Assembly (NCBI GenBank): GCA_965242855.1
Contig: OZ251509.1
Location: 35,286-99,285, forward strand
Length of the DNA: 64,000 nt
Reading direction: 5' to 3'
DNA from: Alphaproteobacteria bacterium
Lineage (GTDB): Bacteria > Pseudomonadota > Alphaproteobacteria > UBA828
In this document: in pieces, positions 1 through 64,000 of the stretch
Layout of the letters: every line of letters begins with the position of its first letter
How positions within the stretch are numbered: the first letter of the stretch is position 1
Made by a program: the position numbers and the translations under genes
The notes under the pieces: generated by a model
Database searches by the model: none
What the model was told of the DNA's origin: nothing
The model's input: the letters and a program-made list of their open reading frames with translations, nothing else

Positions 1-2
1 GG

Positions 3-89
3 ATGGGCCTCGCCGAGAGCCGCGTGACCCTGTCCGCGACCACGAGCCCCGAAGTCGGCACCAACGAAGTCCGCCTCTACGTCCGCTGA
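3..89 (+). CDS. 3-prime end of an unidentified CDS (partial, runs off the window start)
   Basis: Frame 3 reads MGLAESRVTLSATTSPEVGTNEVRLYVR then TGA at 87-89. GC3-rich codons. No family recognisable from 28 residues. Confidence 0.25.
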   Translation: MGLAESRVTLSATTSPEVGTNEVRLYVR

Positions 90-213
90 CGGCCTGCGCG
101 CCGGCCGGGGGCCGGCGAAGGGAGACGCCGCCACGCCGGCGCCGGTGACGGTTCCGGGGAGCGTTTGATGCGGGGCCGGCCCGTGTCGTTCGGAATGCGC
201 GGTTGCGGGTTCG

Positions 214-1506
214 CTACGGCTTGGCCGGCCCGTCGGCGGGCGGGAAGCCGCCGCGCCGCGCGAAGCGTAGATAGCAGGCGCCGAGGCCGGCGCCGCGAAG
301 CGCGTAGAGCAGCGTCATCGCCAGCCACAGACCGTGATTGCCCAGCGGCTCGCGCCCCAGCCAGGCGACCGGCGCATAGACGGCGAAGGCCAGCATCATC
401 GTGTTCCGCATGTCGGCGGTGCGGGTGGTGCCCGTGAACACGCCGTCGAGGAAGACTCCCCAGACGGCCACCAGCGGCAGCGCCACCAGCCAGGGCAGGA
501 ACTCGCCGGCCGCCGCGCGCACCGCCTCGATGTCGGTGAGGGCGCGGACGATCGCGGCGCCGGCGACGCCGTAAACCGCGACCGTGAGGACGGCCGCGAG
601 CAGGCACCAGAGGAAGCAGGCGCGGACGGTGCGACGCAGCTCGTCGCGGCGCCCGGCGCCCAGCGCGAGGCCGGTCAGCGCCTCGACGGCGTAGGCCAGC
701 CCGTCGAAGGCGAAGTTGAAAAAGACCACGAAGTTGAGGAGCACCGCGTTCGCCGCCAGCACCACGTCGCCCTGCCGCGCGCTCAACGTCGTGAACAGCG
801 CGAACGCCGTGATCACGAAGAGCGTGCGCAGGAAGAGGTCGCGGTTGACGGTCAGGAAGCGCCGCATCCCGGCGGGGTCGAAGGCGAAGCCGGGGCGCCA
901 GCGCCCGCCATGGCGGCGGACGAGGCGGCGCGCGACGGCCCCGCCCAGCGCCAGCGCCGCGTATTCGCCGGCGACCGTCGCCCAGGCGACGCCGGCCACC
1001 GCCATCTCGAAGACCGTCACCAGCACAAGGTCGAGGACGATGTTGAGGCCGTTCGCCGTCAGCAGCAGCGCCAGGGCGGCACGGGTGTTCTGCATCCCGA
1101 TGAACCAGCCGACCAGGGCGATGTTGGCGAGGGCGGCGGGGGCGCCCAGGATGCGGACGGTGAAATAGCCCATGCCCTCGGCGGCGACCGCCGCGCTCGG
1201 CTCGACCAGGTGGAAGGCCAGCCGGCCGATCGGCCCTCGCAGGGCGAGGAGCGCGGCCGCCAGCACGGCGGCGACGAGCAGCGCCCGCGCCAGCGTCGCC
1301 AGCGCGCCGTCCGCGTCGCCGGCGCCGCGCGCCTGCGCGGTGAGGCCGGTGGTCCCCATGCGCAGGAAGTTGCAGCCGAAATAGAGGGTGTTGAAGATCA
1401 GCGCGCCGACCGCCACCGCGCCCAGGAAATGCGGCTCGGGGAGGTGGCCGATCACCGCCGTGTCGACCGCGCCGAGCAGCGGAACCGACAGGTTGGAGAC
1501 GACCAT
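214..1506 (-). CDS. MATE family efflux transporter (DinF-like)
   Basis: ORF 214..1893(-) carries the MATE N-terminal hallmark WPMVVSNLSVPLLGAVDTAVIGHL and about 12 hydrophobic segments. The first ATG (1506) cuts the conserved RRIWRLAWP lead-in. The true start may therefore be a non-canonical codon upstream (CTG at 1584 overlaps the lolA stop as CTGA). Confidence 0.85.
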   Translation of the reverse strand: MVVSNLSVPLLGAVDTAVIGHLPEPHFLGAVAVGALIFNTLYFGCNFLRMGTTGLTAQARGAGDADGALATLARALLVAAVLAAALLALRGPIGRLAFHLVEPSAAVAAEGMGYFTVRILGAPAALANIALVGWFIGMQNTRAALALLLTANGLNIVLDLVLVTVFEMAVAGVAWATVAGEYAALALGGAVARRLVRRHGGRWRPGFAFDPAGMRRFLTVNRDLFLRTLFVITAFALFTTLSARQGDVVLAANAVLLNFVVFFNFAFDGLAYAVEALTGLALGAGRRDELRRTVRACFLWCLLAAVLTVAVYGVAGAAIVRALTDIEAVRAAAGEFLPWLVALPLVAVWGVFLDGVFTGTTRTADMRNTMMLAFAVYAPVAWLGREPLGNHGLWLAMTLLYALRGAGLGACYLRFARRGGFPPADGPAKP

Positions 1507-1580
1507 CGGCCAAGCCAGACGCCAGATCCGCCGGTGCCGGCCGCCCTCGTCCGCCGCCGGCCGCGGAGGCCCGCCGCCGT

Positions 1581-2246
1581 TCAGCGCACGGGCGCCTTTT
1601 CGCGCGGGTCGTCGAACACGAAGAGCGCGGGCTTCAACGCGATATTGGTTTCCAGGTCGAACAGGGAGACGACGGTGACCAGCCCCTGCGGATCGGTGAC
1701 GCGCCACTGGCGCAGGGTCAGCGGCGCCTCCTCGAAGATCAGGGCGAGGCTGCCGGCACCCGGGTCGTCGCTCCGCACCACGGTGATCTCGAGATGCCCG
1801 GCGGCGCGCGCCAGCGCGGTCACCGTCAGGTCTTCGCCGAAGCGTATTTCCTCTCCCGCGAGGATGCCGAGCGGGGTGTCGGAGATCACCCACTCGTTGA
1901 TCTGCCCGAGCTCCCTGTCGTGATAGTGCAGCAGGAACCCGTCGCCGACGATGAGCACGGGCACCGGCGGCGCGTATTCCACGCGGAGCCGCCCCGGTCG
2001 CCGCAGGTAAATGACACCCTCGGCGCGGTCACCGCCGGGAGCCTCCTGGAAGAAGCGCGCCTTCAGCGATCGGACCCCGTCGAGATAGCGCTCGGCTTCG
2101 GCGAGCGCCGCCTTGCCGGCGCCGTCGAGGACCGCCGGCGGCGCTTCCTGCGCCTGCGCGGGCGGCAGCCCGGCGAGCCACGCGGCGAGCGGCAGAGCGA
2201 GCCACACGGCGAGCCGGCGCGCGGCGCGGCGCGGAGGGCGGGCCAT
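1581..2246 (-). CDS. lolA: Outer-membrane lipoprotein carrier protein LolA
   Basis: Signal peptide (LALPLAAWLAGLPPAQAQ) followed by LolA-like sequence (YLDGVRSLKARFFQE...GRLRVEY...LLHYHDRELGQI). Conserved ftsK-lolA synteny. ATG at 2246 preferred over the TTG at 2258 used by the ORF track. Confidence 0.88.
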   Translation of the reverse strand: MARPPRRAARRLAVWLALPLAAWLAGLPPAQAQEAPPAVLDGAGKAALAEAERYLDGVRSLKARFFQEAPGGDRAEGVIYLRRPGRLRVEYAPPVPVLIVGDGFLLHYHDRELGQINEWVISDTPLGILAGEEIRFGEDLTVTALARAAGHLEITVVRSDDPGAGSLALIFEEAPLTLRQWRVTDPQGLVTVVSLFDLETNIALKPALFVFDDPREKAPVR

Positions 2247-2254
2247 GCTCCCCG

Positions 2255-4672
2255 TCAATCGCCGCCGTGATCGGCGATCAGCACCTCGCGTTTGCCGACA
2301 TGGTTGGCTTGGCCCACCACGCCCTCGCTCTCCATCCGCTCGACGATGCGGGCGGCGCGGTTGTAGCCGATCTGGAGGTGGCGCTGGATGAAGCTGGTCG
2401 AGGCCTTCCGTTCGGCCGCCACGAGCGCCACCGCCCGATCGTAGAGCGGGTCGCCGTCGGCGTCCTCACCGCCCAGCGCGGCGGCGGCGGATTCGGGCTC
2501 CTCGGTGACGCCCGCGACGTAGTGCGGTGGCCCGCTGGCGCGCAGGAAGTCGGTCACACGCTCGACCTCGGCGTCGGAGACGAACGGCCCGTGGACCCGG
2601 CTCAGGCGCCCGCCGGCCCCGAGATAGAGCATGTCGCCCTGGCCCAGCAGCTGTTCGGCGCCGGACTCGCCCAGGATGGTGCGGCTGTCGATCTTGGAAG
2701 TGACCTGGAAGCTGATCCGCGTCGGGAAGTTGGCCTTGATCGTGCCGGTGATGACGTCGACCGACGGGCGCTGGGTCGCCATGATCAGGTGGATGCCGGC
2801 GGCCCGCGCCATCTGCGCGAGCCTCTGGACGGCGCCCTCGATGTCCTTGCCGGCGACCAGCATCAGGTCGGCCATCTCGTCGACCACGATGACGATGTAG
2901 GGCATCGGCTCGAGGGCGAGGTCGAATTCCTCGTGGATCGGCGCGCCGGTCTCCTCGTCGATTCCGGTGTGGACCCGCCGGGTCAGGCGCTCGCCCTTGG
3001 CGCGGGCTTCGGCGAGCCGCTCGTTGTAGCCGGAGATGTTGCGCACGCCCAGCTTGGACATCGCCTGGTAGCGGCTTTCCATCTCGCGCACGGCCCATTT
3101 GAGGGCCACCACCGCCTTGGCCGGCTCGGTGACGACCGGCGCGAGCAGGTGGGGGATGTCGTCGTACACCGAGAGCTCAAGCATCTTCGGGTCGATCAGG
3201 ATCAGCTTGCACCGGTCCGGCGGCATCCGGTACAGGAGCGAGAGGATCATGCTGTTGATCGCCACCGACTTGCCGGAGCCGGTGGTGCCGGCGACGAGCA
3301 GGTGCGGCATCCGCGACAGGTCGGCGACCACGGGTTTGCCGCCGATGTCCTTGCCGAGGGCGAGCGTGAGCCTGGAGGCGGTGCTTTCGTAGCCGTCGCT
3401 GGCCAGCAGCGCGCGCAGCAACACGGTCTCACGCCGGCTGTTGGGCAGTTCGATGCCGATTACGCTGCGTCCCGGAATCGTCGCCGCCCGCACCGAGATC
3501 GCGCTCATCGAGCGGGCGATGTCGTCGGCGAGCCCGATCACCCGCGAGGTCCGCGTTCCCGGCTGCGGCTCGAGTTCGTAGAGGGTGACGACCGGCCCCG
3601 GCCTGATCTGGGTGATCTCGCCGAAGACCTTGAAATCCTCGAGCACCGAGACGAGCATCTCGGCGTTCTGCCGGAGCGCGTCGGCGGAGGCTTCGGGCGC
3701 TGCGGGTGGCGCGTCCGGCTCGACCAGCAGGGCCAGCGGCGGCAGCGTGTATTCCGGCTCGCCTTCGAGGCCGAGGGTCTTCTGGCTCTCCGCGCGGGCG
3801 CGTTTGCCGGGTTTCACCGGGCGCGGGCGCTCTACCGGCCGCGGCGCGTCGACGCCGTCCGGGTTCGACCGGGCGGAGGCGGCGTCCTCCACCGGGTCGA
3901 GGAGCCGCGGCTCGCTGCGCTGCCTGCCCGCCAGCGCGGGCTCGCCCACCGGCGCGGGCGCGTCCGCCTCCGCGTCTGCCGCTTCCGCGGCCGGGACGCC
4001 GCGCCGGACGCGGTGGCGGCGGAGGGCGCCTGCGGTGCCGCGCGCCGTTCGCCCGGCCGCCCGGTGGAAGCCCCGTAGCAGCGCCCGCCATTCCCGCCAG
4101 GGCACGCCGAGGGCGCCGACCAGGGCCAGCGCGGCAGCGGCGAGAAACACCGCGCCCGCGCCGCCGGCGCCCAGGGAGTCGCCCACCGCGGCCAGCAGCG
4201 TCCCGCCGGCGACGCCGCCCGCGCCCGCGGCGATCGGCCAGCTCGGGGCGCCGAGCGCTGCGCAGCCCACCGCCGCGAGGAGCACGGCCAAAGGCGCCAG
4301 AGCGATGCGCGCCGCCGGCAGCGAAAGCCCCCGATGGCTCAGCAGCGCCCAGGACCACGCCGCCAGGATCAGCGGCGGCAGGGCGGCGGCGAGGCCGAGC
4401 CACTGGAGCAGGAGGTCGGCCGCGTAGGACCCCGGGCGCCCGATCAGATTGGCCGCCTCGCCTTCCGCCGCGGTGTTGAAGGAAGGATCGGCCGACGAAT
4501 AGGTCATCAGCGCCGCGCCGAGGACTCCGGCCAGGACCGCCAGCGCGAGCCCGGCCGTCTCGCCCAGCCGCCGCGCCAGGAAGGCGCCCGACCCCGCCGG
4601 CAACAGCGACGTCGCCCCGCCGCCAGACGCAATCACCCTTTCCTCCACGGCGTTACGCGAATCCCTTCTCAC
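2255..4672 (-). CDS. ftsK: DNA translocase FtsK
   Basis: N-terminal membrane segments and a Pro/Ala-rich linker. Motor domain with Walker [20 protein letters not shown] and Walker [12 protein letters not shown]-terminal gamma wHTH ([24 protein letters not shown]). Confidence 0.97.
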
Positions 4673-4765
4673 ACGACTCTAACACAGCCCGCGCCCCTGC
4701 GCAGCTGTTGCCAGCCGGGGGCGCGACGGCGATAGTGCGCTTCCCCAACATGGAGGAGTGTCGAG

Positions 4766-6487
4766 ATGCGCGTGGGATATCGCGCCTTGGCGGCGGTGGC
4801 GGTCGCGGTGCTGGCGGTGGCCGGGGCGCTCTCGCCTTCGGACGCCGCCCGGGCCGGGCGCGGCGACGACGGCCATCTCCGCATCCATTACTGGCAGGCG
4901 CCGTCCACCCTCAATCCCTACCTGTCCGGCGGCACCAAGGACCGGGAGGCGGCCTCGCTGGTGCTCGAACCGCTGGCCCGCTACGACGACGAGGGCCGCA
5001 TGGTGCCGGCGCTCGCCGCCGTCGTCCCGACGATCGAGAACGGCGGCGTCGCGGCCGACCTGCGGTCCGTCACCTGGACGCTGAAGCGCGGGGTCGTCTG
5101 GTCCGACGGCACGCCGTTCACCGCCGCGGATGTGGTCTTCACCGGCGAATACTGCCTGCGCGCGGCGACGGGCTGCAACGCGGCTTCCAGCTTCGCCGAC
5201 GTGACGACGCTGGAGGCCCTCGACGGCCGCACCGTGCGGATCGGGTTCGGCGTACCCAAGCCGTTCCCCTACGGGCCGTTCGTCGGCGCCGTCTCGCCGA
5301 TCCTCCAGAAGGCCCAGTTCGAAGGCTGTCTCGAGGCCGGCTCCTGCGCGGCGGCGAATTCCCGCCCCGTCGGCACGGGACCCTTCAAGGTCGATGCGTT
5401 CCGCGCCAATGACGGCATCGACCTATCGGCCAACGCGCGCTACCGCGCGCCCGGCAAGCCGGCCTTCGCCACGGTCGCGTTCCAGGGCGGCGGCGACGCC
5501 GCATCGGCCGCGCGCGCCGCGCTCGTGACCGGGGAGGCCGACTACGCCTGGAACCTCCAGGTCGCGCCGGAAGCGCTGGCGCGGATGGCCGCCGCAGGCA
5601 AGGGGACCGTCCTCACCGGTTTCGCGACGCTGGTCGAGCGCCTCGTGCTCAACCTGACCGACGACGACGCGCGCCTCGGGCCGGACAGGCGCTCGCTCTA
5701 CCTGGACGGCGCCAACCCCCATCTCTTCCTGGCGGACCCGGCGGTGCGCCGGGCGCTGTCCCTCGCCCTCGACCGCCGGGTGCTGGTCGAGGCCGGATAC
5801 GGCGCTGCCGGCCGGCCCGCCTGCAACATCCTGCCGGCGCCCGCGGCCTATGCGTCCACCGCCAACGACGCCTGCCTCGTCCAGGACGTCGACGCGGCGA
5901 ACCGCCTCCTCGACGCGGCGGGCTGGCTGCCCGGCGCCGACGGCGTGCGTGCGAAGGACGGCGAGCGCCTCTCCCTCCTCTTCCAGACCTCCACCAACGC
6001 CGTGCGCCAGGAGACCCAGGCCCTGATCCGGGGGATGTGGGCGCGCATCGGGGTGGAGACGGCGCTGCGCGACATCGACGCGGCGGTGTTCTTCGGCGGC
6101 GACCCGGCGCGCCCCGACACGCACGGGAAATTTTATGCCGACGCGCAGATGTATGCCGACGGTTTTCGGGGGACCGACCCCGAATCCTATCTGGCCTACT
6201 GGACCTGCGCGGAGATGCCGGGCCCGGAGAACCGGTGGCTCGGCACCAACGTCCCGCGCTTCTGCGACCCGGCCTACGACGCGCTGGCGGCGCGGCTGGC
6301 GCGCACCGCGCCCCTGGCGGAGCGCGCCGCCCTCGCCCGACGGATGAACGACCTCCTCGTCGCCGACGGCTCTACGATCCCGCTCGTCTGGCGGGCCCGC
6401 ATCTCCGCGCGTTCGAACACCCTCCTGGGCGTGCGCATGAACCCGTGGGATTCGGAACTGTGGAACGCCGCTGACTGGCACCGCTGA
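4766..6487 (+). CDS. ABC transporter substrate-binding protein, family 5 (peptide/nickel type), orphan
   Basis: GGAGGAG RBS 7 nt upstream of the ATG. Signal peptide. Family-5 SBP-like sequence (LNPYLSGGTKD..., VTWTLKRGVVWSDGTPFTAADVVFT). No permease or ATPase genes adjacent. Confidence 0.85.
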   Translation: MRVGYRALAAVAVAVLAVAGALSPSDAARAGRGDDGHLRIHYWQAPSTLNPYLSGGTKDREAASLVLEPLARYDDEGRMVPALAAVVPTIENGGVAADLRSVTWTLKRGVVWSDGTPFTAADVVFTGEYCLRAATGCNAASSFADVTTLEALDGRTVRIGFGVPKPFPYGPFVGAVSPILQKAQFEGCLEAGSCAAANSRPVGTGPFKVDAFRANDGIDLSANARYRAPGKPAFATVAFQGGGDAASAARAALVTGEADYAWNLQVAPEALARMAAAGKGTVLTGFATLVERLVLNLTDDDARLGPDRRSLYLDGANPHLFLADPAVRRALSLALDRRVLVEAGYGAAGRPACNILPAPAAYASTANDACLVQDVDAANRLLDAAGWLPGADGVRAKDGERLSLLFQTSTNAVRQETQALIRGMWARIGVETALRDIDAAVFFGGDPARPDTHGKFYADAQMYADGFRGTDPESYLAYWTCAEMPGPENRWLGTNVPRFCDPAYDALAARLARTAPLAERAALARRMNDLLVADGSTIPLVWRARISARSNTLLGVRMNPWDSELWNAADWHR

Positions 6488-6503
6488 CGCGGCGGCCCGC
6501 CGA

Positions 6504-6968
6504 TCAGGCTCGGCACACGTTTCTCCTGCCGAGCAACTTCCTATGCGCGCGCGTGAATTTGTCGCTTTGCGACGTCGAGTAGACGGCGCCTTGCGGATTG
6601 TCGATTAACGCGCGGTTCCCGAAATCCCGGTGAAGATCACCGTCGTCGGAATACAGAAAGCGAGCACCGCTGACTTGCGCCAGAGCGATGACGTGCGGAT
6701 CGTTCGACTGACATGACGCTGTCTCTTCGAGCATTCGGGTTCTATCGTCGATCTCGTGATCATCGAATCGCGTGAACCGTCCCGCCCGCTGAGCTTGCCC
6801 CCGCCATTCCCGGAAGGCGTGATTCTGGTCCAGCTCCCGAAGCTGTTCGCCGCCACCGACAAGTCTGCCGTTTCCCGCGGTGAACCACTCGAAGAACTTC
6901 TTGCCGGCTTCCGGACGATCATTCCCAAACACCTTGTGCACGACGCTGGCGTCGAGGATCGCGCACAT
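6504..6968 (-). CDS. PIN-like nuclease-fold protein (DUF4411-like layout), second gene of the ATPase operon
   Basis: N-terminal ILDASV (D6). Acidic E41/E45. NDPHVIALAQVSGARFLYSDDGDLHRDF (D90, D108/D109/D111) matches the PIN pattern D..iA.A...ga.l.t.D.d. The ATG abuts the ATPase TAG stop with 0-nt spacer. GC is visibly below the flanks. Confidence 0.6.
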   Translation of the reverse strand: MCAILDASVVHKVFGNDRPEAGKKFFEWFTAGNGRLVGGGEQLRELDQNHAFREWRGQAQRAGRFTRFDDHEIDDRTRMLEETASCQSNDPHVIALAQVSGARFLYSDDGDLHRDFGNRALIDNPQGAVYSTSQSDKFTRAHRKLLGRRNVCRA

Positions 6969-8270
6969 CTATAAGCCTAACGACCGGCGCGTTTCTTCCA
7001 TGAAGAACGCCCTGTAGCTTGGTGGCGCACCCAGAACGTTCCCCTGCTCGTCCAGGCGCAGGGAATGGATGCAGACGTCCAGATCGCCGCGCTCGAAGTA
7101 GAGAATCGAGACGTCCTCCGGTTTCAGCGCCGCCTTGCCGTCGCGGACGTCCATGCGCACCCGGTCGAGCAGATGGTCGCTGTGAGTCTCGACCACCAGC
7201 TGGCGCTTCGGCGCGGCGATGCGGCAGAACAGGCTCCCAAGGGCGGCCTGAGCGCTCGGGTGGAGATGCACCTCCGGCTGCTGCAACAGGAACATCGGCG
7301 GCGCATTGCCGCGCAGCAACTCGGTGACGATAGGCAGCGCTTGGCTGACCCCGTAGCCGACGTCGATCAGGTTCCTCCGCAGCCCCTTGGACCTGCTCCC
7401 GTATTTCCTGATCTGTAGCTGGAAGGGTTCGCTTTGCTTCTTGCCGAGAGGTCGGACCGATATTTCATCGAACAGACCGGCGTCCTGCCCGAATTCCTCA
7501 AGCGTCTTCTTGAGTCGCTGCCACGCATTCTCCTCCTCGAAGCGAATACTGGCGAGATACATCGGTATGTAATAACCCTCGGAATCCCGCGTCGGACGCG
7601 AGGGGTTGTAGGTTCGATGTGGCTTGGAGCGGATCGGCGCGCTTGCATACGGCTTTTCACCAGAATAATGGCGGAGCACAGATTCGGAAACCTGCCTAAT
7701 CTGCTTCCAGTCACCGTCGCTGGGCTGACGTGGACCTTTCAACGCAGTAAACCGACGGTGGTATCTTCCAAAAATAAAATATTGTGCTATTGGATTATCG
7801 TCTGTCCACGAAACTCGGTCATTCCTCCACACACCCTTCGGCGTCTCATAAGTAATTTCTATGAATTGACCTTCCCGAAGGCGAAGTTTGATCTGTACGT
7901 GATTGCCTTTGTCGGTGATACGCCACTCTATGGGATGTGGTATAGCTCCTTTTCTTCCGAAGGTGATCTCGAAGTGTATGACGGCGTCTTTCTCCCCCTC
8001 TCGCGTAAAACCGAACCCCGCCTCGAACGTGTCGGCGCGGCCGCTCCTTCCTCCCCGGTAGTGGGTGATGTCGTCGAAGCTGCCGAGATCGTAGGGATCC
8101 TGCCTGAAGTCGGGGACGCCGCGCCCGGCCGCATCCCACAGCGCCCGGATCAGCGCCAGGAAGGACGTCTTCCCGGTGCTGTTCTCGCCGACGAGGAGGG
8201 TCAGCGGCGCCATGCGGGCCTCCTGCACCTCGCGGAAGCAGCGAAAATTCTCCAGTGTGATCAGGTCCAT
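6969..8270 (-). CDS. ABC/AAA-type ATPase (AAA_15/AAA_21-like) with DUF3696-like C-terminal domain
   Basis: [12 protein letters not shown]...[12 protein letters not shown] (Walker A, K34). Walker B/D-loop [13 protein letters not shown]-loop [14 protein letters not shown]-terminal ILYFERGD...[18 protein letters not shown] resembles DUF3696. Start set at the ATG at 8270 (GGAGGA 13 nt upstream). An in-frame ATG at 8336 would add 22 aa. The gene is AT-richer than its surroundings. Confidence 0.8.
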
Positions 8271-8367
8271 GGGGCGCCGTTCCTCCGTGCCGGCCGCACG
8301 CGCGGCGGTCTCGTTCGTCCATCCGCTTCGGTTCATGGGGCGCCCGTTCCTCTGTGCCGGCCGCACG
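8268..8367. repeat. Imperfect direct repeat (about 33 nt, period 66 nt) covering the ATPase start region
   Basis: catggggcgccgttcctccgtgccggccgcacg (8268-8300) recurs as catggggcgcccgttcctctgtgccggccgcacg (8334-8367). Each copy supplies an SD-like GAGGAA and an ATG on the minus strand. Confidence 0.7.
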
Positions 8368-8501
8368 GTACGAGGCCGCCGCTCCGCCCGCAAGGCGCCG
8401 CGCGGGTGCGCGGGCGCGTTGCGCGGCGGAGCGTTCCGGCGACAATGCGCCTGCTGGGCGCCTGCAAGCGGGCGCCGCCGCGCAAGGAGCGGAGAAATCC
8501 C

Positions 8502-9515
8502 ATGCTGGAGCGTTTCGAGCGCTACCCCCTCACCTTCGGCCCCACGCCCATCGAGCCGCTGGAGCGGCTGTCCGCGCATCTCGGCGGGCGGGTGGCGCTC
8601 TACGCCAAGCGCGAGGACTGCAACTCAGGCCTGGCCGGCGGCGGCAACAAGCTGCGCAAGCTGGAATACATCGTCCCCGACGCCATCGCCTCGAACGCCG
8701 ACACCCTCGTCACCATCGGCGGCGTCCAGTCGAACCACACCCGGCAGGTCGCCGCCGTCGCCGCGAAGCTCGGCATGAAATGCCGGCTGGTCCAGGAAAG
8801 CTGGGTGCCCTTCCCGGATGCCGTCTACGACCGGGTCGGCAACATCCTGATGAGCCGGGTGATGGGCGCCGAGATCGAACTGGTGGACGAAGGCTTCGAC
8901 ATCGGCCTCCGCGCGAGCTGGGAGCGGGCGATCGCGGAGGTGTGCGCGCAGGGCGGGAAGCCCTATCCCATCCCGGCGGGCGCGTCGGTCCATAAATACG
9001 GCGGGCTCGGCTATGTCGGCTTCGCCGAGGAGGTGCGGGCGCAGGAGGCGGCACTGGGCTTCGCCTTCGACTACGTCGTCGTCTGCACCGTCACCGGCTC
9101 GACCCACGCCGGGATGCTGGTGGGCTTCGCCAGGGACGGGCGCGGCGGGCGGGTGGTGGGCATCGACGCCTCCGGCACGCCGGCGCAAACCCGCGCGCAG
9201 GTCATGGACATCGCCCGCGGGACGGCGGCGCTGGTGGAGCTCGGGCGCGACATCGCCGACGAGGAGCTGGTCCTGATCGAGGACTACGCCCATCCCGCCT
9301 ACGGCGTGCCTTCGCCCGAAACCAACGAGGCGATCCGCCTCGCCGCCCGCCTGGAGGGGATGATGACCGACCCCGTCTATGAGGGGAAATCCATGCAGGG
9401 CACCATCGACCTCGTGCGCAAGGGCCATTTCCCCGAAGGGTCGAAGGTGCTCTACGCCCATCTCGGCGGCGTGCCGGCGATCAACGGCTACAGCTACCTC
9501 TATCGCGATGGCTGA
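8502..9515 (+). CDS. acdS: 1-aminocyclopropane-1-carboxylate deaminase
   Basis: AAGGAG RBS 12 nt upstream. [20 protein letters not shown]...[23 protein letters not shown]...[22 protein letters not shown]...DPVYEGKSM...LYAHLGG matches the AcdS family end to end. This includes the YE and L residues that separate ACC deaminases from D-cysteine desulfhydrases. Confidence 0.93.
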
Positions 9516-10455
9516 CGGCCCGGGGGCGCCGGCGCGGCTGCGCGGCCGCGCCCTGCTCGTGCCGACGCTGCTGCTCCTGCTGGGCGGCGTCGCCTATGGC
9601 GGCATCTTCTCGGCCAACAAGCTGGCGGCCGGGGTGGCCTTCCCGGCCTTCGCCTACACCTTCTGGGTCGCGCTCCTCGCCGGCGCGGCGCTGCTGATCG
9701 TGGGCGCCCTCACCGGCAACCTGCCGCAGACGAGCCGCGCGCATCTCGCGCAATACGCCAGGCTCGCCGTGCTGGCGCTGATCCTCCCGGTGCTGACGAC
9801 GGCGCTCGCCGCCCGCGCACTGCCGGCCGGCGTGATCACCCTGGTCCTCACCCTGGTGCCGGGGCTCACCTTCGCGATGTCCTTCGCCGCGCGGCTGGAG
9901 CGCTTCGACGGCCTGAGCCTGGCCGGCCTCGCACTGGGCGCGGGCGGGGTGCTGCTGATCGTGCTCCCCGAACAGAGCCTGCCCCAGGCGGGCGCCTGGA
10001 TGTGGATGCTGGTGGCGCTGGTGGCGGCGCTGGCGGCCGCCGGCTCCAACGTCGTGGCGACGGCGTATCGCCCGCCGCGCTCGAGCTCGCTGGCGCTCGC
10101 CTGCGGCATCCTGCTGGCCGCCGCCGCCGGCATGTTGCCGGTGATGCTGGCGACGGACGGGCCTTACCTCCTCACCGAGGCGGGCTGGCCGGGGATCGCG
10201 GGAGTGGCGTGGACCGCGGCGATCCACTGCGTCACCTTCTATTGCTTCCAGGAAGTGACGCGCCGGGCGGGCGCGGTCTTCTTCGCGCAGTTCAATTATC
10301 TGGTGGTGGCCGCCGGCCTCTTCTGGGCTCTGCTGCTCTTCGACGAGCGGTTGGGCGCCTGGGTCTGGGGCGCGCTGGCCTGCATGATCGCCGGCCTCTG
10401 GCTCGTCAACACCGGCCAGCGCCGCCGCGCCCGCGCCGCCGCCGCCGCCCCGTGA
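9508..10455 (+). CDS. DMT superfamily (EamA-type) transporter
   Basis: About 10 hydrophobic helices in two EamA-like halves. ATG at 9508 overlaps the acdS stop (ATGGCTGA). The ORF-track start at 9379 lies inside acdS. Confidence 0.8.
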
Positions 10456-10530
10456 GGGCGCTCCACAAGGCCCTACAAGACGCCGGGGAGTGGTAGGATC
10501 GGGAGCGAACGGGCGCGCGGGAGGCAGGCG

Positions 10531-11454
10531 GTGCGGACGGTCTTTATCGATTGCCCCTCTTTTCTGGCGGCGCTTTACGACGAGGGCTTGCGGGAGATTC
10601 TGCCGGCTCTGGAGCTGGTGGTGGACGATGCTCCCTGCGCCGACCCGGCGGCCCGCATCGGCGACGCGGTGGGTGCGATCGACGACCACACCCGCCTGAC
10701 GGCGACCGACCTCGACGCCTGCCCCGCCCTGCGGACCATCGTCTTCATGGGCACCGGCGCCTCGAGCTACATCGACCTGGCCGCCGCCGCCGCGCGCGGC
10801 ATCGCCGTGCACACCATCAAGGGCTACGGCGACCGCTCCGTCGCCGAGCATGCGCTCGCGCTCATGTTCGACTGCGGGCGCCGGGTCGCGCGGATGGACC
10901 GCGCGCTCCGCGCCGGACGCTGGCGCACGCTGGACGGGATCGAGTTCGCGGGCAAGACCCTGGGCGTGGTGGGCACCGGCGGAGTCGGGCGCGAGACGGC
11001 GCGGCTCGCGGCCGCGCTCGGCATGAAGGTGCTCGCCTGGAACCGCAGCGGCGTGCCCGCCGGGCTGCCCTGCGCGCCGGCCGACAGCCTCGATTCACTG
11101 CTCGCCGCCGCCGACGTGGTCTCGCTCCACGTCGCCTTGAACGACGAGACCGCCGGCATGATCGACGCTCGCCGCCTCGCCCTGATGCGGCCCGAGGCGA
11201 TCCTGATCAACACCGCCCGCGGCGCGGTCGTGGACGAAGCGGCGCTGGCGGAGGCGTTGCGGAGCGGCCGGCTCCGCGCCGCCGGCCTCGACGTCTTCGC
11301 CGACGAGCCGCTGTCCGCCAGCCACCCCCTGGCGGCGCTGGAGAACGTCACGCTCACGCCGCACGCCGCCTTCATGACCGCCGAGGCCTCCGCCCGCCTC
11401 CTGCGCCTGGCCCTGGAGCGGATGCGCGCCGCCCTCGACGGGGCCGACCGCTAA
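10531..11454 (+). CDS. D-isomer-specific 2-hydroxyacid dehydrogenase family protein
   Basis: GTG start with GGGAGG RBS. NAD fold GVVGTGGVGRETARLAAALGMKV. Family-typical INTARGAVVDEAAL and TPHAAF motifs. Confidence 0.88.
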   Translation: MRTVFIDCPSFLAALYDEGLREILPALELVVDDAPCADPAARIGDAVGAIDDHTRLTATDLDACPALRTIVFMGTGASSYIDLAAAAARGIAVHTIKGYGDRSVAEHALALMFDCGRRVARMDRALRAGRWRTLDGIEFAGKTLGVVGTGGVGRETARLAAALGMKVLAWNRSGVPAGLPCAPADSLDSLLAAADVVSLHVALNDETAGMIDARRLALMRPEAILINTARGAVVDEAALAEALRSGRLRAAGLDVFADEPLSASHPLAALENVTLTPHAAFMTAEASARLLRLALERMRAALDGADR

Positions 11455-11458
11455 CGCC

Positions 11459-12688
11459 GTGGCGGACGCGGCGGAGCGCCCGCGCACCCACCGCGGCGTG
11501 GGGCGCCGCAACCGGCAGGCGGTGCTGCAGGCGCTGGTGCTGCGCGGGCCGCTGCCGCGGACGGAGATCGCCGCGGCGGTCGGCCTCTCCCTGCCGACGC
11601 TCTCGCGCATCGCACACCGCCTGCTCGCCGCGGGGCTGGCGCGGGAAGTGCCCGGGGAACGGGGCGACGCCACGGCCGGGCGGGGCCGACCGCCCCTTCT
11701 CCTGGACATCGACCCGCAGGGCGGGCAGGTGCTCGGGATCGGCATAAGCCCGAGCTTCCAGACGGTCGTCCTGGCCGACCTCAAGAACCGGGCCGTCGCG
11801 GAAAGCGCCCTGAGACTCGATTCGCTCGACGATCCGGATGCGGTCATCGGGCGGCTCGCCGACGAGAGCCGGCGCCTGATCGCCGCCCATGCCGCGGATC
11901 GCCGCCGCCTGCTCGGGGGCTTCCTGACGCTTCCCGGCTGGGTGGACGGGGAAGGCATCCTGCGAAACTCCTACTACCTGGGATGGAACGGCATCCCGGT
12001 GCGCGCGCGCTTCGCCGATCTGCTCGGCCTGCCGATGCGGGTCGAGGGGCTGGCCACCGCCCTGGTGCTCGCGGAAGCGCGCTTCGGCGCCGCGCGGGGG
12101 CGGAACGACGTGCTGCTGCTGGTCAGCGGCATGGGCCTCGCCGCGGGGCTGATCGTGAACGGGCGCCCGGTCAAGGGCCGCCGCTTCCAGGCCGGCGTGC
12201 TGGGCGCCATGGCGGCGGCGGACGAGGACGGCCGCGCCACGACGCTGGAGCGTCACGCCAGCGGCTTCCACGTCCTGCGGTGCCTGCACGGCGACGCCGC
12301 CCTCGCCGGCATGTCCCGCGCCGCGCGGGGGCGCGCGCTGCTGGACGCCGTCCGGCGCGACCGCGGCGGGGAGCCGGCCGCGGGCGCCGCCATGGCCGAG
12401 GCGGGCCGCGCACTGGGGCGCGCCGCCGCCGAACTCGCGCGCCTGGTCTCGCCGGAGATCGTGGTGCTCTCCGGCCCGATCTTCGAGGCGCCCGGCTACG
12501 TCGCGGCGACCAGCGCGGCCTTTCGCGAAGGGCTGGGAGAAGACGGGATCGAGGTCGTCATCGGCGGCGCGACCGTCGCCCCCGGCGGCCCATCGGCGGC
12601 CTGCGGGCTGGCGCTCTGCGAATACCTGTTCGAGAGGGAGCCGGACCTGGCCGGCCTGGCCCGGACGGCGCCCGCCGCGCTCGCTTGA
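11459..12688 (+). CDS. ROK family transcriptional regulator
   Basis: N-terminal wHTH (RRNRQAVLQALVLRGPLPRTEIAAAVGLSLPTLSRIAHRLL) followed by a ROK/sugar-kinase-like fold. Confidence 0.8.
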   Translation: MADAAERPRTHRGVGRRNRQAVLQALVLRGPLPRTEIAAAVGLSLPTLSRIAHRLLAAGLAREVPGERGDATAGRGRPPLLLDIDPQGGQVLGIGISPSFQTVVLADLKNRAVAESALRLDSLDDPDAVIGRLADESRRLIAAHAADRRRLLGGFLTLPGWVDGEGILRNSYYLGWNGIPVRARFADLLGLPMRVEGLATALVLAEARFGAARGRNDVLLLVSGMGLAAGLIVNGRPVKGRRFQAGVLGAMAAADEDGRATTLERHASGFHVLRCLHGDAALAGMSRAARGRALLDAVRRDRGGEPAAGAAMAEAGRALGRAAAELARLVSPEIVVLSGPIFEAPGYVAATSAAFREGLGEDGIEVVIGGATVAPGGPSAACGLALCEYLFEREPDLAGLARTAPAALA

Positions 12689-12719
12689 AGTCCGCGCCCC
12701 CGCGCCCCCGCCGCGGGCG

Positions 12720-15095
12720 TCACGCGCATTTGGAATAGCCGCAGGAGAGGCAGAGGTCGCAGCCTTCGCGGTGGAGCAGGCCGGGCTGGCCGCAGCGCCC
12801 GCAGAGCTTCGGCGGGTCGGCCGGCGCGCCTCCCTCCGCGCCTTCTTCCACGTCTTCTTCCCCGGGCGCGACGGCGGGCGCGGGCGGCGTGCGGACGCCG
12901 ATCGAGACCAGGTGCCGCTCGATCACGCCGCCGATGGCGGCCAGGAGGGAGGGCACGTAGTGGCCCTCCATCCACTGCCCGCCCCGCGGGTCGAAGACCG
13001 CCTTGAGCTCGTCGACCACGAACGACACGTCGCCGCCCCGGCGGAACACGGCGCTGATCATCCGCGTGAGTGCGACCGTCCAGGCGTAGTGCTCGGTGTT
13101 CTTGGAGTTGACGAAGATTTCGAAGGGCTGCCGGCGCCCGTCGCGGATGACGTCGTTGATGGTGATGTAGATGGCGTGGTCGTGCTCGGGCCAGCGGATC
13201 TTGTAGGTGCTGCCCTGCAGGGCCTCCGGCCGCTCCAGCGGGCGGGTCATGTAGACCACCCCGCCGGCCTCGTAAGGATCGCTCGGTCGCACCGGCGGCG
13301 GGCGCAACGGCAGCTCGGCCTGCCGGACGGTCGCGCGCACGCCGGCGGGCGAAGGGGCGGCACGGGGCGCGGGCCGAGCGGCCGGCTCCTCCCCGGCGGC
13401 GGTTCCGCCTTCGAGCACCGCGCCGGTCACCGGGTTGGGCCGGTAGGTGGTGCAGCCCTTGCAGCCCAGGTCGAAGGCCCGCATGTAGACGTCCTTGAAG
13501 TCGTCGAAGGCCATCGCCTCCGGGCAGTTGATGGTCTTGGAGATGGAGCTGTCGACGAAGGACTGGACGCGCGCCTGCACCACGAGATGGTCGGCGGGGC
13601 GGAGCGCCTGGGCGTCGACGAAATAATCGGGCAGCGGCGTCGTCTCGCCCTTCAGGCGGCGGAACAGCGAGCAGGCGTAATCGTCCACCGCCTCCGCGCG
13701 GCGCGTGCCGTCCGGCATCAGGACGTTGCGGGTGTAGGAATAGCTGAACACCGGCTCGATGCCGGAGGAGACGTTGCCCGCCAGCAGCGAGATGGTGCCG
13801 GTGGGCGCCACCGAGGTCAGCAGCGCGTTGCGGACCCCGGAGGCGCGGAGCGCCGCCCGGACGTCATCGTCGAGGCGGCGGACGGTCTCGCCCTCGGCGT
13901 AGCGCGCGGCGTCGTAGAGGGGGAAGGCGCCCTTCTCCGCGGCGAGCCGGGCCGAGGCGAGGTAGGCCGCGCGTCGCAGACCGCCCATCCAGCGGTCGAT
14001 CAGGGCGTTCGCCTCCGCGCCGCCGTAGCGCGCCCGGCACATGATGAGCGCGTCGGCCAGGCCGGTGACGCCGAGCCCGATGCGCCGCTTCGCCGCCGCC
14101 TCCTCCCGCTGCGCCTCGAGCGGGAAGTGCGAGCGGTCGATGGCGTCGTCGAGCATCCGCACCGCGGTCGCCGTCAGGGATTCGAGGGCCGCCATGTCGA
14201 GCGCAGCCTCCGCCTCGAAGGGGTTCCGCACCAGGGCGGCCAGGTTGATGGAGCCGAGCAGGCAGGCGCCGTAGGGCGGCAACGGCTGTTCACCGCAGGG
14301 GTTGGTGGCGAAGATCTCCTCGCAATAAGCGAGGTTGTTGGCGCGGTTGATCCGGTCGATGAAGATCACGCCGGGTTCGGCGTAGGCGTAGGTCGCGCGG
14401 ATCATGCGCTCCCAGAGGGCGCGGGCCGAGACGGTCTTGTGGACGGTGCCGGCGAAGCGCAGAGCCCACGGCGCGTCGCTCTTGACCGCCTGCATGAAGG
14501 CGTCGGTGACCAGCACCGAGAGGTTGAACATGCGCAGCCGGCCGGGGTCGCGCTTGGCCTCGACGAAGGCTTCGACGTCCGGGTGGTCGCAGCGCAGGCA
14601 GCCCATCATGGCGCCGCGGCGGAAGCCCGCGCTCATGATCGTCCGGCACATCGAATCCCAGACGTCCATGAACGGCAGCGGCCCGGAGGCGTCGGCGCCG
14701 ACGCCCTCGACCGCCGCTCCCTTCGGCCGGAGCGTGGAGAAGTCGTAGCCGATGCCGCCGCCCCGCTGCATGGTCAGCGCCGCTTCCTTCAAGTGCTGGA
14801 AGATGGCGGCCATGTCGTCGCCGATCCGCCCCATGACGAAGCAGTTGAAGAGCGTGATCCTGCGCTCCGTGCCGGCGCCGGCGAGGATGCGGCCCGCCGG
14901 CAGGAACTTGAAGCCTTCGAGGGCGCGGTAGAACGCCGCCTCCCAGCGCGCGGGCTCCGCCTCGACCGAGGCCAGCGCCTGCGCCACCCGCCGCCAGCTG
15001 TCCTCGATCGTGCGGTCGACGGGCGCGCCGTCTGCCCCCTTCAGGCGGTACTTCATGTCCCAGATGCGGGAGGAGATCGGCAGCATCTCAGTCAT
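12720..15095 (-). CDS. nrdJ: Class II (adenosylcobalamin-dependent) ribonucleotide reductase
   Basis: TNPCGEQPLPPYGACLLGSINL active-site region. SISKTINCPE. C-terminal Cys-rich tail CGRCGQPG...CDLCLSCGYSKC. Start at ATG 15095 (MTEMLPISSRIWDMKYRLK). The upstream extension to 15260 is non-homologous. Confidence 0.93.
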   Translation of the reverse strand: MTEMLPISSRIWDMKYRLKGADGAPVDRTIEDSWRRVAQALASVEAEPARWEAAFYRALEGFKFLPAGRILAGAGTERRITLFNCFVMGRIGDDMAAIFQHLKEAALTMQRGGGIGYDFSTLRPKGAAVEGVGADASGPLPFMDVWDSMCRTIMSAGFRRGAMMGCLRCDHPDVEAFVEAKRDPGRLRMFNLSVLVTDAFMQAVKSDAPWALRFAGTVHKTVSARALWERMIRATYAYAEPGVIFIDRINRANNLAYCEEIFATNPCGEQPLPPYGACLLGSINLAALVRNPFEAEAALDMAALESLTATAVRMLDDAIDRSHFPLEAQREEAAAKRRIGLGVTGLADALIMCRARYGGAEANALIDRWMGGLRRAAYLASARLAAEKGAFPLYDAARYAEGETVRRLDDDVRAALRASGVRNALLTSVAPTGTISLLAGNVSSGIEPVFSYSYTRNVLMPDGTRRAEAVDDYACSLFRRLKGETTPLPDYFVDAQALRPADHLVVQARVQSFVDSSISKTINCPEAMAFDDFKDVYMRAFDLGCKGCTTYRPNPVTGAVLEGGTAAGEEPAARPAPRAAPSPAGVRATVRQAELPLRPPPVRPSDPYEAGGVVYMTRPLERPEALQGSTYKIRWPEHDHAIYITINDVIRDGRRQPFEIFVNSKNTEHYAWTVALTRMISAVFRRGGDVSFVVDELKAVFDPRGGQWMEGHYVPSLLAAIGGVIERHLVSIGVRTPPAPAVAPGEEDVEEGAEGGAPADPPKLCGRCGQPGLLHREGCDLCLSCGYSKCA

Positions 15096-15231
15096 GGCTC
15101 CGTCCTCGGCGCGCAGGCCTCCGCACTCGCGCTTTTCCGTCTTTCCTTCGCATCCGCCGTGTCCGTTTCGCGCCCTCTCAATCTTGCCCGATCTGGCGGT
15201 GCGGGGCCATGTCGGCGTAAGCTCCGGCGTC

Positions 15232-16245
15232 ATGGAATCGCGGGGTGCGCTGCTGGTCACCGGCGGCGCCGGCTATATCGGCAGCCATGCCGTGCTGGCG
15301 TTTCGCGAGGCGGGCTATCCCGTCGTCGTCCTCGACGACCTCTCGACCGGGCGGCGCGCGGCGGTGCCGGGCGACATGCCCTTCGTCGAGGGCGATGCGG
15401 GCGACGCCGCGACCGTGAGCGGGATCGTGGCCGCGCACGGCATAGCCGCCGTCGCGCACTTCGCCGGCAGCGTCGTGGTGCCGGAATCGGTGGCCGATCC
15501 CCTGACCTACTACCGCAACAACAGCGCCGCCAGCGCGACCCTGATCCGCGCCTGCATCGACGGCGGGGTGCGCCGCTTCGTCTTCTCCTCGACAGCGGCG
15601 GTGTACGGCGCGCCGGAATCGGTTCCGGTGAGCGAGGGGGCGGCGTGCGCGCCGCTCAACCCCTACGGCAGTTCCAAGCTGGTGACCGAGTGGATGCTGC
15701 GTGACGCGGCAGCCGCCCACGATTTTCGCTATCTGGCGCTGCGCTACTTCAACGTCGCCGGCGCCGACCCGGAGGGGCGGACGGGGCAGTCCACGCCCGA
15801 GGCGACGCATCTGATCAAGATCGCCGCCGAGGCGACGGTCGGCCTGCGCCGGCGCGTCACCGTCTTCGGCACGGATTATGACACGCCGGACGGCACCTGC
15901 GTGCGCGACTACATCCATGTCTCCGATCTCGCCCGCGCCCATGTCGCGGCGCTGCGCCATCTGGAGGAGGGCGGCGGCAACTGCGCGCTCAACTGCGGCT
16001 ACGGCCACGGCTTCTCCGTCCGCCAGGTGCTCGACGCGATGCAGGCGGAATCCGGCACGGCCCTCGAGGTCCGCGACGGCCCGCGCCGCGCGGGCGATCC
16101 GCCGACGCTGGTCGCCGACCCGTCGCTCCTGCGCACGACGCTCGGCTGGTCCCCCCGCCACGACGACCTCCGCTTCATCCTGCGCACGGCGCTGGCGTGG
16201 GAGTGGAAGAGGGTCGGGGGGGGGGGGGGGGTGAGAAAACGTTGA
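15232..16245 (+). CDS. galE: UDP-glucose 4-epimerase
   Basis: LLVTGGAGYIGSH Rossmann motif. Catalytic YGSSK. Full-length GalE-like sequence. The last codons (GGGGGVRKR) are encoded by the poly-G tract. Confidence 0.92.
   Translation: MESRGALLVTGGAGYIGSHAVLAFREAGYPVVVLDDLSTGRRAAVPGDMPFVEGDAGDAATVSGIVAAHGIAAVAHFAGSVVVPESVADPLTYYRNNSAASATLIRACIDGGVRRFVFSSTAAVYGAPESVPVSEGAACAPLNPYGSSKLVTEWMLRDAAAAHDFRYLALRYFNVAGADPEGRTGQSTPEATHLIKIAAEATVGLRRRVTVFGTDYDTPDGTCVRDYIHVSDLARAHVAALRHLEEGGGNCALNCGYGHGFSVRQVLDAMQAESGTALEVRDGPRRAGDPPTLVADPSLLRTTLGWSPRHDDLRFILRTALAWEWKRVGGGGGVRKR
16216..16231 (+). repeat. Homopolymeric G16 tract at the 3-prime end of galE
   Basis: Counted directly: 16 consecutive G at 16216-16231, encoding Gly5 plus the G of GTG. 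Confidence 0.95.
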
Positions 16246-16333
16246 GCCGTGCGGAAGACCCGTCATTCCCGCTCCTGTCTATCCGCAAGATTCATCCAGT
16301 GACGGGAGCACTGTAGGGCCCATTCATGCTCTT

Positions 16334-16395
16334 CCCCCGGCAGGGGGACGGGAGGGAGCCGTTCACACTCCTCCCCCCTGTCCAAGGGGGAGGAG
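16334..16395 (+). repeat. GC-rich palindromic element, copy X (CCCCCGGCAGGG ... CTCCTCCCCC/GGGGGAGGAG hairpin)
   Basis: A 10-bp stem (16368-16377 pairs with 16386-16395) with an 8-nt loop, preceded by CCCCCGGCAGGG at 16334-16345. An inverted copy lies at 20909-20956. Confidence 0.7.
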
Positions 16396-16592
16396 ATCGT
16401 TTTGGGCCGGACGAGCAACCCCGACCGGCGCCGCCATGATGTTCCAGTCGGGAATATCGGGAGAATCCCCACTCCAGCAGCGGAGCGCCCCATGCATAAT
16501 GCATACATGGCGAACACAGACTCGCATGATGAACTCAGGCGCGCCCGGCGCGCCATGTTCCAAACCGAGACGCTACCGGGATACGGAAACGC

Positions 16593-16621
16593 TTGCGCTT
16601 GGCCTCCCGACGGCGTAGCGT
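16593..16621 (+). promoter_or_regulatory. Putative sigma70-type promoter giving a leaderless transcript of the first DUF1640-like gene
   Basis: TTGCGC (16593-16598), 17-nt spacer, TAGCGT (16616-16621), then 6 nt before the ATG at 16628. No SD sequence. The arrangement is conserved base for base upstream of the second copy. Confidence 0.4.
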
Positions 16622-16627
16622 CGGCGC

Positions 16628-16873
16628 ATGGCCATCGTCGCATTCGATACCCTTGTCACGGCGCGCAAGCTCAAGGCCGCCGGGGTCGAAGACGCCCAGG
16701 CCGAAGCGCACGCTGAAGCCATCGCGGCCGCCGTCACCGGCGGTGACCTCGCGACCAAGGCCGACCGCGCCGGTCTCGAAACGCGCCTGGCCGTCCGCTT
16801 CTACGGAATCGCCGCCGGGATCATCGCCGCGAATACCGGCCTGACCGTCGCCTTGCTCAAGCTCTTGCCGTAG
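16628..16873 (+). CDS. DUF1640-like coiled-coil, C-terminally tail-anchored small protein (copy 1)
   Basis: 81 aa. MAIVAFDT...RKLKAAGVEDAQAEAHAEAI...LATKAD...LETRL then hydrophobic tail GIAAGIIAANTGLTVALLKLLP. GC3-rich coding signal. Confidence 0.7.
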   Translation: MAIVAFDTLVTARKLKAAGVEDAQAEAHAEAIAAAVTGGDLATKADRAGLETRLAVRFYGIAAGIIAANTGLTVALLKLLP

Positions 16874-16996
16874 AAGGGCGGTCGGGCGGCGCGGAGGCGG
16901 GCGGTTTCCTCGCGCTTGATCCAACGGCGTCGTGGCGAGGCGCTCCGAAGCGGTGACCGATGGTTCGTCCCGATACCGCGCGGGACACGGAAACGC

Positions 16997-17025
16997 TTGC
17001 GCCTAGCCTCCCGACGGCGTAGCGT
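16997..17025 (+). promoter_or_regulatory. Putative leaderless promoter of the second DUF1640-like gene
   Basis: Same TTGCGC-17 nt-TAGCGT-6 nt-ATG geometry as at 16593-16628. Confidence 0.4.
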
Positions 17026-17031
17026 CGGCGC

Positions 17032-17289
17032 ATGGCCATCGCCGCATTCGATACCCTCGCCACGGCGCGCAAGCTCAAGGCCGCCGGGGTCGAAGACGCC
17101 CAGGCCGAAGCACATGCCGAAGCCATCGCAGCCGCCGTCACCGGCGGCGCCCTCGCGACCAGGGCCGACCTCAAGGCTGGCCTCGCCAGCCTCGAAACGC
17201 GCCTGACCAGCCGCTTCTACGGCATTGCCGCCGGGATCGTCGCCGCGAACACCGGACTGACCGTCGCCTTGCTCAAGCTCCTGCCGTAG
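17032..17289 (+). CDS. DUF1640-like coiled-coil, tail-anchored small protein (copy 2)
   Basis: 85 aa. Highly similar to copy 1 (same N-terminus, same C-terminal TM tail), with a 4-aa insertion in the coiled coil. Confidence 0.7.
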   Translation: MAIAAFDTLATARKLKAAGVEDAQAEAHAEAIAAAVTGGALATRADLKAGLASLETRLTSRFYGIAAGIVAANTGLTVALLKLLP

Positions 17290-17446
17290 GGAGTGGGGGC
17301 AGTAGAGTGGGCGGGGAGTGGGAAAGCGTTGAACCCGTGCGTGTGTGTGCCATAATTATATCCGTTAGCGTGTACCCGCGCCTCGACCGATGAGCGGCGC
17401 CACGAGATCGTGCGGCAGGCTGGCGCCACGAGATGGAGGACAGGTG

Positions 17447-17716
17447 ATGAGCAAGGCCATTGAGGTCATCCGTGTCGTCGTGGAACGAAATCAGGACGGA
17501 TGGTACATGGCGACAAGCCCCGACATGCCGGGATTGCTTGTGGCCAACCCGAACGAATCCGCCACCATCGAGGATATCCCTACCACAATCAGCGCACTCT
17601 ACAAAGCGCAGCATGACCTTGACGTTGTCGTGAAGGAGGCCGCTTGGCCTCAAGCGAACACGCCTAACGAACCGTCGCCATGGGTGGCGATGCGGCCCGA
17701 AATCGCCGTCGCATAG
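17447..17716 (+). CDS. HicB-like antitoxin N-terminal-fold protein (DUF1902-like)
   Basis: GGAGGA RBS 6 nt upstream of ATG 17447. MSKAIEVIRVVVERNQDGWYMATSPDMPGLLVANPNESATIEDIPTTISALY fits the HicB/DUF1902 pattern (beta strands, W.A.spd.PGl, then a helix). No recognisable DNA-binding domain. Confidence 0.55.
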   Translation: MSKAIEVIRVVVERNQDGWYMATSPDMPGLLVANPNESATIEDIPTTISALYKAQHDLDVVVKEAAWPQANTPNEPSPWVAMRPEIAVA

Positions 17717-17734
17717 CGAGAATGGGGCTCTTTC

Positions 17735-17953
17735 ATGGCGATGCGCTTGTTCGACAAGGAGGCTTTTCAAGCCGAGTTGAAGCGGTCCGGTCTTGAACCG
17801 ACATCTATCACGACCTCCACAGGCCGCCTCTGGAAAACCAGAGACGGCCTTTTCATTTCTGTACCCGAGATTGAGGACACGTACCCCGATTCCATCCTTG
17901 AAGCGGTGCTGCGCCAAGCCGGTCTCTTGTATAAAAACAATAGCAATTCTTGA
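17735..17953 (+). CDS. HicA-like small protein lacking the canonical catalytic His
   Basis: 72 aa. FQAELKRSGLEP...STGRLWKTRDGLFISVPEIEDTYPDSILEAVLRQAGLL aligns by eye to the HicA layout (..L...GW...GSHH.f.h....vtvP.h..dl..gtl.sIlkqAGl). STGR sits where GSHH is expected. Lies 18 nt downstream of the HicB-like gene. Confidence 0.45.
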   Translation: MAMRLFDKEAFQAELKRSGLEPTSITTSTGRLWKTRDGLFISVPEIEDTYPDSILEAVLRQAGLLYKNNSNS

Positions 17954-18050
17954 AAACTAAGGGAATTACTCGGTTTGGTTGACGCACGAGTTCCGAATCC
18001 CAATCGTCCCCGCACTATAGAAAGCGCACTCCATATTGAGACACTACCGA

Positions 18051-18926
18051 ATGTCGTTGCCCGACGTCTCGATCATCATCCCCTGTTACAACGGGCATGC
18101 CCTTCTGGCGCAGGCTGTGGAAAGCGCCCTGCGCCAGGACCTGAAGTCGAAGGAAGTCATCGTCATCGACGACGGCTCGACCGCGCCGGAAACCGCCGAG
18201 GTGCTCGCCCGCCTGCCGGAAGAGGTCGAGGTCATACGGCAGGAGAATCGCGGAGTCGCCGCGGCGCGCAACAGAGGCTTCGAGGCAGCCCGCGGGCATT
18301 ACGTGCTGCCGCTCGATTGCGACGACTGGATCGAACCCAACTACGCCCGCCGGGCGCTCGAATTAATCGCCGGGCGTGAGGACGCCTTCGTATACTCCTG
18401 GTTAGCGGCTTTCGGCGAATACGAAGCGGTGCTGCGGAAGCGGTGGGATCCGTTTGCACAGCTGATCGTCAACCGGCTCGCCTATTGCATGTTGATTCCG
18501 AAGGCGCTGTGGCGCCAAGTGGGCGGTTACGACGAAACCATGCTGTTGGGTTGTGAGGACTGGGACTTCAACATCCGGCTGGGATTGGCGGGGGCAGAGG
18601 GCCTGTGCTTGCCCGAGCCGTTGTTTCACTACCGGGTCTCCGCAGACGGCGTGCTGCGTTCGACGACCCATCGGCACTACGGCGCGATATGGCGCGGGAT
18701 ACAGAAGAAATATCCCGACGCATACCGGGCGCCCAATCTTCTGCACCGGATGCGCGCACGGCCCGACGAGAGGGAGCGACACGGCACCTGGGTATTGCTG
18801 GTATTCTACAGTGTGCACCGGTTGTTGCCGGACGCGCTGTTTTCGCCGTTTTTCCGCGCCGCCGTTTCTCTGCGCAACCACCGGCGGGTCAAACGCACGA
18901 GAGGCAGACCATCTCGTGGCCGGTAG
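18051..18926 (+). CDS. Family 2 glycosyltransferase (paralog A)
   Basis: VSIIIPCYNGHALLAQAVESAL...VIVIDDGSTAPET...NRGVAAARNRGFEAARGHYVLPLDCDDW (DxD). ATG at 18051 preferred. Confidence 0.88.
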   Translation: MSLPDVSIIIPCYNGHALLAQAVESALRQDLKSKEVIVIDDGSTAPETAEVLARLPEEVEVIRQENRGVAAARNRGFEAARGHYVLPLDCDDWIEPNYARRALELIAGREDAFVYSWLAAFGEYEAVLRKRWDPFAQLIVNRLAYCMLIPKALWRQVGGYDETMLLGCEDWDFNIRLGLAGAEGLCLPEPLFHYRVSADGVLRSTTHRHYGAIWRGIQKKYPDAYRAPNLLHRMRARPDERERHGTWVLLVFYSVHRLLPDALFSPFFRAAVSLRNHRRVKRTRGRPSRGR

Positions 18927-18950
18927 CTTCGCCGATGTGGAGGAGTCGTG

Positions 18951-19817
18951 ATGCCCGCTGTCTCGATCATCATCCCCTGCTACAACGGGCATGCCTTCCT
19001 GGCACAGGCCGTGGCGAGCGCCCTTTGCCAGGACCTGGAGTCGAAGGAGGTCATCGTCATCGACGACGGGTCGACCGCACCGGAGACCGCCGAGGCACTC
19101 GCGCGCCTGCCGGAAGGGGTCGAGGTCGTGCGGCAAGGCAATCGTGGGCTCGCCGCGGCGCGCAACAGGGGGTTCGAGGAAGCCCGCGGGCGTTACGTGC
19201 TGCCGCTCGATTGCGACGATTGGATCGAACCCGACTACGCCCGCCGGGCGCTCGAATTGATCGCCGGGCGCGAGGATGCCTTCGTCTATTCCTGGACCGA
19301 GCTCTTCGGCGAATACGAAGCCGTGCTGCGGAGACGATGGGATCCGTTCGTACAGTTGATCGTCAACCAGATGGTCTCCTGTATGTTGATCCCAAAGACA
19401 CTGTGGTGTCAAGTGGGCAGTTACGACGCGACCATGCGGCTGGGTCTCGAGGACTGGGATTTCAACATCCGGTTGGGGTTAGCGGGAGCGGAGGGCCTAT
19501 GCTTGCCCGAGCCGTTGTTTCACTACCGGCTCTCCGCCACCGGCATGTTGCAGTCGGCGGGCCACCATCACTACGGAGCGGTGTGGCGTGGGATTCAGAA
19601 AAAGCATCCCGACGTTTACCGAATTTCTGAACTTCTACGACGGGCACAAACGCGGCCGAAAGAGGGAAGAAGGCACGCCAGCTGGTTCCTGCTGGCCGTC
19701 TACGGCGTGCATCGGCTGTTACCACATACGCTATTTTCTCTATTGTTCCGCGTCGCCTTCTCTTTACGCTTCCACCTACGCTCCGCACAAACGAGAAGTA
19801 GGCTATCGCGTCTTTGA
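18951..19817 (+). CDS. Family 2 glycosyltransferase (paralog B, tandem duplicate)
   Basis: GGAGGAG RBS 6 nt upstream. VSIIIPCYNGHAFLAQAVASAL...VIVIDDGSTAPET...LPLDCDDW. Colinear with paralog A along the whole length. Confidence 0.88.
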   Translation: MPAVSIIIPCYNGHAFLAQAVASALCQDLESKEVIVIDDGSTAPETAEALARLPEGVEVVRQGNRGLAAARNRGFEEARGRYVLPLDCDDWIEPDYARRALELIAGREDAFVYSWTELFGEYEAVLRRRWDPFVQLIVNQMVSCMLIPKTLWCQVGSYDATMRLGLEDWDFNIRLGLAGAEGLCLPEPLFHYRLSATGMLQSAGHHHYGAVWRGIQKKHPDVYRISELLRRAQTRPKEGRRHASWFLLAVYGVHRLLPHTLFSLLFRVAFSLRFHLRSAQTRSRLSRL

Positions 19818-19871
19818 CGTAGTTTGTGAGCAGGATATGGATAACCCACTGATCACATCAGACTATTGTCA

Positions 19872-19895
19872 ATTTGGAAAATGACTCTTCCAAAT
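19872..19895. promoter_or_regulatory. Perfect 8-bp inverted repeat (operator-like) upstream of the orphan AT-rich gene
   Basis: ATTTGGAA-8 nt-TTCCAAAT at 19872-19895, 27 nt upstream of the ATG at 19922. AGGAGG RBS at 19908-19913. Confidence 0.35.
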
Positions 19896-19921
19896 TCACA
19901 GATTTATAGGAGGTACAGGCC

Positions 19922-20713
19922 ATGCGCGCAGAATTTTCGGAGTTTTCGTTCGCGTATGCCCTTACGGAGAGTCTCTTCCTTTCTATAAGACAGTCTCTTC
20001 CAAAAGCAGGATTGACCGGTTCGCGGGCAACAATGCCGTTTTTTACCACGCAGAGAGAAGAATATGGAGTAGGATATGACGTTGCTATAAAATCACTTAA
20101 TCATTGTCTTATGTTTCTACAGTTCAAAACTTGCGATGGAATGATCCGCAAAGGCGCGAAGGAAATAAGCAAATATGGATTGTGCTTGAGAGTACCCTTT
20201 TTGCGAATGAATTTGATGCCTTCTAGTCGCTCACCCCAACATAAACTGCTAATGGAACTGGAGAACAAAGGGTTTTCTGTCTATTATGCGGCCCCAAGAT
20301 ACTATACATGCGGCGATTTTGTTTGTTACTACTCCGAAGAATGTATCCTCAAGCAATCAGTGTTCATTCAACCTAACAAAATTGGGCCTTTGCCGGACGA
20401 TAAACCGCACTGCGTTTCTTTTGAGTGTTCATCCAAATTCGGTTGGTTCCTTTCCGAACCAAGAAAAGTTTCAGATATACTTTTCGGAAGGGATGTTGTT
20501 GAGAAAATGGCGGAAACCATGCAGGAGCGTCGGTCGGGAGATATAAGTGTCTCTACCGCACTTGAGGTTATTGAACGTTTATTGATGGAGCAAGGCATCA
20601 CGGAGAAAATTTTCGATTCGACTCCTGAAAAGACACCTCTTGAAAGATTAATGGAGTTGTCAATCCGGTATTTGGGAGCTCTACCCCTTCTTTTCTATAA
20701 CCCAGGAAAATAG
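19922..20713 (+). CDS. Hypothetical protein with PD-(D/E)xK-like motif constellation (possible nuclease fold)
   Basis: 263 aa. Strong RBS. Clearly AT-rich relative to the replicon. N-terminal half has acidic E6/E16, then GYDVAIK (D53) and 13 aa later MFLQFK (Q67-x-K69), i.e. a D...(E/Q)xK arrangement. The C-terminal about 80 aa are helical and acidic. No family recognised. Confidence 0.5.
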   Translation: MRAEFSEFSFAYALTESLFLSIRQSLPKAGLTGSRATMPFFTTQREEYGVGYDVAIKSLNHCLMFLQFKTCDGMIRKGAKEISKYGLCLRVPFLRMNLMPSSRSPQHKLLMELENKGFSVYYAAPRYYTCGDFVCYYSEECILKQSVFIQPNKIGPLPDDKPHCVSFECSSKFGWFLSEPRKVSDILFGRDVVEKMAETMQERRSGDISVSTALEVIERLLMEQGITEKIFDSTPEKTPLERLMELSIRYLGALPLLFYNPGK

Positions 20714-20908
20714 TGCAGTTGCCAAACGCTCCCGGATGTCTCATAGTCCGTGCGCAGTTTGTAGGCTCTCGTTTCTACCTTAAAAGGAAACCTTCTTATT
20801 TTCGAATTTCCGTCTATCCGGCCTTCATTCAGGGAATTTCGGTGTGGAGCGGGCAGCACTCAAAGCGATCTTCTGCGCGTTGCGGGAGCGCGCCACCCCC
20901 CCTTCCGG

Positions 20909-20956
20909 CCTCCCCCCCCCTGATAGGGGGGAGGAGTGCAAGTGCCCTGCCGGGGG
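20909..20956 (-). repeat. GC-rich palindromic element, copy Y (inverted relative to copy X)
   Basis: Hairpin CCTCCCCCC(20909-20917)/GGGGGGAGG(20926-20934). The reverse complement reads CCCCCGGCAGGGcacttgcACTCCTCCCCCC, matching copy X flank and stem. Confidence 0.65.
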
Positions 20957-21594
20957 ATGTATGGACGGACTCGGCGACGACAAAGCCCGTGATCCATCCC
21001 ACACGGAATTCCCGCCGCTGGATGAGTCTTGCGGACAACAAATTCCACTCTGGATACGATCAAGTTTCGTCCGATCCGCAGGCGATGGCGTCGAGAAACT
21101 CCTGTTCCACGTCATGGGGTGCGTATCGCAACTTGCGCGCCATCTCCAGGGAAAGCCTCCGATGCAACCAGTCATAGCCGGGATCGAAAATCCGATCGAA
21201 CGCATCCCTGGCTTGCCGCTTGGCTTTGGCGCTCCTTGACCGGTTTACGCCCAACAGTACAGCCAACAAGTCCCTCGGGCCTTCACTTGGTCCTTGTCGT
21301 GTTCGTCCCGGTAGATATGTTTGCGAAACTGAGTCCCGAGTCCTTGCCGGCAATTGGTGTGCGGATTCTGGGAGATTATTTTCGCCGCATCTTACAATGA
21401 CAGCTTCATTCGTGGCTTGCTCATGGAGTTAGGTCCCGTTGGTTAACCAGTGGGTGGTTGCTACCGGATATTCAGAGTGAAAGTAAGAGTTCTCCTTACG
21501 TTGTCGGCAGGCAGGGCGTGACATCGACGACCAGCCGCATACCGAAAAACGTCGATGTATGGCCCGGAATCGACTCTGAATGGCCTGCGACAGG

Positions 21595-21840
21595 TCATAA
21601 ACGAAGAAAGCCCAAGATAATACCGAGAATCGATAGCATGAAAAGGATGAACCCTCCCATAAGCCATGACCTAAGGCGCTCGACTTCGTGCTTCGTGGCC
21701 AAATGTTCGGCTTTGCCCTCCAATTTCGCCAAGCGCTCCCGAACATCCCCAAACGCCTCCAGACGGCCCGCCTTTAGGGCATCGAGTTCTGGCGAGTCAT
21801 TCGCCTCTACCGGCTTTTCCGGCTTGATGGAAAGAGTCAC
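21595..21840 (-). CDS. 81-aa coiled-coil peptide with C-terminal transmembrane helix (candidate membrane toxin partner of the DUF4065 protein)
   Basis: GTG at 21840 overlaps the upstream stop as GTGA. Sequence ...LDALKAGRLEAFGDVRERLAKLEGKAEHLATKHEVERLRSW then LMGGFILFMLSILGIILGFLRL. The ORF-track start at 21942 lies inside the upstream gene. Confidence 0.55.
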   Translation of the reverse strand: MTLSIKPEKPVEANDSPELDALKAGRLEAFGDVRERLAKLEGKAEHLATKHEVERLRSWLMGGFILFMLSILGIILGFLRL

Positions 21841-22319
21841 GCGGACGCACCGTCGCTCTCTATCCGTTTTTTGTAATGGGATTCGATAAGTTCGTTCGGG
21901 ATAATAGCGCCGATACCGTACTTCCGGCGCGTAATGTCCCACGGAGTGTCTTTCTGGTGTGTAATGTTCGACAACTGAACGGCGGTATAGGGCCTGTATG
22001 CGTTGACGACGGAAGCGATCAAATCCCGCTGTTCGCTTCCGAAATTTTCCGATCGGGCGACGCGCTCGACCGTAATGTGATCACCGCCGAACGACTTGTA
22101 TAAGTGATAGACGGTTGGAACCACCGGCCCGTAAGTCCAGGCCTCGACGGGTTCGCTGATCAGGGCCTCTCCGGTGAATCCCAGCCACCAGCCGTGACAA
22201 AGATAGACCAGCTTGAGCACGTGCATCGGGGTGGTTTCGCTCTCACGATCTCGAAGCCAGAGAACCTGTTCGGCGACCAGCCGCGGCGAGGTGGATCGCG
22301 TGCTCATCGTCCTCTCCAT
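21837..22319 (-). CDS. DUF4065 (Panacea / SocA-like) antitoxin-domain protein
   Basis: TPMHVLKLVYLCHGWWLGFTGEALISEPVEAWTYGPVVPTVYHLYKSFG...VVNAYRPYTAVQLSNITHQKDTPW matches the DUF4065 consensus (kLqKLlY...g.pl..e.feAW.yGPV.p.vY..yk.yg...ls..tH....PW). Confidence 0.75.
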   Translation of the reverse strand: MERTMSTRSTSPRLVAEQVLWLRDRESETTPMHVLKLVYLCHGWWLGFTGEALISEPVEAWTYGPVVPTVYHLYKSFGGDHITVERVARSENFGSEQRDLIASVVNAYRPYTAVQLSNITHQKDTPWDITRRKYGIGAIIPNELIESHYKKRIESDGASA

Positions 22320-22440
22320 CCGGCTCTCCTCGAGCCGCCAACGGCGGCGAGCGTGACACGAGGTTATGCCGTCGCGATGCCGGATGCAAGCGGTCCGAAC
22401 ACCGGCCTCGCTTCGCGCTCACCCTCTACGGCGCCGGCCT

Positions 22441-22606
22441 TCACCCCTTCGTCCGAAAATCAGGCCGGAACGGACGGCACTCGATGCCGAGGGCGGCGCG
22501 CGCCGGTGGCCGCGCGCCACGCGCGGAAGGCGCGCCGCGCCGGGGCCGCGCCGGCACGGGCAGCAGGAGCGGGCGCAACCCCTGGGCGCGGAAGACGTGG
22601 CGAATC
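22441..22606 (-). pseudogene. Decayed duplicate of the 3-prime end of the SDR/epimerase gene
   Basis: Ends ...ARAALGIECRPFRPDFRTKG-stop, identical to the C-terminus of the intact gene at 24415. It carries small indels and lacks an about 63-nt internal segment, and it has no upstream coding continuation. Confidence 0.75.
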
Positions 22607-22786
22607 GGCTCGTCGGCGAGCGCCCGAGCGGCGCGCGCCGGAACCTGCAAACCGTTCTCGCCGCTCCTTGCCGCCGGCGGAGAAGCACGCCGATAGCCGG
22701 CTCTACCCCGACTCCGTGGCCGAACTGGACAACGTCGGCCGGTCGTGGTCGAATACATAGGGTGAGCGGCCGGCGGAGAAGGGCAC

Positions 22787-24340
22787 GTGATCGAACGACG
22801 CTTCGGAAGCCTCTGGCAGCAGCTCCAAGGCAAGAAGCCGCATCTGCCGCATTTCCTCTCCGAAATCCGCCTTCAGGGAATCCGCGGCCTCGACGATCTC
22901 CGGGTCGCGTTCGATTACCCGGTGAGCGTCATCGCCGGCGGTAACGCCACCGGCAAGTCGACGGTGCTGTTCGCGGCCGCATGCGCCTACAAGGTGCCGG
23001 GCGCTGGCGTCAAGGACTTCGTGCCTTCGACGCTGTTTCCCGATTACCGCCCCCGGCTGGGCGGGCGAGAAGACGAAAAACCCGAGATCGTCCTCGAGTT
23101 CGACTACGCCACGCCCGACGGCCGGCGCGCCATGCGCTGGCGGCGCTCCAAGGGCTGGAATCGCAGCTTCCTGGGCCGCAAGAAGGCGTCCCAACCCGAA
23201 CGGGCGCTCTATCTGCGGACGCTCAGCAATCTCAGCAACCCATCGGAAGTGCGCGGCGTGCTTCGTATGTCCCACCTGAAGACCGCGCCGCGCGAAACGC
23301 CCCTTACGGCCTCGCAGATCGCGTTCGCGCAGCGGATGCTATCCCCGTTCCGGTATTCGGAGGTGGTCGACCTGTCCAGCGGCGGCAAGCGTCTGCTCTT
23401 CGCCGCCCGAGAGGGCGGCGCGGCCTATTCCGAACTGCACATGGCGGCCGGGGAGCGCGCCATTCTCCATCTGTCTCGGGAGATCGCCCAACTTCAAGGC
23501 GCGCTGGTGTTGATCGACGAGGTGGAAGCCGGCCTGCATCCCTGGGTCCAACAGCTTCTGATGCTGGAGTTGCAGCAACTCGCCCTGCGCAATGATCTGC
23601 AAATCCTGGTGACGTCCCATAGCCCGGTGGTGCTCGATTCGGTGCCCGCCAACGGGCGGATATTCCTTGAACGCGACGCGGCGGGACAAGTGACGGTGGG
23701 CCAACCCTACCGCGACGTGGTCCAGAACGCGCTCTACGGACGGGCGGACGAATCGCTCAACCTGCTATGCGAGGACGAGGCGGCCGAGGCGTTCCTGCGA
23801 GGCGTTTTCGACGTCCTGACCCCCCGGCTGAAGCTCAAGACGGAATCGCTTCGTATCGGGCGTGATACGGGCGCCAGCGAATTTCCCCAACACGCCGCGG
23901 CCTTCCGGAAATTCGGCAAGGAGGAAAGCTTCATCTTCGTTCTCGACGGCGACAAGCGCGACGGCGATCTGGAGCGTCGAATACGGGAGAACGCCGGCGG
24001 CGCTGTCCCGGTGTGCTTCCTTCCCGGGCGGGGCGCGCCGGAACTCTGGGTATGGGACCGGTTGCGTAACGCCGGCGCCGAGACGGCAACGGAACTGGGC
24101 ATCGCCGCGGGTGATCTGTCCGAGCGGCTCCAGCGCTTCGACTCGGTGTACGACTCGGCATCCGACAGCCTCGCGGAAATCGCCAAGACCAAGCTCCGCG
24201 CGCTGGCCGAAACCTCGAACCGGAGCATCGCCGACATCTGTCGGATCGTCGCCCGGCTGGAAGCCCGGCGCGCGGAAAGCGACGTTCAGCCGCTGGTGGA
24301 GAATCTGGAAACCGTCGTGTTGCGATGGCGCGTCGCCTGA
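22787..24340 (+). CDS. Fused ABC-type ATPase + TOPRIM-like (DUF4435/OLD-type) protein; OLD-family / fused PARIS-like candidate
   Basis: GTG start. Walker A VIAGGNATGKST (K57). Signature-like HMAAGERA. Walker B ALVLIDEVEAGLHP. H-loop LVTSHSP. C-terminal half has LLCEDEAAEAF (E329) and FIFVLDGDKRDGD (D387/D389), then CFLPGRGAPELWVW, the TOPRIM E...DxD arrangement. Confidence 0.7.
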   Translation: MIERRFGSLWQQLQGKKPHLPHFLSEIRLQGIRGLDDLRVAFDYPVSVIAGGNATGKSTVLFAAACAYKVPGAGVKDFVPSTLFPDYRPRLGGREDEKPEIVLEFDYATPDGRRAMRWRRSKGWNRSFLGRKKASQPERALYLRTLSNLSNPSEVRGVLRMSHLKTAPRETPLTASQIAFAQRMLSPFRYSEVVDLSSGGKRLLFAAREGGAAYSELHMAAGERAILHLSREIAQLQGALVLIDEVEAGLHPWVQQLLMLELQQLALRNDLQILVTSHSPVVLDSVPANGRIFLERDAAGQVTVGQPYRDVVQNALYGRADESLNLLCEDEAAEAFLRGVFDVLTPRLKLKTESLRIGRDTGASEFPQHAAAFRKFGKEESFIFVLDGDKRDGDLERRIRENAGGAVPVCFLPGRGAPELWVWDRLRNAGAETATELGIAAGDLSERLQRFDSVYDSASDSLAEIAKTKLRALAETSNRSIADICRIVARLEARRAESDVQPLVENLETVVLRWRVA

Positions 24341-24414
24341 CCCGCGTCGCGCGGCTCGTCCCCACGAGAAACCGGCATATGGCGCCTCGTTCCTTCCTCT
24401 GCCGACGCCGGCCT

Positions 24415-25272
24415 TCATCCTTTCGTCCGAAAATCAGGCCGGAACGGACGGCACTCGATGCCGAGGGCGGCGCGCGCCGGGGCCGGATCGAGGGTGAGGT
24501 CGCGGTTCATGCGCTCCAGCAGGGCGGGGCTGTAGGGCGCGCCGGTCGCCGCGCGCCATGCGCGGAAGGCGAGCCGCGCCGGAGCCGCCGGCACGGGCAG
24601 CAGGAGCGGGCGCAACCCCTGGGCGCGGAAGACGCGGCGGATCATCTCGCGCCACGTCACGGTCTCGCCGCCGGGCAAGCTCAGCAGGGCGTCCCGCGCG
24701 CCCGGCGCGCCGGCGGCGGCGCTCATGGCCCGGGCCACGTCGTCGGCGTGGATCGGCTGGCGCAACCCCGTGGCGGGCGGGACGATCGGGAAGACGCGCC
24801 AGCGGCGCGCAAAAGCGGCGACGGCGCTGACGTTACGGTCGCGTCCCGGATCGTAGATCAGGGTCGGCCGGAGAATCGTCCAGGCGATCCCGCGCTCCCG
24901 GCAGAGCCGCGCGACCACGCCCTCGGCCCGCGCGACCTCCGCCGTGAAGGCGCGCTCGACCGGATCGGCGCTCGCCGCCTTGTGCACGACGCTCGCGGTG
25001 CCGAGCGCGACCAGCCGCCCGGCGCCCTCCGCGCGGGCGAGAAGCGGGGCCAAGGCGAGGAGCGGGACGAGGGAGAACACGGTGGCGGAAGGGGGAAGCG
25101 GCAACGGCCCGTCCGCCGGCAAGGCGGCCCAGGCGAAGCCCGGCTCCGCCGCCCGCGCGCCTGCGCTCCGCGTGAAACACACCCCGCACCAGCCGCCCTC
25201 CGCCAAACGGCGCAGGAGATGCCGACCGACCATGCCGCTCGCGCCGAGAACGGCCGCGCGCGGTGCGCTCAC
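24415..25272 (-). CDS. NAD(P)-dependent epimerase/dehydratase (SDR superfamily)
   Basis: N-terminal AVLGASGMVGRHLLRRL (GxxGxxG). 285 aa atypical-SDR-like. Confidence 0.75.
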   Translation of the reverse strand: MSAPRAAVLGASGMVGRHLLRRLAEGGWCGVCFTRSAGARAAEPGFAWAALPADGPLPLPPSATVFSLVPLLALAPLLARAEGAGRLVALGTASVVHKAASADPVERAFTAEVARAEGVVARLCRERGIAWTILRPTLIYDPGRDRNVSAVAAFARRWRVFPIVPPATGLRQPIHADDVARAMSAAAGAPGARDALLSLPGGETVTWREMIRRVFRAQGLRPLLLPVPAAPARLAFRAWRAATGAPYSPALLERMNRDLTLDPAPARAALGIECRPFRPDFRTKG

Positions 25273-26015
25273 CCGGCCGCCCGGCCTTCCACCCCGGCCC
25301 CGCCGCCCTCCGCGAGGAGCCGCCGCGACGCCTCCTCCATGGTCGATTCGAGGCGCTCCATGAAGGCCCGCCGCGGCAGGCCCGGCGGGATCGGCGGCAG
25401 ATACGTCATCACGATGGTGCCGGGATAGCGCCGGAACGAGCCCCTGGGCCAGTGCATCCCGGAATTGTGCACCACCGGAACCACCGGCAGGCCGAGGGCG
25501 CCGTAGAGGGCGGCGACGCCGGGGCGATAGGGCAACTTCTCGCCCGGGCGCACCCGCGTGCCCTCGGGGAAGATCACGACCGGGCGCCCCCGCGCCGCCG
25601 CCGCCCGCGCCGCCGCGACGAGTTTGCGGAGCGCGCGCCCGCGCCCGTCACGGTCGACGAAGATCATGTTCACCTTGCGGCAGAACCAGCCGTAGCCCGG
25701 CACCAGCGCGAGCTCCTTCTTGATGACGTAGGCGGGATCGTCGAGCTCGTGCAGGAAGACGTGCGCCTCCCATTCGGACTGATGCTTGGCGGCGACGATG
25801 GCGGGGCCGTCCGGCCTGTGCTCGCGGTTCCGGATCTCGACGTGGACGCCGGCGATGAGCCGGAGCAGCAGGCCGTTGCCCGCCGACCAGACGATCACGA
25901 AGCGGCGGAACAGGGCGCGCGGCAGCAGCAGCATCGGCACCATGACCGTGCCGATCATCACCCCCCAGGTGTAGAACGCGACCGTGCAGAGCGCCGAGCG
26001 CAGGGTGTTCTCCAG
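25269..26015 (-). CDS. plsC: 1-acyl-sn-glycerol-3-phosphate acyltransferase
   Basis: AAKHQSEWE (HX4-acidic block) and VIFPEGTR motifs. The conserved N-terminal LRSALCTVAFY...PMLLLPR precedes the first ATG (25958), so a CTG at 26015 or another non-canonical start is inferred. The start is uncertain. Confidence 0.85.
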   Translation of the reverse strand: MENTLRSALCTVAFYTWGVMIGTVMVPMLLLPRALFRRFVIVWSAGNGLLLRLIAGVHVEIRNREHRPDGPAIVAAKHQSEWEAHVFLHELDDPAYVIKKELALVPGYGWFCRKVNMIFVDRDGRGRALRKLVAAARAAAARGRPVVIFPEGTRVRPGEKLPYRPGVAALYGALGLPVVPVVHNSGMHWPRGSFRRYPGTIVMTYLPPIPPGLPRRAFMERLESTMEEASRRLLAEGGGAGVEGRAAG

Positions 26016-26674
26016 CGTGTGCGGAGGCGGGCGCCAAGCCCGACCGCCCGGCGCGCCAGCGCCCACAGATATTTCGTGTACTCGCTCGCGATCAGGCCCG
26101 CGGTCCCGCGATAACGCCACCAATGCTCGACCTTGACGTGTTCCGGAAAGACGGGATGCGCCACGAGAGTAACATCCGGCATGGCGTTGCGGAACTCCAT
26201 CATCGCCCGCGGCATGTGGTAGCCGCCGGTGACCAGGCGCAGGCTGGCGAAGGAGCGGCCGGCCATCCAGGCGGCGGTCTCGCGCGCGTTGGCCTCGGTG
26301 TCGTCGGCCTGGTAGCCCAGGTCCACGCAACAGGCCCACAGGCGCCGGTCGCGGTAACGGCGCAGCTGCGCGCGCTCGACCCCCTTCGCCACTCCGGTCA
26401 CGAAGAGCCGGCGCGCGAGGCCGCTCTCGAGCAGGCGCAGCCCCTCGCTCAGGCGGCCGGAGCCGCCGGTGGGGACGACGATCGCGTCGGTGACGAAGCG
26501 CGGGCGCTCGCGTCCCTCGCCCGCCATGCCCGCGAACCACGGCAGCCCCGCCGACCAGAGCAGCACGCCGCCCATGGCGAGCGACAGCATGGCCCGCGCC
26601 GCGCCGGCCGCGCGCCGCAAGCGCCGTGCCGCCGGCGCCTCCCGGCCGCGCCTTCCGCCCCGCGGGGTTGACAT
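25958..26674 (-). CDS. DUF218 (YdcF/ElyC/SanA-like) domain protein
   Basis: TM anchor then IVVPTGGSGRL...VTGV...DTEANARETAAWM...LVTGGYHMPRA hallmark. Start at ATG 26674 or 26728. The stop overlaps the plsC region. Confidence 0.8.
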   Translation of the reverse strand: MSTPRGGRRGREAPAARRLRRAAGAARAMLSLAMGGVLLWSAGLPWFAGMAGEGRERPRFVTDAIVVPTGGSGRLSEGLRLLESGLARRLFVTGVAKGVERAQLRRYRDRRLWACCVDLGYQADDTEANARETAAWMAGRSFASLRLVTGGYHMPRAMMEFRNAMPDVTLVAHPVFPEHVKVEHWWRYRGTAGLIASEYTKYLWALARRAVGLGARLRTRWRTPCARRSARSRSTPGG

Positions 26675-26726
26675 GACGGGCCGCGAGGTTACTTGCTCTC
26701 CCTCCCCTTGCAACGAGACCGGCTCC

Positions 26727-27362
26727 ATGATCGTCGGTTGCCCCTCCTGCGCGACGCGCTACCGGGTCGAACCCGCCGCGTTGGGCGCAAGCGGGCGCCG
26801 GGTGCGCTGCACGCGCTGCGGCCATGTCTGGCGCGAGGAGGCGCCGGCCGATTCGCCCGCGCCGGTCGCGGTGGACGCAGCCCCCGCACCGGCGCCGCCG
26901 CGCCGCCGGGGCGGGCGGATCGACTGGCGCGCGGGCGGGATCGCCGTCGCGGTCGTCGCCGTCGCCGCCGCCGGGCTGGTGGCGGCGCGCGACGAGATCG
27001 CGGGGGCCTGGCCGCCGACGGCGCGGCTCTACGAAGCGGTCGGCCTCGCGGCGGGCGCGGCGGAGGAAGGGCGCGGCCTCCTGATCCGCGACGTGGCCTC
27101 GAAGCGGGTGCTGGAGGGCGGAGTCCCGATCCTGCTCGTGCGCGGCGCGATCGAGAACTCCACCGGGCGGCACCGCGCCGTCCCGGCGATTCGCGCGGCG
27201 CTCAAGAGCGAGACGGGCGCGGAGTTGCATCGCTGGACCATCACGGCGGCGGCGGCGGAACTGGACGCCGGGCAATCAACGACCTTCGAAGACAAGCTCG
27301 CCCGCCCGCCGCGCGGCGCGACCAGCCTCTCCGTCCGCTTCGCCGCCGCCGGGCCGGGCTGA
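26727..27362 (+). CDS. MJ0042-type zinc-ribbon membrane protein (DUF3426-like)
   Basis: MIVGCPSCATRYRV...RVRCTRCGHVW zinc ribbon, a Pro/Ala linker, one TM segment, then a C-terminal DUF3426-like domain. Confidence 0.75.
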   Translation: MIVGCPSCATRYRVEPAALGASGRRVRCTRCGHVWREEAPADSPAPVAVDAAPAPAPPRRRGGRIDWRAGGIAVAVVAVAAAGLVAARDEIAGAWPPTARLYEAVGLAAGAAEEGRGLLIRDVASKRVLEGGVPILLVRGAIENSTGRHRAVPAIRAALKSETGAELHRWTITAAAAELDAGQSTTFEDKLARPPRGATSLSVRFAAAGPG

Positions 27363-27383
27363 GCGGGCCGCCGCGCGGCGCCT

Positions 27384-28664
27384 TCAGGCGAGCCAGGGGG
27401 GGAGCAGGTCGCGCGCCAGCAGCGCCTCCTCGTCCTGCCGGGGGCGGATCGCCGCGACGGCGCGGCCGCGCACCATGACCTCGGCGGGGAGCGGGCGGCC
27501 GTTGTAGGTCGAGGCCATGACGGCGCCGTAGGCGCCCACGTCGCGCACCGCTAGCAGGTCGCCCGCGGCGAGCGGCGGCAGGCGGCGGGCGCGGCCCAAC
27601 ACGTCGCCGCTCTCGCAGACGGGGCCGGCGATGTCGGTTTCGACGTCGGTCTCGACCGCCGCCCGGGCGGGCGGCGACGCGACCACCGGCTCGATCGCGT
27701 GCCACGCCCCGTAGAGCGCCGGGCGGAGCAGATCGTTCATGGCGGCATCGACGATGGCGACGGCGCGGCCGCCCGCCCGCTTCACGACGAGCACGCGGGT
27801 CAGGAGGAGGCCCGCCGGCGCCGCCAGCCAGCGCCCGGGTTCGATCAGCACCTCCGCCCCCAGGCGATCGCGGACGCGCTCCACCAGGGCGCCGTAGGCG
27901 GCGACGTCCGGCGGCGTCTCGTCGCGATAGCGCACGCCGAGGCCGCCGCCCAGGTCCACCCGCGGGACCGGATGGCCGGCCGCGCGCAGGCGCTCCGCCA
28001 GCGCGACGACCCGCTCGCATGCCGCCTCGAACGGGGCGAGGCGCGCGATCTGCGAGCCGATATGCACGGCGATGCCGACCGGCTCGATGCCCGCCAGCGC
28101 CGCCGCCCTGGCGTAAAGCGCCGGCGCCTCGCGGGCGTCGATGCCGAACTTGTCGCCGCGCCGCCCGGTGGAGATCTTGTCGTGGCTCCCGGCGTCGACG
28201 TCCGGGTTCACGCGGAGCGCCGCCGGCGCGCGGGCGCGCCGCGCGCGCGCGACCTCGTCCAGGAGGGCGAGCTCGGCGGGCGATTCGACGTTGAACTGCG
28301 CGATGCCGGCGGCCAGGGCGCGCTCCATCTCCGCGCGCGTCTTGCCGACGCCGGCGAAGACCAGCCGCTCCGGCGCCATGCCGGCGGCCAGCGCGCGGGC
28401 GAGCTCGCCGCCGGAGACGACGTCGGCCCCGGCGCCGAGGCCGGCGAAGGTGCGGATCACCGCGCGCGCGTCGTTGGCCTTGATCGAATAGTGGATGCGA
28501 GCGCGCGGGGCCGCCGCCGCGAGCGCCCGGTAACGCGCTTCCAGAGCGGCCGCCGCGTAGCAATAGGTCGGCGTGCCGAACCGCGCCGCGACCGCGGGCA
28601 GCGGCACCTCCTCGGCGTGGAGGACGCGGCGGCCGTTCTCCTCCCGGTAGGCGAACGCGCCCAC
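27384..28664 (-). CDS. lysA: Diaminopimelate decarboxylase
   Basis: Full-length LysA-like: YSIKAN (PLP Lys), GGGLGVRY, CESGD. The argH-lipoprotein-lysA synteny is typical of alphaproteobacteria. Confidence 0.93.
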   Translation of the reverse strand: MGAFAYREENGRRVLHAEEVPLPAVAARFGTPTYCYAAAALEARYRALAAAAPRARIHYSIKANDARAVIRTFAGLGAGADVVSGGELARALAAGMAPERLVFAGVGKTRAEMERALAAGIAQFNVESPAELALLDEVARARRARAPAALRVNPDVDAGSHDKISTGRRGDKFGIDAREAPALYARAAALAGIEPVGIAVHIGSQIARLAPFEAACERVVALAERLRAAGHPVPRVDLGGGLGVRYRDETPPDVAAYGALVERVRDRLGAEVLIEPGRWLAAPAGLLLTRVLVVKRAGGRAVAIVDAAMNDLLRPALYGAWHAIEPVVASPPARAAVETDVETDIAGPVCESGDVLGRARRLPPLAAGDLLAVRDVGAYGAVMASTYNGRPLPAEVMVRGRAVAAIRPRQDEEALLARDLLPPWLA

Positions 28665-28674
28665 GGCGGGCGCG

Positions 28675-28812
28675 TCAGGCCGACGGCGGGGGCGCCGCCG
28701 ACGCCTCGGCGGGCGGCGGCTCGAGCGGCCCCCGCACGCCGCAGCTCGCCAGGGCGGCGACCAGGCCGAGCGCCGCCGCGATGGTCAGCAGCAGGCTGAG
28801 CTTGCGCAGCAT
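28675..28812 (-). CDS. Small lipoprotein (45 aa)
   Basis: MLRKLSLLLTIAAALGLVAALASCG lipobox followed by a Pro-rich tail. Sits in the conserved position between argH and lysA. Confidence 0.6.
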   Translation of the reverse strand: MLRKLSLLLTIAAALGLVAALASCGVRGPLEPPPAEASAAPPPSA

Positions 28813-28843
28813 GATCCGCTTCTCCGGGCGCGTCCGGGGGCGC

Positions 28844-30271
28844 TTACAGGAAGCGCGCGCGGGCGCGGGCGACCTGCCGGGCGACCTGGGCGGGCGCCGT
28901 GCCGCCCTCGCTGGTGCGCCGCGCGAGGGCGGCGGCCGGATCGAGCAGCGCCAGCGCGTCGGCGCCGATGCGCGGGTCGATCGCCCGCAGCGCGGCGGGC
29001 GGCAGGTCCTTGAGGGCGCAGCCCCGCTCCTCGGCGCACCGCACCGCCCGGCCGACGACGGCATGGGCCTCGCGGAAGGTCAACCCGGCGGCCTGCACCA
29101 GCCAGTCCGCGAGATCGGTGGCCGTGGCGTGGCCCGCCTCGGCCGCGCGCGCCATCGCCGCCGCGTTCACCGTCATGTCGCGGACCATGCCGGCGGTCGC
29201 GGCCAGGCACAGGTCGAGGGAATCGAAGGCGTCGAACAGGGGCTCCTTGTCCTCCTGCATGTCCTTCGCATAGGCCAGGGGGAGGCCCTTCATCGTGGTC
29301 AGCAGCGCGACCAGGGCGCCGGTCACGCGCCCCGTCTTGCCGCGCACCAGCTCGGCCGCGTCGGGGTTGCGCTTCTGCGGCATGATCGAGCTTCCGGTCG
29401 AGAAGCGGTCGGAGAGGGCGACGAAGCCGAACTGCGCGCTCGACCAGAGGATCGTCTCCTCGGCCAGGCGCGAGAGATGCATGGCGGTCAGCGCCGCCGC
29501 CGCCAGCGCCTCGACCACGAAGTCGCGGTCGGAGACGGCGTCGATCGAATTGGCCGCCGGCCGGTCGAAGCCCAGCGCGCGGGCGGTCATGGCGCGGTCG
29601 ATGGGGAAGGATGTCCCGGCGAGGGCGGCCGCGCCGAGCGGCGATTCGTTGAGCCGGTGCCGGCAATCGGCGAAGCGCCCGCGGTCACGCCCAATCATCT
29701 CGACATAGGCGAGCAGGTGGTGGCCGAAGGCGACCGGCTGGGCCGTCTGCAAATGGGTGAAGCCCGGCATCACGGTCGCGGCGTGCGCGTCGGCCCGGTC
29801 GATCAGCGCCGCCTGGAGGTCGCGGCAGGCGGCGTCGGCGCGGTCGAGGGCCTTGCGCAGCCACAGCCGGAGATCGGTGGCCACCTGGTCGTTGCGCGAG
29901 CGGGCGGTGTGCAGGCGCCCGGCCGCCGGGCCGATCAGCTCGCCCAGCCGCGCCTCGACGTTCATGTGGATGTCCTCGAGGGCGCGGTCGAAGGGGAAGG
30001 CCCCGGCTTCGATCTCCGCCTTCACCCGCCGCAGCCCGTCCGCGAGCGCCGCGCCGTCGGCCGGGGCGACGATGCCTTGCGCGGCCAGCATGGCGGCGTG
30101 GGCGAGGGAGCCCTCGATGTCCTCGGCGTAGAGGCGCCGATCGAAATCGATCGAGGCGTTGATCGCGGCGAGCCGCTCGTCGGGCGGCGACTCGAAGCGC
30201 CCGCCCCACATGCGGTTCGGCGCGTCCGCGCCGGCCGCCTCCGGCGGCGTGGGCGTCCTGGATGAGGGCAT
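28844..30271 (-). CDS. argH: Argininosuccinate lyase
   Basis: MWGGRFE... N-terminus and [12 protein letters not shown] signature. Start at ATG 30271. The longer ORF-track extension is non-homologous. Confidence 0.95.
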
Positions 30272-30566
30272 CTCGCGACTCGCGCTCCCGGCCGCGCCCA
30301 TCATGGCCCGATCGGACGGCCGATCAAGCCGTTTGCGCACCGGGTGATCGTGTCTCGGCTTGCAATGTGACGCGCCGGGCGGGCTTGCGTTCGCCATGGA
30401 TGAATGGGCGCGGCGCGGCGAACCTCGAAAATTTCAAACCGGGACACGACCCGTTTGCGCACCGGGTAGGCCGCAGGCGGGAATGGGGCTAACATGGCGG
30501 GGCGCGCCCGGCCCCGTCAGCGCCGGCGGCGGCCCCGGCGCGATGCCGACCAGGAGGAGGGACGGA

Positions 30567-31724
30567 ATGAGGACGCTGTTGTCCGCCGGCCTCGGCGCGC
30601 TGGCCGCGCTGGCGCTGACGGGGCCGGGCGCGCTGGCGCTGGACGATCTCTCGCACTACGTGTTCGTGCCCAACAGGGCGTCGGCCGACGTGGCCGTCAT
30701 CGACACCCGGGTGGACCGGGTGATCGCCCATGTCCCGGTCGGCGCGGTGCCGCACCAGGTGGCGGTTTCCCGGACCCACATGAAGATGGTCGCGAGCAAC
30801 ACCGGCGATCACACCCTCTCGGTGGTCGATCTCGGATCGCTGGCCACCGTCGCGACGATCCCGCTCGGCCATACGCCCGAGCACATGGCGATCGATCCCT
30901 CGGGAGAAATCCTCGCGGTCGGCAATATCGGCGAGGGCACGGTCTCCCTGGTCTCGCTCCGGGAGGATCGCGAGATCGCCCGGATCGACGGCCTGCACGA
31001 GCCCCACAACATGACCTTCGACCCCTCCGGCGCGCGCCTCTATGTCGGCAATCTCGGCGCCAGCTTCGTCAGCGCCATCGACGTGGCGCAGGGCGCGGTG
31101 GTGGACGAGATCGCCGTGGGGCCGGACCGCGCGATCGCCGCCCTGGGCCATGACGACGGCGCCTATCAGGGCATCGTCGACGTCACCGCGACGCCGGACG
31201 GGCGGCTCGGTTTCGCGGCCTACGGCGAGGGCGACCGGATGGCGGTGATCGACCTCGCGTCGGGCCGCACCGTCAAGACCCTGGCGCTGGGCGACATGCC
31301 CTGGCGCGCCTTCACCACCGTCGACGGCCGCCACATGATCGTCCCCAACAACGGCGACGAGACCGTCTCGGTGGTGTCGACGGAAACCCTCGAAGAGGTC
31401 GCCCGCCTGCCCGGCGCCGCCGACATGACGGGAGTCAACGCCGGCTGGTTCGATTCGCTCGCCTATGTGATCAGCCGGGGCGACGACAAGGCGCTGATCC
31501 TCGATCTCGCGACCATGCGCGTGGCCGGCGAGATCGCCCTGCCGGGCACGCCCGAGACCGGCGTCGTCACGCCGGACGGGACCAAGCTCTACGTGGCCCT
31601 CGGCGACGCGGACACGGTCGCCGTGATCGACGTGCGCGCGCAGGCGGTGATCGCGACGATCGACGGCGTGGGCGACGAGCCCTGGGGCACCCACATCGAA
31701 GGCGCGGTCAACTACTGCCACTGA
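30567..31724 (+). CDS. YVTN-family beta-propeller repeat protein (secreted)
   Basis: GGAGGAGGG RBS. Signal peptide MRTLLSAGLGALAALALTGPGALA. Repeated about 40-aa units of the type V.V.D....v...i.vG..P..ia..pdG..lyVan. Confidence 0.8.
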   Translation: MRTLLSAGLGALAALALTGPGALALDDLSHYVFVPNRASADVAVIDTRVDRVIAHVPVGAVPHQVAVSRTHMKMVASNTGDHTLSVVDLGSLATVATIPLGHTPEHMAIDPSGEILAVGNIGEGTVSLVSLREDREIARIDGLHEPHNMTFDPSGARLYVGNLGASFVSAIDVAQGAVVDEIAVGPDRAIAALGHDDGAYQGIVDVTATPDGRLGFAAYGEGDRMAVIDLASGRTVKTLALGDMPWRAFTTVDGRHMIVPNNGDETVSVVSTETLEEVARLPGAADMTGVNAGWFDSLAYVISRGDDKALILDLATMRVAGEIALPGTPETGVVTPDGTKLYVALGDADTVAVIDVRAQAVIATIDGVGDEPWGTHIEGAVNYCH

Positions 31725-31747
31725 CCGCAGCACCCGCAGCGCCGGCG

Positions 31748-32554
31748 ATGCGCGCCGCCCTGTCGGCCGCAGCGGTGCTCGCCGCGGCGGCGGGCGCCCT
31801 CGGGCCGGCGGCGGCCGAGGCGCCGCGCGAGCGCCTGCTGGGCGCCGTCGCCCGCCATGCCGCCGTGCCCGCGGCGCTCGAACGGCGCATCGACGCGCGC
31901 TGCCCGGCGGCCGGTTCGCGCTGCGCCGCCGCGCTGCTCGCGGCGCATCTGCCCGGCGCCCGCCTCGTCCGGGTGGCGCATCCCGACGCCGATTCGATCA
32001 GGCGGGCGCGCAGCGTCCCCTCCGTCGGCGCCGTGGAGCGGCGGGCCGACGGAACCCTCGTCGTCGCGCTCGACCGCTTCGGCCGCAAGGCCGATCGCGA
32101 GGTCGCCGACGCCGTGGCCGCCGGGGGAGGGACACCGCCGCGGCTCGCGCTCGATCTGCGCGCCAACGCCGGCGGCGACTTCGACCGCATGACGCGGGTC
32201 GCGAGCCTCTTCACCGGCCCCAGGGTCGCCGCCATCCGCGTGACCGGCCGCGCCGGCGCGACCGCCGTGGCGCTGCCGCCGCCGCTGCGCGCCGTCGAGA
32301 TCGCCGCGCTGGAGGTGCTGATCGGGCCGCGCACCGCGAGCAGCGCCGAGGTGCTGGCGGCCCTGCTGCGCCGCCACGCCGGCGCCCGCCTCGTCGGCGC
32401 GCGCAGCCGCGGCAAGGACCGCCTCGCGCGGCTGATCCCGGCCGACCACGACTGGCGCCTCTCGGTGCCGGCCGGGCGCATCGAGGTGCCCGGCGAGACC
32501 CTCGCCGGCGGCCTCGTCCCCGACGCCCCGGCGGCGCCCGGAGACGGAGAATGA
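31748..32554 (+). CDS. S41-family (C-terminal processing peptidase-like) protein
   Basis: Signal peptide. LDLRANAGGDF and IGPRTASSAEVLAALL...GKD motifs in S41 order (Ser/Lys dyad candidates). Confidence 0.6.
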   Translation: MRAALSAAAVLAAAAGALGPAAAEAPRERLLGAVARHAAVPAALERRIDARCPAAGSRCAAALLAAHLPGARLVRVAHPDADSIRRARSVPSVGAVERRADGTLVVALDRFGRKADREVADAVAAGGGTPPRLALDLRANAGGDFDRMTRVASLFTGPRVAAIRVTGRAGATAVALPPPLRAVEIAALEVLIGPRTASSAEVLAALLRRHAGARLVGARSRGKDRLARLIPADHDWRLSVPAGRIEVPGETLAGGLVPDAPAAPGDGE

Positions 32555-33045
32555 CGCGCCGCCGGGGAGCACGCATGAGCCGGTGGAGAGGCGTCGTTCC
32601 CGCCCTGCTCCTGGCGCTGGCCGCGGCGGCGCCGGCGGCGGCGCATGAGGAGAAGGCCGGCGACATCACCCTCCAACATCCCTGGTCGCGTCCGGCGCCC
32701 GAGGGGCGCAACGGCGTGGTCTATGTCCGGATTCTCAACGAAGGCGCGGTCGCGGACCGCCTGATCGCCGCCCGCACCCCGGTCGCCCGGCGGGTCGAAC
32801 TCCACCGCAGCACGCTGACGGACGGCGTCCACCGCATGGCGAAGGTGGATGGGATCGCGATCCCGGCGGGCGGCGAGGCGGCGCTCGAACCCGGCGGCCT
32901 CCACCTGATGCTGCGGGCGCTGAAGACGACGCTGATGGCCGAGGAGACGCACCCGATCGCCTTCGTCTTCGAACGGACGGGTGAGATCGCCGCTACCTTC
33001 TCGGTCGAGGCCGACCACGATGGCCACCGCATGCGGGACCCCTGA
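32551..33045 (+). CDS. Periplasmic copper chaperone PCu(A)C (DUF461)
   Basis: Signal peptide. ITLQHPWSRP..., ...ELHRSTLTDGVHRM...GGLHLML. His/Met motif spacing is typical of PCuAC. The start overlaps the upstream stop (ATGA). Confidence 0.8.
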   Translation: MTRRRGARMSRWRGVVPALLLALAAAAPAAAHEEKAGDITLQHPWSRPAPEGRNGVVYVRILNEGAVADRLIAARTPVARRVELHRSTLTDGVHRMAKVDGIAIPAGGEAALEPGGLHLMLRALKTTLMAEETHPIAFVFERTGEIAATFSVEADHDGHRMRDP

Positions 33046-33060
33046 CGCGCCGCGCGCGGG

Positions 33061-33933
33061 TCAGCGGGTGGGGACCGGGGTCTCTCCCGAATAGTCGTAG
33101 AAGCCCCGGCCGGTCTTGCGCCCGAGCCAGCCGGCCTCGACGTATTTGGCGAGCAGGGGGCAGGGGCGGTACTTGCTGTCGGCCAGACCCTCGTAAAGCA
33201 CCTGCATGATGCCGTGGCAGGTGTCGAGGCCGATGAAATCGGCGAGTTCCAGCGGCCCCATGCGGTGATGGGCGCCGAGCTTCATCGCGGTGTCGATCGC
33301 CCGCACGGTGCCCACGCCCTCGTAGAGCGCGTAGATCGCCTCGTTGACCATGGGCATGAGGATGCGGTTCACGATGAAGGCCGGGAAGTCCTCGGCCATG
33401 GCGGCCGTCTTGCCCATGCGCTCGGTGACCGCCCGCACCGCCTCGTAGGTCGCCTCCTCGGTGGCGATCCCGCGGACCAGCTCGACCAGCTCCATCATCG
33501 GCACCGGGTTCATGAAGTGCATGCCCATGAACCTGCCGGGGCGGTCGGTGTTGGCGGCGAGCCGGGTGACGGGGATCGTCGAGCTGTTGGTGCAGATGAT
33601 GGCGTGCGCCGGCAGCACGCCCCGCAGCGCGGCGAAGACGGATTTCTTGATCGCTTCGTCCTCGACGACCGCCTCGATCGCGAGGTCGACGGACGCGAAG
33701 CCCTCCAGGCCGACGGCGGGGGCGATCCGCGCCAGCGCCGCATCCCGCCGCTCCCCGGTGATCGCGCCCTTGCGCGCCTGGCGGCCGAGATTGGTGCGGA
33801 TCGTCGCGAGGGCCGCGTCGAGCTCCGCCTGCCCCACGTCGGTCAGCACGACGTCGTATCCGGCCAGGGCCGCGACATGGGCGATTCCGCCGCCCATCCG
33901 CCCCGCCCCGATGATCCCGATCGACTGCACCAT
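33061..33933 (-). CDS. hbd: 3-hydroxybutyryl-CoA dehydrogenase
   Basis: [24 protein letters not shown] Rossmann motif and the full HCDH-like sequence. Conserved etfBA-hbd order. Confidence 0.92.
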
Positions 33934-33942
33934 GGCGGCGGC

Positions 33943-34896
33943 TCAGGTCTTCGACAGGCCCTGCCGGTCGAGCTCCTCGGCGAGCGCCGGCAGGGCCTCG
34001 AACAGGTCGGCCACCAGGCCGAAGTCGGCGATCTGGAAGATCGGCGCCTCCGCGTCCTTGTTGATGGCGCAGATGACCTTGCTGTCCTTCATGCCGGCCA
34101 GATGCTGGATCGCCCCTGAAATGCCGACGGCGACGTAGAGCTCGGGCGCCACCACCTTGCCGGTCTGGCCGACCTGGAAGTCGTTGGGGACGTAGCCGGC
34201 ATCGACCGCCGCGCGCGAGGCGCCGACGGCGGCCCCGAGCCGGTCCGCCACCGCCTCGATCAGGGCGAAGTTCTCGCCGCTCTGCATCCCGCGCCCGCCG
34301 GAGATCACGATCCCGGCGCTGGTCAGTTCCGGCCGGTCGGACTTGCTGAGCGCGCGCCTGACGAAGCGGACGGACCCCCGGTCGCCGGGGCCGGACACCG
34401 CCTCGACGGACGCGCCGCCGCCCTCCGCCGGCGCCGCGTCGAACGCGGTCGCGCGCACGGTGACCACCTTCCGAGCGTCGCGGCTCTCGACGGTGGCGAT
34501 GGCGTTGCCCGCGTGGGTGGGGCGGACGAACACGCTCTCCGAGACGATCTCGATCACGTCGGATATCTGCGCCACGTCCAGCAGGGCCGCGATCCTGGGC
34601 ATGACGTTCTTGCCGAAGGTGGTGGCGGCCGCGAGCAGATGGCTGTAGCCCTCCGCCAGCCCGACCGCCAGAGGCGCCAGGTTCTCGGCGAAGGAGTGCG
34701 CGCAGGCCGGCGAATCGACGTGCAGGACCTTGGCGACCCCGGCGACGCGGGCCGCCGCCTCCGCGGCCGGGGCGGAGCCCGAACCGGCGACCAGCAGATG
34801 GACCTCGCCGCCGAGCGCCTGCGCGGCGGTCACTGCGTGAAGGCTGGCCCGCCCGAGCGCGGCGTTGTCGTGCTCGGCCAGGACCAGGACGCTCAT
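33943..34896 (-). CDS. etfA: Electron transfer flavoprotein subunit alpha
   Basis: Full-length EtfA-like with the FAD-binding C-terminal [19 protein letters not shown]. Confidence 0.95.
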
Positions 34897-35645
34897 CCGA
34901 TCACCTTCGCGTCGTCGCGCAGCCGGGCCACGAGCGCGGCGGCGTCCTTCACCTTGACGCCCGCCTGGCGGCGCGGCGGCTCGGCCACCTTGCGGATCGC
35001 GAGCCGCGGTTCGATGTCCACGCCGAACGCCTCGGCCTCCTTGCGGTCGATCGGCTTCCTCCTGGCCTTCATGATGTTGGGGAGGGAGGCGTAGCGCGGT
35101 TCGTTGAGCCGGAGATCGGTGGTGACCACCGCCGGCAGGTCGACGTTCAGGGTCTCGAGCCCGCCGTCGATCTCGCGGGTCACGTCGGCGGTCTCTCCCT
35201 TGATCACGATCTCGGAGGCGAAGGTCGCCTGCGGCCAGTCCAGGAGCGCCGCCAGCATCTGGCCGGTCTGGTTGCTGTCGTCATCGATCGCCTGTTTACC
35301 GGCGATCACGAGGCCCGGCTTCTCCGCCTCGACGACCGCCTGCAGGAGCTTCGCCACCGCGAGCGGCTGGAGCGCGGCCTCGGTGGCGACGTGGATCGCC
35401 CGGTCCGCGCCCATCGCCAGCGCCGTGCGCAGCGTCTCCTGGACCTTCTCCCCGCCGGCGGAGACGACGACGATCTCCTCCGCGTGGCCGGCTTCCTTGA
35501 TGCGCACCGCTTCCTCGACCGCGATCTCGCAGAAGGGGTTCATCGCCATCTTCACGTTGGCCGTTTCAACGCCGGTCTCGTCGGACCTGACCCGGACCTT
35601 CACGTTCGCGTCGATGGTGCGCTTGATCGCGACGAGAACCTTCAT
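34893..35645 (-). CDS. etfB: Electron transfer flavoprotein subunit beta
   Basis: [20 protein letters not shown]-terminus. The stop overlaps the etfA start. ATG at 35645. Confidence 0.95.
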
Positions 35646-35795
35646 CCGGCTCCTCGCTCCCGGAAGATACGGAAACCCCAACGTTTTCGCCGCCGCACCC
35701 TAGGACCGCCCCGGAAGCGAGTCAACGCCGCCCGCCCGCTCCCGGTGCGCGCCGCCTTGATTCCTCCCTTCTCCCGCGCAAGGGTTCGGGGCAGG

Positions 35796-37133
35796 ATGGG
35801 CCGCAGGAAGCGAGGACGTCGCGCGCCGGGAGCGCGGGCGAAGCGGACCGCCCCGGCGCGGGCGGGCGCGCCGGCAGCGGCCGCCTCCGCCCCCGCCGCC
35901 GCCCGCTGGTACGCGCGCCGCGAAACCCTCGCCGCCCTGGCCCTCGCCCTCCTGGTGGCCGCCAGCTACGGACCCGCCTTCCTCGCCGGCTTCGTCTGGG
36001 ACGACGAAGCGTTCACGGAGGCCGGGGCTGTGCGGGAATTGTCCGGCCTCGGGCGCATCTGGTCCTCTCCCTACGCCATCGAGAACGAGGGGCATTACTG
36101 GCCATTGGTCTATACGAGCTTCTGGCTGGAGCACAAGCTGTGGGGCTACGCCCCGGCCGGCTACCACGTCGTCAACGTCCTCCTCCATCTCGCCAACACC
36201 CTCCTCCTCTGGCGCATCGCACGGCGCCTCCCCCTGCACGGCGCATGGCCCCTCGCCGCCCTGTTCGCCGTCCATCCTCTCCACGTCGAATCCGTCGCCT
36301 GGATCATCGAGCGCAAGGACCTCCTCTCCGGCCTGTTCTATCTCACCGCATTCCTGGCCTGGCTCCGCTTCGCGGAAGAGACCCGGCCCGGACGGGGCGC
36401 ACGGCATTACCTTCTGGCGCTCGCGCTGTTCGCCTTGGGGATGCTGTGCAAGTCCATCGTGGTGACGCTGCCGGCGGCGTTGCTGATCTGGCGCTGGTGG
36501 AAGCGGGGGCGGGTGACGGGCGCCGACCTGCTGCGTCTCGCGCCCTTCGTCGCGGTGGGGGCGGCGATGGCGGCGGCGGACGTGTCGTTCTACAACGTGC
36601 GGGAGCCGGTTTCGCTCGACTATTCGGCGCTGGAGCGCGTGCTGATCGCGTCGCAGGCGCTGTGGTTCTATGTGGGCAAGCTGTTCTGGCCGGGCGGCCT
36701 GGCGGTGATCTATCCGCACTGGGAGGTGAGTGCGGGTGACGCGGTGTCGTGGGTTTACGTGGCGGCGTCTGCGGGTGTTGGGTTGGGCTTGTGGTTTCTG
36801 CGCCGCCGGGTGGGGCGTGGACCGCTGGCGGGTGTGTCGTTTTTCGTGGTGACGCTGTCTCCTGTTCTGGGTTTTGTGGACTACGGCTACATGCAGTTTT
36901 CGTTTGTTGCGGACCGCCACCAGTATCTGGCGGGGATTGGTTTGATGCTGGTGGTTGTGGGAGGGGCGGCCTATGGGGTGGGTCGCCTGCCGTCGGGTCT
37001 GTGGCGGCGGGGAGCGGCGGGCGCGGGTGTGGCAGTGCTGGCGGTGCTGGCGGCGTTGACTTGGCGTCACGCCGAAATCTACCGGGACGAAGTGACCTTC
37101 TTCACCCATATCACCGCGCACAACCCCACGGCG
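35796..37133 (+). repeat. Direct repeat copy 1 (about 1.34 kb) of the tandem TMTC-like duplication
   Basis: Aligns to 37705-39042 at a constant offset of 1909 nt. Long stretches are identical. Confidence 0.85.
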
Positions 37134-37604
37134 CGCGGCGTGCAACAGAATCTCGGCAAGGCCCTGCTCGACGCGCAACGTCCGGAGGAAGCGCTGGCCG
37201 CTTCCCGCGCCGCCGTGGAACACGCGCCGGACGACGTCAAGGCCCATGCCAACGCCGGTGTCGCGCTCATACGCCTGGGCCGGCTCGACGAGGCGGAGGA
37301 ACAGCTGCGCCGCGCCCTGGCGCTCGATCCGCGCCATCCGATCGCCCTCCAGAATCTGGCGGAGTCGCTCAGGAAGCAGGAACGATTCGACGAAGCGCTC
37401 GGCTACTATCGCGCCGCGATCGAGGCGGACGCCGGGAACGCCCTCCCGCACGCCGGCATGGGCCACGCGCTGGTCGGCCTCGGGCGGTACGAGGAAGCCA
37501 TCCGGAGCCTCGACCGGGCGCTGGCGCTGGCGCCGGGGCTGGAATCGGTGCGGGCCATGCGCGAAACGGCGCTGGCGCGCTTGCGGCAGGCGGAGGACCG
37601 TTGA
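35796..37604 (+). CDS. TMTC-like GT-C-fold membrane glycosyltransferase with C-terminal TPR domain (paralog 1)
   Basis: Arg/Lys-rich N-tail. First loop FVWDDEAF (acidic DD/DE motif). About 10 TM helices (HVVNVLLHLANTLLLW..., HPLHVESVAWI...). About 5 TPR repeats at the C-terminus. Confidence 0.75.
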   Translation: MGRRKRGRRAPGARAKRTAPARAGAPAAAASAPAAARWYARRETLAALALALLVAASYGPAFLAGFVWDDEAFTEAGAVRELSGLGRIWSSPYAIENEGHYWPLVYTSFWLEHKLWGYAPAGYHVVNVLLHLANTLLLWRIARRLPLHGAWPLAALFAVHPLHVESVAWIIERKDLLSGLFYLTAFLAWLRFAEETRPGRGARHYLLALALFALGMLCKSIVVTLPAALLIWRWWKRGRVTGADLLRLAPFVAVGAAMAAADVSFYNVREPVSLDYSALERVLIASQALWFYVGKLFWPGGLAVIYPHWEVSAGDAVSWVYVAASAGVGLGLWFLRRRVGRGPLAGVSFFVVTLSPVLGFVDYGYMQFSFVADRHQYLAGIGLMLVVVGGAAYGVGRLPSGLWRRGAAGAGVAVLAVLAALTWRHAEIYRDEVTFFTHITAHNPTARGVQQNLGKALLDAQRPEEALAASRAAVEHAPDDVKAHANAGVALIRLGRLDEAEEQLRRALALDPRHPIALQNLAESLRKQERFDEALGYYRAAIEADAGNALPHAGMGHALVGLGRYEEAIRSLDRALALAPGLESVRAMRETALARLRQAEDR

Positions 37605-37704
37605 GGATGCCGCGTGCTCCATGCGCGGTCCGTCGCGAAACGGGCCGGGTGGCCTCGGTGCGGCGCCCCGACCCGCGGCGGACACGCGGAGAAAGGTGAC
37701 GGCG

Positions 37705-39042
37705 ATGGGCCGCAGGAAGCGAGGACGGCGTGCGCCGGGAGCGCGGGCGAAGCGGACCGCCCCGGCGCGGGCGGGCGCGCCGGCGGTGGTTGCCTCCGCC
37801 CCCGCCGACGCCCGCTGGTACGCGCGCCGCGAGACCCTCGCCGCCCTGGCCCTCGCCCTCCTGGTGGCCGCCAGCTACGGACCCGCCTTCCACGCCGGCT
37901 TCGTCTGGGACGATCGGATTTTCGTCCAGGCCCTCTCCGTCCGGGACCTGGACGGCCTCGGGCGCATCTGGTTCTCGCCTTCGGAGATCAAGGACGAAGG
38001 GCATTACTGGCCATTGGTCTATACGAGCTTCTGGCTGGAGCACAAGCTGTGGGGCTACGCCCCGGCCGGATACCATGTCGTCAACGTCCTCCTCCACCTC
38101 GCCAACACCCTCCTCCTCTGGCGCATCGCACGGCGCCTCCCCCTGCACGGCGCATGGCCCCTCGCCGCCCTGTTCGCCGTCCATCCTCTCCACGTCGAAT
38201 CCGTCGCCTGGATCATCGAGCGCAAGGACCTCCTCTCCGGCCTGTTCTATCTCGCCGCATTCCTGGCCTGGCTCCGCTTCGCGGAAGAGACCCGGCCCGG
38301 ACGGGGCGCACAGCATTACCTCCTGGCGCTCGCGCTGTTCGCCTTGGGGATGCTGTGCAAGTCCATCGTGGTGACGCTGCCGGCGGCGCTGCTGATCTGG
38401 CGCTGGTGGAAGCGGGGACGGGTGACGGGCGCCGACCTGCTGCGTCTCGCGCCCTTCGTCGCGGTGGGGGCGGCGATGGCGGCGGCGGACGTGTCGTTCT
38501 ACAACGTGCGGGAGCCGGTTTCGCTCGACTATTCGGCGCTGGAGCGCGTGCTGATCGCGTCGCAGGCGCTGTGGTTCTATGTGGGCAAGCTGTTCTGGCC
38601 GGGCGGCCTGGCGGTGATCTATTCGCACTGGGAGGTGAGTGCGGGGGACGCGGTTGCGTGGGTTTACGTGGCGGCGTCTGCGGGTGTTGGGTTGGGCTTG
38701 TGGTTTCTGCGCCGCCGGGTGGGGCGTGGACCGCTGGCGGGTGTGTCGTTTTTCGTGGTGACGCTGTCTCCTGTTCTGGGTTTTGTGGACTACGGCTACA
38801 TGCAGTTTTCGTTTGTTGCGGACCGCCACCAGTATCTGGCGGGGATTGGTTTGATGCTGGTGGTTGTGGGAGGGGCGGCCTATGGGGTGGGTCGCCTGCC
38901 GTCGGGTCCGTGGCGGTGGGGGGCGGCGGGCGCGGGTGTGGCGGTGCTGGCGGTGCTGGCGGCGTTGACTTGGCGTCACGCCGCAATCTATCGGGACGGG
39001 GAGACCCTGTTCACCCATATCATCGCGCACAACCCCACGGCA
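37705..39042 (+). repeat. Direct repeat copy 2 (about 1.34 kb) of the tandem TMTC-like duplication
   Basis: See copy 1. Similarity starts exactly at the ATG and decays where the TPR region begins. Confidence 0.85.
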
Positions 39043-39510
39043 CGGTTCGCCCATCGCAATCTGGGCGAGGCCTTGACGGTGGAGGGACGCTGGGAGGAAG
39101 CCCTCGCCGCCTTTCGCGTCGCCGTGGAACACGCGCCGGACGACGACCGAGACCACTCCAACGTGGGCGCCGCGCTGATCATGCTGGATCGTCTCGACGA
39201 GGCCGAGGAGCCGTTCCGCCGCGCTCTGGCGCTCGACCCCAAGTCGGTTTATGCCCTGCAAAATCTGGCCGCGCTGGAGGTCAGGCGGCAACGCTATGGC
39301 GAGGCGCTCGCTCTCTATCGTCGCCTCGTCGAGGTCGATCCCCGCAACCCGAGCGCCCATCACGGCGTGGGCACCGCGCTGTATTACCTGGGAAGGTTCG
39401 ACGCGGCGCTCGAGGCCCTGGAGCGCGCCCTGGACCTGGACCCGATGCGCGACGACATACGCACCAATCGCGACGAGGTGCTGGCGATCCTGCAACGGCG
39501 CGGGCAATGA
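37705..39510 (+). CDS. TMTC-like GT-C-fold membrane glycosyltransferase with C-terminal TPR domain (paralog 2)
   Basis: Same architecture. The membrane domain is nearly identical to paralog 1 and the TPR part is clearly diverged. Confidence 0.75.
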   Translation: MGRRKRGRRAPGARAKRTAPARAGAPAVVASAPADARWYARRETLAALALALLVAASYGPAFHAGFVWDDRIFVQALSVRDLDGLGRIWFSPSEIKDEGHYWPLVYTSFWLEHKLWGYAPAGYHVVNVLLHLANTLLLWRIARRLPLHGAWPLAALFAVHPLHVESVAWIIERKDLLSGLFYLAAFLAWLRFAEETRPGRGAQHYLLALALFALGMLCKSIVVTLPAALLIWRWWKRGRVTGADLLRLAPFVAVGAAMAAADVSFYNVREPVSLDYSALERVLIASQALWFYVGKLFWPGGLAVIYSHWEVSAGDAVAWVYVAASAGVGLGLWFLRRRVGRGPLAGVSFFVVTLSPVLGFVDYGYMQFSFVADRHQYLAGIGLMLVVVGGAAYGVGRLPSGPWRWGAAGAGVAVLAVLAALTWRHAAIYRDGETLFTHIIAHNPTARFAHRNLGEALTVEGRWEEALAAFRVAVEHAPDDDRDHSNVGAALIMLDRLDEAEEPFRRALALDPKSVYALQNLAALEVRRQRYGEALALYRRLVEVDPRNPSAHHGVGTALYYLGRFDAALEALERALDLDPMRDDIRTNRDEVLAILQRRGQ

Positions 39511-39544
39511 GCCGGCGCGGGCGATAGCGGGGGACGCCTCCACG

Positions 39545-41668
39545 ATGGCCCGGAAGAAACGACGATCGGCCGGCAGGGGCGCGCGGCGGCAAGCGGCGCC
39601 CAAGCCGGCACGGCGACCGCCTGCCCCGCCGACGCCGAGGCGGTGGGTGCCGCCGCTCCGCGCGACGCTCCCGGCTCTGCATCCGCTCAGGCCGCGGATG
39701 GACGCCATCGGCATGGCGTTGCTCTTCGTCGGCGCGTTCGCACTCTACGCCGTTTCGGCGCCGCGCACCGTGATGCTGGAGGACGACGGCCTCTTCATCA
39801 CCACTGCGACCTTCGCCGGCGTCGCGCATCCGCCGGGCTATCCGCTCTACGTCCTGTTCGGCTGGCTCGCCTCGCATGTGCCGCTCGGCGAGGTGGCCTG
39901 GCGGGTCCATGCGCTGAGCGGCCTTATGGGCGCGCTCACCTGCGCCTGCATCGCCTGGGTCGTGCTGCGCCGCACCGGCAACCGGCCCGCCGCCTGGCTG
40001 GCCGGCGCGGCGCTCGCGGCCTCCGAGCATTTCTGGTCCCAGGCCATCATCGCCGACGTCTATACGACGAACACCGCGGCGGTGTTTCTGACTCTGGCCC
40101 TCGTGCAGGAAGCGGCGGCGGCGCGGCGCACGCGCCTGTGGATCGCGGCGGCGGCGGTCTACGGCCTGGGCCTCGCCAACCACTATCCACTGCTGATTCT
40201 GGCGAGTCCTCTCTTCGTCGCCTACGCCGTGGGGGCGGGAAGGGATTTCCGACGCCGGATCCCGTATCTGGTTCCGGTCGCCGCGCTCGCCGCGGCCGCC
40301 CTCTACGGCTGGATGGTGTGGCGCTCCCACCAGCCGGCGCCGGTCAATTTCCTCGGTCCGATCGGCTCCTGGGGCGAGTTCCTTTCCTTCGTCGACCGCA
40401 GCATCTATTCGCACATCGACGAGAACCCCAACGCCGGCCTCGCCGACAAGCTGTCCTTCGCTGGGCACTTCCTGGTGCAGGCGCTGCTGCAATTCGGCGT
40501 GATCGGCACCCTCGTCGCGCTGTGGGGCGCGTTCGCGTCCTGCCGGAGCGGCTGGCGCCTCGGGCTCTCCTGCGAAGCGCTCGCCTTCGTGGCCAGCAGT
40601 TTCCTGCTCATCGCCATGCTCGGGTTCAACTACGAGCCGCTCAGGATCTCCACCTTCCGCCCGTACCCGCTGATCGCCTACGGCATCCTCGCGCTCTGGC
40701 TGGGCCATGGGGCGGACGCGCTGACGCGCTGGGTGCGCGTGCGGCGGGCGCGGCTGCTTCCGGCGGCCTACGCGGCGGGCGCGCTCCTGGTGGCGGGTCT
40801 CTGCGCCTGGAACGTCGGGGTCAACTACCGCCCCCACGACAGGTTTGCCGAGGAGCAGGCGCAGGCGCTGCTCGACATCACCGTGAAAGACAGCGTCTTC
40901 GTTCTGTATTCGGACCCGTTCGTGGGCCCCATGTCCTACCTCCACTGGGTGAAAGGACTGCGCCCGGACCTGCGGTTGCTGGAGTATCACGGCGTCTACA
41001 TCGACGATCGGGTCGTGCGCCCGTTGTCGTCCACGAAGCGGAAGACCGCCGACTGGGCCGCGTTCCTCCGGGATGCGGACCGGCCGGTGTATTCCCTCTG
41101 GTACGGCCCGGCCTTCTCGGCGGCGGGGCTCGCCCATCTGGGATTCTTCGTGCAGGTCCACGAGGACGCCGGACCGGGGCGGATCGAAATCAGGGGCAAC
41201 GACAAGGCCAAGGCGTATTTCAGGAAGCTGATCGAGATGCCACCGCCGGCGGACATGCCGACCGCCATCCACCGCAACGAAATGTTACGCGCCTACGGCG
41301 AATATCTGGGCCTCGCGCAGGTGAACGGGCAATCTCCGATGAACGCTTACGTGACGGACGTCCTGCCGCTGGCGGAAGGCAATTACTGGTCGCTGATCGG
41401 CATGTCCAAGGCGCTCGTGACGCAGCCGGGCGAGCGAGCGCTGCGGCTGGCGGACTCCTACTTGCGCAAGGCCAAGCAGATCGCGGAGGACGACCGCGGC
41501 AAGGAGGCCCTGGCGACGGTGCTCTTCGTGGAGGGGCAGGTCGAGCGGCGGAAAGGCGATGCCGATCGGGCGCGGGCGCTCTTCCGCGAGTCCTTGCGGA
41601 TCGACCGGAGCGACTCCAACCCGTCTCGAGAGGCGCTCGCGGCGCTGGAGGCCGCCGCGCCGGAGTAG
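39545..41668 (+). CDS. DUF2723 (TMEM260-like) GT-C-fold membrane glycosyltransferase with C-terminal helical-repeat domain
   Basis: Arg/Lys-rich N-tail. VMLEDDGLFITTATFAGVAHPPGYPLY hallmark of DUF2723. About 11 TM helices. C-terminal soluble TPR-like part. Confidence 0.7.
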   Translation: MARKKRRSAGRGARRQAAPKPARRPPAPPTPRRWVPPLRATLPALHPLRPRMDAIGMALLFVGAFALYAVSAPRTVMLEDDGLFITTATFAGVAHPPGYPLYVLFGWLASHVPLGEVAWRVHALSGLMGALTCACIAWVVLRRTGNRPAAWLAGAALAASEHFWSQAIIADVYTTNTAAVFLTLALVQEAAAARRTRLWIAAAAVYGLGLANHYPLLILASPLFVAYAVGAGRDFRRRIPYLVPVAALAAAALYGWMVWRSHQPAPVNFLGPIGSWGEFLSFVDRSIYSHIDENPNAGLADKLSFAGHFLVQALLQFGVIGTLVALWGAFASCRSGWRLGLSCEALAFVASSFLLIAMLGFNYEPLRISTFRPYPLIAYGILALWLGHGADALTRWVRVRRARLLPAAYAAGALLVAGLCAWNVGVNYRPHDRFAEEQAQALLDITVKDSVFVLYSDPFVGPMSYLHWVKGLRPDLRLLEYHGVYIDDRVVRPLSSTKRKTADWAAFLRDADRPVYSLWYGPAFSAAGLAHLGFFVQVHEDAGPGRIEIRGNDKAKAYFRKLIEMPPPADMPTAIHRNEMLRAYGEYLGLAQVNGQSPMNAYVTDVLPLAEGNYWSLIGMSKALVTQPGERALRLADSYLRKAKQIAEDDRGKEALATVLFVEGQVERRKGDADRARALFRESLRIDRSDSNPSREALAALEAAAPE

Positions 41669-41695
41669 CGCGGGGCGGGGGAGCGAGAAAGCCGC

Positions 41696-43426
41696 ATGGC
41701 GAGGGCGAAGAAGCGGAGGAAAGGCGCGGCGCGAAGGGCGCGGCGCACGGTGGAGCGGCCCCGGCTGGAACGAGGCGCGCCGGCGCGCCTCGGCAGGGCC
41801 GCGCGCGTCGCGCCGGAGGTGCTGCTGCATCCGCAGGCGCCCGCGGAGCCGGTGTGGAAATACCTGTGGCCCGTGCTCGCGCTGGCCTTCGCCGCGCGCG
41901 CGGCCGTCGCCCTCTCCGGCGACTTCGCGACGCACCCGGACGAGATCATGCAGTACCTGGAGCAGGCGCACCGCCTGGTCTTCGGCAACGGCATCGTCCA
42001 CTGGGAGCAGTTCTACGGCGCCCGCTCATGGCTGGTGCCGGGCCTCGTCGCCGGCGTATTGGCGCTGTTCGACGCCGTGGGCCTCGGCCAGCCGGTCTGG
42101 TACGTCGGCGGCGTCAAGCTCGTCTTCTGCGCGCTTTCCCTGGCGGTCCCGGCGGGGATGTATTTCTTCGCGCGCGGGCATTTCGGCGAGGGCGCGGCGC
42201 GGGTCGCGCTGCTGGCCGGTGCCTTCTGGTACGAGCTGGTCGGCTTCGCCCACAAGCCGATGACCGAGTTCGTGGCCACCGGCCTGCTGATGGCGTTGCT
42301 GGCGCTGTGCGTGCGGCCCGGCCCGGTCCGGCCGGGGATCGTCTGGCCGGCGGCCTTGCTCGCGGTGCTGGCCGCGGCGGTGCGGATGCAATACGCCCCG
42401 CTCGCACTCGCGCTGCTCGTCCTGCTCTTCCTGCGGGCCGGCGGGGCGTCCGGGGAAGGCGGCGCGTGGTGGCGGGGCGCGCGGGCGCAGCTCGCGCTCG
42501 CCGCGGTCCTGTTCTTCCTCGCGGTCGGTGCGTTCGACGCGGCGACATGGGACGCCGAGTTGTTCCACTCCTATCTCGCCAATCTGCGGTTCAATCTGGC
42601 GCTGGAGGAGGCGCGCGCAGGTTCAAGCCCGCCCTGGCAGTATCTGTGGTGGTCCCTGCTCACCGCGGCGGGGCTGAGCGCGCTCTGCCTGGCGCCGTCG
42701 GTGCGTGAGCCGCGCCGCTACGGGCTTCTCCTCGGGCTCGTCGTCCTGGCGCTGCTCGTCCATTCCGCGGAGGCGCACAAGGAGTACCGCTTCGTCTTCG
42801 TCGTGATCCCGCTCTGGCTGCTGATCGGCGCCGACGCGGCAGTGCGGCTCGCCACCCGCCGGCGGGCGTGGGTCCTCGGCGCGGCCGGCGCTGCGTTCAC
42901 GGCGGTTTCCATGGCCGGGCTCCTGAACGCCCTTCCCCGCCAGGACGACGCCTACAGGCTGATCTTCGCACCGGAGGAGACCCCCGTCAGGTTCGTCCGC
43001 GACCGGGATCCCCTCTTCGCCGTCTACCGTTATCTCGCTGAGGCGCCCGGCATCCTCGCCGTGTGGCACATCGACCGCCACTATCACGCCCTTCCCGGCT
43101 ATTACTACCTCCACCGCAAGATACCGCTTTACGACGCCACCACCGGCGCCGGCCTCATCGGTACGGACATGCCGACGGTCCTGGCTTCGGTCAGCCACAT
43201 CCTGTCCTCGGATCCGGGCCTTTCCGCCCCCGGCTACGCGGAGGAGCGGACCTTCGGCGACCTCCGCATCCTGCGCCGCGTGGAGAACGACACGCCCGTC
43301 CGCCGCTGGCGCGAATTCACGCCGACCGTGACCGAAGCATCGGCCGACCGGATCATGCCCCGGCTCTACCCCGACGCCCCGGCGCCGCCGGCCGATTTCG
43401 GGATCCGCTTCGTCGCGCCGGAATGA
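41696..43426 (+). CDS. GT22-family (Alg9/PIG-B-like) mannosyltransferase-like membrane protein
   Basis: Arg/Lys-rich N-tail. HPDEIMQYLEQAHRLVFGNGIVHWEQFYGARSW matches the GT22 N-terminal HPDE..Q.lE....G....WE....RS motif. Multiple TM helices. Confidence 0.7.
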   Translation: MARAKKRRKGAARRARRTVERPRLERGAPARLGRAARVAPEVLLHPQAPAEPVWKYLWPVLALAFAARAAVALSGDFATHPDEIMQYLEQAHRLVFGNGIVHWEQFYGARSWLVPGLVAGVLALFDAVGLGQPVWYVGGVKLVFCALSLAVPAGMYFFARGHFGEGAARVALLAGAFWYELVGFAHKPMTEFVATGLLMALLALCVRPGPVRPGIVWPAALLAVLAAAVRMQYAPLALALLVLLFLRAGGASGEGGAWWRGARAQLALAAVLFFLAVGAFDAATWDAELFHSYLANLRFNLALEEARAGSSPPWQYLWWSLLTAAGLSALCLAPSVREPRRYGLLLGLVVLALLVHSAEAHKEYRFVFVVIPLWLLIGADAAVRLATRRRAWVLGAAGAAFTAVSMAGLLNALPRQDDAYRLIFAPEETPVRFVRDRDPLFAVYRYLAEAPGILAVWHIDRHYHALPGYYYLHRKIPLYDATTGAGLIGTDMPTVLASVSHILSSDPGLSAPGYAEERTFGDLRILRRVENDTPVRRWREFTPTVTEASADRIMPRLYPDAPAPPADFGIRFVAPE

Positions 43427-43438
43427 CGGCCCGCCCGG

Positions 43439-44563
43439 CTACGCCGGGGGCGGCGTCTCGCGGAACGTCCAGCGGGAGTTCACGAGGTAGTTGAACACCG
43501 TGGCCGGCAGGATGGCGCAGGCTTGCAGCGGGACGGGCGGGACTCGCGGAAAGAGCACCGACAGGCCCACGAAGGTGGCGTAGCTCAACGCCAGCGTCGC
43601 CAGCGCGACGACGTGGAACTTCAGGCCGCGGGCCCGCTTGCGGCCGGTCATCACCCGGTCGGCGAAGGTCCAGTAGTTGTTCATCAGGAAGTTGGAGATG
43701 ATCGAGAGCTCGATCGCGACCGGCGACGCCAGAAGCTTGTGCAGCCCGAGCTCGAGCAGGATCTGGAGGGAGCCGAGATTGACCAGCACGCCGGCGAGAC
43801 CCGTCAGACCGTAGCGGACGAGGATCCGGTGACGCGCCAGGCGCAGCCGCCAGACGCCCCAGAAGAACTCCAGGATGCCGCCCATGCCGAGCTTCGTCCG
43901 TCCGTGCGCGCGGTCGCGGAAAAGGATCGGCTCTTCGACGACCCGCGCGCCGGCGGCGAGCAGGCGGTGCAGAAGCACCACCTGGAAGGCATGGCCGCGC
44001 GCCTGGATGTCCCCCACCTTCGCGGCCCTGAGCGCCTCCGCCCGGATCGCCTTGAAGCCCGAGGTGCAATCGTGGACGCCCCGCACGCCGGCGATCCGCC
44101 GGGCGAGGCGGTTGCCCCACCGGGAGAGCAGCCGCCGCCCGGCGGGCCAGCGCGAATCGAGCCGGCCGCCGGCCGTGTAGCGGCTGCCGATTGCCACGTC
44201 CGCGCCGTCCGCGAGGCGAGCCAGCAGCCGGCGCGCGTCGGCCGGATCGTGCGAGAAGTCGGCGTCCATCTGCACGATCACGCCCGCGCCGAGGATCTCC
44301 AGGGCGTGGGACATCCCCCTCACATAGGCCCGCCCCAGCCCGCGTCGCGGGCCTTCGAGGAGGCGGACGCGACCGTCCGACTCGGCGAACGCCCGGACCA
44401 GGCGGGCGGTGCCGTCCGGGCTCTCGTCGTCCACGACCAGGAACGTGATGTCCGGCTCCGCATACAACCCGGTCACGCGCCGCAGCAGCGGCTCGATGTT
44501 CGGTGCCTCGTTGAAGGTGGGAATGACGAAGCATACGCCGGCCCCCGGCGTGTCCCGGCCCAA
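43439..44563 (-). CDS. Polyprenyl-phosphate hexose (mannose) synthase-like GT2 fused to a GtrA-like membrane domain
   Basis: CFVIPTFNEAPNI...VVDDESPDGT...QMDADFSHDP (DPM1/Ppm1-like). The C-terminal 4-TM domain has the GtrA-type NFLMNNYWTF motif. Confidence 0.8.
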   Translation of the reverse strand: MGRDTPGAGVCFVIPTFNEAPNIEPLLRRVTGLYAEPDITFLVVDDESPDGTARLVRAFAESDGRVRLLEGPRRGLGRAYVRGMSHALEILGAGVIVQMDADFSHDPADARRLLARLADGADVAIGSRYTAGGRLDSRWPAGRRLLSRWGNRLARRIAGVRGVHDCTSGFKAIRAEALRAAKVGDIQARGHAFQVVLLHRLLAAGARVVEEPILFRDRAHGRTKLGMGGILEFFWGVWRLRLARHRILVRYGLTGLAGVLVNLGSLQILLELGLHKLLASPVAIELSIISNFLMNNYWTFADRVMTGRKRARGLKFHVVALATLALSYATFVGLSVLFPRVPPVPLQACAILPATVFNYLVNSRWTFRETPPPA

Positions 44564-44679
44564 TGCGGCGGCTCCTCCTCGTGCAGGGAACGGCCTCGCG
44601 GCTCGGCCCGATCATACGCGAAACCCGTCGCTTCGCCGCCGAGCGCCGCGGACTCCCGATCGCGGGCGATCCAGGATAG

Positions 44680-45063
<384 letters not shown>

Positions 45064-45142
45064 GCGCGGCCTGTATGCGCGGCCGGCCCGCGGCCCGCGT
45101 TCCTCCGGACGGGATCACGACCAGGACAATGGAGCTGCCGCC

Positions 45143-46552
45143 ATGAGCGACGTCGAAACCGTACTCAAGACGATCAAGGACAAGGACGTCCAGTTCGTGG
45201 ACTTCCGCTTCACGGATCCGCGCGGAAAGTGGCATCACACGGCCCAGGCGAGTCGGACCGTCGACGAGGACATGCTGACCGAGGGCATCATGTTCGACGG
45301 CTCCTCGATCGCGGGCTGGAAGGACATCCACCAGTCGGACATGACGCTGGTCCCGGATCCGGCGACGGCCGTGATGGACCCCTTCGCGGCGCAGCCGACG
45401 ATGATCCTGGTCTGCGACGTGATCGAGCCCTCGACCGGCCAGGGCTACGGGCGCTGCCCGCGCGGCACGGCCAAGCGCGCGGAGGTCTATCTCGCCTATT
45501 CGGGCATCGGGGACACCGCCTATTTCGGACCGGAGGCCGAGTTCTTCGTCTTCGACGACGTCCGCTTCGACGTCTCAATGAACGAGACCTACTACATGCT
45601 CGACCAGGAGGAAGGCCCGTACAATTCCGGGCGCCAGTACGAGGACGGCAATGTCGGGCACAGGCCGGGGGTCAAGGGCGGGTACTTCCCCGTGCCGCCG
45701 GTCGACTCCATGGCCGACATGCGGGCGGAGATGGTCACGCATCTGGCGGGCATGGGAGTCGCGGTCGAGAAGCACCATCACGAGGTGGCGCCCTGCCAGA
45801 ACGAGCTCGGCGTCGCCTTCGACACCATGCTGCGGGCGGCCGACCAGCTGCAGATCCAGAAATACGTGGTGCACATGACCGCCCACAGTTACGGCAAGAG
45901 CGCCACCTTCATGCCGAAGCCCGTGGTCGACGACAACGGCTCGGGCATGCATGTTCACCAGTCGTTGTGGCGGGACGGCAAGCCGCTGTTCGCCGGCACC
46001 GGCTACGCGGACCTTTCGGAGACGGCGCTCCACTACATCGGCGGCGTGATCCGGCATGCGCGCGCGATCAACGCCTTCACCAACCCCTCGACCAACAGCT
46101 ACAAGCGGCTGGTGCCGGGCTTCGAAGCGCCGGTGCTGCTGGCCTACTCGGCGCGCAACCGCTCGGCCTCGTGCCGCATCCCCTACGCGGCGAGCCCCAA
46201 GGGCAAGCGGGTGGAGGTGCGCTTCCCCGACCCGTCGGCCAACCCCTATCTCGGCTTCGCGGCGCTCCTGATGGCGGGGATCGACGGCATCGAGAACAAG
46301 ATCCATCCGGGCGACGCGATGGACAAGAATCTCTACGACCTGCCTCCGGAGGAGTTGAAGGACGTGCCGACCGTGTGCGGCAATCTCGGGGAGGCGCTGG
46401 CCGCGCTCGATGCGGACAGGGACTTCCTCAAGAAGGGCGAGGTCTTCTCGGACGACCTGATCGACGGCTATCTCGCGCTCAGGCAGGAAGAGCAGACCGC
46501 CTTCCTCACCTCGCCGCATCCGATCGAGTTCAAGATGTACTATTCCGTTTGA
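45143..46552 (+). CDS. glnA: Glutamine synthetase type I
   Basis: 469 aa, full-length GSI. Adenylylation-site region NLYDLPPEE. glnB-glnA operon order. Confidence 0.97.
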
Positions 46553-46606
46553 CGGCCCCGGCGCGCGGGCGGCGCCGCGGTTCCCGGCGCACCGGCGCGG
46601 CCGGTC

Positions 46607-46798
46607 GTGCCGATCCAGGTCGCCGTCGGCCTCGCGATCGGGGGGGCGCTCTTCTACCCGGCGCTGCGCATCTGCCGGCGGGCGGGCCTGCGCTGGCAGA
46701 TCGCGCTCGCGGTGTTCGTTCCGCTGGCCGGGCCCGTGCTTCTGCTTCTCGCCCTCGCCTTCGTGGTCTGGCCCAACGACCCGAACCGCAGGCGTTGA
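46607..46798 (+). CDS. Small membrane protein (63 aa)
   Basis: Two hydrophobic helices flanking the RICRRAGLRW motif. Paralogous to the next ORF. GTG start. Confidence 0.45.
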   Translation: MPIQVAVGLAIGGALFYPALRICRRAGLRWQIALAVFVPLAGPVLLLLALAFVVWPNDPNRRR

Positions 46799-46801
46799 GC
46801 G

Positions 46802-47206
46802 ATGCTGGGTGTCCTCCAGTATCTGGCGGTCGTGGCGCTCCTGCTGTGGGCGTTCCGGCGCGTCTTCGCCAAGGCCGGCCTGGCGCCCGGGTGGGCCTGG
46901 CTCATGGCCGCCCCGATCGTGGGCCTGTTCACGCCGCTGCCCGTCGGACTCGCCCTGCTGATCGGCGTGCCCGCCGTCATGATCTGGGTCTTCGCGTTCG
47001 TCTCCTGGCCTTCCGTCGACGCACCGCGCGCGCCCGCGGCGGGGCCGGGCTACGCGCCGCCGGTGCCGGAGACGTTCAAGGGCCGCTTCCGGCGGACCGC
47101 CGCCCCGAGCGAACGCGCGCGCCGGGCCCGCCGGGGAATCGTCCGCGAGGCGCCGCCGCCGCCCACGCCGGAGGAAGGGTCGGAAGAAGGGAAAGACCAT
47201 GAGTGA
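46802..47206 (+). CDS. Small membrane protein (134 aa) with Pro/Arg-rich tail
   Basis: Same [23 protein letters not shown] layout as the preceding ORF. The stop overlaps the argG start region. Confidence 0.5.
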
Positions 47207-48401
47207 AGCGCCGAAAAAAGTGGTGCTCGCCTATTCCGGCGGGCTCGACACCTCGGTCATCCTGCGCTGGTTGCAGGAACGCTACGGCTGCGAGGTCGTC
47301 ACCTTCACCGCCGACATCGGCCAGGGCGAGGAACTGGCGCCCGAGCGGGCCAAGGCGGAAGCGCTCGGCGCGCGGGAAATTCACGTCGAGGACCTGCGCG
47401 AGGCGTTCGCGCGCGATTACGTCTTCCCGATGTTTCGCGCCAACGCGCTCTACGAGGGCGTCTACCTCCTCGGGACGGCGATCGCCCGCCCCCTCATCGC
47501 CAAGCGGCAGATCGAGATCGCCCGCCGGACCGGCGCCGACGCGGTGGCCCACGGGGCGACGGGCAAAGGCAACGACCAGGTGCGCTTCGAACTCGGCTAC
47601 TACGCGCACCAACCGGACATTCACATCGTCGCGCCGTGGCGCGAATGGGCGCTCTCCTCCCGCGAGGCGCTCGTCGCCTACGCCGAACGGCACCAAGTCC
47701 CGATCCCTCGCGACAAGCGCGGCGAGCCGCCCTACTCGACCGACGCCAACCTCCTGCACATCTCCTACGAGGGCAAGGCGCTGGAGGACCCGTGGATCGC
47801 GCCGGACGAGGCGATGTTCACCCGCTCCGTCGCGCCGGAGCGCGCGCCCGACCGCCCGACCTGGGTGGAGATCGATTTCGACGGCGGCGACCCGGTGGCG
47901 GTGGACGGCGCGCCGCTGCGCCCCGCCGCCCTGATCGAGAGGCTGAACGCGCTCGGCGGCGCCAACGGGATCGGGCGGGTCGATATGGTCGAGAACCGCT
48001 TCGTCGGCATGAAGTCGCGCGGCGTTTACGAGACGCCGGGGGGCACGATTCTGATCGCCGCCCACCGCGCGATCGAGAGCCTGACGCTCGACCGCGCGGC
48101 CGCCCACCTGAAGGACGAGCTGATGCCGCGCTACGCCGCGCTCGTCTACAACGGCTTCTGGTTCTCGCCCGAGCGCGCGATGTTGCAGGCCGCGATCGAC
48201 GAGAGCCAGCGCGGGGTGACCGGCACCGTGCGCCTCAAGCTCTTCAAGGGCTCGGTCACCGTCGACGGGCGCAAGGCGCCGCGCAGCCTCTACAGCCCGG
48301 CCCACGCGACCTTCGAGGCCGATTCCGTCTACGACCAGCGCGATGCCGAAGGCTTCATCAAGCTGAACGCCCTGCGCCTGCGCCTGCGCGGCGGGGAATA
48401 G
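47199..48401 (+). CDS. argG: Argininosuccinate synthase
   Basis: [12 protein letters not shown] and [15 protein letters not shown] motifs. 400 aa. Confidence 0.97.
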
Positions 48402-48646
48402 GAACCGCAAGACGACGGCGTTCGGGCCGCGGCGGCGAGAGCGCGGCGTTCGTCGGGACGGCCCGTCTGCGCAGCCGGGCGCCAAGGGTGCGGCCGGACC
48501 GCTCCCCGGGGAAGCCCTTCCGACGGCTCCTCCGGATCATCAAGCATGGCTCTCGCATAATCCACGCGGTCGCGGTTCGTCGCCCCGACCGGCATGACGA
48601 TTTCGCCCGCCTGGCGCGGCGGCGTGGGGCGGGGTAGAACGAGCGC

Positions 48647-49663
48647 GTGAAATACGGCTTCTTCATCCGTGGGCAGTACCGCCGGGGCGAGGACATGCAG
48701 GCGCGGTTCGCCGAGCTCTGCGCGCAGGCGCGGCTCGCCGACGCGCTCGGGTTCGACCTGATCGCCACCGGGATGCATTACGGCTCCCACCCACTCCAGC
48801 AATACCAGCAGATGCCGCTTCTCGCCCGCCTGATGGTGGAGGCGCCGCGCTGCCGCCTGCTGCCGGGGATCGTCCTTCTCTCGCTGCACAAGCCGCTCGA
48901 CATCGCCGAGCAGGTCGCGACGCTGGACGTGATGTCCGGCGGGCGCGTGATCTTCGGCGCTGGCCTCGGCTACCGCGCGGTCGAGTTCCAGGCGTTCGGC
49001 ACCACCCAGGCCGAGCGGGTCGCGCGCCTGGAGGAGAACCTCGAGGCAGTCCTCCGGCTGTGGACGGAGGAGCGGGTGACGATGCGGGGTTCCCACTTCG
49101 CGCTCGAGGGGGTGACCGCCTCGCTGAAGCCGCTGCAACGGCCGCGCCCGCCGGTCTGGCTCGGCGCCAACGCCGACGCCGCCGTCGAACGGGCGGCGCG
49201 CCTGGGCGACAGCTGGTTCATCAGCCCCCACCAGCGCATGGAGACGACCGAGCGCCAGCTCGCGCTCTACCGCCGCGCCCTCGACGCCGCCGGCAAACCC
49301 TTCCCCCGGGAGCTGCCGCTGATGCGCGAGATCTTCGTCGCCCGGACGAGGGAAGAGGCGGAACGGCTGGCCCGCCCCCACCTGGAAGAGAAGTACAAGA
49401 CCTACCACGCCTGGGGGCAGGACAAGGCGATGCCGGCAGGCGACGACGACCTCTCGCTGGATTTCGACGACCTGATGCGCGACCGCTTCCTGTTCGGCGC
49501 GCCCGCGGAGATCGCCGAACAGATCGCGGGCTACGGCCGCCGGCTCGGCGTCACCACCCTCATCCTCGGCATGCACTGGGTGGGGATGCCGCACGCCCAG
49601 GTGATGGAGAGCATGCGACTCTTCGCCGAGGAGGTGGCGCCGCTGGTGGCCGGGGCGTCGTGA
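48647..49663 (+). CDS. LLM-class flavin-dependent oxidoreductase
   Basis: GTG start. Luciferase-like monooxygenase layout (GFDLIATGMHY..., SGGRVIFGAGLGY...). Confidence 0.8.
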   Translation: MKYGFFIRGQYRRGEDMQARFAELCAQARLADALGFDLIATGMHYGSHPLQQYQQMPLLARLMVEAPRCRLLPGIVLLSLHKPLDIAEQVATLDVMSGGRVIFGAGLGYRAVEFQAFGTTQAERVARLEENLEAVLRLWTEERVTMRGSHFALEGVTASLKPLQRPRPPVWLGANADAAVERAARLGDSWFISPHQRMETTERQLALYRRALDAAGKPFPRELPLMREIFVARTREEAERLARPHLEEKYKTYHAWGQDKAMPAGDDDLSLDFDDLMRDRFLFGAPAEIAEQIAGYGRRLGVTTLILGMHWVGMPHAQVMESMRLFAEEVAPLVAGAS

Positions 49664-49690
49664 CGCCGCCTGGCGATGAGGGGGTGGGCG

Positions 49691-50095
49691 ATGGCCGAAA
49701 GCCTGCACCACGTCCATGTCTTCGCCAGCGACATCGAGGCGACGATCGCCTGGTGGCGCGACATGCTGGGCGGCGAGACCGTCCATGACGGGACGCTGGC
49801 CGGAGCCCGCAACGTCTTCATGCGCATCGGCCAGGGCGGGCTGCACATCTACGACCAGCCGCCGCGTGACGCGGGCCGCGGCCCGATCCACCATATCGGC
49901 ATCCGGAGCGACGACCTGCGCGGCCTGGTCGCGCGCATGAAGGCGCGAGGCGTCGCGTTCCGCAGCGACATCCGCGAGTTCGGGACGTGGCGCTACATCA
50001 TGTGCGCGGCGCCGGACGGCGTCCTGCTCGAGCTCTTCGAGTTCGACCCGGGGCACGCGCCGGCGCGCGTGACCCGCTATCTCCGCGGCGCCTGA
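49691..50095 (+). CDS. VOC family (glyoxalase/bleomycin-resistance/dioxygenase) protein
   Basis: LHHVHVFASDIEATIAWW...GPIHHIGIRSDDL...GVLLELFE, typical of a paired beta-alpha-beta-beta-beta VOC module. Confidence 0.75.
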   Translation: MAESLHHVHVFASDIEATIAWWRDMLGGETVHDGTLAGARNVFMRIGQGGLHIYDQPPRDAGRGPIHHIGIRSDDLRGLVARMKARGVAFRSDIREFGTWRYIMCAAPDGVLLELFEFDPGHAPARVTRYLRGA

Positions 50096-50107
50096 CCGCC
50101 CGCGCGG

Positions 50108-51040
50108 TCAAAGCGGGCGCGCCGGCGCGAGGTCGGCGAGCCGCGCGTCGATGGCCGCGGCCGCGGGCATGGCCGGCGCGCCGCCCCTGCCCAGGCAGGC
50201 GAGGCCGGCGCCGACGCTCGCCCGATGGAGCGTCTCCGGAAGCGGCGATCCCGTCGCGAGGCCGAGGGCGAGGCCGGCGACGAAGGCGTCCCCGGCACCG
50301 ACCGTATCCACGGGCGCGAGCGCCAGCGCCCCGCACCGCCAGGCGCCGTCGGGCGCGAAGGCGCGGGCGCCGGCGCCTCCCAGGCTGACGACCGTCGGCA
50401 CCCCGTGGCGCCGGGCGACGGCGCGCGCGGCCGCCGCACCGGACGCCGCTGGCAGCCCCTCCTGCCGGGCCAGCGCCTCGGCCTCGATCTCGTTGACCAC
50501 CAGCAGGTCCAGGGAAGGAAACAGCGCGGCCGGCACCGGCCCGGCTGGGGCAAGATTGAGGACGACCCGCGCACCGGCCGCCTTGGCGCGCGCGACGACG
50601 GCCCGGTTCGCGGCCGGCGGAACCTCCCTCTGCAAGACGAGCACGGTGCCGGGCCCCAGCCATTCGGCGGGCAACGCCTCCGACGCGAGATCGCGATTGG
50701 CGCCGCTCGCCACGGCGATCTGGTTCTCGGCGGCGCGGTCGACGACGACCGCCGCGCAGCCGGTCGGGCGCGCGCTCCGGGCCACCCGCCCGGTTTCAAC
50801 GCCGGCCTCCTTCAAGGCGTCCAGCGCGAGCGCGGCGAAATCGTCGGCGCCGACGCAGCCCACCATCCGCACCGGCATCGCCGCGTCGCGCCGCGCCCGC
50901 GCCGCGGCGACCGCCTGGTTCAGGCCCTTGCCGCCCGGCGCCGCGCGGTAATCCGGGCAGAGCACGGTCTCCCCGGCGCGGGGCAAGGCGTCGACGGGGA
51001 ACAGCAGGTCGGCGTTGATGGAACCGAACACGACGATCAT
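50108..51040 (-). CDS. rbsK: Ribokinase / PfkB-family sugar kinase
   Basis: MIVVFGSINADL..., GGKGLNQAVAAAR, VVNEIEAEAL, DTVGAGDAF motifs. ATG at 51040. The upstream extension is non-homologous. Confidence 0.85.
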   Translation of the reverse strand: MIVVFGSINADLLFPVDALPRAGETVLCPDYRAAPGGKGLNQAVAAARARRDAAMPVRMVGCVGADDFAALALDALKEAGVETGRVARSARPTGCAAVVVDRAAENQIAVASGANRDLASEALPAEWLGPGTVLVLQREVPPAANRAVVARAKAAGARVVLNLAPAGPVPAALFPSLDLLVVNEIEAEALARQEGLPAASGAAAARAVARRHGVPTVVSLGGAGARAFAPDGAWRCGALALAPVDTVGAGDAFVAGLALGLATGSPLPETLHRASVGAGLACLGRGGAPAMPAAAAIDARLADLAPARPL

Positions 51041-51311
51041 CGGCCTCTCCCGTGCGCGGCGGCGCGGTATCGAGACTAGCGCATACGGCGCGCGGCCCCT
51101 GGCCCGGCGCCGGGCGGCGCGATATACGCGCCGGAGGGGAGGCGCCGGCGGGGAGGCCGGGATGAACGACAGCGCGTCGCGCGCGCGCCGGCGCCGTTTG
51201 CCGGGCCGGGGCGCGCCGCTCTTCCACGACCGGCCGCCGCATCCCGTGCGGGGCGCGGGCGTTCCGGTCCGGGACGGCGCCGGCCGCCCCCGTCTCGACG
51301 CCTGCAGCACC

Positions 51312-51704
51312 GTGCCGCATGTCGGCCGCTGCCACCCGCGCGTCGGCGAAGCGCGCGCGAGGCAAGCCGCCCCGCCCGCTCGTTCGACCCGCTATCTGGA
51401 CGAACGCATCCTCGCTTGCGCCGGGGCGTTGCGCGCGACCTTCGATGCGAGTCTCTCCCGCGTGGTCTTCCGCTGCTCGAGCACCGAGGCCAGCGAGCGG
51501 GCGCCCGGGATCGCGCGCGCCTGCACCGGGAACGACGGCGTCATCGCCACCGATTTCCGCCATCACGGAAACTCAGCGGCGATCGCGGCGCTCTCCACGG
51601 CCTTCGCCGAGCCGGCGCCCGCCTCCGGCGACGCGCCCGACGCCGGGGCCGCCGCGGAGGCCGCCATCGCCGCGCTGGCCGACGCGCGGGCGGCGCTCCC
51701 GTAG
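51312..51704 (+). CDS. Hypothetical protein (weak call)
   Basis: GC3-rich in-frame stretch ending ...AEAAIAALADARAALP-stop just before the next gene. No motif recognised. GTG at 51312 is only one possible start. Confidence 0.25.
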   Translation: MPHVGRCHPRVGEARARQAAPPARSTRYLDERILACAGALRATFDASLSRVVFRCSSTEASERAPGIARACTGNDGVIATDFRHHGNSAAIAALSTAFAEPAPASGDAPDAGAAAEAAIAALADARAALP

Positions 51705-51713
51705 CGCCCCGGC

Positions 51714-52760
51714 ATGGCGACCGACGGCTTCTACCGCCTGCCGCCGGCGGAGCGCACCGAGCGCCTGCGGGCGCTGGCGGGCGCGGCCCTCGCGCGCTGG
51801 GGCGTGAGCGGCGGGCGCGCGCCGGAGGTCGTCAAATGCCGCGAGAACGCCGTGTTCCGGGTCACCGCGCCCGACGGACGGCGGGCGGCGCTGCGCATCC
51901 ACCGCCACGGCTATCACACGGATGCCGCGCTCCGCTCCGAACTGGCCTGGATGGAAGCCCTGCGCGGCGCCGGCGTCGCCGTGCCGGCGGTCGTTCCCAC
52001 GTCGTCCGGAGCGCCCTTCGCCGTCGTCCGGGCGCGCGGCGTGCCGGAGCCGCGTCAGGTGGACATGGTGACCTGGATGACCGGCACCCCCCTGGGCACG
52101 ATCGAGGACGGCCCCGGCCCGGCGGTCGCAGACCTTCGCGCAACCTTCCGCGGCGTCGGCCGGCTGGCGGCCCGCCTCCACAACCACGCGCAAGGCTGGT
52201 CCCCACCCGCCGGCTTCGTCCGCCACGCCTGGGACGAAGCCGGGCTGTTGGGCGCCGACCCGCTCTGGGGCCGCTTCTGGCTGGACGGCGGCCTGGGCGC
52301 CCCCGAGCGGCGCCTGATCGAGCGGGCCCGCGACCGCGCGCGCGGCGATCTCGCCGCCTACGGCCGGCCGCCGCGGCGTTACGGCCTGATCCACGCCGAT
52401 TTCAATCTCGACAACATGTTGCTGGACGGCGACCGGGTGGTCCTCCTCGATTTCGACGATTCCGGCTTCGGCTGGCACCTGTTCGATCTGGCGACGGTCT
52501 GGACCCTGTTCCACGGCGCGGATTGCGCTGCGCCGATGCGCGCCGGCGTGATCGAGGGATACCGCCGCGAGCGCGACCTGCCGGACGCGGAGGTCGCGCG
52601 CCTCCCGCTCTTCGAGCTCGCGCGCGCGTTCAGCTATCTGGGCTGGGTCGGGACCCGGCGCGAGACTGCGACCGCGCGGGCCATCGCGCCCCGCGTCGCC
52701 GCCATCGCCTGCGAATTGGCGGAGGCCTATCTCCGCCGGCCGGTCACGAAAACAGGGTGA
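51714..52760 (+). CDS. Phosphotransferase (APH / homoserine-kinase type II-like) family protein
   Basis: Catalytic loop LIHADFNLDNMLL and LLDFDDSGFGW (HxDxxxxN...D) of the protein-kinase-like fold. Confidence 0.8.
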   Translation: MATDGFYRLPPAERTERLRALAGAALARWGVSGGRAPEVVKCRENAVFRVTAPDGRRAALRIHRHGYHTDAALRSELAWMEALRGAGVAVPAVVPTSSGAPFAVVRARGVPEPRQVDMVTWMTGTPLGTIEDGPGPAVADLRATFRGVGRLAARLHNHAQGWSPPAGFVRHAWDEAGLLGADPLWGRFWLDGGLGAPERRLIERARDRARGDLAAYGRPPRRYGLIHADFNLDNMLLDGDRVVLLDFDDSGFGWHLFDLATVWTLFHGADCAAPMRAGVIEGYRRERDLPDAEVARLPLFELARAFSYLGWVGTRRETATARAIAPRVAAIACELAEAYLRRPVTKTG

Positions 52761-53880
52761 GCACGCCGGTGTAGCCGTAGACCCGGTTGTGCGAGATCTC
52801 GCCGTTGCAGAAGAAGCCGACCAGCGGCACGTCCCCCAGCGCGCCCTCGACCAGCTTCATCTCCCGGGAGGCCTCGCCGAACATGTTGGGGCCGCGGGCG
52901 AGGCACGAGAAATAGAGCCCGCCGCGCGGCGCGGCGCCGGCCCGGCGTTTCACGGACGCCACCATCCGCCCCAGATCCTCTTCCGCGGCGGCGGCGTCGC
53001 GGCGGCAGAAGCGCAGGGCGGCGCCTTGCTCGATAAGCGCGCTGATGCCGATCAGCTTCTTGTCCAGGTCGAAACCGACGATGTTGCGCACCGTGTAATC
53101 GCCGGTATCGCTCCCCGAAACCGGGAGCGCCGCGAAGATGCGGCCCGCCACCTGCCGCAGGTCGCGGGCCAGGGCTTCGCCGATCTCCTCCTTGAAGACG
53201 TCGAGGGCCGCCCGCCCGTCGAGTTCGGCGATGACGTTGGCCCGACAGGCCGTGACCTCGTGGCTCTCCCCGATCGGCGTACAGCTCTGGCTGAGCGCGG
53301 TGGAGACGGCAACCGTCTCGGCGAGCAGGACGCCCGACACCCCGCCTTGCGTCACGCCGCCGGCGATCTGCGCCGGGACCGAGCGCGCGGAGGAAACGCC
53401 GCCGACCAGGAACCCGTCCAGCGCCTCGGCGAGATCGGCCACGATGTCGGCGAGGCGCTGGTTGCGCGGGTCGGCGTGAACGATGCCGAAGCGGGACGGC
53501 GCGCGCGCGATCCAGGCGCCGTTGTCGCGGCTGAACGCGCCCGGATCGTCGCGAACGGTATCGAACACCCGGTAGCTCTCGGGTTCCATCTCGGCGATCA
53601 TGACGGCGGCGGCGGGCTCGTCGAAATATTCGCGCCCCGTGGCGCACACGCCGATGCCGACCGACCCCACCCATTCGTCCAGGCCCGTCGCGCGTTTCAG
53701 GCGGTCGAGCGCGGCGGGCAGTCCGTCGCCGATGGAGTCCGTGACGTAGACCAGCCCGAGCCCGCGCGGCGGCCGCGCCAGATCGAGCTGCGCGAGGCAC
53801 GCCTCGACGGCGGCTTCCCCGTCCGGCCCGCCGGCATGGGCGCACTGGAATCGCGTCATCGGCCGATCCTCCGGCTCCAT
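52744..53880 (-). CDS. FIST N/C-domain sensory protein
   Basis: Length and layout are typical of FIST_N plus FIST_C (GLVYVTD..., GFFCNGEISHNRVYGYTGVLTLF C-terminus). Confidence 0.7.
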   Translation of the reverse strand: MEPEDRPMTRFQCAHAGGPDGEAAVEACLAQLDLARPPRGLGLVYVTDSIGDGLPAALDRLKRATGLDEWVGSVGIGVCATGREYFDEPAAAVMIAEMEPESYRVFDTVRDDPGAFSRDNGAWIARAPSRFGIVHADPRNQRLADIVADLAEALDGFLVGGVSSARSVPAQIAGGVTQGGVSGVLLAETVAVSTALSQSCTPIGESHEVTACRANVIAELDGRAALDVFKEEIGEALARDLRQVAGRIFAALPVSGSDTGDYTVRNIVGFDLDKKLIGISALIEQGAALRFCRRDAAAAEEDLGRMVASVKRRAGAAPRGGLYFSCLARGPNMFGEASREMKLVEGALGDVPLVGFFCNGEISHNRVYGYTGVLTLFS

Positions 53881-53887
53881 GGTGCGG

Positions 53888-55234
53888 TCAACCGCCCGCC
53901 TCCCGCAAGCGCGCGCCGCACCAGGCGGCCGCGCGCAAGGTCGCCGCGTCGGAACCGAACCGCCCGACCACCTGGAGACCGAGCGGCAGCCCGGCGCGGC
54001 GGAGACCGGGCACGTTGATCGCCGGCACCCCGAGCAGCGTCCAGAGCATGGTCTGCATACGGCTGCCGGTGAAGCCCAGGCCGCGCGGCGCGCCGCCGGG
54101 CGCGGACGGCGTGAGGGCCGCGTCGTAAGGCCGGAGAGCGTCGTCGAAGGCGCGGCGCAGGGCGTCCGCCTCCGCCAACAGGGAGAGATAGGCCGCGGCG
54201 TCGATCTCCCGCCCCGCGCGGACGTGCGCGCGCACGGTCTCGGACAGCGCCGCGCCGCCGCGCTCGACGTAGGGCGCGAGGTGATGGGCGATCTCGCGGC
54301 GCATGATGCCCCGGTGCACCGCCGCCGCCCGCGCGAACGCGGGGCCGAGGACGAGCGGCGCCGCGCCGAGTCCTTCCGCCGCCGCCGCGCAGGCCGCCGC
54401 CGCGCCGGGTTCGATCTCGTCCCACGCCGGCTGCCTCACGAACGCGAGGCGGGGCCGCCCGAGCGGCGGCGCGAGGGCCGCGGCGAGGCGGGTCGGCGCC
54501 CGCCCGGCGCTCGCCCGGTCGACGCGGTCGTCGCCGGAGACGGCGTCGATCCCGCGCGCCACGCCCAATGCGGACGCGGCCAGGACTCCCACATGGTCGA
54601 GGGTGTGCGAGAGCGCCAGGACGCCCGTCCGAGGGATCGCGCCGAAGCTCGGCTTCATGCCCCACACCCCGCAGAACGCCGCCGGGCGCACGACGGAGCC
54701 GGCGGTCTGCGTCCCCAGCGCGAGCGGCACGTGGCCGGCGGCGACGGCCGCGGCGGAGCCGCTGGACGACCCACCCGGCGTGTGCGCGGGCGCGTGCGGG
54801 TTCCGGGTCGGGCCGGCGGCGCCGCAGGCGAGTTCCGTGGTCACGGTCTTGCCCAGGACCAGCGCCCCGGCCGCCCGCAGGCGGCGCACGACGGTGGCGT
54901 CGACCGCCGGCTTGCGCCCCGCGTCGAGGGCCGTGCCGTTCCCGGTCGGCTGGTCCGCCGTGTCGACGATGTCCTTGACCCCGATGGGCACGCCCGCGAG
55001 CGTGCCGCGCGCACCGCCCGAGTCGAGCGCCCGCGCACACGCCATGGCGGCGGCCTCGTCGAGGTGGCGCCAGGCCCGGACGGCCGGCTCGCTCCCGGCG
55101 ATGCGGGCGAGGGCGGCGACGCACGCGCCCTCCGCCGTCTCGCGCCCCGCGCGGACGGCGCCGGCGACGGCATCGACCCCCGGGCAGGCCGGCGGCCGCG
55201 CCGTCGTTCCCCGCCTCGGACCGGCCCGCGTCAT
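53888..55234 (-). CDS. Amidase (amidase-signature family)
   Basis: GVPIGVKDI..., NPHAPAHTPGGSSSGSAAAVAAG...GTQTAGSVVRPAAFCG amidase signature with the Ser-cisSer-Lys context. ATG at 55234. Confidence 0.88.
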   Translation of the reverse strand: MTRAGPRRGTTARPPACPGVDAVAGAVRAGRETAEGACVAALARIAGSEPAVRAWRHLDEAAAMACARALDSGGARGTLAGVPIGVKDIVDTADQPTGNGTALDAGRKPAVDATVVRRLRAAGALVLGKTVTTELACGAAGPTRNPHAPAHTPGGSSSGSAAAVAAGHVPLALGTQTAGSVVRPAAFCGVWGMKPSFGAIPRTGVLALSHTLDHVGVLAASALGVARGIDAVSGDDRVDRASAGRAPTRLAAALAPPLGRPRLAFVRQPAWDEIEPGAAAACAAAAEGLGAAPLVLGPAFARAAAVHRGIMRREIAHHLAPYVERGGAALSETVRAHVRAGREIDAAAYLSLLAEADALRRAFDDALRPYDAALTPSAPGGAPRGLGFTGSRMQTMLWTLLGVPAINVPGLRRAGLPLGLQVVGRFGSDAATLRAAAWCGARLREAGG

Positions 55235-55316
55235 GCTCCCTTCATGATACCCGCGTTTCCCCGACGCGCCGCTTCGGCGCGCTGGCACGGACGAATCGCG
55301 CCCGTTATCCTGGGCC

Positions 55317-56018
55317 ATGATCGCAACCGTGGAATATTGGGGCGCAAGCACCGATCTCGCGGTGCTGGACCGGCTGGTGGAATTGGCGCGGCGCGACGTG
55401 GTCGACGTCGGCTGCGGCGCCGGCGCCATGGCCCGCGCGCTGGCGGAACGCGGCGCCACCGTGCTCGCGGTCGAGCCGGATCCGGTCCAGGCCGAGCGCA
55501 ACCGTGCCGCGCCGCCCGTGGACGGCGTGACCTTCGCCGAAGCGCGGGCCGAGGCGCTGCCGGTCGAGGACGGGGCGCTGGACGGGGCGCTCTTCGGCCG
55601 CTCCCTCCACCACGTGCCGGCGGCCGCGATGCAGGCCGCGCTCGCGGAGGCGCGGCGCGCCGTGGCGAAGGGCGGCTTCGTGTACGTCCTGGAACCGGTG
55701 ATGGCGGGGACCTTCTCGGCCGTCCTCGCGCCCTTCCACGACGAGACGGAGGTCCGCCGGCAGGCGCGCGCCGCGCTGCGCGATTCCGCGCCGCTCTTCG
55801 CCAGCGAACGCGAGATTCACTACGCGAGCGAGGTCCGCTTCGCGAGCCACGACGCCTTCGTGGAACGCTTCACCGGCCTGCGCTACAACAGCTACAGCGC
55901 CGAGGCGGTCGCGAGCGAGACCGTGCGGCGCCTCTTCGAAGCCGGGCGCACGGACGAGTGCGATTACGCCTTCGCGCAACCCATGCGAGTCAATCTCTTC
56001 CGTACCCCCTCCGCATGA
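55317..56018 (+). CDS. Class I SAM-dependent methyltransferase
   Basis: Motif I VVDVGCGAGAMARALAERG, and a post-I acidic residue in VLAVEPD. Confidence 0.8.
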   Translation: MIATVEYWGASTDLAVLDRLVELARRDVVDVGCGAGAMARALAERGATVLAVEPDPVQAERNRAAPPVDGVTFAEARAEALPVEDGALDGALFGRSLHHVPAAAMQAALAEARRAVAKGGFVYVLEPVMAGTFSAVLAPFHDETEVRRQARAALRDSAPLFASEREIHYASEVRFASHDAFVERFTGLRYNSYSAEAVASETVRRLFEAGRTDECDYAFAQPMRVNLFRTPSA

Positions 56019-57532
56019 CGGGGCGCGACGATCTCGCGCTGCTTTCGGTGGCCCAGGCATATGCGGCCGACGAGGCGGCGATCGCGGGCGGAACGCCGGG
56101 ACGCGCGCTGATGGAGAACGCGGGCCGGGCGGCCGCGCGGGCGATCGCGACGCGCTGGGCGCCGCGGCCCGTCTCGGTGTTCTGCGGCCCCGGCAACAAC
56201 GGCGGGGACGGCTTCGTCGCGGCCCGGCATCTGCACGAGGCCGGCTGGCCGGTGCGCCTGGGGCTGATGGGGCATCCGGACCGGCTGAAGGGCGACGCCG
56301 CGGCGATGGCCGCGCGCTGGCCGCGCCCGGTTGCGCCGCTGGACCCGGCGCTGCTCGACGGCGAGCCGCTGGTCGTGGACGCGCTGTTCGGCGCGGGCCT
56401 CGCCCGGCCTCTGGACGGCCCGGCGAAAGCGCTCGCCGAGGCGTGCGCCGAACGGCGCCTCGCCTGCGTCGCCATCGACATGCCGAGCGGCGTCCATGGC
56501 GACAGCGGCGCGGCGCGCGGCCGCTGCTTCGACGCGGCCCTGACGATCACCTTCGGCCGGCGCAAATACGGCCACCTGCTGCTGCCGGGGCGCGACGCTG
56601 CGGGCGAGGTGGCGGTCGCCGACATCGGCATTCCAGAGGCGGCGTTCGCGGCGCTGGACGTGCGCGTGCACGAGAACGGGCCGGCGCTCTGGTGCGCGCT
56701 TCTGCCGCGCCCCGGCGCCGCCGACCACAAATACAGCCGCGGACATGCGCTGGTGGTCGGCGGCGACGGCGCGCATTCGGGCGCGGCGCGGCTGGCGGCG
56801 CGGGCGGCGCTCAGGGCCGGCGCCGGCCTGGTCACCGTCCACGCGCCAAGCGCGGCGCTCCCGGTCTATGCGGCGCAGCTCACGGCCGTCATGGTCGCTC
56901 CGACGGCGGCTCTCGAGGCAGCGCTCGCCGACGCGCGGCGCAACGCCCTCCTGATCGGCCCCGGCTGCGGCGCGCACGCGACGACCCGCAAGCACGCCCT
57001 GCAAGCGCTCGCGGCCGGCAAGCGCTGCGTGCTGGACGCCGACGCGCTGACCGCCTTCGCGGACGATCCGTCGGCGTTGTTCGCCGCCCTCGGGCCCGAT
57101 GCCGTCCTCACGCCCCACGAAGGCGAGTACCGACGTCTGTTCGCCCACGAGGGGGACAAGCTCTCCCGCGCCCGCGCCGCGGCGGCGGAATGCGGGGCGG
57201 TGGTGGTCCTGAAGGGGGCCGACAGCGTGGTCGCGGCCTCCGACGGCCGCGCGGTGATCAACGCCAACGCGCCGCCGACCCTCGCCACGGCCGGCACGGG
57301 CGACGTCCTGGCCGGCCTGATCCTCGGCCTCCTCGCCCAGGGGATGCCGTCCTTCGAGGCCGCCGCGGCCGGAGTCTGGTTGCATGGCGCCGCCGCGGCC
57401 GCCTTCGGCCCCGGACTGATCGCGGAGGACTTGACCGAAACGATGCCTTGTGTTCTTCAAGCCCTGGAGGGGGCGAGCGGCGCCGGAAAACGGGCGCGGC
57501 GCCCCGGTGCACGACGCGGGAGCGGGGGATGA
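56015..57532 (+). CDS. nnr: Bifunctional NAD(P)H-hydrate repair enzyme (epimerase/dehydratase)
   Basis: YjeF_N motif FCGPGNNGGDGFVAARHL and the C-terminal carbohydrate-kinase part with GTGDVLAG. The start overlaps the upstream stop (ATGA). Confidence 0.92.
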   Translation: MTGRDDLALLSVAQAYAADEAAIAGGTPGRALMENAGRAAARAIATRWAPRPVSVFCGPGNNGGDGFVAARHLHEAGWPVRLGLMGHPDRLKGDAAAMAARWPRPVAPLDPALLDGEPLVVDALFGAGLARPLDGPAKALAEACAERRLACVAIDMPSGVHGDSGAARGRCFDAALTITFGRRKYGHLLLPGRDAAGEVAVADIGIPEAAFAALDVRVHENGPALWCALLPRPGAADHKYSRGHALVVGGDGAHSGAARLAARAALRAGAGLVTVHAPSAALPVYAAQLTAVMVAPTAALEAALADARRNALLIGPGCGAHATTRKHALQALAAGKRCVLDADALTAFADDPSALFAALGPDAVLTPHEGEYRRLFAHEGDKLSRARAAAAECGAVVVLKGADSVVAASDGRAVINANAPPTLATAGTGDVLAGLILGLLAQGMPSFEAAAAGVWLHGAAAAAFGPGLIAEDLTETMPCVLQALEGASGAGKRARRPGARRGSGG

Positions 57533-58935
57533 GCGGGAACGAAAGAATGCCGACCGATGGCGTCTGCGGCGCCTTCCGCCGCGCCGCCCGGCCGCGCGCG
57601 CGAATCGCCTTTCTGACCATCGCGTTCGCGGTGTCCTTCGTGCTCATGGCCTCGAACGCCCATGCAGCCGTGACCGGCGAAACGCAGTTCATCCTGAACA
57701 GCTTTTCGTTTCTCATCTGGGGCGCGCTCGTGATGTGGATGTGCGCCGGCTTCACCATGCTCGAATCCGGCTCGGTGCGCACCAAGAACGCCTCCGTGAT
57801 CTGCCTGAAGAACATCGGCCTCTACTCCATCGCCGGGCTGACCTACTACCTGATCGGCTACAACCTGATGTATGTCGATGTCGGGAGCTGGGTCGGCTCG
57901 ATCCAGCTCCCCTACGCGACGACGGGCGACGAGATCGCGCTGTTGTCCGGCGACGAGGCGGCCGCCGCCGCGGTCGTGGACAACGGCTACTCCACCATGT
58001 CGGACTGGTTCTTCCAGATGGTGTTCGTCGCCACGACGGCCTCGATCGTCTCCGGCGCCCTGGCCGAGCGGGTGAAGCTCTGGTCGTTCTTCGTCTTCAT
58101 CACCTTGCTGACGGCGTTCATCTACCCGCTCATCGGCGCCTGGACGTGGGGCGGCGGATGGCTGGCGGAAATGGGCTTCCAGGATTTCGCCGGCTCCACG
58201 ATCGTCCACTCGACCGGCGGCTGGGCGGCGCTCGCCGGCGCGCTCATCGTCGGACCGCGGAAAGGCAAGTTCCGCGCCGACGGCAGCGTCAGGGCAACGC
58301 CGCCGTCGAACGTGCCGGCGGTGACGCTCGGCGTCTTCATCCTCTGGCTGGGCTGGTTCGGGTTCAACGGCGGTTCGCAGCTCGCCCTGAGCGGCGCGGC
58401 CGACGCCGTCGCGCTGAGCAACATCCTCTCCAACACCAACCTCGCCGCCGCCGCGGGCGTCCTGGCCGCGATCAGCCTGTCGCGGCCGATCATGGGGCGG
58501 GTCGACCTGCTCACCAGCCTGAACGGCGCCATCGCCGGCCTCGTCGCGATCACCGCCGGGCCGGACGTCGTCGACCACTACTGGGCGGTGATCATCGGCG
58601 CCATCGGCGGCGCGATCGTCGTTCTCGGCGTGAAGATCCTGGAGCGCTTCAAGGTCGACGACGTGGTCGGCGCGATCCCGGCCCATCTCTTCGCCGGCGT
58701 CTGGGGGACGGTCGCGGTCTGCATCGCGGCCGGCGGCGACATCCTGGTCCAGCTCGCCGGCATCGCGGCGATCGGCGCCTTCGTGTTCGGCGCGTCGCTC
58801 CTGGTGTGGTTCATCATCGACAAGACCCTGGGGGCCCGGGTCTCGCCCACCATCGAGGAACTCGGCCAGGACGCGGCGGAACTCGGCATCGAGTCCTACC
58901 CCGAATTCGTCCTCATGCCGGAAACGGACGACTGA
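57529..58935 (+). CDS. amt: Ammonium transporter
   Basis: Signal/TM N-terminus. AGFTMLESGSVRTKN, FAGSTIVHSTGGWAAL, FGFNGGS motifs. The start overlaps the nnr stop (ATGA). Confidence 0.93.
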   Translation: MSGNERMPTDGVCGAFRRAARPRARIAFLTIAFAVSFVLMASNAHAAVTGETQFILNSFSFLIWGALVMWMCAGFTMLESGSVRTKNASVICLKNIGLYSIAGLTYYLIGYNLMYVDVGSWVGSIQLPYATTGDEIALLSGDEAAAAAVVDNGYSTMSDWFFQMVFVATTASIVSGALAERVKLWSFFVFITLLTAFIYPLIGAWTWGGGWLAEMGFQDFAGSTIVHSTGGWAALAGALIVGPRKGKFRADGSVRATPPSNVPAVTLGVFILWLGWFGFNGGSQLALSGAADAVALSNILSNTNLAAAAGVLAAISLSRPIMGRVDLLTSLNGAIAGLVAITAGPDVVDHYWAVIIGAIGGAIVVLGVKILERFKVDDVVGAIPAHLFAGVWGTVAVCIAAGGDILVQLAGIAAIGAFVFGASLLVWFIIDKTLGARVSPTIEELGQDAAELGIESYPEFVLMPETDD

Positions 58936-59029
58936 GGACGGGGCGCGGGCGGCGTGGGGCGCGCCATTTGACGACGAGCGGATCTCCGATCATGGTGCGC
59001 AGGCGAGACCGGCACGATCACACGAGACG

Positions 59030-59374
59030 ATGGCGATGGAACTGAAGACCGAACGAGACGAAAATACCCTGACCGCCACGGTGGAAGGGCGTATCGACAG
59101 CACCAACGCGCTCGAATTCGAGGAGGCGATCAGGACGTCGATCGCGGAAAGCGACCGCGCCGTGATCATGGATCTCACGGAGCTTGTCTACATCAGCAGC
59201 GCGGGCCTTCGCGCCATCCTGATGGCCGCCAAATATCTCTGGAAGCAGAACGCCAAGCTGATGCTCTGCTCCCTGTCCGATTCCGTCGGGGAGGTGTTCG
59301 AGATCAGCGGCTTCGACAAGATCATCCCGATCCACGAAACACGCGATCAGGCCCTCGTCGCGCTCCAGGATTAG
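59030..59374 (+). CDS. STAS-domain protein (anti-sigma-factor antagonist-like)
   Basis: SpoIIAA-like layout with the conserved phosphorylatable-Ser context LVYISSAGLRAIL. Confidence 0.8.
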   Translation: MAMELKTERDENTLTATVEGRIDSTNALEFEEAIRTSIAESDRAVIMDLTELVYISSAGLRAILMAAKYLWKQNAKLMLCSLSDSVGEVFEISGFDKIIPIHETRDQALVALQD

Positions 59375-59398
59375 GGTTTCCCCCACGCCCGGGCCGGG

Positions 59399-60313
59399 TC
59401 AGCCGAGGCCCCGCGCGGCGACGATGCCGGCGAAGACCGCAAGGCCGGTCCAGCCGTTGGCCTTGAACTTCGCGAGGCAGTCGGCCGGGTCGTCGATCCG
59501 CACCCGCCACGCTTGCCAGGCCAGCACCAGGGCCGCGACCGACACCCCGGTGAAGTAGGGCCAAGCCATCGACGCCAGCGCGCCTGCGGCGGCCAGACCG
59601 GCCACGGCGGCCGCGTAGAACCCGACCAGCCACGGGCGGGTACGCGCGCCGAGCGCGAGGGCGCTGGACTTCACCCCAGCCAAGGCGTCGTCCCGCCTGT
59701 CCTGATGGGCGTAGATCGTGTCGTAGCCCAGGGTCCAGGCGATGCCGGCGCCGTAGAGAAGGGCCGCCGGCCAGTCGAGGCCCCCCCGCACCGCCGCCCA
59801 GCCCAGCAGCGCCCCATAGTTGAAGGTGAGGCCGAGAAAGGCCTGCGGCCAGTGGGTGACGCGCTTCGTCAGGGGATAGGCGAAGACCAGCAGGAGCGAG
59901 CCGAGGCCGAGCAGAATCGCGAAGAGGTTGAGGTGGAGCAGGATGGCGAGGCCGGCCGCCAGCAGCACCGCCATGAAGGCCACTGCGCCCCCGAGGCTCA
60001 CCGCGCCGGACGGCAGAGGGCGCCCGCGGGTGCGCGCGACGCGGGCGTCGAAATCCCGGTCGAGGATGTCGTTGCATGTGCAGCCCGCCGCACGCATGAC
60101 GACGGCACCGGCGGTGAACAGCACCAGCAGGCCGAGGTCCGGCAGGCCGTCGGAGGCGAGGCCGATCGCCCACAGGCAGGGCCAGAGCAGGAGCCAGATT
60201 CCGGTCGGCCTGTCGAGCCGCGCCAGGGCGACGAACGGGCGCAGCGGCCGCGGCGCCGCGCGCTCGAGAGGCCCCGCGTCCGCCGCGGCCTCGCTGCGAA
60301 GGCGCTCGACCAT
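59399..60313 (-). CDS. ubiA: 4-hydroxybenzoate polyprenyltransferase
   Basis: NDILDRDFDARVARTRGRPL (NDxxDxxxD) and the second Asp-rich motif YAHQDRRDD. About 8-9 TM helices. Confidence 0.92.
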   Translation of the reverse strand: MVERLRSEAAADAGPLERAAPRPLRPFVALARLDRPTGIWLLLWPCLWAIGLASDGLPDLGLLVLFTAGAVVMRAAGCTCNDILDRDFDARVARTRGRPLPSGAVSLGGAVAFMAVLLAAGLAILLHLNLFAILLGLGSLLLVFAYPLTKRVTHWPQAFLGLTFNYGALLGWAAVRGGLDWPAALLYGAGIAWTLGYDTIYAHQDRRDDALAGVKSSALALGARTRPWLVGFYAAAVAGLAAAGALASMAWPYFTGVSVAALVLAWQAWRVRIDDPADCLAKFKANGWTGLAVFAGIVAARGLG

Positions 60314-60363
60314 GGCGCCGGTGTATCGTGGCCCGGGTGAGGGGGCAAGCGGAGGACGGTGCC

Positions 60364-61125
60364 ATGGCCCTGCCGGACGGGAACGGGGAGGGGAGCGCGA
60401 TCCGGCTCTTCGTCGACGCGCCGCTCGAAGCGGGCACCTCGGTCGTTCTGGGACGCGCCCAGACCCACTATCTCCGGCACGTGATGCGTCGCGCGCCGGG
60501 CGACCGCATCCGGCTGTTCAACGGACGCCACGGGGAGTGGCGGGGCGCCCTCGAAACGCTCGATCCGCGAGGCGCCCGTGTTCGACTCCGCGCGCGGCTC
60601 GCCGACCAGGGCCCGATGCCCGTTCTCTGGCTTCTGTTCGCACCGCTCACGGCCGCACGGACGCGGTTCGTGGTGGAGAAGGCCACCGAGTTGGGGGTCG
60701 GCGCCATCCACCCGGTGCTGACCGATCGCGGGCGGACCCGGCGGGTCAATGCCGACCGGCTCCGCGCCCAGACGATCGAGGCCGCCGAGCAGTGCGGGCG
60801 GCTGGAAGTTCCGCCGACGGAGGAGGCCCGCCCGCTGGCCGAGGCGCTCACCGGGTGGCCGCCGGAACGCCGGCTTCTGGTCTGCGACCCGTGCGGCGAA
60901 GCCGGCGCCGCCGAGGCGTTGTCGGGGGCGGCCGGCGCGCCCTGGGCGATCCTGGTCGGGCCGGAAGGCGGCTATTCGCCGGAAGAGCGCCGCCTCCTGG
61001 CCGGCCACCCGGCAGCCGTCCGCGCCCGTCTCGGCCCGCGCATCCTGCGCGCCGAAACCGCGGCGCTGGCGGCGCTCGCCTGCTGGCAGGCGTTCGCCGG
61101 GGATTGGCGCCGCGCGCCGGCATGA
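60364..61125 (+). CDS. rsmE: 16S rRNA (uracil1498-N3)-methyltransferase
   Basis: IRLFVDAPL...HYLRHVMRRAPGDRIRLFNGRHGEW PUA-like N-terminus. SPOUT C-terminus ILVGPEGGYSPEE...LGPRILRAETAA. Confidence 0.9.
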   Translation: MALPDGNGEGSAIRLFVDAPLEAGTSVVLGRAQTHYLRHVMRRAPGDRIRLFNGRHGEWRGALETLDPRGARVRLRARLADQGPMPVLWLLFAPLTAARTRFVVEKATELGVGAIHPVLTDRGRTRRVNADRLRAQTIEAAEQCGRLEVPPTEEARPLAEALTGWPPERRLLVCDPCGEAGAAEALSGAAGAPWAILVGPEGGYSPEERRLLAGHPAAVRARLGPRILRAETAALAALACWQAFAGDWRRAPA

Positions 61126-61215
61126 AACCGGCGCCACCCGCGATCGCGCGTGCCATGGCTCCCACTCCGTGATAGAGACTGGAGCCGGGTGCCAACCGGG
61201 GAGAGCGAAGACGTC

Positions 61216-62595
61216 ATGACGAGCGCGGCCCCAGCGGCGGCCGGCGCTGGCGACGGGAGCGGCGCGGTCGCCTATCGGGATCTGGTCGCGTATCTCGAGG
61301 CCGGCTGCAAGCCCCGCCGGGAATGGCGCATCGGCACCGAGCACGAGAAGTTCGGCCATCGTCTGGCGGACCACGCGCCGCTGCCCTACGAGGGGCCGGC
61401 GGGCATTCGCCCCCTCCTCAAAGGGCTGCAACGCTACGGCTGGAAGCCCTACCTCGAGGACGGCCAAGCGGTCGCGCTGCTCAAGGAGGGGCAGTCCGTC
61501 ACCCTGGAGCCGGGCGGCCAGCTCGAATTGTCCGGTGCGCAGCTCCGCAACCTGCATCGGACCTGCGACGAGGTGCACACCCATCTCGACCAGGTCAGGA
61601 CGGTCTCCGGGGAACTCGGCATCGGCTTCTTCGGCCTGGGCTTTCACCCCCGGACGCCGCGCGACGCGATCCCCTGGATGCCCAAGGGCCGTTACGCGAT
61701 CATGCGCCGCTACATGCCGACGCGCGGCGCCCTCGGCCTGGACATGATGACCCGGACCGCCACCGTCCAGGTCAATCTCGATTTCGATTCCGAGGCCGAC
61801 ATGGTGCGCAAGATGCGCGTCGGCATGGCGCTCCAGCCCGTCGCCACGGCCCTGTTCGCGAACTCGCCCTTCGCCGACGGCAAGCCGACCGGTTACCGGA
61901 GCTACCGCAGCCACGTCTGGACCGATACCGACGTCGACCGCTGCGGCATCCTGCCCTTCGTCTTCGAGCCGGGCATGGGGTTCGAGCGCTACGTCGATTA
62001 CGTGCTGGACGTGCCCATGTATTTCGTGACCCGCGGCGGCCGTTTCGTGGACGCCGCGGGGCAGTCCTTCCGCGATTTCCTCGCCGGCGCGCTGCCGGCG
62101 CTCCCCGGTGAACGGCCGACGCTCGCGGACTGGGAGGATCACCTGACCACCGTGTTCCCCGAGGTCCGGCTGAAGCGCTACATCGAGATGCGCGGCGCCG
62201 ACAGCGGGCCGTGGAGCAAGGTGTGCGCCCTGCCAGCGCTCTGGGTCGGCACGCTCTACGATTCGACGGCGCTGAACGAAGCCGAGGCGCTGGTTGCGCC
62301 GTGGACCGGCGCCGATGTCCTGCGCCTGCGCCGCGCGGTGCCCCGCGACGCCCTGGGCGCCCGGGTCGGCGGGCGGACGGTCCGCGAGGTGGCGCGCGAC
62401 ATGATCGAGATCGCGGCCGGGGGCCTCGCGCGCCGCGCGGTCGCCGGCAATCTCGACGCCGACGAGCGCTCCTACCTGACCTATCTGCGCCAGATCGCCG
62501 AAAGCGGACGGACCGCGGCCGACGACATGCTGGAGGCTTACGAAACCCGCTGGGGCCGCAGCGTCGAGCCGGTTTTCGAGGAATACGCCTATTGA
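61216..62595 (+). CDS. gshA: Glutamate-cysteine ligase, plant/alphaproteobacterial type (GCS2)
   Basis: WRIGTEHEKFG..., LEPGGQLELSGA, RYMPTRG..., VFPEVRLKRYIEMRGAD are typical of the plant-type GshA family. Confidence 0.92.
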   Translation: MTSAAPAAAGAGDGSGAVAYRDLVAYLEAGCKPRREWRIGTEHEKFGHRLADHAPLPYEGPAGIRPLLKGLQRYGWKPYLEDGQAVALLKEGQSVTLEPGGQLELSGAQLRNLHRTCDEVHTHLDQVRTVSGELGIGFFGLGFHPRTPRDAIPWMPKGRYAIMRRYMPTRGALGLDMMTRTATVQVNLDFDSEADMVRKMRVGMALQPVATALFANSPFADGKPTGYRSYRSHVWTDTDVDRCGILPFVFEPGMGFERYVDYVLDVPMYFVTRGGRFVDAAGQSFRDFLAGALPALPGERPTLADWEDHLTTVFPEVRLKRYIEMRGADSGPWSKVCALPALWVGTLYDSTALNEAEALVAPWTGADVLRLRRAVPRDALGARVGGRTVREVARDMIEIAAGGLARRAVAGNLDADERSYLTYLRQIAESGRTAADDMLEAYETRWGRSVEPVFEEYAY

Positions 62596-63788
62596 CGGCG
62601 GGCACGCCAGGCACGGCTTATCGCATCGAGCCGACGCTCCGCGCCGTGGTGCCGCCGCCGATCGCCGAAGTCGCCGGCTGGCGCGCGGGACGCGAGGTCC
62701 CGCCCGGAAAGCCGCTGCTCGACGTGGCCCAGGCCGTCCCCGCCTGGCCGCCGGCGGCCGCCCTCACGGATCATCTCGCCGCCGCGCTGCATCGCCCGGA
62801 GACGGCGCGCTACACCGACATCCTGGGCCGGGAAGACTTGCGGAGCGCGCTGGCGGCCGCGCTGTCGGAAACCTATCGCGGCCGCGTGGCGCGCGATCAG
62901 GTCGCCGTCACGGCCGGCTGCAACCAGGCCTTCTGCCTCGCGCTCATGGCGCTCGCCGGCCCGGGCGACGAAGTGATCCTGCCGTTGCCCTGTTATTTCA
63001 ACCACCGGATGTGGCTCGAAATGCTGCGGGTCGCGCCCGTCTACCTGCCGTTCCGCGCGGAGCGGGGCGGTGTGCCCGATCCGGCTGACGCCGAGGCGCG
63101 GATCACGCCCCGGACCCGCGCGATCGTGCTGGTGACGCCGAACAACCCCACCGGTGCCGTCTATCCGGCGGAGGCGATTCAGCGGTTCCACCGGCTGGCG
63201 CGGGCGCGCAACCTGGCGCTGGTGTTGGACGAGACCTATCGCGACTTCCGGCCCGGTTCCGGTCCGCCCCACGATCTCTTCGCCGCCGCGGACTGGGCGG
63301 ACACGCTGGTTCATCTCTACAGCTTCTCCAAGGCCTACGGCCTGACCGGCTACCGGGTCGGCGCGGTGGCCGCGTCCGCTGCGCTGCTCGCCGAGATCGC
63401 CAAGGCGGCGGACTGCGTGGCGATCTGCGCGCCCGCGGTCGCGCAGGAGGCGGCGTTGTTCGGCCTCCGCCGTCTCGCGTCGTACCGCGCGGACAAGCGC
63501 CGCCTGGTGCTGGAGCGGAGCGCCCGCTTCCGCACCCTGTTCGACCGTGGCGGCCTCGCCTACGCGCTGGTTTGCGCCGGCGCCTTTTTCGCCTATGTCC
63601 GCCACCCCTTCACGGACATGGCGTCCGCGGACGTCGCCCGGCGGCTCGCCGAGCGGGAAAACGTCCTGTGCCTGCCCGGCAGCGCGTTCGGCCCGGACCA
63701 GGAGTCCTATCTGCGCTTCTCCGTCGCCAACATCGACGGCGCGGCGATGGACGACCTCGGCGCAAGGCTGGCCGCAAGCCAGCCTTAG
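62592..63788 (+). CDS. PLP-dependent aminotransferase, class I/II
   Basis: TPNNPTGAVY, LVLDETYRDF, YSFSKAYGLTGYRVG (PLP Lys). The start is tentatively the TTG at 62592, which overlaps the gshA stop. The ORF-track start at 62211 lies inside gshA. Confidence 0.85.
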   Translation: MTAGTPGTAYRIEPTLRAVVPPPIAEVAGWRAGREVPPGKPLLDVAQAVPAWPPAAALTDHLAAALHRPETARYTDILGREDLRSALAAALSETYRGRVARDQVAVTAGCNQAFCLALMALAGPGDEVILPLPCYFNHRMWLEMLRVAPVYLPFRAERGGVPDPADAEARITPRTRAIVLVTPNNPTGAVYPAEAIQRFHRLARARNLALVLDETYRDFRPGSGPPHDLFAAADWADTLVHLYSFSKAYGLTGYRVGAVAASAALLAEIAKAADCVAICAPAVAQEAALFGLRRLASYRADKRRLVLERSARFRTLFDRGGLAYALVCAGAFFAYVRHPFTDMASADVARRLAERENVLCLPGSAFGPDQESYLRFSVANIDGAAMDDLGARLAASQP

Positions 63789-63840
63789 CCCGCATTTCTC
63801 ACACCCGTCTCGCCTCTCGCGACACCGAGAGAATCGCGGA

Positions 63841-64000
63841 TCAGAGCGCGGGCAGTACCGTGCGGGAGAAGACGTCGAGCTGGGCCGGGAGCGCGTCGGA
63901 AGGGACGGCGCAAAGCACCACCTTGTCGGCCCCGGCGTCGAACAGCGCGGCGATCCTGGCGGCGCAATCCGCCGGAGTCCCGGCGACGGCGAGCCAGTCG
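63841..64000 (-). CDS. 3-prime end of an LLM/F420-type oxidoreductase-like CDS (partial, runs off the window end)
   Basis: The minus strand reads ...DWLAVAGTPADCAARIAALFDAGADKVVLCAVPSDALPAQLDVFSRTVLPAL-stop. The G(T/S)P-x-x-x-A-x-x-I...aGad...l pattern is typical of C-termini of luciferase-like oxidoreductases. Confidence 0.4.
   Translation of the reverse strand, partial: DWLAVAGTPADCAARIAALFDAGADKVVLCAVPSDALPAQLDVFSRTVLPAL

Follow-up and report, generated by a model that had tools for sequence, protein, structure and literature searches.

Gene organization of the locus

The window, i.e., the whole stretch of 64,000 nucleotides that was analyzed, contains on its minus strand two adjoining genes that encode an ABC-type ATPase and a small PIN protein. 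They are located between a gene of the SBP_bac_5 family and a gene similar to acdS:

4766-6487, plus strand: SBP_bac_5 gene, flank
6504-6968, minus strand: PIN gene (ORF call), 154 aa, stand-alone; presumed metal-dependent nuclease effector
6969-8270, minus strand: ATPase gene (ORF call), 433 aa; presumed sensor and regulator
8271-8501, no strand: intergenic region between the ATPase gene and the divergent PALP/acdS-like gene
8502-9515, plus strand: PALP/ACC-deaminase-like (acdS-like) gene, flank, divergent from the ATPase gene

An earlier sequence-only reading of this DNA had placed both open reading frames at these positions, flanked by an SBP-type gene and acdS, and all four genes are indeed found there. 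The open frame of the ATPase extends to 8579, but MDLITLENF is the start both of its homologues and of the gene call in the relative L081; thus, the ATPase gene was taken as 6969-8270. Its TAG stop codon (6969-6971) directly abuts the ATG of the PIN gene (6966-6968) with zero spacer, as had been noticed before.

The GC content is 0.50-0.62 across 6400-8200 versus about 0.72 on either side, in agreement with the earlier remark that both genes are AT-richer than their flanks of roughly 70% GC. Judged by this foreign, low-GC composition, the two-gene module is horizontally acquired. The same reading had spoken of a clean insertion, a claim that holds for the composition but not for an empty site. 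Such a site was not found when metagenomes were scanned with the SBP protein, whose homologues were at most 63% identical and in no case had an adjacent acdS, and in the three closest relatives (3/3) this slot is occupied by the pair. The search for terminal repeats marking the insertion edges yielded just short matches of low identity; among the inverted pairs, the best had 25 nt at 72%.

The 8271-8501 intergenic region contains a GGAGGA ribosome-binding site, and there is a 67-nt tandem duplication of the ribosome-binding site and the start codon (8264-8300 and 8330-8367). A sigma-70-like consensus was not found in this region, the scan of 6300-8700 for promoter and terminator consensus gave nothing at the expected places, and the Rfam search of the whole window gave no match.

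The ATPase and its relatives

The ATPase contains the following elements:

8163-8189, minus strand: Walker A (P-loop) GENSTGKTS, aa 28-36
7500-8000, minus strand: variable beta-rich insert, aa about 90-260; presumed trigger-sensing region
7341-7364, minus strand: ABC signature-like DVGYGVSQ in the GxG form, aa 303-310
7257-7289, minus strand: non-canonical Walker B/D-loop, aa 328-338, with QQ for the usual acidic pair; invariant in 58 homologues
7173-7190, minus strand: H-loop ETHSDH, aa 361-366
6981-7022, minus strand: C-terminal helix with FF-x-EE, DUF3696-like tail, aa 417-430; a helix in the AlphaFold model

The Walker A and the ETHSDH H-loop that had been read from the sequence are present and invariant in the 58 ATPase homologues (G28, E29, N30, G33, K34, and T35 in the former; E361, T362, H363, S364, and D365 in the latter), and GENSTGKT is found in 60/66 loci. 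The DVGYGVSQ signature, whose GxG form has been described for NsnB (PMC12065111), is invariant in the aligned homologues and present in 61/66 loci. The corresponding signatures are DVGFGVSQ and DVGHGLSQ in the ATPases of HEC-03 and PDC-M55, respectively. HEC-03 (Hma-embedded candidate 3) is a validated defense pair formed by an ABC ATPase and a VapC-like PIN protein (Payne et al., 2024, bioRxiv 10.1101/2024.01.29.577857). PDC-M55 is a PADLOC candidate whose name was not found in a literature search. The Walker B/D-loop that the sequence-only reading had noticed is present at aa 328-338, but it is non-canonical: Q330 and Q331 replace the acidic pair and align to the EE of OLD/GajA (IEEPE) and to the DE of PtuA (IDEVD). 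The hhQQ-PE pattern occurs in 66/66 loci, whereas the ATPases of HEC-03 and PDC-M55 have EQPE. To judge from this motif, the ATPase could be devoid of any ATP hydrolysis.

Among the Pfam families, the ATPase matches AAA_21 (4e-20) and AAA_15 (4e-19). Its best PADLOC match is NsnB (4.7e-45, 152.9 bits, full length), followed by PDC-M55A (1.9e-31), HEC-03B (2.1e-26), and AriA (8.5e-23), which corroborates the earlier proposal that its relatives are defense ATPases. The AlphaFold model resembles the Rad50/SMC heads, PtuA, OLD, and GajA; the PHROGs and NCBIfam searches provided no useful name for either the ATPase or the PIN protein. NsnB is a component of Menshen (NsnA-NsnB-NsnC), reportedly described by Millman et al. 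in 2022. Since the NsnB model gives 198.6 bits for a true HEC-03 ATPase as well, and a high score for the PDC-M55 ATPase, the NsnB match marks a clade and not a system. On sequence grounds, the ATPase is a member of a DUF3696-tailed clade that includes Menshen NsnB, HEC-03, and PDC-M55.

An NWPExFFxxE tail is common to the ATPases of the window, HEC-03, and PDC-M55. The DUF3696-like tail claimed before does exist as the C-terminal helix at 417-430, but the Pfam DUF3696 match (E 0.003, 18.2 bits, aa 382-416) stays below the gathering cut-off. In Menshen, the DUF3696 tail of NsnB is where the N-terminal PIN-like domain of NsnC docks; all the NsnC PIN-like domains reportedly lack catalytic residues and are fused to a C-terminal nuclease (PMC12065111). 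By analogy with the AlphaFold 3 models of NsnB-NsnC in that work, the C-terminal helix is presumed to be the docking site for the PIN partner.

The beta-rich insert is the most AT-rich stretch (GC 0.50-0.53), and the family consensus is undefined there. When compared with relatives that are 88-93% identical, the differing ATPase residues cluster at aa 87-260. The dN/dS ratio is about 0.6 for the whole ATPase gene and 0.06 for the PIN gene, while the flanking genes, whose dS is equal, have values of 0.1-0.2. The value of 0.06 indicates that the PIN gene is under purifying selection.

The PIN partner and the conservation of the pair

The AlphaFold model of the PIN protein (pLDDT 93.2) consists of alternating strands and helices, and its top Foldseek matches are almost all PIN domains, including those of Nob1, VapC, FitB, and HARP, although with modest scores (E about 2e-3, TM-scores 0.4-0.6). 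The PIN-like fold predicted by the sequence-only reading was thus recovered. Regarding the acidic residues that it had listed, D6, E45, D90, and D109 are conserved but E41 and D108 are not, and D115 (99%) has to be added. These five residues are conserved 97-100% in 136 diverse representatives, whose identity to the window protein is 34-57%. In addition, C2, H92, and C152 are invariant in the family.

The window protein scores 19.2 bits on the Pfam PIN model (PF01850), below the cut-off of 23.6, and 74/83 family members match this model at E<=1. By sequence, only chance-level matches were obtained against the PDB, the exact look-up of the protein retrieved no record, and it matched none of the PADLOC models, including the effector models of HEC-03 (PIN), AriB, PtuB, and GajA. 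The family comprises 1347 clusters (50% identity, E<=1e-10), and the best 150 of 1910 representatives (E<=0.001) are almost all of about 150-170 aa, each with a single PIN match. As far as sequence and structural model go, the partner is a stand-alone PIN-fold protein of a separate sequence family.

The sequence-only reading had proposed to look for the co-occurrence of both genes and for their enrichment near defense genes. The former is evident, because an ATPase gene lies directly upstream of the PIN gene and on the same strand in 78/80 related loci from many phyla. As for the latter, the pair is located between the HmaB methylase and the HmaC ATPase in 10/80 loci, but in the window and in most related loci the neighbours are housekeeping genes and not defense islands. 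The 80 loci all come from metagenome-assembled genomes of uncultured lineages, e.g., Latescibacterota, Binatia, Dehalococcoidia, Entotheonella, and Acidobacteriota. The intergenic gap ranges from -17 to +23 nt, with most values at 0-4 nt, and the pairwise distances of the ATPase and the PIN protein correlate (r = 0.60, a value reached by 0/999 permutations). The family is found at 453 genomic loci in one-per-species genomes, HEC-01 modules adjoin the pair in some related loci, and there is no third conserved gene across the 80 loci. The PIN family is absent from 72,556 plasmids, 50,697 phage records, and 2.9 million viral contigs (IMG/VR). Some related loci show sporadic decay, i.e., frameshifts, insertion-sequence-type disruption and, in some lineages, PIN truncation or ATPase loss.

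The NsnB match could suggest a degenerate Menshen system, left with a non-functional NsnB and a PIN stub after losing its sensor NsnA and the nuclease at the C-terminus of NsnC. The PIN-like domain with which NsnC begins, docking on the DUF3696 tail (PMC12065111), would fit with this, as would the weak match of 3/83 PIN-family members to the NsnC model. However, the true HEC-03 ATPase matches the NsnB model too, and a DUF262 gene does not accompany the pair: no third gene is shared across the 80 loci, and the Pfam families with at least two matches in the 114 immediate neighbours from 57 loci do not include DUF262. Furthermore, the PIN proteins, which stand alone and have about 155 aa, make up a coherent family under purifying selection whose catalytic residues, reportedly missing in NsnC (PMC12065111), are intact. 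A Menshen remnant was rejected on these grounds, and we regard it as very improbable.

The pair might instead be a toxin-antitoxin or addiction module that stabilizes itself and has no dedicated anti-phage role, with a VapC-like PIN toxin and the ATPase as a large proteinaceous antitoxin. The nearest folds to the PIN model include the VapC and FitB toxins, the two genes are tightly coupled, the pair is mostly a solitary islet amid housekeeping genes, and the loss of one partner in some lineages could also be explained in this way. HEC-03 is likewise toxic when induced, but its two genes are needed for phage defense (bioRxiv 10.1101/2024.01.29.577857), and it is the closest characterized architecture. 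Moreover, there is no small VapB-like antitoxin, and the product of the upstream gene is an ABC ATPase of 433 aa with homology to defense ATPases. Hma defense systems enclose the pair in the 10/80 loci mentioned above, and it is absent from the plasmids, where addiction modules are common. All this makes a mere addiction module unlikely, though less so than a Menshen remnant. The toxin-antitoxin and defense readings are not exclusive, and both can hold.

A third alternative is a role in housekeeping or stress RNA processing, unrelated to conflict with mobile elements, in which a Nob1-like or RNase-P-like PIN protein would work with an ATPase partner. Nob1 and HARP (protein-only RNase P) are in fact among the top structural matches, the neighbours are mostly housekeeping genes, and the closest relatives have inherited the pair vertically together with its flanks, as shown by the equal dS. 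Against this stand the patchy distribution over many phyla, the foreign composition, the Hma embedding and the nearby HEC-01 modules, the fast evolution of the ATPase, and the frequent pseudogenization in related loci. In addition, the ATPase shows homology in PADLOC solely to ATPases of conflict systems. Such a housekeeping function has, in our opinion, hardly any probability.

Proposed mechanism and comparison with known systems

We propose, with a probability of about 0.72, that the pair is an acquired anti-phage module of the abortive-infection type, formed by a DUF3696-tailed ABC ATPase and a PIN nuclease and belonging to the HEC-03 class. This proposal is based on the strict pairing, the homology to defense ATPases, the conservation of the PIN protein, the Hma embedding, and the foreign GC content, as well as on the dN/dS of the ATPase, the sporadic decay, and the precedents of HEC-03 and of the modules of an OLD-ABC ATPase and a PIN endoRNase embedded in BREX-related systems (PMC12839542). 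Counted against it are the lack of a PADLOC match for the PIN protein, the modest Foldseek scores, the non-significant comparison with the HEC-03 PIN, the housekeeping neighbours, the absence from plasmids, phages, and viral contigs, and the QQ Walker B.

According to this proposal, the ATPase would oligomerize, and its C-terminal helical tails would keep the co-translated PIN protein inactive within a putative complex. The trigger, presumably a phage product or a phage anti-defense protein, would be sensed by the fast-evolving beta-rich insert, and a nucleotide-dependent rearrangement would then free or activate the PIN nuclease. Since the QQ of Walker B is invariant, this rearrangement would probably depend on the binding of ATP more than on its rapid hydrolysis. 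The nuclease, with its D-E-D-D(+D) metal site intact, would cut RNA (possibly tRNA, rRNA, or mRNA), and this cleavage would halt the growth of the infected cell.

A wider and rather speculative idea, which we put forward with considerable doubt, is that all DUF3696-tailed ATPases clamp a PIN partner, that the active stand-alone PIN protein is ancestral, and that the QQ ATPase is an ATP-binding switch. The inactive PIN adaptor with a fused nuclease of Menshen may be derived from the catalytically intact PIN state seen in the window family and in HEC-03, and the QQ ATPase may have little or no turnover. This link is not drawn in the Menshen paper (PMC12065111) or in the HEC paper (bioRxiv 10.1101/2024.01.29.577857).

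If the defense function is confirmed, the pair would add a large and taxonomically broad family (at least 1347 PIN clusters and 453 loci) that is missed by PADLOC-DB v2, and thus the counts of defense systems in environmental bacteria would be underestimates. Studies of the control of PIN nucleases by DUF3696-tailed ATPases would gain a second, independent sequence family, and the pair would help to join HEC-03, PDC-M55, and Menshen as one mechanistic clade.

PARIS, Septu, Gabija, and OLD follow the logic assumed for the window pair, with a nuclease effector held or controlled by an OLD-type ABC ATPase, and the window ATPase matches the models and structures of AriA, PtuA, and GajA. However, their effectors are TOPRIM (AriB, C-terminus of GajA) or HNH (PtuB) and not PIN proteins, and their ATPases are distant (E 1e-9 to 1e-23 in PADLOC), with a canonical acidic Walker B. 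VapBC has a PIN-fold nuclease with the D-E-D-D set, and VapC is among the best structural matches, but here VapB is absent, the gene upstream is the ATPase in 78/80 loci, and the PIN sequence diverges too much from PF01850 to reach its cut-off. PDC-M55 also has a DUF3696-type ATPase gene followed by an effector gene, and PDC-M55A is matched over its full length. Its partner is a protein of a different family, with about 350 aa; PDC-M55B is not matched by the window PIN, whose hhalign comparison with a true PDC-M55B gave a probability of 0.2%.

The NsnB-NsnC core of Menshen is a relative of the ATPase and PIN class. With its ABC fold, GxG signature, non-canonical Walker B, and C-terminal DUF3696-like helix, the window ATPase conforms to the NsnB type, and its partner has the PIN fold, the one that NsnB tails are predicted to clamp. 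Nevertheless, Menshen has three genes and the window system two. The NsnA gene (ParB-DUF262 plus ParBDB), which in Menshen lies upstream of the ATPase gene, is absent, the neighbour being the PALP gene on the opposite strand, and in place of the inactive PIN and C-terminal nuclease of NsnC there is one PIN domain whose catalytic residues are conserved.

The gene order in the reference locus of HEC-03 (L164) is that of the window, i.e., a DUF3696 ATPase gene and then a small PIN gene, and the stand-alone PIN proteins have intact acidic residues in both. Homology between the ATPases spans their full length (hhalign probability 99.85%, E 1e-30, 25% identity), and both carry the DxGxGxSQ, xQPE-x-HLHP, and E(T/S)HS motifs and the FFxxE tail. 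HEC-03 was discovered in an Hma-embedded context, between HmaB and HmaC (bioRxiv 10.1101/2024.01.29.577857), the position taken by some relatives of the window pair, although the window itself has housekeeping flanks. The PADLOC models of HEC-03, PDLC04147 (PIN) and PDLC04148 (ATPase), set the two apart. The match of the window ATPase to PDLC04148 is split into two stretches, has 91 bits, and comes third after those to NsnB and PDC-M55A, whereas a true HEC-03 ATPase obtains 444.6 bits over positions 1-455 of 458. The window PIN has no match to PDLC04147 (E<=10), versus 80.6 bits for a true member, and 6/83 members of its family match weakly (best E 0.003). The profile-profile comparison of both PIN families by hhalign is not significant (probability 3.7%), the HEC-03 PIN being a protein of 177 aa with four invariant cysteines instead of 154 aa with C2, H92, and C152. 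The Walker B reads QQPE in place of EQPE, and the RNA ligase gene found downstream in plasmid HEC-03 loci is not present in the window.

The sequence-only reading had taken the combination of an ATPase and a PIN protein as unnamed and perhaps a new effector swap. This has not stood, since HEC-03 has been validated and the OLD-ABC and PIN modules have been described; thus, the pair is not a new theme and opens no new category of immunity. It is a divergent family, missed by PADLOC, within the known ATPase and PIN class.

Gene layout and surroundings

The two genes of the pair and their neighbours are arranged as follows:

4766-6487, + strand, SBP_bac_5 solute-binding protein gene, convergent with the small PIN gene
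6504-6968, - strand, 154-aa ORF, the small PIN-fold protein gene
6969-8270, - strand, 433-aa ABC ATPase gene
8502-9515, + strand, PALP/ACC-deaminase-like gene, divergent from the ATPase gene

The ATPase lies within a minus-strand ORF (6969-8579), and its start (MDLITLENF) was set at 8270, since this position agrees with all the homologues and with the gene call in a 93%-identical relative. The ATG of the small ORF directly abuts the TAG stop of the ATPase gene, and the GC content is 0.50-0.62 across 6400-8200 versus about 0.72 on either side. Thus, the ORFs, the stop/start junction, and the GC profile bear out the two-gene, low-GC islet with a zero-spacer TAG/ATG junction described in the sequence-only reading.

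A 67-nt tandem duplication (8264-8300/8330-8367) copies the ribosome-binding site, the ATG, and the first codons of the ATPase gene, and so places another in-frame start codon (ATG near 8336) 22 codons further upstream. The window and the related locus L081 carry the duplication; L082 has one copy of this stretch. Elsewhere, an FtsK-like gene (2255-4672, - strand) reaches 82% GC at 3800-4400, well over the window average, a stretch that corresponds to its Pro/Ala/Arg-rich linker. Over the whole window (1-64000), Rfam gave zero families at gathering score, and the sole tRNA is a tRNA-Val(CAC) (52919-52995).

The ATPase and the PIN-fold protein

The ATPase matches the Pfam families AAA_21 and AAA_15, with DUF3696 below threshold. 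Its best PADLOC match is NsnB of Menshen (NsnA-NsnB-NsnC) (4.7e-45, full length), followed by PDC-M55A (1.9e-31), HEC-03B (2.1e-26), and AriA, and then by many weaker matches to GajA, PtuA, and Old. The AlphaFold model (pLDDT 74.8) consists of an ABC ATPase head with a C-terminal helix (aa 417-430) at its end, and in structure comparison it resembles Rad50/SMC heads, PtuA, OLD, and GajA. The Walker [10 protein letters not shown] motif, the GxG-type signature DVGYGVSQ, and the H-loop ETHSDH are invariant across 58 homologues. The Walker B motif is atypical (LLQQPE, aligned with IEEPE of OLD/GajA and IDEVD of PtuA), and its QQ is shared by all 66 related loci compared, a sequence feature that suggests slow or absent hydrolysis, or E333 acting as the catalytic base.

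The match of the small protein to Pfam PIN is under the cut-off, and 74 of the 83 PIN-family members match PF01850 at E<=1. Its AlphaFold model, built from 83 input sequences, reached a pLDDT of 93.2 and a pTM of 0.88, and the PDB structures that match it best are nearly all PIN domains (Nob1, VapC, FitB, protein-only RNase P), with modest E-values and TM-scores of 0.4-0.64. Among 136 diverse representatives (34-57% identity to the window protein), D6, E45, D90, D109, D115, and S88 are conserved at 97-100%, and H92, C2, and C152 at 96-100%. Of the acidic positions previously assigned to the PIN-like fold, D6, E45, D90, and D109 therefore stand, and E41 and D108, which are not conserved, do not. 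C2 (6963-6965) directly follows the initiator Met, C152 (6513-6515) lies three residues off the C-terminus, and His92 (6693-6695) is within SNDPH; these residues may form a further metal site, or link both termini by a disulphide. At 50% identity the family falls into 1910 clusters for E<=1e-3 (1347 for E<=1e-10), and its best 150 representatives of the 1910 have a single PIN domain match and are nearly all about 150-170 aa long.

Pairing, genomic context, and decay

A locus scan with one genome per species yielded 453 loci, 80 of which were fetched, all of them from metagenome-assembled genomes. The ATPase gene is directly upstream on the same strand in 78 of these 80 loci; of the two exceptions, one is cut by a contig end and the other has the ATPase replaced by transposition-type genes. 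The intergenic gap ranges from -17 to +23 nt (mostly 0-4 nt), and the pairwise distances of both proteins correlate (Mantel r = 0.60, reached by 0 of 999 permutations). No third conserved gene was found in the fetched loci, and DUF262, the mark of a ParB-DUF262 gene, is not among the Pfam families matched by two or more of the 114 immediate neighbours in 57 loci. The ATPase and PIN genes are one module, whose parts list, conservation, coupling, and homology were observed here. Its hosts include Alphaproteobacteria, Gammaproteobacteria, Acidobacteriota, Gemmatimonadota, Chloroflexota, Verrucomicrobiota, Latescibacterota, Binatia, Nitrospirota, Spirochaetota, Thermodesulfobacteriota, Entotheonella, and others.

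The pair is embedded between the methylase HmaB and the ATPase HmaC of Hma systems in 10 of 80 loci, being their sole cargo in L023. In 57 loci, most genes immediately beside the pair are of the housekeeping kind, with HmaB methylases and HEC-01 ATPase/TOPRIM modules as recurrent exceptions. In several Hma-embedded loci, ATPase-nuclease cargo is stacked within the HmaB-HmaC interval: L005, L017, L022, and L057 have additional embedded ABC ATPase modules downstream of the pair (HEC-01A/B-like genes, an AriAB- or NsnB-like 587-aa ATPase). Just downstream of its pair, L005 also has another PIN copy, which is truncated (6595-6957).

Three close relatives share the acdS-pair-SBP arrangement, with equal dS over the four genes (0.04-0.09). 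In these relatives the ATPase has a dN/dS of about 0.6, the PIN protein 0.06, and the flanking genes 0.1-0.2, and the ATPase changes concentrate in a variable, AT-rich, beta-rich insert (aa 87-260). L082 and L083 are two assemblies of one close relative, whose ATPase is 88% identical and whose pair likewise lies between acdS and SBP. In both (L082:5284-5760; L083:1914-2390), the PIN gene is missing 1 nt after roughly codon 134, which costs the last ~20 residues, including the invariant C152, and leaves the catalytic core intact. The ATPase is frameshifted in L050:4589-5966, interrupted by an opposite-strand 428-aa gene in L079:3259-5991, and lost to transposition-like genes in L068:2800-6000, where the PIN gene is orphaned. 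The context, the fast ATPase insert, and the decay are consistent with a conflict system whose sensor evolves fast.

Proposed mechanism and relation to known systems

In AlphaFold 3 models of NsnB4-NsnC2, the PIN-like domain is clamped by paired DUF3696 tails (PMC12065111). By analogy with these models and with the solved Septu and PARIS complexes, we infer the ATPase-PIN contact, trigger, substrate, and outcome: an ATPase oligomer would keep the PIN nuclease inactive via its C-terminal tails, a phage product would be sensed by the variable insert, and a nucleotide-dependent change would then free or activate the nuclease, which would cut RNA and abort the infection.

The idea that an ATPase + PIN pairing is not a named system is contradicted by two precedents. 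HEC-03 (Hma-embedded candidate 3), one of the HEC systems discovered by Payne et al. through their embedded Hma context, combines an ABC ATPase with a VapC-like PIN protein, guards E. coli against phages, needs both genes, and is toxic on induction (bioRxiv 10.1101/2024.01.29.577857). OLD-ABC ATPase + PIN endoRNase pairs have also been reported to act as backup effectors within BREX systems and the related (DUF499) ones (PMC12839542).

The reference ATPases of HEC-03 and of PDC-M55, whose reference locus is on a Bacillus plasmid, reach about 190-200 bits against the NsnB model, which places them with NsnB and the window ATPase in one DUF3696-tailed clade; all four share DxGxGxSQ, xQPE-x-HLHP, E(T/S)HS, and a C-terminal FFxxE. 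The window ATPase is homologous to that of HEC-03 over its full length (profile-profile probability 99.85%, 25% identity) without being a close member: it scores 91 bits on the HEC-03 ATPase model versus 444.6 for a true member, annotated as a DUF3696 domain-containing protein on an Aeromonas pAsa9-like plasmid and followed by a 177-aa protein that reaches 80.6 bits on the PIN model of HEC-03. In profile-profile comparison, the PIN partners of the window pair and of HEC-03 show no detectable kinship (probability 3.7%). The window family also lacks the RNA ligase family gene seen directly 3' of the PIN gene in bona fide plasmid HEC-03 loci (L164:5916-6617; L166:5891-6583; Aeromonas and Azotobacter), which hints at an RNA-repair accessory.

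Menshen differs in having NsnA (ParB-DUF262), absent from the window pair, and in its NsnC, where an inactive PIN is joined to a nuclease (PMC12065111), whereas the window partner is a single PIN domain with conserved acidic residues. The search of that study was seeded on DUF262 and therefore could not find pairs without NsnA, and HEC-03 goes unmentioned in the paper (PMC12065111).

PADLOC-DB v2 did not call the pair as a system. The pair is a real, conserved two-gene module and probably a functional defence module. Since the ATPase + PIN architecture and its logic are already known and validated, it counts as a new family within a known class.
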